Assembly: GCA_964626165.1 (NCBI GenBank)
Contig: CAZVEM010000010.1
Span: 1-30,649 of the forward strand
DNA: 30,649 bases
DNA from: an uncultured Nannocystaceae bacterium
GTDB lineage: Bacteria > Myxococcota_A > Polyangia > Nannocystales > Nannocystaceae
Reading direction: 5' to 3'
The notes below the pieces were generated by a model. It searched no databases and had not been told where the DNA came from. It worked only from the letters and a program-made list of their open reading frames with translations. Position 1 is the stretch's first letter. Each line of letters starts with the position of its first letter. Position numbers and translations under genes: made by a program. This document shows, piece after piece, positions 1-30,649 of this stretch.

Positions 1-1177
1 GGAGGATCTCGATGATCGTCTCGCAGTCTTCGATCGTGAGCGTCAAGGGAATGCGCATGTCGACGAGGTGATCGAGGCAGGCACCCGTGGCCGGCGTGTC
101 GTAGTCTTCGGGGAGGTAGGTCCAATGCTCTCTGCGGCCGGTAAATCCGACCGTACGCGCAACGCCGAACCACTTCAGAAAGACTCCACGTCTGCCCGTG
201 GCATCCAGTAGCGCGGGAAACCGCTGCTTGGGGAGGTCATGGATGAAGAACTGCATCGAGCTGTGCACCGGTTCGACGCCCGCGGGGTCGGACGGAATCT
301 CGACGCCTGGAATGAGACGCAGGCCTTGAGCGAGCCGCTCGTAGCGGTTGTTCCAGATCTCTGCCCTCGCAGGCAGCATGGCAAGCTGGCTTCGCACCAG
401 CGCGGCGACGAGGTTACTCATCCGCAATGAGCAGTTGGGCACTTGGGTCTCGTGGCGGGCGAAGACGGCGTCCGCGGGTCGAGCTTGATGCTGACTCCAA
501 AGCGCGTAGCTACCTGACAGCAGGATCGCCCTTGCGGCGACATCGTCGTCATCGGTGACCAGCAAGCCGCCCTCGCCGGAGTTGATGTGCTTAAACGACT
601 GCGTGCTGAAGCACCCGACGTGGCCGATCGCTCCGCTCATCCGACCGCGATAGCGAGCGCCGAGCGTGTGTGCGCAGTCTTCGATCACAGTGAGGCCGAG
701 CTCGCTTGCGATCGACATCACCGCGTCCATGTCTGGGATGTGCCCACGCATGTGCGAGAGCAAGAGCACTCTCGAGCCACTGCTCGCGGCTCTTTCCCGC
801 AGGCTATCGAGGTTGACGCGGAGGTCTTCCTTGACCTCGACGGGAACGCCCACGCCGGCCGCGTGCGCGATGGCGCCTGGAACCGGTGCGAGCGTGAACG
901 CGGTGAACAGGACCGCGTCTCCCGGCATTACGCCGACACCCTTGAGCGCGGCGAAGAGGGCACCGCCGCACGAGTTGAGCGCCACGCAATAGCGCTTGCC
1001 AATCAATGCGGCGAACTCGGATTCGAGGAGCGTCGCATGACGCGTTTCGCCGGTGTCCTCTCCGTAGCGGAACAGTCGCGAGCTCCGCAACACATCGATC
1101 GCAGCCGCGATCCCCTCTTCAGGGATCTCCGGCGGCGTGCTCAGGGTGACATCGAGACGCTTGTTGGATCGGGGCAT
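1..1177 (-). CDS. DegT/DnrJ/EryC1/StrS-family PLP-dependent (sugar) aminotransferase, partial; C-terminus lies beyond window start
   Basis: My own minus-strand translation from the ATG at 1177 reads without a stop to position 1: MPRSNKRLDVTLSTPPEIPEEGIAAAIDVLRSSRLFRYGED...CFSTQSFKHINSGEGGLLVTDD... This carries the family PLP-lysine motif FS.QS.K.....GEGG with the same Lys spacing as ArnB-type enzymes. It is missing from the ORF track only because it has no in-window stop. It is a paralog of the next gene. Confidence 0.75.
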   Translation of the reverse strand, partial: MPRSNKRLDVTLSTPPEIPEEGIAAAIDVLRSSRLFRYGEDTGETRHATLLESEFAALIGKRYCVALNSCGGALFAALKGVGVMPGDAVLFTAFTLAPVPGAIAHAAGVGVPVEVKEDLRVNLDSLRERAASSGSRVLLLSHMRGHIPDMDAVMSIASELGLTVIEDCAHTLGARYRGRMSGAIGHVGCFSTQSFKHINSGEGGLLVTDDDDVAARAILLSGSYALWSQHQARPADAVFARHETQVPNCSLRMSNLVAALVRSQLAMLPARAEIWNNRYERLAQGLRLIPGVEIPSDPAGVEPVHSSMQFFIHDLPKQRFPALLDATGRRGVFLKWFGVARTVGFTGRREHWTYLPEDYDTPATGACLDHLVDMRIPLTLTIEDCETIIEIL

Positions 1178-1285
1178 TTGCGCGACCTGTTGGATCCGTG
1201 GCCCATCTGCCGTCACGAAGGCCACGCATGAGACCGCTTCGACCTCGTGCGTGGCCCTATGCTGAGCGCCGATTGCCGATGCACG

Positions 1286-2440
1286 CTACTTGGCTGCGTC
1301 GACGGCCTCGTGGATGACCTTGGCGATCCGATCCATGTCGTCGGCGGTGTAGCGCAGGGGCAGGCGAAGGTCCGCTGTGCGCAGGAGCATGGACTTGGTC
1401 TTCGGGCAGTCGTTGGGCTCGAAGAAGGTCCAATTCCAGTAGCAACGCGCATTCTTGCCGCCGACTCCAAAGACGGCGACGTCGACACCTTGCTTCTTGC
1501 AGCTCGCGACGAAGCCTTCCATCTTCTCGACCGGCAAGCCGACGAGCTCGAATTGGATCGAGTCTGCGGCAGGACGAACCTTGTCGACGAACTTCGGCAT
1601 CCGAATGGCCGGATTGGTCGCAAGCTGCGATGCGAGTCGCTCGTAGTTTGCGTTGTAGTGGGCGACGCGCGCGTCAATGCGCTCGATCTGCGGGAGGAGC
1701 ACCGCGGCCGAGAGATTGGACATGCGGAAGTTGTAGGCCGGCAGCGCGTTGACCATGCTGTCGATCCACGTTGCGTCGTCCGCGGTTCCGAAGTGCTTTT
1801 GCCAGTTGCGCTCGTAACATCCGGCGTGGAGCATCGCCTTGTAGGCGATCTCTTTGTCGTTGGTCACCATCAGGCCCCCCTCGCCACCGTCAAGGAGCTT
1901 GTAGCTCTGCGCCGAGAAGGCTGCGGCCTTGCCGAAGGTGCCCGTGGGGCGACCGTCATACGTGACGCCGAGGCTGTGCGCGGCGTCTTCCAGCAGCGTG
2001 ATACCGCGCCGCTCACAAATCTCGACGACGCGGTCCATGTCCGGAACGCGGCCGCGCATGTACGAGAGCATGAGGTGCTTGGTGTTGGGCGTGATTTTTC
2101 GCTCCAGGTCGTCTGGATCGATCACGTAGTCCTCAGTCATCTCGACGAGCACAGGCTTGGCATGTGCATGGACGACGGCACCCGGCACCGCGATGAACGT
2201 GAAGGCCGGGATCAGCACCTCGTCGCCGGGGCGGACGCCGGTGCAGATCAACGAAAGGAACAGGCCCGAGCTGCACGAATTGAGCGCGATGCAGTACTTC
2301 TGCCCCATGATCTCCGCGAAGCGGCTCTCAAGACGGGCGGTCGGGCTGTCGTCGGGCTTATCGCAGTCGTAGCGAAAGAGTCTGGCTTTTTGGAGCGTGT
2401 CGACCACGCTCTGGATAACTTCGTCGTCGATGACTTTCAT
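1286..2440 (-). CDS. DegT/DnrJ/EryC1/StrS-family PLP-dependent aminotransferase
   Basis: The ORF 1286..2620(-) contains MKVIDDEVIQSVVDTLQKARLFRYDCD...AAFSAQSYKLLDGGEGGLMVTND..., a typical DegT family fold. I placed the start at the internal ATG 2440 (MKVIDDE) because the 60 upstream residues are P/A-rich and not family-like. It is a tandem paralog of the partial gene at 1..1177. Confidence 0.85.
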   Translation of the reverse strand: MKVIDDEVIQSVVDTLQKARLFRYDCDKPDDSPTARLESRFAEIMGQKYCIALNSCSSGLFLSLICTGVRPGDEVLIPAFTFIAVPGAVVHAHAKPVLVEMTEDYVIDPDDLERKITPNTKHLMLSYMRGRVPDMDRVVEICERRGITLLEDAAHSLGVTYDGRPTGTFGKAAAFSAQSYKLLDGGEGGLMVTNDKEIAYKAMLHAGCYERNWQKHFGTADDATWIDSMVNALPAYNFRMSNLSAAVLLPQIERIDARVAHYNANYERLASQLATNPAIRMPKFVDKVRPAADSIQFELVGLPVEKMEGFVASCKKQGVDVAVFGVGGKNARCYWNWTFFEPNDCPKTKSMLLRTADLRLPLRYTADDMDRIAKVIHEAVDAAK

Positions 2441-2612
2441 AGGTTCCGTGGCCGCGAGGGCCAGCACCGCGAGTATACACGGGGCAGGGGGGGCAGGCCC
2501 GCACTGCGGAGGCTGCACACCTGTCTCCCGCCGCGCCCTGGACGGCTCGGAGATGGCGTGCGCCATCGATGGCCGGATGGTCGGATGGCCGCGTGCGTCG
2601 GTGGTCGCAAGC

Positions 2613-2630
2613 TTGCGCAACGTTGCGCAG
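2613..2630. promoter_or_regulatory. Near-perfect 18-bp palindrome TTGCGCAACGTTGCGCAg (17/18) about 175 bp upstream of the DegT gene start; candidate operator
   Basis: Seen directly in the sequence. The two halves TTGCGCAA are themselves palindromic and form a tandem. It lies in the 560-bp non-coding gap 2441..3002. Confidence 0.3.
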
Positions 2631-2721
2631 ACAAGGCGCTGGCAAACATCTCGAACTTGGACACGACCTTGCGCCGATGAAGGTCCGATGAGCGTGCCTC
2701 ACGCCGCCGCGATCAGGACTT

Positions 2722-2778
2722 GGTTAGCTGGTTGTCGAAATGGCTGGCTCGCCAGAGCTGGCTCAAGCTAGCTGGATG
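2722..2778. repeat. Array of four AGCTGG/GGCTGG direct repeats spaced at about 11-22 bp (tagctggttg...atggctggctcg...gagctggctca...ctagctggatg)
   Basis: Seen directly in the sequence. It sits in the same intergenic region, roughly 280-340 bp upstream of the DegT start, and could be a response-regulator type direct-repeat site. Confidence 0.25.
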
Positions 2779-3002
2779 CCGAAGGACGGGGGATGGGCCA
2801 AGATCGAGCACCCGCTTGTGTGTTGACTCATTCCCAGCGATCCACGCCGCATCGACGGAGCGGCAGATCCCGCGTCCACGGCGGCGGCCCTTCAAGCGCT
2901 TCATCGACCCGCCCGCGGTCGCGATCGAAGGCTTGCTCGGGCGCGGTGCCACGCGCACCTCTCCGCGTCGCGCGATTTCAAGCTCGCGGTGCGCAGCACT
3001 GA

Positions 3003-4640
3003 TCAATCGAGAGGCGCGGGCGCTGCATCCGCGTCGAAACGGATGGTGGCGGTGCTCTGCTGATTCATACTCGGAATCGGGAACGGGATCGCGGACACGG
3101 CCTGCTCGATACAGTGTGCGTGAGCGTCGACGATCGCCGTCGCGGGGTTGCGCTTACTGGTCGGCTCACCGTTGTTGTGATGCAGTGCGGCGGAAAGCAC
3201 CGTGCCGCTGTCGGAAATCGTCAACGCCAAGAGTCGCTCGTCGAGCTTGGTCGCGTACACCTGGTTGCAAAGCTCCAATTTTCCTCGGATGCCCTCCACG
3301 CGGCCGACGATGGTGGCGGCATTGAGCGGGCCCTGGGCGGTCCCTCCATCGCGAACGGCCGCGATGCGAAAGTCGCCTGAGGCGCGATACTCAAGCTCCG
3401 ACGCCGTTGTGATGCGCACGAGGGCGAGTCGCACGACCTTGCGCGGGGCGGGAGTGAAGCTCAGCGGCGCGAGTCCATCCAGGAGCGAGGCGTCCACCCA
3501 TAGGTAGACGGCGTCCCAACTGCGCTCGGGCCAGGTCTCCGCCTCAAGGGGCGTGAGCGGTCCGACGACTGCAGTCTCCCACGTGCGGCGAAACGAAGCC
3601 TTCTCCTCCGCGGAGAGCCCGGAGTCGCTCAGTGGCGCGAAGAAGGCCTCCACGTCCAGTGTCTTGTCGGCGACGGGGAGCACCGCGGAGGATCCGAGCT
3701 GTTCCGCGCGAAGGACGGATACCAGGGGAGCGCCGCCCGGCTGACGAGTCACGCGAACAATTGAGCCGAGCACTTGGCCGTGGTCGAGCTTGCGAACCTG
3801 GAGCGGGGAGCGGCCCACGTCTTGCGCGTCTGCGCCGTCGGCAAGCGAGACTTCGATCGGAAGGTCGGACAGGCTGCCGAGCTCGCCGCGATAAAATAGG
3901 TTGTTAAAGCGCGCGCCGCCGATCTCGAGGCAGTCAGCGTCTGTCGTCTCTGCGGTCGCGAGGGTTGCGGCCTCGCAGGTGCTATCCGCGTTGAGACAGG
4001 TCTGCGCCGGAGGTGGGGTTTCATCGAAGATGCCGGCATCGATTGGGTAGGCGGAGGCAGTGCACGTTCCTTGGGTGATGCGCACCTGTGGCCAGCGCAT
4101 CTGCGTCGGCTGGGCAGAATCGACTTGCAGAAGCTCGCTCCAGGGGCCGGGCCATACTTCTAAAATTGTGCCCTTCGTGGCGCGCACGGTGACGTCGATG
4201 TCGAGTGCATCGATGCCCTCCGCAAGGTGAAACCAGAGAATCGGCTTGCCGCCTCCGACACCGGTCCCGGTCATGCCCAGACCGCGGGTGCCCGTCCCGA
4301 GTCCTAAGCCGAGCGGATCGAGACCGGACTTCTTGACGAGCGTTGGCTTGGAAGTCGAGACGACCGACGGCGTCCCCATCGTGCCAAAGAGAAATCCCCA
4401 CTCATGGACTTCGTACGCGGCTGCGTCTTTGCGGGGATCGGCGCCCGTCTCCGGCGAATCCGTGCTTGTTGGCTTGTTGCCGCTGGTGCTCGTGACGTCG
4501 CCCGCAGTCGGCGTGCACGCGAGCGCAAGTTCGGCAGCGCCCGCGATCAGGAGCGGGAGGACGAAGCGAGACGCGCTCGCGCCTCGTGAAGCGACGAGGT
4601 CTGTGCGTGGGTAGCTGGACACGGGGTCAGTAGAGAACAT
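3003..4640 (-). CDS. Hypothetical secreted lipoprotein (545 aa)
   Basis: It has a signal peptide with a lipobox (...VLPLLIAGAAELALAC). The mature part is G/T-rich low complexity followed by a large domain I do not recognise. GC3 codon bias supports this strand. The true start may lie downstream of 4640. Confidence 0.6.
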   Translation of the reverse strand: MFSTDPVSSYPRTDLVASRGASASRFVLPLLIAGAAELALACTPTAGDVTSTSGNKPTSTDSPETGADPRKDAAAYEVHEWGFLFGTMGTPSVVSTSKPTLVKKSGLDPLGLGLGTGTRGLGMTGTGVGGGKPILWFHLAEGIDALDIDVTVRATKGTILEVWPGPWSELLQVDSAQPTQMRWPQVRITQGTCTASAYPIDAGIFDETPPPAQTCLNADSTCEAATLATAETTDADCLEIGGARFNNLFYRGELGSLSDLPIEVSLADGADAQDVGRSPLQVRKLDHGQVLGSIVRVTRQPGGAPLVSVLRAEQLGSSAVLPVADKTLDVEAFFAPLSDSGLSAEEKASFRRTWETAVVGPLTPLEAETWPERSWDAVYLWVDASLLDGLAPLSFTPAPRKVVRLALVRITTASELEYRASGDFRIAAVRDGGTAQGPLNAATIVGRVEGIRGKLELCNQVYATKLDERLLALTISDSGTVLSAALHHNNGEPTSKRNPATAIVDAHAHCIEQAVSAIPFPIPSMNQQSTATIRFDADAAPAPLD

Positions 4641-5008
4641 GGGTGCACGCGTCGCGATAGAGCGGAGAAGAAGGGCGAACTCGATGTCCGCAAGGTGGCG
4701 TCATCGAGATTGGCAGCGAGGTTAGGCGCGCGACGAATCGGCAGCAACGCGCGGGTCCAAAGCCCGATCGGAGCTAGTTCTGCCGCGAAATGAAGCTTTG
4801 GCCGCCAACGACTCGGGGTGGACCGGGCGACTTGGGGGACGGGCTACATGTCACTTGCGCCAGCCCGGGGCACAAGTCCCACGACTGAGCGCAATGGCAG
4901 GCGAGCATGATCGCCCGCGATGTACTGCTCAGATTATCCCGGGTTCACGCGCGCGTGCGAGACGGCCGTTTTTTTGTGCCGTGGAGTCAGAGCTGATAGG
5001 CGCAAGGT

Positions 5009-5386
5009 ATGTCGCGCAACCGATTGCAGAAGTGGGTGCTGACCAGCTTGACCGCGCTCTCCTTGATGAGCTTGTCGTTTGGCTCGTCTGCGTGTGGCCG
5101 GACAGAGGTTGACGATCTCATCGGCGCGCAGGGCAACTACGATGTCGAGGCACGCCGAGAACTTGAGCTCGCAGACCAAGAGATTGTGCTTGTTGAGTTG
5201 ATGGCGCCTGCGAGCTCGTTATCGATCGAGCAGCTGGAGTCCATGCCCGCAGGACTTGTGATCGACGAAGTGGTCGAGCGCTTGATGCCCGATGAGACTC
5301 AAGAGCTCGTCGTGGACACAACGTCGCAAGAGGCATCACTCCAGGTTTGGGTCGGCGACGAGCTGCGTGCGCTCGTGTGGATGTAG
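5009..5386 (+). CDS. Small acidic lipoprotein (125 aa)
   Basis: MSRNRLQKWVLTSLTALSLMSLSFGSSAC has a positively charged n-region, a hydrophobic core and a lipobox Cys. The remainder is D/E-rich. Confidence 0.45.
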   Translation: MSRNRLQKWVLTSLTALSLMSLSFGSSACGRTEVDDLIGAQGNYDVEARRELELADQEIVLVELMAPASSLSIEQLESMPAGLVIDEVVERLMPDETQELVVDTTSQEASLQVWVGDELRALVWM

Positions 5387-5499
5387 CTGCGCAAGCACGG
5401 GCGCGGCGCACCCGCTGCCGATCACACGGCAGTGCGGCCACTCGCGCTTGACGTGCGCTTGACGTGCGATTGCGAGCGGACCGCGTATACTCTCGTCGC

Positions 5500-6855
5500 A
5501 TGGCGGAGCGCTCACGACTCACGCTCGTCTTGAGGCTCGGCCTCTTGCTCGGGCTGCCCGTCGCTGTGATCGCGGGCTTGTTTTGTTTTGGCGTCTGGCT
5601 CGGCGCCCGCAACGGACCGGCCGTTCGTGGATTTGAGCGCGAGGTCCTCGGTCTCAAAATTCCAGACGAGGCGGACGCGGACAAGACCCTCGGGCAGCGC
5701 ATATTCGGGCCCACCAAAGAGCGCTGGCTCGGCCCGGAAAAGCCCAAGGCAATCGGGGATGCGATCGCGCAAAGCGCAAAGACGCCGGGGAACAGCCAGC
5801 CGGGGAACAGCCAGCCGAGGAACAGCCCTGGAACGAATCCCGATGTCGCGGCCAACGGTGCGACCGCAGGTACAGCGCCTGCCACGCAAGGAAACTCGAC
5901 GGGCACGGGTACGAGCACGCCTGCGAACGGAGATCCGACGAACGCGACCAACGCGAGCGGGACCACAGGCACAGCGCCCACAGGGTCAAGCGCGGGCGCG
6001 GGAACGTCGACGTCCGGGGGCACACCCGCGCTCGTGGATCCGCTGGACACGCCCATCGCGATTGCGACACCGCTGACGGCGCTCGAGGACAAGGATCCCG
6101 AACGTGCGCAGGCCAATCTTGCGGCCGCGATTGCGGCGCTCAAAAAGCCACGCCGGGTCGCGGTCAAGCTGTTGGTGGAGCGTGCCTGGGTGCAAGAGCA
6201 TCCCGCGTGGATCGATGAGATGCAGCGCCTGGTGGCGCATGCCTCCGCGGACTACACCGCGCTGCTTGGCATTGAGTTCGAGATCCACGCGATCGCCATC
6301 TGGGAGATCAACAGCGCGAGCCTCTCGCTCGAAGATCTCCACAAGGACCTGCGCGCGCGCTCGCGCGAAGATGCGGACATCCTCGTTGGCATCGCGACCA
6401 AGTCATCGACGACAGGTTCCACCGGCCTCGCCGACTCGCCCGTGACCCTTGCCGACCTGACAAAGTCAAAGACCGCGCCCGAATTTCACGGTGCCTACGC
6501 GGTCGTTCTCAGCACTCCGGGGCTTCGCCAGCCGCATCTTCACACGCTGCTGCACGAGCTGGGCCATCTGTTTGGCGCGACCGACATCGAGACCCCCGAC
6601 ACGCCGGGATGGAGCGCCGGCAGCATCATGAGCTACATCGCCGTCAACGAGTCCGTTGCCCCGCACTTCGACCCGGTGAACCGCCAGCGCATGCTCTTGC
6701 GCAAGCATCTGCCCTTCGTGACCGACGACGAGATGTCCAAGATCTTGCAACGCTCGCCGATCCGGATGCGCGTCGACACGCCGCCGCAGAGCGGCTCAGC
6801 CACTGGAAACTCAACCGCTGAAAACTCAGCCACTGAAAACAGGGGGGCGATGTGA
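5500..6855 (+). CDS. Membrane-anchored metzincin-like zinc metalloprotease (N-terminal TM helix, T/G/S/N-rich linker, C-terminal HExxHxxGxxD domain with SIMSY Met-turn)
   Basis: The track ORF is 5464..6855 (GTG); I prefer ATG 5500 (MAERSRLTLVLRLGLLLGLPVAVIAGLFCFGVWL, a TM anchor). The catalytic signature is HELGHLFGATD followed 17 residues later by GSIMSY, which is the serralysin/astacin-type Met-turn. The third ligand position is Asp, as in snapalysin-type enzymes. The linker contains a 15-bp tandem repeat (PGNSQPGNSQPRNS). Confidence 0.55.
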   Translation: MAERSRLTLVLRLGLLLGLPVAVIAGLFCFGVWLGARNGPAVRGFEREVLGLKIPDEADADKTLGQRIFGPTKERWLGPEKPKAIGDAIAQSAKTPGNSQPGNSQPRNSPGTNPDVAANGATAGTAPATQGNSTGTGTSTPANGDPTNATNASGTTGTAPTGSSAGAGTSTSGGTPALVDPLDTPIAIATPLTALEDKDPERAQANLAAAIAALKKPRRVAVKLLVERAWVQEHPAWIDEMQRLVAHASADYTALLGIEFEIHAIAIWEINSASLSLEDLHKDLRARSREDADILVGIATKSSTTGSTGLADSPVTLADLTKSKTAPEFHGAYAVVLSTPGLRQPHLHTLLHELGHLFGATDIETPDTPGWSAGSIMSYIAVNESVAPHFDPVNRQRMLLRKHLPFVTDDEMSKILQRSPIRMRVDTPPQSGSATGNSTAENSATENRGAM

Positions 6856-7160
6856 TGGAGAGCAGGTCATCACGCCCCGGAACAAAGTCAGCACCCAGCG
6901 CCGCGGCCGGGCCCAAGCGGGGGTCGTCGTTGCGCGACGCAGTCGATCGCGGGATGGCGGCCAAGGGGCTAAGCCCCCGACCTGGCGCGGACGTACAGCC
7001 CGCGGAGTCGGGAACGTCGCGAAGCTGGGGGCGGTGGATGCTCGGCTGGGTGCTCGCACCTCTCATCCTTGCGAGCATCATCGTCGTGCTCGGTGTGCAC
7101 GTCGGAGCGACGCGGCCTGAGGGCTGGCTCGCGCGGATCTTGCTTGCCGTGTTTGGGTAG
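6855..7160 (+). CDS. Small tail-anchored membrane protein (about 101 aa), translationally coupled to the metalloprotease
   Basis: Its start ATG overlaps the upstream stop (ATGTGATGG). It has a basic, disordered N-terminus and a single C-terminal TM helix (WMLGWVLAPLILASIIVVLGVHV). Confidence 0.45.
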   Translation: MESRSSRPGTKSAPSAAAGPKRGSSLRDAVDRGMAAKGLSPRPGADVQPAESGTSRSWGRWMLGWVLAPLILASIIVVLGVHVGATRPEGWLARILLAVFG

Positions 7161-7444
7161 CGGGCATTCGCCTCGCACGCTCTGCTCCCCCCGATTGCCT
7201 GCTGAGGCCAGAGGCGGCTGTCGCGAGGAAAGCAGCGTCAGCTCGCGCGAACGCGCCTGAGACCCTCGTGCGCGAGGGGGCGACCGGTGTAGTGACCGAC
7301 CGCGCTCGCGGTGTCAAGCGCGGGCGAGGATCGGTGAGGCAGCGCCCGTGCGCGGCCACGTGCGAATGTTCGCGCGGACACGTTGCGCTTGAGCCTTCGC
7401 ATCGGTGAGACTCCGCCTCGGCGCACGTGCGCCAAGGAGCAGAG

Positions 7445-9517
7445 ATGACGTCGTTCACCATCGAGATCCGATACTCCGACAGGGCACCCGAGTCGCGCAG
7501 CTTCACGCAGCCCAAAGTCAGCATCGGTCGCGACGGAGGAGATATCGCGCTGAAGGACAGCCAAGTCTCCGGCCGCCACGCTGAGCTGCACTTTGATGGA
7601 CAGCGCGTGACCTTTGTCGATGTTGGCTCGACCAATGGTTCCTTCGATCCAAGCGGTGCACGCATCATCGCTCCCAAGGCATTGGGAATCGGCGATTGGG
7701 TTCGACTTGGCGGAGCGACCATCGCCCTGGTCAATGCGGGTTCGGACGCGACTGCAAAGGGCCGCACGATGATGGCGAGCGCCCCGAACTTTGGTCCGCC
7801 GCCGGGTGCACCCGCATTTGGAGCGCCTCCGGGTGCGCCGCCGCGTCCGCCCGGAATGCCGGGCGCGATGCCGCCGGGCATGCCACCCGCCGCTGCTCGT
7901 CCGCCGATGCCCGCCGCACCGCCCGCGATGGCACCTCCGCCCCCGATGCCACCCGCGGCCGCACCACCACCACCCGCACCACCGGCCGCGATGGCCCCAC
8001 CGGCTGCCAAGCCCGGCGCACCCGCCGGTGGTGGTCGCACCATGATGTTCTCGCCGGGTCAGCTACCCGGGATGCCGCCGCGTCCCGGCGCACCGCCGGC
8101 ACCGGCACCGATGGCATCACCGCCCGCGCCACCCGCAGCGATGGCCCCACCACCGGCGCCGCCGCGGCCCCCGATGCCGCCGGCGGCACCCATGGGCATG
8201 GGTGCTCAACCGCCCGCACCTGCATTTGGTGGCGCACCGCCCGCACCGGGTGGATTCCCGCCGCCCGCGGCCGCGCCCTCACCCTTTGGTGCTCCGGCGG
8301 CCGCACCTGCGCCTGCGCCGTCACCCTTTGGTGCACCTCCAGCCGCACCTGCACCCGCACCGTCTCCCTTTGGAGCGCCGGCAGCTGCGCCGGCAGCTGC
8401 GCCGTCGCCCTTTGGAGCACCTGCGCCCGCACCCGCACCTGCGCCGTCACCCTTTGGTGCGCCCGCGCCCGCGCCCTCACCCTTTGGTGCACCTGCAGCA
8501 GCACCTTCACCCTTCGGTGCGCCGGCCCCTGCACCTGCAGGCATGCCCCCTGCGGCACCCGCATTTGGAGCACCCGCAGATCCCAACGCAGCCGCGCCCG
8601 CGGGCATGCCCCCTGCGGCTCCCGATGCGGCGAATCCTGCAGCCGTGCAAGCGGCAGATCCCGGCGCGGTACAAGTCGCTGGCGCTGCGCCTGCTCCCGC
8701 AGCGGACGGTGGAGCCGCAGCAGCCTTTGGCGACTTGATGGCCGCCAACACCGGCGCGGCGACCGAGTTCACCGCAGGCGTGCCGCTCAATGACGGTGGC
8801 TTTGTCACCGCGATCAAGGCGGGCGTCGAGCTCGCCAAGCCCACGCTGATGAGCGCCGCATATCTGATCGGCGCACCGCTGATTGTCCCCTCAGCCGTCC
8901 GCTTCCTTATCGGCTGGATCCCCGTGGTCGGTTGGCTCGTGAGCAGCCTCGTCGCTCTGGCCGGATCGCTCGCGATGATCGTGACGATGCCCGCGTTCTT
9001 CCTGGTGCTCTATAGCGCGGCGGCAGGCAATGCGATCGGCTGGCAGGCCGCCGTCAAGTCGATCATGGGCCGCCTGGTTGAAGTGGTCATCAACTTCTTC
9101 GTCGCAAGCCTGCTCACCATAGTCACGATCGGCATCATGGGATGCTACCTGCCTGGCGTCTTCTTCATTGAAGGCGAGCGCATGTTCGCGATCAACTTCA
9201 AGTGTCTCGCCTATTTCAAGGCGGACTGGAAGCGGATCGTGCTTTCCGCCTTGGTCGCGTCGCTCGTGGTCATGGTTCCCGTGAGCATCGCGGCGTATCT
9301 GGTTGGATTCGTCTTCGGCATCCTGCCCTTCATTGGTTGGTACCTCGGGCCGAACTTGGCGCTGCTGCTCACGACCGCAGGCATCGCGGTGATGATTCCG
9401 ATCGCCGCCGCGACGCTCATCAACCTGCACCTGCAGACGCGCGCCGCACAGGGCTCGGACGTGGCGGCCGAGCTGCGCGCGATGCTCGAGCAATGGGGCG
9501 TCACGAACGCCGGCTAA
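7445..9517 (+). CDS. FHA-domain signalling protein with a long Pro/Ala-rich FG-repeat linker and a C-terminal polytopic membrane domain
   Basis: AAGGAG lies 5 nt upstream of the ATG at 7445. The N-terminus MTSFTIEIRYSD...SIGRDGGDIALKDSQVSGRHAELHFDGQRVTFVDVGSTNGSF is a canonical FHA domain. About 330 residues are P/A-rich with about 8 SPFGAP repeats. The C-terminal roughly 230 aa hold about 6 predicted TM helices. Confidence 0.8.
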   Translation: MTSFTIEIRYSDRAPESRSFTQPKVSIGRDGGDIALKDSQVSGRHAELHFDGQRVTFVDVGSTNGSFDPSGARIIAPKALGIGDWVRLGGATIALVNAGSDATAKGRTMMASAPNFGPPPGAPAFGAPPGAPPRPPGMPGAMPPGMPPAAARPPMPAAPPAMAPPPPMPPAAAPPPPAPPAAMAPPAAKPGAPAGGGRTMMFSPGQLPGMPPRPGAPPAPAPMASPPAPPAAMAPPPAPPRPPMPPAAPMGMGAQPPAPAFGGAPPAPGGFPPPAAAPSPFGAPAAAPAPAPSPFGAPPAAPAPAPSPFGAPAAAPAAAPSPFGAPAPAPAPAPSPFGAPAPAPSPFGAPAAAPSPFGAPAPAPAGMPPAAPAFGAPADPNAAAPAGMPPAAPDAANPAAVQAADPGAVQVAGAAPAPAADGGAAAAFGDLMAANTGAATEFTAGVPLNDGGFVTAIKAGVELAKPTLMSAAYLIGAPLIVPSAVRFLIGWIPVVGWLVSSLVALAGSLAMIVTMPAFFLVLYSAAAGNAIGWQAAVKSIMGRLVEVVINFFVASLLTIVTIGIMGCYLPGVFFIEGERMFAINFKCLAYFKADWKRIVLSALVASLVVMVPVSIAAYLVGFVFGILPFIGWYLGPNLALLLTTAGIAVMIPIAAATLINLHLQTRAAQGSDVAAELRAMLEQWGVTNAG
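8277..8525 (+). repeat. Imperfect tandem 30/42-bp coding repeats encoding (A/P)nSPFGAP units
   Basis: Seen directly in the sequence: ...tcaccctttggtgc... recurs 8 times with GC(A/G)CC(T/C) spacer codons. Confidence 0.7.
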
Positions 9518-9797
9518 GACCTCGACGATCGCGCAGCGTCGAGAGCCGACGCGGGGTGTCGCGCATGTGGGCCGTGAAAGCGGATTCGCATGCGCGATGC
9601 TCATTTGGGGTCTCGACGGAGACGTCGGCGCTGGGGAGCGAGACGTCCTCGCGCGGCGAACTTCCAGCGTCTCTCGCCCAATTTCTCGCGATCGACTCGG
9701 GACTTCGCCGGGCGGATTGGAGGGCCGCGCGGCGGGTTTACGGAGGCGGAGCTGTCGCCTACGTTCCGGCTGCACCGCAGCTCCACCAAGGGCAACC

Positions 9798-12092
9798 ATG
9801 GCCGCGAAGTATCCGCTCACAAACCTCGCCTCGTGTCCCGAACTCACCGCGGACAAGCTTCGACTTGTCTACAAGGAGATGTGTTACTCGCGGTTCCACG
9901 TCGAGCGCATCGTCCAAGAGTGCAGTAAGGGCAATGTCAAGTTCGCGATCTGGGGAGCGGGCGAAGAGCTCCACGGTGCGGCGCAAGCTCTCGCTTACGA
10001 CGGCATGGTCAACAAGGACGCCTTTGGTCTCGTCGGCCATTATCGGTCGTCTGGACTCCTCGGCACGTGGGCGCGCCTGCAGGGCTATCAGGACTTCCAC
10101 CTCGACCACATGCGCCAGCAGCTCTCGCGCAGCACCGATCCTTGGACCGGCGGTCGCCAGATGACGGCGCACTTTTGCGAGCCCAACCTGCACATTCTCC
10201 CGGTTCAAAGCGCGCTTGGCATGCAGCTTGGCAAGGCGGTCGGTTACGCACAGGGATTCAAGATCCGCGGCGTCACGGATGGCCTGGTGGTCTCGGTGAT
10301 CGGTGATGGCACCACCGCAGAAGGCGACCTGCACGATGCAATGAATGGTGGCGCGGTGCTTGAGCTGCCGCTGCTGATCGACATCACCGACAACGGCGTC
10401 GCGATCAGCGTCAAGCCGGAGGATGGCCGCGGCATCAAGGACTTCCGTCTCTACGCCAAGGCCTTTGGCTTTGAGTTCTTTGAGTGCGATGGCAACGACT
10501 TTCTCGGCGTGTACCAGACCTCACAGGCCGCGGCGCGCTACTGCATGGAGCAGCAGCGCCCGGCGATCTTCTGGATCCACTCGCTGGCGCGCCTCAACGG
10601 GCACAGCAATGCGGGCGTCTACAACTTCGACTGGGATGCGCACGACTGTCTCAACGACTTCGGCGCTGCCCTTGTCGACGCGGGCATTCTGTCGCCGGAC
10701 GAGATCGTCCGTCGCAACGACGTCACCGACGGCAAGGACTACTACCGACGTCACGACCTTGGCACGGTTGCAGCCGAATGCGACGCCTACGTCGTCAAGA
10801 CGCTTGAGATCGCGAACTCGGAGCCCGAGCCCACGGCGGAGAGCATCGAGGAGCACATCTACGCGCCGTTTCCCGAGGTCGTTGAGCCACCCAGCGAGGG
10901 ACGCCAGACCGTCATCTCGCTCAATGGCGCCATTCGGGCCGCGCTGCGCGACATCCTTGAGTCCAAGCAGATGGTGTGGCTTTACGGTCAGGACATCGCG
11001 TCGCGCGGCGGCGTGATGCAGGCGACGATGGGACTGTGGGAGCGCTTCCCGGATCGGGTTCGTGATTCACCGATCAACGAGCCGCTGATCGTCGGATCCG
11101 CGGTGGGCTTTGCGATGCACGACGGTGCGACCGCAATCCCAGAGATTCAGTTCAGCGACTACAGCCTCAACACGCTGCACTGGCTCGTCTATCTGGGCAA
11201 CCTGCGCTGGAGTTACAACGCGCGGGTCTCGGCCAACGTCATCTTGCGACTCCCCGTCGAGCCGCTGCACGGAGGCGCGGTTTATCACTCGATGTGCATG
11301 GAGGGCTTTTACGGCTCAATTCCCGGCCTTGTGATCGTGGCGCCGACGACCTCGCGCGACTTCTACGGCTTGCTGCGCACCGCAGCCGAGTACGACGGTC
11401 CCGTTCTCGTCTTTGAGTCCAAGGGCCTGTATCGATTGCCGCTGGGCGATGCGTTCCCCGGTGAGCCGACCGATCCCAAGGAGATCGCAGAGCTCAAGCG
11501 CGCGATCGGCTTCCAGGGGCTGATCCCCGACCTTCCCAAGGACTTCCGTGTGCCGCTGGGCAAGGCAGCGGTGCGTCGAGAAGGACGCGATCTTTCAATC
11601 GTGACCTGGGGTCGCACGACGATGTACTGCGCCGAGGTGGCGGAGAAGTTCGCGCAAGAGGGCATCGACGTCGAGCTCATTGACCTGCGCACGATCGTTC
11701 CGCCGGACATGGACACCGTCCTGGCCAGCGCACGCAAGACAGGTCGCTTGCTGGTGGTCCATGAGGACCGCGTATTCGCAAGCATCGGTCGCGAGATCCA
11801 AGGTGCCGTGCTCGACGCGACCCACAACGAGGGCGTCATCGTGCGCGTGCTGGGCCAAGACCCGATCCCAGGGATCCCGCAGAACGTCAACCTCGAGCAT
11901 CACATCGTGGTCACGCCGGAGAAGGTCGAGCGTGCGGCGCGAGAGCTGCTGGTGCTCCAGCACAGCGCCGCTGCCTCCGGGGCCCCGGTACGAGCATCGA
12001 CGCCCGCCGCCGGCAACGGCGAGGTCGTCACCATTCAAGAGCCTGCGCGCACGCAGGTGCTCTGGACCCCAAGCCGCTACTTCGTGACCTAG
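9798..12092 (+). CDS. Thiamine-diphosphate-dependent 2-oxoacid dehydrogenase E1 component, fused alpha/beta subunits
   Basis: The N-terminal half matches E1-alpha and has the ThDP motif GDGTTAEG...N. The C-terminal half matches E1-beta (transketolase-like Pyr plus C-terminal domains: LYGQDIASRGGVMQATMGLWERFPDRVRDSPINE...). I placed the start at ATG 9798 (MAAKYPLTN); the 77 residues upstream in the track ORF are Arg/Ser-rich junk. Confidence 0.85.
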   Translation: MAAKYPLTNLASCPELTADKLRLVYKEMCYSRFHVERIVQECSKGNVKFAIWGAGEELHGAAQALAYDGMVNKDAFGLVGHYRSSGLLGTWARLQGYQDFHLDHMRQQLSRSTDPWTGGRQMTAHFCEPNLHILPVQSALGMQLGKAVGYAQGFKIRGVTDGLVVSVIGDGTTAEGDLHDAMNGGAVLELPLLIDITDNGVAISVKPEDGRGIKDFRLYAKAFGFEFFECDGNDFLGVYQTSQAAARYCMEQQRPAIFWIHSLARLNGHSNAGVYNFDWDAHDCLNDFGAALVDAGILSPDEIVRRNDVTDGKDYYRRHDLGTVAAECDAYVVKTLEIANSEPEPTAESIEEHIYAPFPEVVEPPSEGRQTVISLNGAIRAALRDILESKQMVWLYGQDIASRGGVMQATMGLWERFPDRVRDSPINEPLIVGSAVGFAMHDGATAIPEIQFSDYSLNTLHWLVYLGNLRWSYNARVSANVILRLPVEPLHGGAVYHSMCMEGFYGSIPGLVIVAPTTSRDFYGLLRTAAEYDGPVLVFESKGLYRLPLGDAFPGEPTDPKEIAELKRAIGFQGLIPDLPKDFRVPLGKAAVRREGRDLSIVTWGRTTMYCAEVAEKFAQEGIDVELIDLRTIVPPDMDTVLASARKTGRLLVVHEDRVFASIGREIQGAVLDATHNEGVIVRVLGQDPIPGIPQNVNLEHHIVVTPEKVERAARELLVLQHSAAASGAPVRASTPAAGNGEVVTIQEPARTQVLWTPSRYFVT

Positions 12093-12094
12093 CG

Positions 12095-12113
12095 GGCTGT
12101 CGAGCACAGCCGA
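12095..12113 (+). terminator. Candidate hairpin (GGCTGT-cgagc-ACAGCC) immediately after the E1 stop codon, followed by GAATT
   Basis: Seen directly in the sequence: a 6-bp perfect stem with a 5-nt loop, in a convergent intergenic gap. There is no strong U-tract, so it is weak. Confidence 0.25.
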
Positions 12114-12191
12114 ATTGGCGGGCTGACGGACAGCTCACCAACGCGGGTGCTCTTGTCAGGTGCGCGGCAGAGCACATGCGCCGCATTCGGC

Positions 12192-13124
12192 CTATGCAGC
12201 GGTGACTCGACGTCGGCGGAGCGCGTAGCCGCCAAGGCACGCCGCCGCGAAGGCAGCCAGGCCAAGCCATCCGACGCGATTGCCATCGGGTGAGGCCGGG
12301 TCAATGTCGCAACGGCATCCACCGGTCTTGGGTGGGGCTTCGCCGCTGGTCGTGCTTGAGCCCGCTGCCTTGCCCTCGCTCTTTGGCGCACTCGTCGAGG
12401 GATCGCACCAGACCTCGTCCCAGGTACTCGCACCGCTGGTCTGACATTGGCGCTGCATGGAGGTGCCGGCAAAGCGACGCTCGCACGCGTCGCGGTCACC
12501 GTGATAGGCGTCGCCGCACGATTCGCACTTGTGGCCGGTCTCAGCCTCCTGCTTCTCCACAGTGCATTGCTCGACGTAGCCCTCCGGAGGTGGAACGTCG
12601 GCATGGGCCACGCCGGCGCCACCCCAAGTGGTGGCGAGCGCCAACACGAGGGCGGCCGTGCTGCCCATCGAGGCGCGTCGGCGTCGTCGCAGCGCGGCAC
12701 CGCTGCCAAGCACAAGACCAAGTGCCGCGAGTCCTACAAGCGCGCCATCGCCACCCGCGATCGAACAGGTCCCGGCGCTGCTCGATGAATCCACACTTGA
12801 GTTGTTGGAACTCGTCGGCATCTTCTTGGCCTCCGCCTTGGCTGCATCTTCGATCCGTTTGGCGTCCTCCTGCGCTTCCTTTTGCATCTGCTCTTTGCGG
12901 CGCTTCTGCGCTTCCTCGGTGTCGATGTCGTCGGCACGGACGAGGGCGGGCGCGACCAATATTCCGAGCGCGAGACATCCCGCTGCGAGACCCGCGATGG
13001 GTCGCGATCCGATCCAGGAAGTCGCAGCTCGCGGTTCGTGTCCGACGACGACGCTGGGGTCTAGGTCGGTCGCAACAGTGGTTGAGATGTCACTCAGAGA
13101 CAGAGCTTGACGGATGTGGAGCAT
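12192..13124 (-). CDS. Secreted MYXO-CTERM protein(s): one ORF containing two consecutive signal-peptide + MYXO-CTERM modules
   Basis: Module 1 has a signal peptide (...GLAAGCLALGILVAPALVRA), a K/E-rich helix, a Ser-rich stretch and then GTCSIAGGDGALVGLAALGLVLGSGAALRRRRR. Module 2 has a signal peptide (MGSTAALVLALATTWGGAGVAHA), an 8-Cys region and then GGCRCDIDP...GWLGLAAFAAACLGGYALRRRR. I checked codon by codon that there is no stop between RRRRRAS and MGST. Confidence 0.55.
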   Translation of the reverse strand: MLHIRQALSLSDISTTVATDLDPSVVVGHEPRAATSWIGSRPIAGLAAGCLALGILVAPALVRADDIDTEEAQKRRKEQMQKEAQEDAKRIEDAAKAEAKKMPTSSNNSSVDSSSSAGTCSIAGGDGALVGLAALGLVLGSGAALRRRRRASMGSTAALVLALATTWGGAGVAHADVPPPEGYVEQCTVEKQEAETGHKCESCGDAYHGDRDACERRFAGTSMQRQCQTSGASTWDEVWCDPSTSAPKSEGKAAGSSTTSGEAPPKTGGCRCDIDPASPDGNRVGWLGLAAFAAACLGGYALRRRRVTAA

Positions 13125-13259
13125 CGGGCCTGCTTTCGCGGCATCGAGGGTAGCACTCCGCGCCGCAAGACCCTAGCTGACGACTTGCGCTTGGCCGCAG
13201 CGCTTAGGGACTGCCGCTGAAGGGGCTTCCCTCAAAGGATGCGAGTGAGAGGCTGCGAG

Positions 13260-13631
13260 TCAGAGGCCAAGACTGGGTGCGAACGCGCGGAGGGCCTGCC
13301 CAACGGCGACGCTCGATGCGTTCGCGAACAGAGCCCACAACAGTGGATCGCGGAGACCCGTCAAGCTCAGCCAGAGTGCCTCGACGGTGATCGCGAAAAT
13401 CTCTGCGACCAGAACGATGACGAGCCACGGCGCTGGAACCACGAAGGGAAAGACAAACCAGACGACGGGATGCGTCAGAGCGCTTGCCAGTACCGCCCAC
13501 ATGATCGCCTTCCACCACGGAAGCGGTTCATCAACAAAGCTACCTCGCAACGCGGCGACGTAGATCGGTGCCTCGACCAGCGAGGTCAGGGCGAAGGCGC
13601 CAATCCAGGTCGAGAGCGCGGCGGTCAGCAT
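13260..13631 (-). CDS. Small integral membrane protein (about 124 aa, 3-4 TM)
   Basis: I placed the start at ATG 13631 (MLTAALSTWIGAFALTSL...), which overlaps the upstream gene's stop by 7 nt (ATGcTGA). The track ORF extends to 13781, but that part is Arg/Pro-rich. Confidence 0.45.
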   Translation of the reverse strand: MLTAALSTWIGAFALTSLVEAPIYVAALRGSFVDEPLPWWKAIMWAVLASALTHPVVWFVFPFVVPAPWLVIVLVAEIFAITVEALWLSLTGLRDPLLWALFANASSVAVGQALRAFAPSLGL

Positions 13632-14737
13632 CGCGCCTCGTCGCCTCCCCGGTCGTGGTCGCGCCGAGACCTCGCGGACCGATCCGAGCCTGGGTTGGTG
13701 TCGCGCTGGCGCGCTGGGCTCCCATGCCTTGTGCTCGCTGTCACCGGGCGGCCCACCGCGATCATCATCGCCAGTGCGCACAGCTCAAGTGAGCCGTGGA
13801 ACCGCGCGAACTGAAGATATCCGGTGCGGGCATCGACGGTGTCCACCAGGCCGGCCCAGAGAGCGACCAAGAGCGCGAGTGCAGCCGAGCAAATCAGCAC
13901 CGGCCAGCCGAGATCATCGACGAGTGCGTGCAACGACGCCCGGAATGTTCGGGGTGTCGGCTGGGCACGGTCGTCCTCGCGGATCAAGCTCAGCCACATT
14001 GTGTAATGCACGCTTTGCAGGAAGCAAAACAACAGCACGAGCCGCAGTCCAAGCTGGTCCACGGGCAGGCCGGCATACCATTGGCTCAAGCGCGCGGGAC
14101 CGGAGACTGAGACCGCCGAGAGCGTGTGGCCGCTGAGAATGTCGACCTGCGTTTCGATCTCAAGCGGCACCGGCGTGCGGGTTGCAAGCGTGACGACGTC
14201 GACGGGGAGCAAGACGAGTAGCGCGATGCCGCCGACAATCATCAGCAATACAAGGTAGTGCCAACGTTCACTGCGTGGTCGCCACATCCACCAGAGCGCA
14301 ACCGCGAGGATGTTGTGCAGGTGCGCCATGACCAAACCGGTTGGCCGCGGGAAGGCGAACGCCACCACGCACAGCGAAATCGTCAGCAAGACCGCGAGCA
14401 TCTGGATCCACCGCAACGAACGCCCCTCCCGCTCCCAGCCGACCAGCAGGACGAACAGCGCGCCGAGGAAGCCAAAGCCGACCATACCGAGCACGCCCGC
14501 AAGCGCGACAGCGATCGCAGCGGGCACCAGGACGTGCCTGCGCGCCAGCAGGCCGTTGCGCACCACGCCGTAGCGGACGTCGGCGACGAGATGGGGGACA
14601 CCGAGCAGGAGCGGTCCGAGAATCAGCAACCAAGCCGGTACCGTGAGCGTGCCAAGCAACGCCAAGGTCACGGCCGCCACCCCCAAGACACCGACCCGTA
14701 GCTCGCGGTCACCCGCGAGCAAACCGCTCCAGGGCAT
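13625..14737 (-). CDS. Polytopic membrane protein of unknown function (about 8-10 TM, His residues in several TM segments)
   Basis: The long hydrophobic ORF is 13625..14875; the start is ambiguous (GTG 14875 or ATG 14737, MPWSGLL). Segments such as GVPHLVAD and LFCFLQSVHY only loosely resemble Brp/Blh-family motifs, and the His spacing is not conserved, so I make no functional call. It is co-directional with and overlaps the downstream small membrane gene. Confidence 0.5.
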   Translation of the reverse strand: MPWSGLLAGDRELRVGVLGVAAVTLALLGTLTVPAWLLILGPLLLGVPHLVADVRYGVVRNGLLARRHVLVPAAIAVALAGVLGMVGFGFLGALFVLLVGWEREGRSLRWIQMLAVLLTISLCVVAFAFPRPTGLVMAHLHNILAVALWWMWRPRSERWHYLVLLMIVGGIALLVLLPVDVVTLATRTPVPLEIETQVDILSGHTLSAVSVSGPARLSQWYAGLPVDQLGLRLVLLFCFLQSVHYTMWLSLIREDDRAQPTPRTFRASLHALVDDLGWPVLICSAALALLVALWAGLVDTVDARTGYLQFARFHGSLELCALAMMIAVGRPVTASTRHGSPARQRDTNPGSDRSARSRRDHDRGGDEARC

Positions 14738-14861
14738 CGTGCGCTTGAGAACGCGGGCACGCGCGCGATCGAGCAGACCCAGAGGGCGATCGAGCCAAGG
14801 TTGCGTGCCGGCGTGGAGCACCAGGTGGTACTCTGCCTCAGGCTTTGCCACGGCGTCGAGT

Positions 14862-30649: not shown

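Follow-up and report, generated by a model that had tools for sequence, protein, structure and literature searches.

A stop-less reading frame joining two signal-peptide and MYXO-CTERM modules in a Nannocystaceae myxobacterium

The window analysed here is a stretch of 30,649 nucleotides with a G+C content of 65%, from an uncultured Nannocystaceae bacterium, and its minus strand carries a 310-codon ORF that runs from ATG to TAG with zero internal stops when the translation is read directly. An earlier note on this DNA had described one uninterrupted frame passing through two complete modules, each with a signal peptide and a MYXO-CTERM tail; the continuity of the frame is borne out over all 310 codons, and the peptide strings quoted in that note are all found in the translation. 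The identical 310-aa product (P0001) is annotated in NCBI, on a 45,255-bp contig. Convergent with the ORF, on the plus strand, lies a fused E1 alpha/beta dehydrogenase gene (9798-12092), whose nearest relatives, at 61-74% identity, come from Nannocystaceae MAGs, Enhygromyxa, Plesiocystis, Nannocystis and Paraliomyxa; judged by sequence, the host is a Nannocystaceae myxobacterium. Upstream of the 310-codon ORF, on its own strand, there are two polytopic membrane ORFs without annotation, and a Big_5 protein with a MYXO-CTERM above cutoff is encoded at 14643-16331. Among the scanned window ORFs no CPBP/myxosortase gene was found, and no Rfam family was detected within the window.

The ORF falls into module 1 (residues 1-152) and module 2 (residues 153-310), joined via ...RRRRR-A-S-M..., and its features are collected in Table 1.

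Table 1. Features of the 310-codon ORF in window coordinates; a slash marks a putative cleavage site
Feature	Position	Strand	Basis or remark
Whole ORF, both modules	12192..13124	-	ATG 13122-13124; stop TAG 12192-12194
Residues 1-42, long N-terminal region ahead of the first hydrophobic core	12999..13124	-	Codon-usage score ~0
Residues 43-64, first signal-peptide-like core with LVRA/DD (putative signal peptidase I site)	12933..12998	-	Hydropathy peak 2.46
Residues 65-120, predicted mature module 1	12765..12932	-	K/E/Q-rich helix 69-100, Ser-rich linker up to Cys120
Residues 118-150, first (internal) MYXO-CTERM-type tail	12675..12773	-	TIGR03901 16.3 bits
In-frame GTG (Val138), alternative internal start	12711..12713	-	Would give module 2 an Arg-rich n-region
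Junction GCC TCG ATG (Ala151-Ser152-Met153)	12666..12674	-	Sequence read directly
Residues 153-175, second signal peptide MGSTAALVLALATTWGGAGVAHA/D	12600..12668	-	M153 aligns with the start Met of relatives
Residues 176-242, conserved 'DVPPPxGYVExCT' domain, six conserved Cys	12399..12599	-	Alignment
Residues 243-267, low-complexity S/T/A/P/G linker	12324..12398	-	Length varies in alignment; pLDDT ~51-56
Residues 268-306, second (terminal) MYXO-CTERM-type tail	12207..12323	-	TIGR03901 16.2 bits; 4 residues ahead of stop

At the DNA level the junction lies in the context ...CGA CGA CGC CGA CGC GCC TCG ATG GGC..., which is not a homopolymer, and its TCG codon (12669-12671) occupies the position where a stop for module 1 would be expected. 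The next stops in the remaining two minus-strand frames are at 12541 and 12089, neither of them close to the junction, so only events at the junction itself can explain the fusion; a frameshift hiding a stop was rejected because those frames are stop-free near this point. Two plus-strand ORFs that overlap the region (12290..13153 and 12628..13110) were also rejected, as their translations are Arg-rich junk with poor codon scores. No Shine-Dalgarno-like motif was found upstream of GTG138 or ATG153, and a promoter/terminator scan of 12000-13400 gave nothing above shuffled-sequence background.

Relatives of module 2 were sought exhaustively with HMMER among 1.84 billion representatives, a search that returned at least 417 cluster representatives at E<=1e-3 and 155 at E<=1e-10, with a best E of 6e-32. 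Among the best 150 of these 417 matches, every non-query protein (149/149) aligns to residues ~146-308 only, nearly all of the alignments begin within the first 5-20 residues of the subject, and the subjects are 130-220 aa long. The A-D-[VILM]-x-P motif sits at a median position of 23 in the relatives as against 175 here. Module 2 matches its free-standing relatives from end to end, at 30-46% identity in the alignment, and in all three relatives with readable contigs the module-2 gene stands alone, its upstream neighbour being an unrelated outer-membrane-barrel gene in one case and a divergently transcribed gene in the other two. The suggestion that the halves might be separate genes elsewhere thus holds for module 2, to which alone its best relatives align from their own N-termini. 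None of the other family proteins has an internal tail, which leaves this ORF alone among 152. By these alignments, module 2 is a complete and ordinary representative of a large family in Myxococcota, made up of free-standing Cys-rich proteins with a MYXO-CTERM.

The second signal peptide reads MGSTAALVLALATTWGGAGVAHA/DVPPP, beginning at M153, and has no K or R of its own, whereas 107 of 117 family signal peptides (91%) do; the upstream Arg cluster could therefore act as its n-region. A Tat signal for module 2 starting at GTG138 was considered and rejected, as there is no RRxFLK-like motif and the relatives use short Sec signal peptides. The Cys residues of the conserved domain are at 187, 200, 203, 214, 227 and 240. 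The family alignment shows no variation at A175, D176, C187, C203, C214, C227 or C240, while C200 is kept in at least 90% of sequences. The earlier description of an eight-Cys domain needs correction to six conserved Cys, since C270 and C272 are part of the tail motif and C296 falls within the tail helix. No Pfam or NCBIfam model covers the domain, and Foldseek gave no PDB match to its fold at E<=0.001. AF2 models it with pLDDT mostly ~80-95 as a compact alpha/beta domain (~189-245), with both linkers of the ORF disordered.

Tail 1 aligns to positions 5-34 and tail 2 to positions 2-34 of the 34-position NCBIfam MYXO-CTERM profile TIGR03901, both below the curated 20-bit cutoff; as undoubted relatives themselves reach 14.3-21.1 bits, this cutoff is strict for the subfamily. 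On a family-tail profile built from the C-terminal tails of 104 module-2 relatives, tail 1 reaches 26.0 bits and tail 2 21.4 bits, whereas the null, a six-frame translation of reversed DNA (the window plus all fetched Nannocystaceae loci, 698,000 aa), yielded at most 12.7 bits. In 475 kb of real translations there are seven tails of at least 15 bits, of which six end 0-16 residues before a stop, in line with the premise of the earlier note that such a tail normally ends a protein; tail 1 is the only internal one of the seven, 159 residues from the stop. The null maximum and the terminal position of the six other tails together indicate that tail 1 is real and its internal position exceptional. 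Judged by these profile scores, tail 1 is not a chance match.

In composition, too, the tails are of the expected kind. Tail 1 reads GTC(120)SIAGGDGALVGLAALGLVLGSGAALRRRRR(150) and tail 2 GGC(270)RC...WLGLAAFAAACLGGYALRRRR(306)VTAA, the signature Cys standing ahead of the helix in both (GTC120S and GGC270RC272) and being kept in at least 90% of the family-alignment sequences. Kyte-Doolittle analysis places the tail helices in windows 121-146 (peak 2.03, core 127-145) and 283-302 (peak 1.85, core 284-301), and an Arg cluster follows each, RRRRR at 146-150 and RRRR at 303-306. AF2 models tail 2 as a helix (281-309) and tail 1 with low confidence. An extreme C-terminal location is found for tail 2 only. 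The putative Sec-type signal peptides ahead of the two tails have hydrophobic cores ending in VRA/D and AHA/D, as judged by eye, hydropathy and alignment, and the second of them aligns with the signal peptides of the family.

Module 1 is harder to place. Its ATG at 13124 is the only in-frame start upstream of the first hydrophobic core, and hence the only one that gives the module a signal peptide. That signal peptide has an unusually long n-region (42 residues), and the V/A residues at -3/-1 of its putative cleavage site resemble the family ARA/D site by alignment. A lipoprotein signal at Cys50 was rejected: LAAGC50 sits at position 50, outside the residues 15-35 set by the rule for a lipobox ([LVI][ASTVI][GAS]C), R41 falls within the required uncharged stretch, and the hydrophobic core runs 12 residues beyond the Cys. 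In an AF2 model aligned with relatives of the second half, helix 69-100 has pLDDT 94-97 and is confidently predicted to be an amphipathic K/E helix.

No homologue of module 1 was found among the best 150 of the 417 HMMER matches from 1.84 billion representatives, nor in 37 related loci, and of the 600 matches that six peptide patterns from module 1 yielded in metagenomes, none was confirmed. Two word-index searches for module-1 homologues also returned no match; they missed the query's own protein as well and so count only as weak negatives. Codon-usage log-odds trained on the confident genes of the window are 0.21 for residues 40-152, 0.41 for residues 64-117, the best stretch of the ORF, and 0.15 for module 2, where in-frame genes have a mean of 0.30 +/- 0.21 and off-frame windows a mean of -0.35. 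The ORF frame is the best-scoring of the six throughout. Scores as high occur in ~4% of all off-frame windows and in ~15% of stop-free off-frame windows, and codon-usage support for module 1 is moderate. The first ~40 codons look non-coding (score ~0 over residues 1-39), and the coding status of residues 1-42 is uncertain; module 1 is an orphan, and from residue 40 on its codon usage is gene-like and it looks coding.

These data bear directly on an over-extended ORF call, in which only module 2 would work, from ATG153 or GTG138, and module 1 would be an untranslated relic in the same frame. In this GC-rich family, N-terminal extensions that are too long are often seen (for example in P0072, P0093, P0027 and P0002), M153 falls exactly at the family start position, and the start region of the ORF has no convincing Shine-Dalgarno motif and no sigma-70-like promoter. 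The lack of module-1 homologues in the searches made, and the codon score over residues 1-39, point the same way. However, the codon usage of module 1 equals or exceeds that of module 2 from residue 40, a confident K/E helix and a full tail have stayed intact over 152 stop-free codons (a chance of ~2% at 65% GC, calculated from base composition), and the second signal peptide lacks the K/R typical of 91% of the family, a charge that the upstream RRRRR would supply. On balance we judge the over-extended call unlikely.

The two modules have little in common beyond their linkers and tails, which are 30% similar over 84 aligned columns. No DNA repeat was found between the modules, and module 1 has no Cys domain. 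A recent tandem duplication was rejected on the absence of a DNA repeat and the confinement of the likeness to linker plus tail, and the 'tandem paralogs' of the earlier note are not supported.

The flanking E1 gene gave access to 37 related Nannocystaceae loci, and in none of these 37 genomes does a homologue of module 1 or module 2 lie beside E1; the sole marginal match (L003, E=0.07) falls inside an unrelated 361-aa Cys-rich protein. Among these 37 there is hence no orthologous locus to align. Five neighbouring proteins are all singletons at 90% identity, from the same single contig, among ~15 billion proteins, and the GTDB species-representative set does not include the genome. No independent assembly came to light when exact matches were sought to the whole ORF, to module 2 starting at M153 or V138, and to module 1 with A151 or S152 as its last residue, and the junction DNA pattern, allowing a variable codon or an indel, had no match in metagenomes.

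As the collections searched contain no second assembly of this organism, a base-call error at the junction has to be weighed. The real genome would then have a stop (TAG) or one base fewer (TGATG) at 12669-12671, and the locus would hold two ordinary adjacent genes, translationally coupled. A single base change or a 1-nt indel suffices for this, tail 1 would end in ...RRRRRA as is typical of a MYXO-CTERM, neither the six other strong tails nor the rest of the 152 family proteins show such an internal position, and the genome has been sampled only once. Against an error stand the conserved genes of the window: E1, FTHFS, MenB and an MVP-like gene all match profiles or orthologues over their full length, none being frameshifted or truncated, so no general frameshift or indel problem is visible. 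The lack of a homopolymer at the junction also speaks against it, as does the consideration, by reasoning and not by measurement, that real lineage-specific mutations a priori outnumber consensus errors per codon. We think such an error improbable.

The reading that we prefer, and to which we give about an even chance of being right, is a genuine fusion of two real genes, with no stop left between them, that the cell probably tolerates. Two formerly separate, adjacent and co-directional small genes, each encoding a Sec-exported, MYXO-CTERM-anchored surface protein, would have fused in frame, the upstream one being an orphan whose product has a charged helix of 32 residues between its signal peptide and a Ser-rich linker, and ends in a Cys/TM/Arg5 tail. 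It speaks for this reading that the NCBI annotation uses the M1 start here, yet shorter-than-maximal starts for two neighbouring genes. We infer that a single event could have removed the stop, by either of two routes: a TAG to TCG change where the TAG abutted the ATG, or one C inserted into a GCC-TGATG-GGC overlap of stop and start, by which the stop would have been lost and the second gene brought into frame at once. Translation of the upstream gene would now continue directly into the downstream one at its start Met. That Met153 is still in place at the family start position suggests either a recent event or continued internal initiation, and translation of module 2 may also begin at ATG153 itself. 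As no conservation is seen anywhere, the fusion looks like a lineage-specific accident and not an evolved design.

Against a genuine fusion weigh its single occurrence, with neither module beside E1 in the 37 related genomes, the failure to find an independent assembly of the junction, a module 1 without a detectable homologue, whose first ~40 codons look non-coding and whose codon-usage support is moderate, and two tails that both score under the TIGR03901 cutoff.

The fate of a fused chain can be considered from its hydropathy, which marks four hydrophobic segments, H1 (43-62), H2 (127-145), H3 (157-171) and H4 (284-301), H1 ending in LVRA/DD and H3 in AHA/DVPPP. The loop between H2 and H3 (RRRRRASMGST) carries charges of +5/0 and the segment past H4 +4/0, the two long ectodomain loops are net acidic, and this distribution fits the positive-inside rule. 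A predicted topology of in-out-in-out-in is self-consistent. Signal peptide 1 would cross outward and tail helix 1 inward as a stop transfer, leaving the RRRRR loop in the cytoplasm; H3 would restart export as an internal signal peptide, and tail helix 2 would cross inward again, with its RRRR in the cytoplasm. Since the four segments alternate correctly, a fused precursor is probably tolerated.

In the published model of the pathway, a protein is exported by Sec via its N-terminal signal peptide, the tag helix anchors it with the Arg cluster in the cytoplasm, the Cys is lipidated, and the CPBP protease MrtX then cleaves (PMC11980579). MrtX also removes MYXO-CTERM tails that bear an added C-terminal FLAG (PMC11980579), and a free C-terminus right after the Arg cluster is therefore not required. 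Applied to the chain described here, signal peptidase I could cut after VRA64 and AHA175 and the lipidation/myxosortase pathway after Cys120 and Cys270/272. The two activities could in this way release what the unfused genes would have given, D65-C120 and a second product running from D176 to C270 or C272, together with a discarded helical-hairpin peptide of ~55 residues as a by-product. If translated as one chain, the ORF would amount to a bacterial membrane 'polyprotein' yielding two separately lipid-anchored surface proteins, its internal MYXO-CTERM being lipidated at Cys120 and cut by myxosortase and its internal signal peptide then re-initiating export; we regard this as possible, while leaning against it.

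Another reading is that of an evolved two-in-one precursor, selected for 1:1 surface delivery of a helical peptide and a Cys-rich protein, with the hairpin of tail 1 and signal peptide 2 as a dedicated processing cassette. The topology is coherent, signal peptide 2 seems to rely on the Arg cluster upstream for a positive n-region, and residues 125-172 have a weak, sub-threshold match to NCBIfam NF058595, 'lipo-invert putative C-terminal anchoring domain' (17.2 bits vs a cutoff of 37). The architecture is nevertheless the sole one of its kind among 152 family representatives and is absent at this locus from the 37 related genomes, and the start Met kept at 153 suggests a recent event. We consider selection for such a precursor very doubtful.

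Set beside known systems, the genuine fusion that we favour is a single, unconserved instance assembled from known parts. It resembles the MYXO-CTERM (TIGR03901)/myxosortase MrtX pathway of Myxococcota (PMC11980579; bioRxiv 10.1101/2023.06.07.544157) in that both tails are tripartite (Cys motif, hydrophobic helix, Arg cluster), each lies behind a low-complexity linker and is preceded by a putative Sec-type signal peptide, and the host is a myxobacterium with other MYXO-CTERM proteins. It differs in that tail 1 is internal, both tails fall just under the cutoff, and no myxosortase gene was found among the window ORFs scanned. With the free-standing 'ADVPPPxGYVExCT' six-Cys proteins, an uncurated family (for example P0003, P0005, P0006 and P0008), the ORF shares the order Met, signal peptide, A/D, six Cys, linker and tail, but unlike these proteins of 130-220 aa it has 152 unrelated codons ahead of the Met and a signal peptide without K/R. 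Like stop-codon-loss fusions and over-extended ORF calls in GC-rich genomes, it needs only a single nucleotide event. Spurious N-terminal extensions, as in over-extended calls, are also carried by family relatives, whereas the upstream part here is a complete, recognisable module and not junk.

In flavivirus prM-E and bunyavirus Gn-Gc, host signal peptidase cuts an internal signal sequence lying behind a TM anchor. By analogy only, the ORF would show the same succession of anchor helix, basic cytoplasmic loop, internal signal peptide and next ectodomain as these viral glycoprotein polyproteins (see also PMC6756788, PMC6784171); it differs from them in having no homology to them and a bacterial host, and in that an intramembrane CPBP protease would make its proposed first cut once lipidation has taken place. 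Should the junction be real and the chain processed, the locus would be a natural experiment on the MYXO-CTERM/myxosortase pathway, implying that the tag need not be C-terminal and that a tag helix and a signal peptide can form a cleavable hairpin, as in the viral polyproteins, and it would inform how surface-display constructs for several cargoes are designed in myxobacteria. Should it instead be an error or a dead relic, it calls for caution in annotation, as the longest ORF in a GC-rich genome can conceal two genes, and such two-gene ORFs could be picked up by a simple screen for a sorting tag that is internal and has a signal peptide behind it.

The host uses the MYXO-CTERM sorting system, as shown by a 562-aa protein encoded in the window, which carries a bacterial Ig-like Big_5 domain and whose MYXO-CTERM tail scores 20.7 bits and exceeds the curated cutoff. 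Within the 310-aa ORF that contains both modules (product P0001), the hairpin formed by the internal tail of module 1, the Arg stretch and the second signal peptide (residues 125-172) matched the NCBIfam model NF058595, 'lipo-invert putative C-terminal anchoring domain', at 17.2 bits, below its cutoff of 37, and our literature search returned no paper using that term.

The 'ADVPPPxGYVExCT' six-Cys domain of module 2 defines a large Myxococcota family, which numbers at least 417 representatives when clustered at 50% identity and for which neither Pfam nor NCBIfam has a model. Its AlphaFold model is confident, despite the lack of any match when that model was used in a PDB fold search. Another in-frame run-on ORF was noted within this family: in P0093, a 254-aa relative of module 2, a DoxX-like multi-span membrane N-terminus leads into the relative's signal peptide with no stop between them; the start may have been miscalled, or this may be a second fusion. 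For module 1, the homologous-protein search using this module alone missed the identical region of P0001 itself, and negatives from such searches with low-complexity queries are not trustworthy.

Features discussed in the text, with forward-strand positions
Feature	Position	Strand	Basis
Six-Cys domain	12399-12599	-	relatives P0002-P0152
Tail-1/Arg/signal-peptide-2 hairpin	12609-12752	-	sub-threshold NF058595 match
Polytopic membrane ORF	13260-13631	-	upstream of 310-aa ORF
Polytopic membrane ORF	13625-14875	-	upstream of 310-aa ORF
Big_5 protein with MYXO-CTERM tail	14643-16331	+	profile matches
MVP-like ORF, 931 aa	19426-22221	+	PF11978 and PF17795 matches
RRM_1 ORF	22303-22857	-	RRM_1 profile match

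Directly upstream of the 310-aa ORF, on the same strand and 135 bp distant, lie two polytopic membrane ORFs, both without matches in a Pfam/NCBIfam scan; the 123-aa member of the pair is annotated in NCBI. Elsewhere in this contig, which comes from a Nannocystaceae bacterium, the 931-aa ORF scores 66 bits against PF11978, the shoulder domain of Major Vault Protein, a protein of eukaryotes, and 31.7 bits against the vault repeat PF17795. No NCBIfam model matched this ORF, and a literature search found no paper linking 'major vault protein' with 'myxobacteria'. A further ORF, adjoining the formate-tetrahydrofolate ligase gene, has an RNA recognition motif of the eukaryotic type, matching RRM_1 at 64.6 bits.
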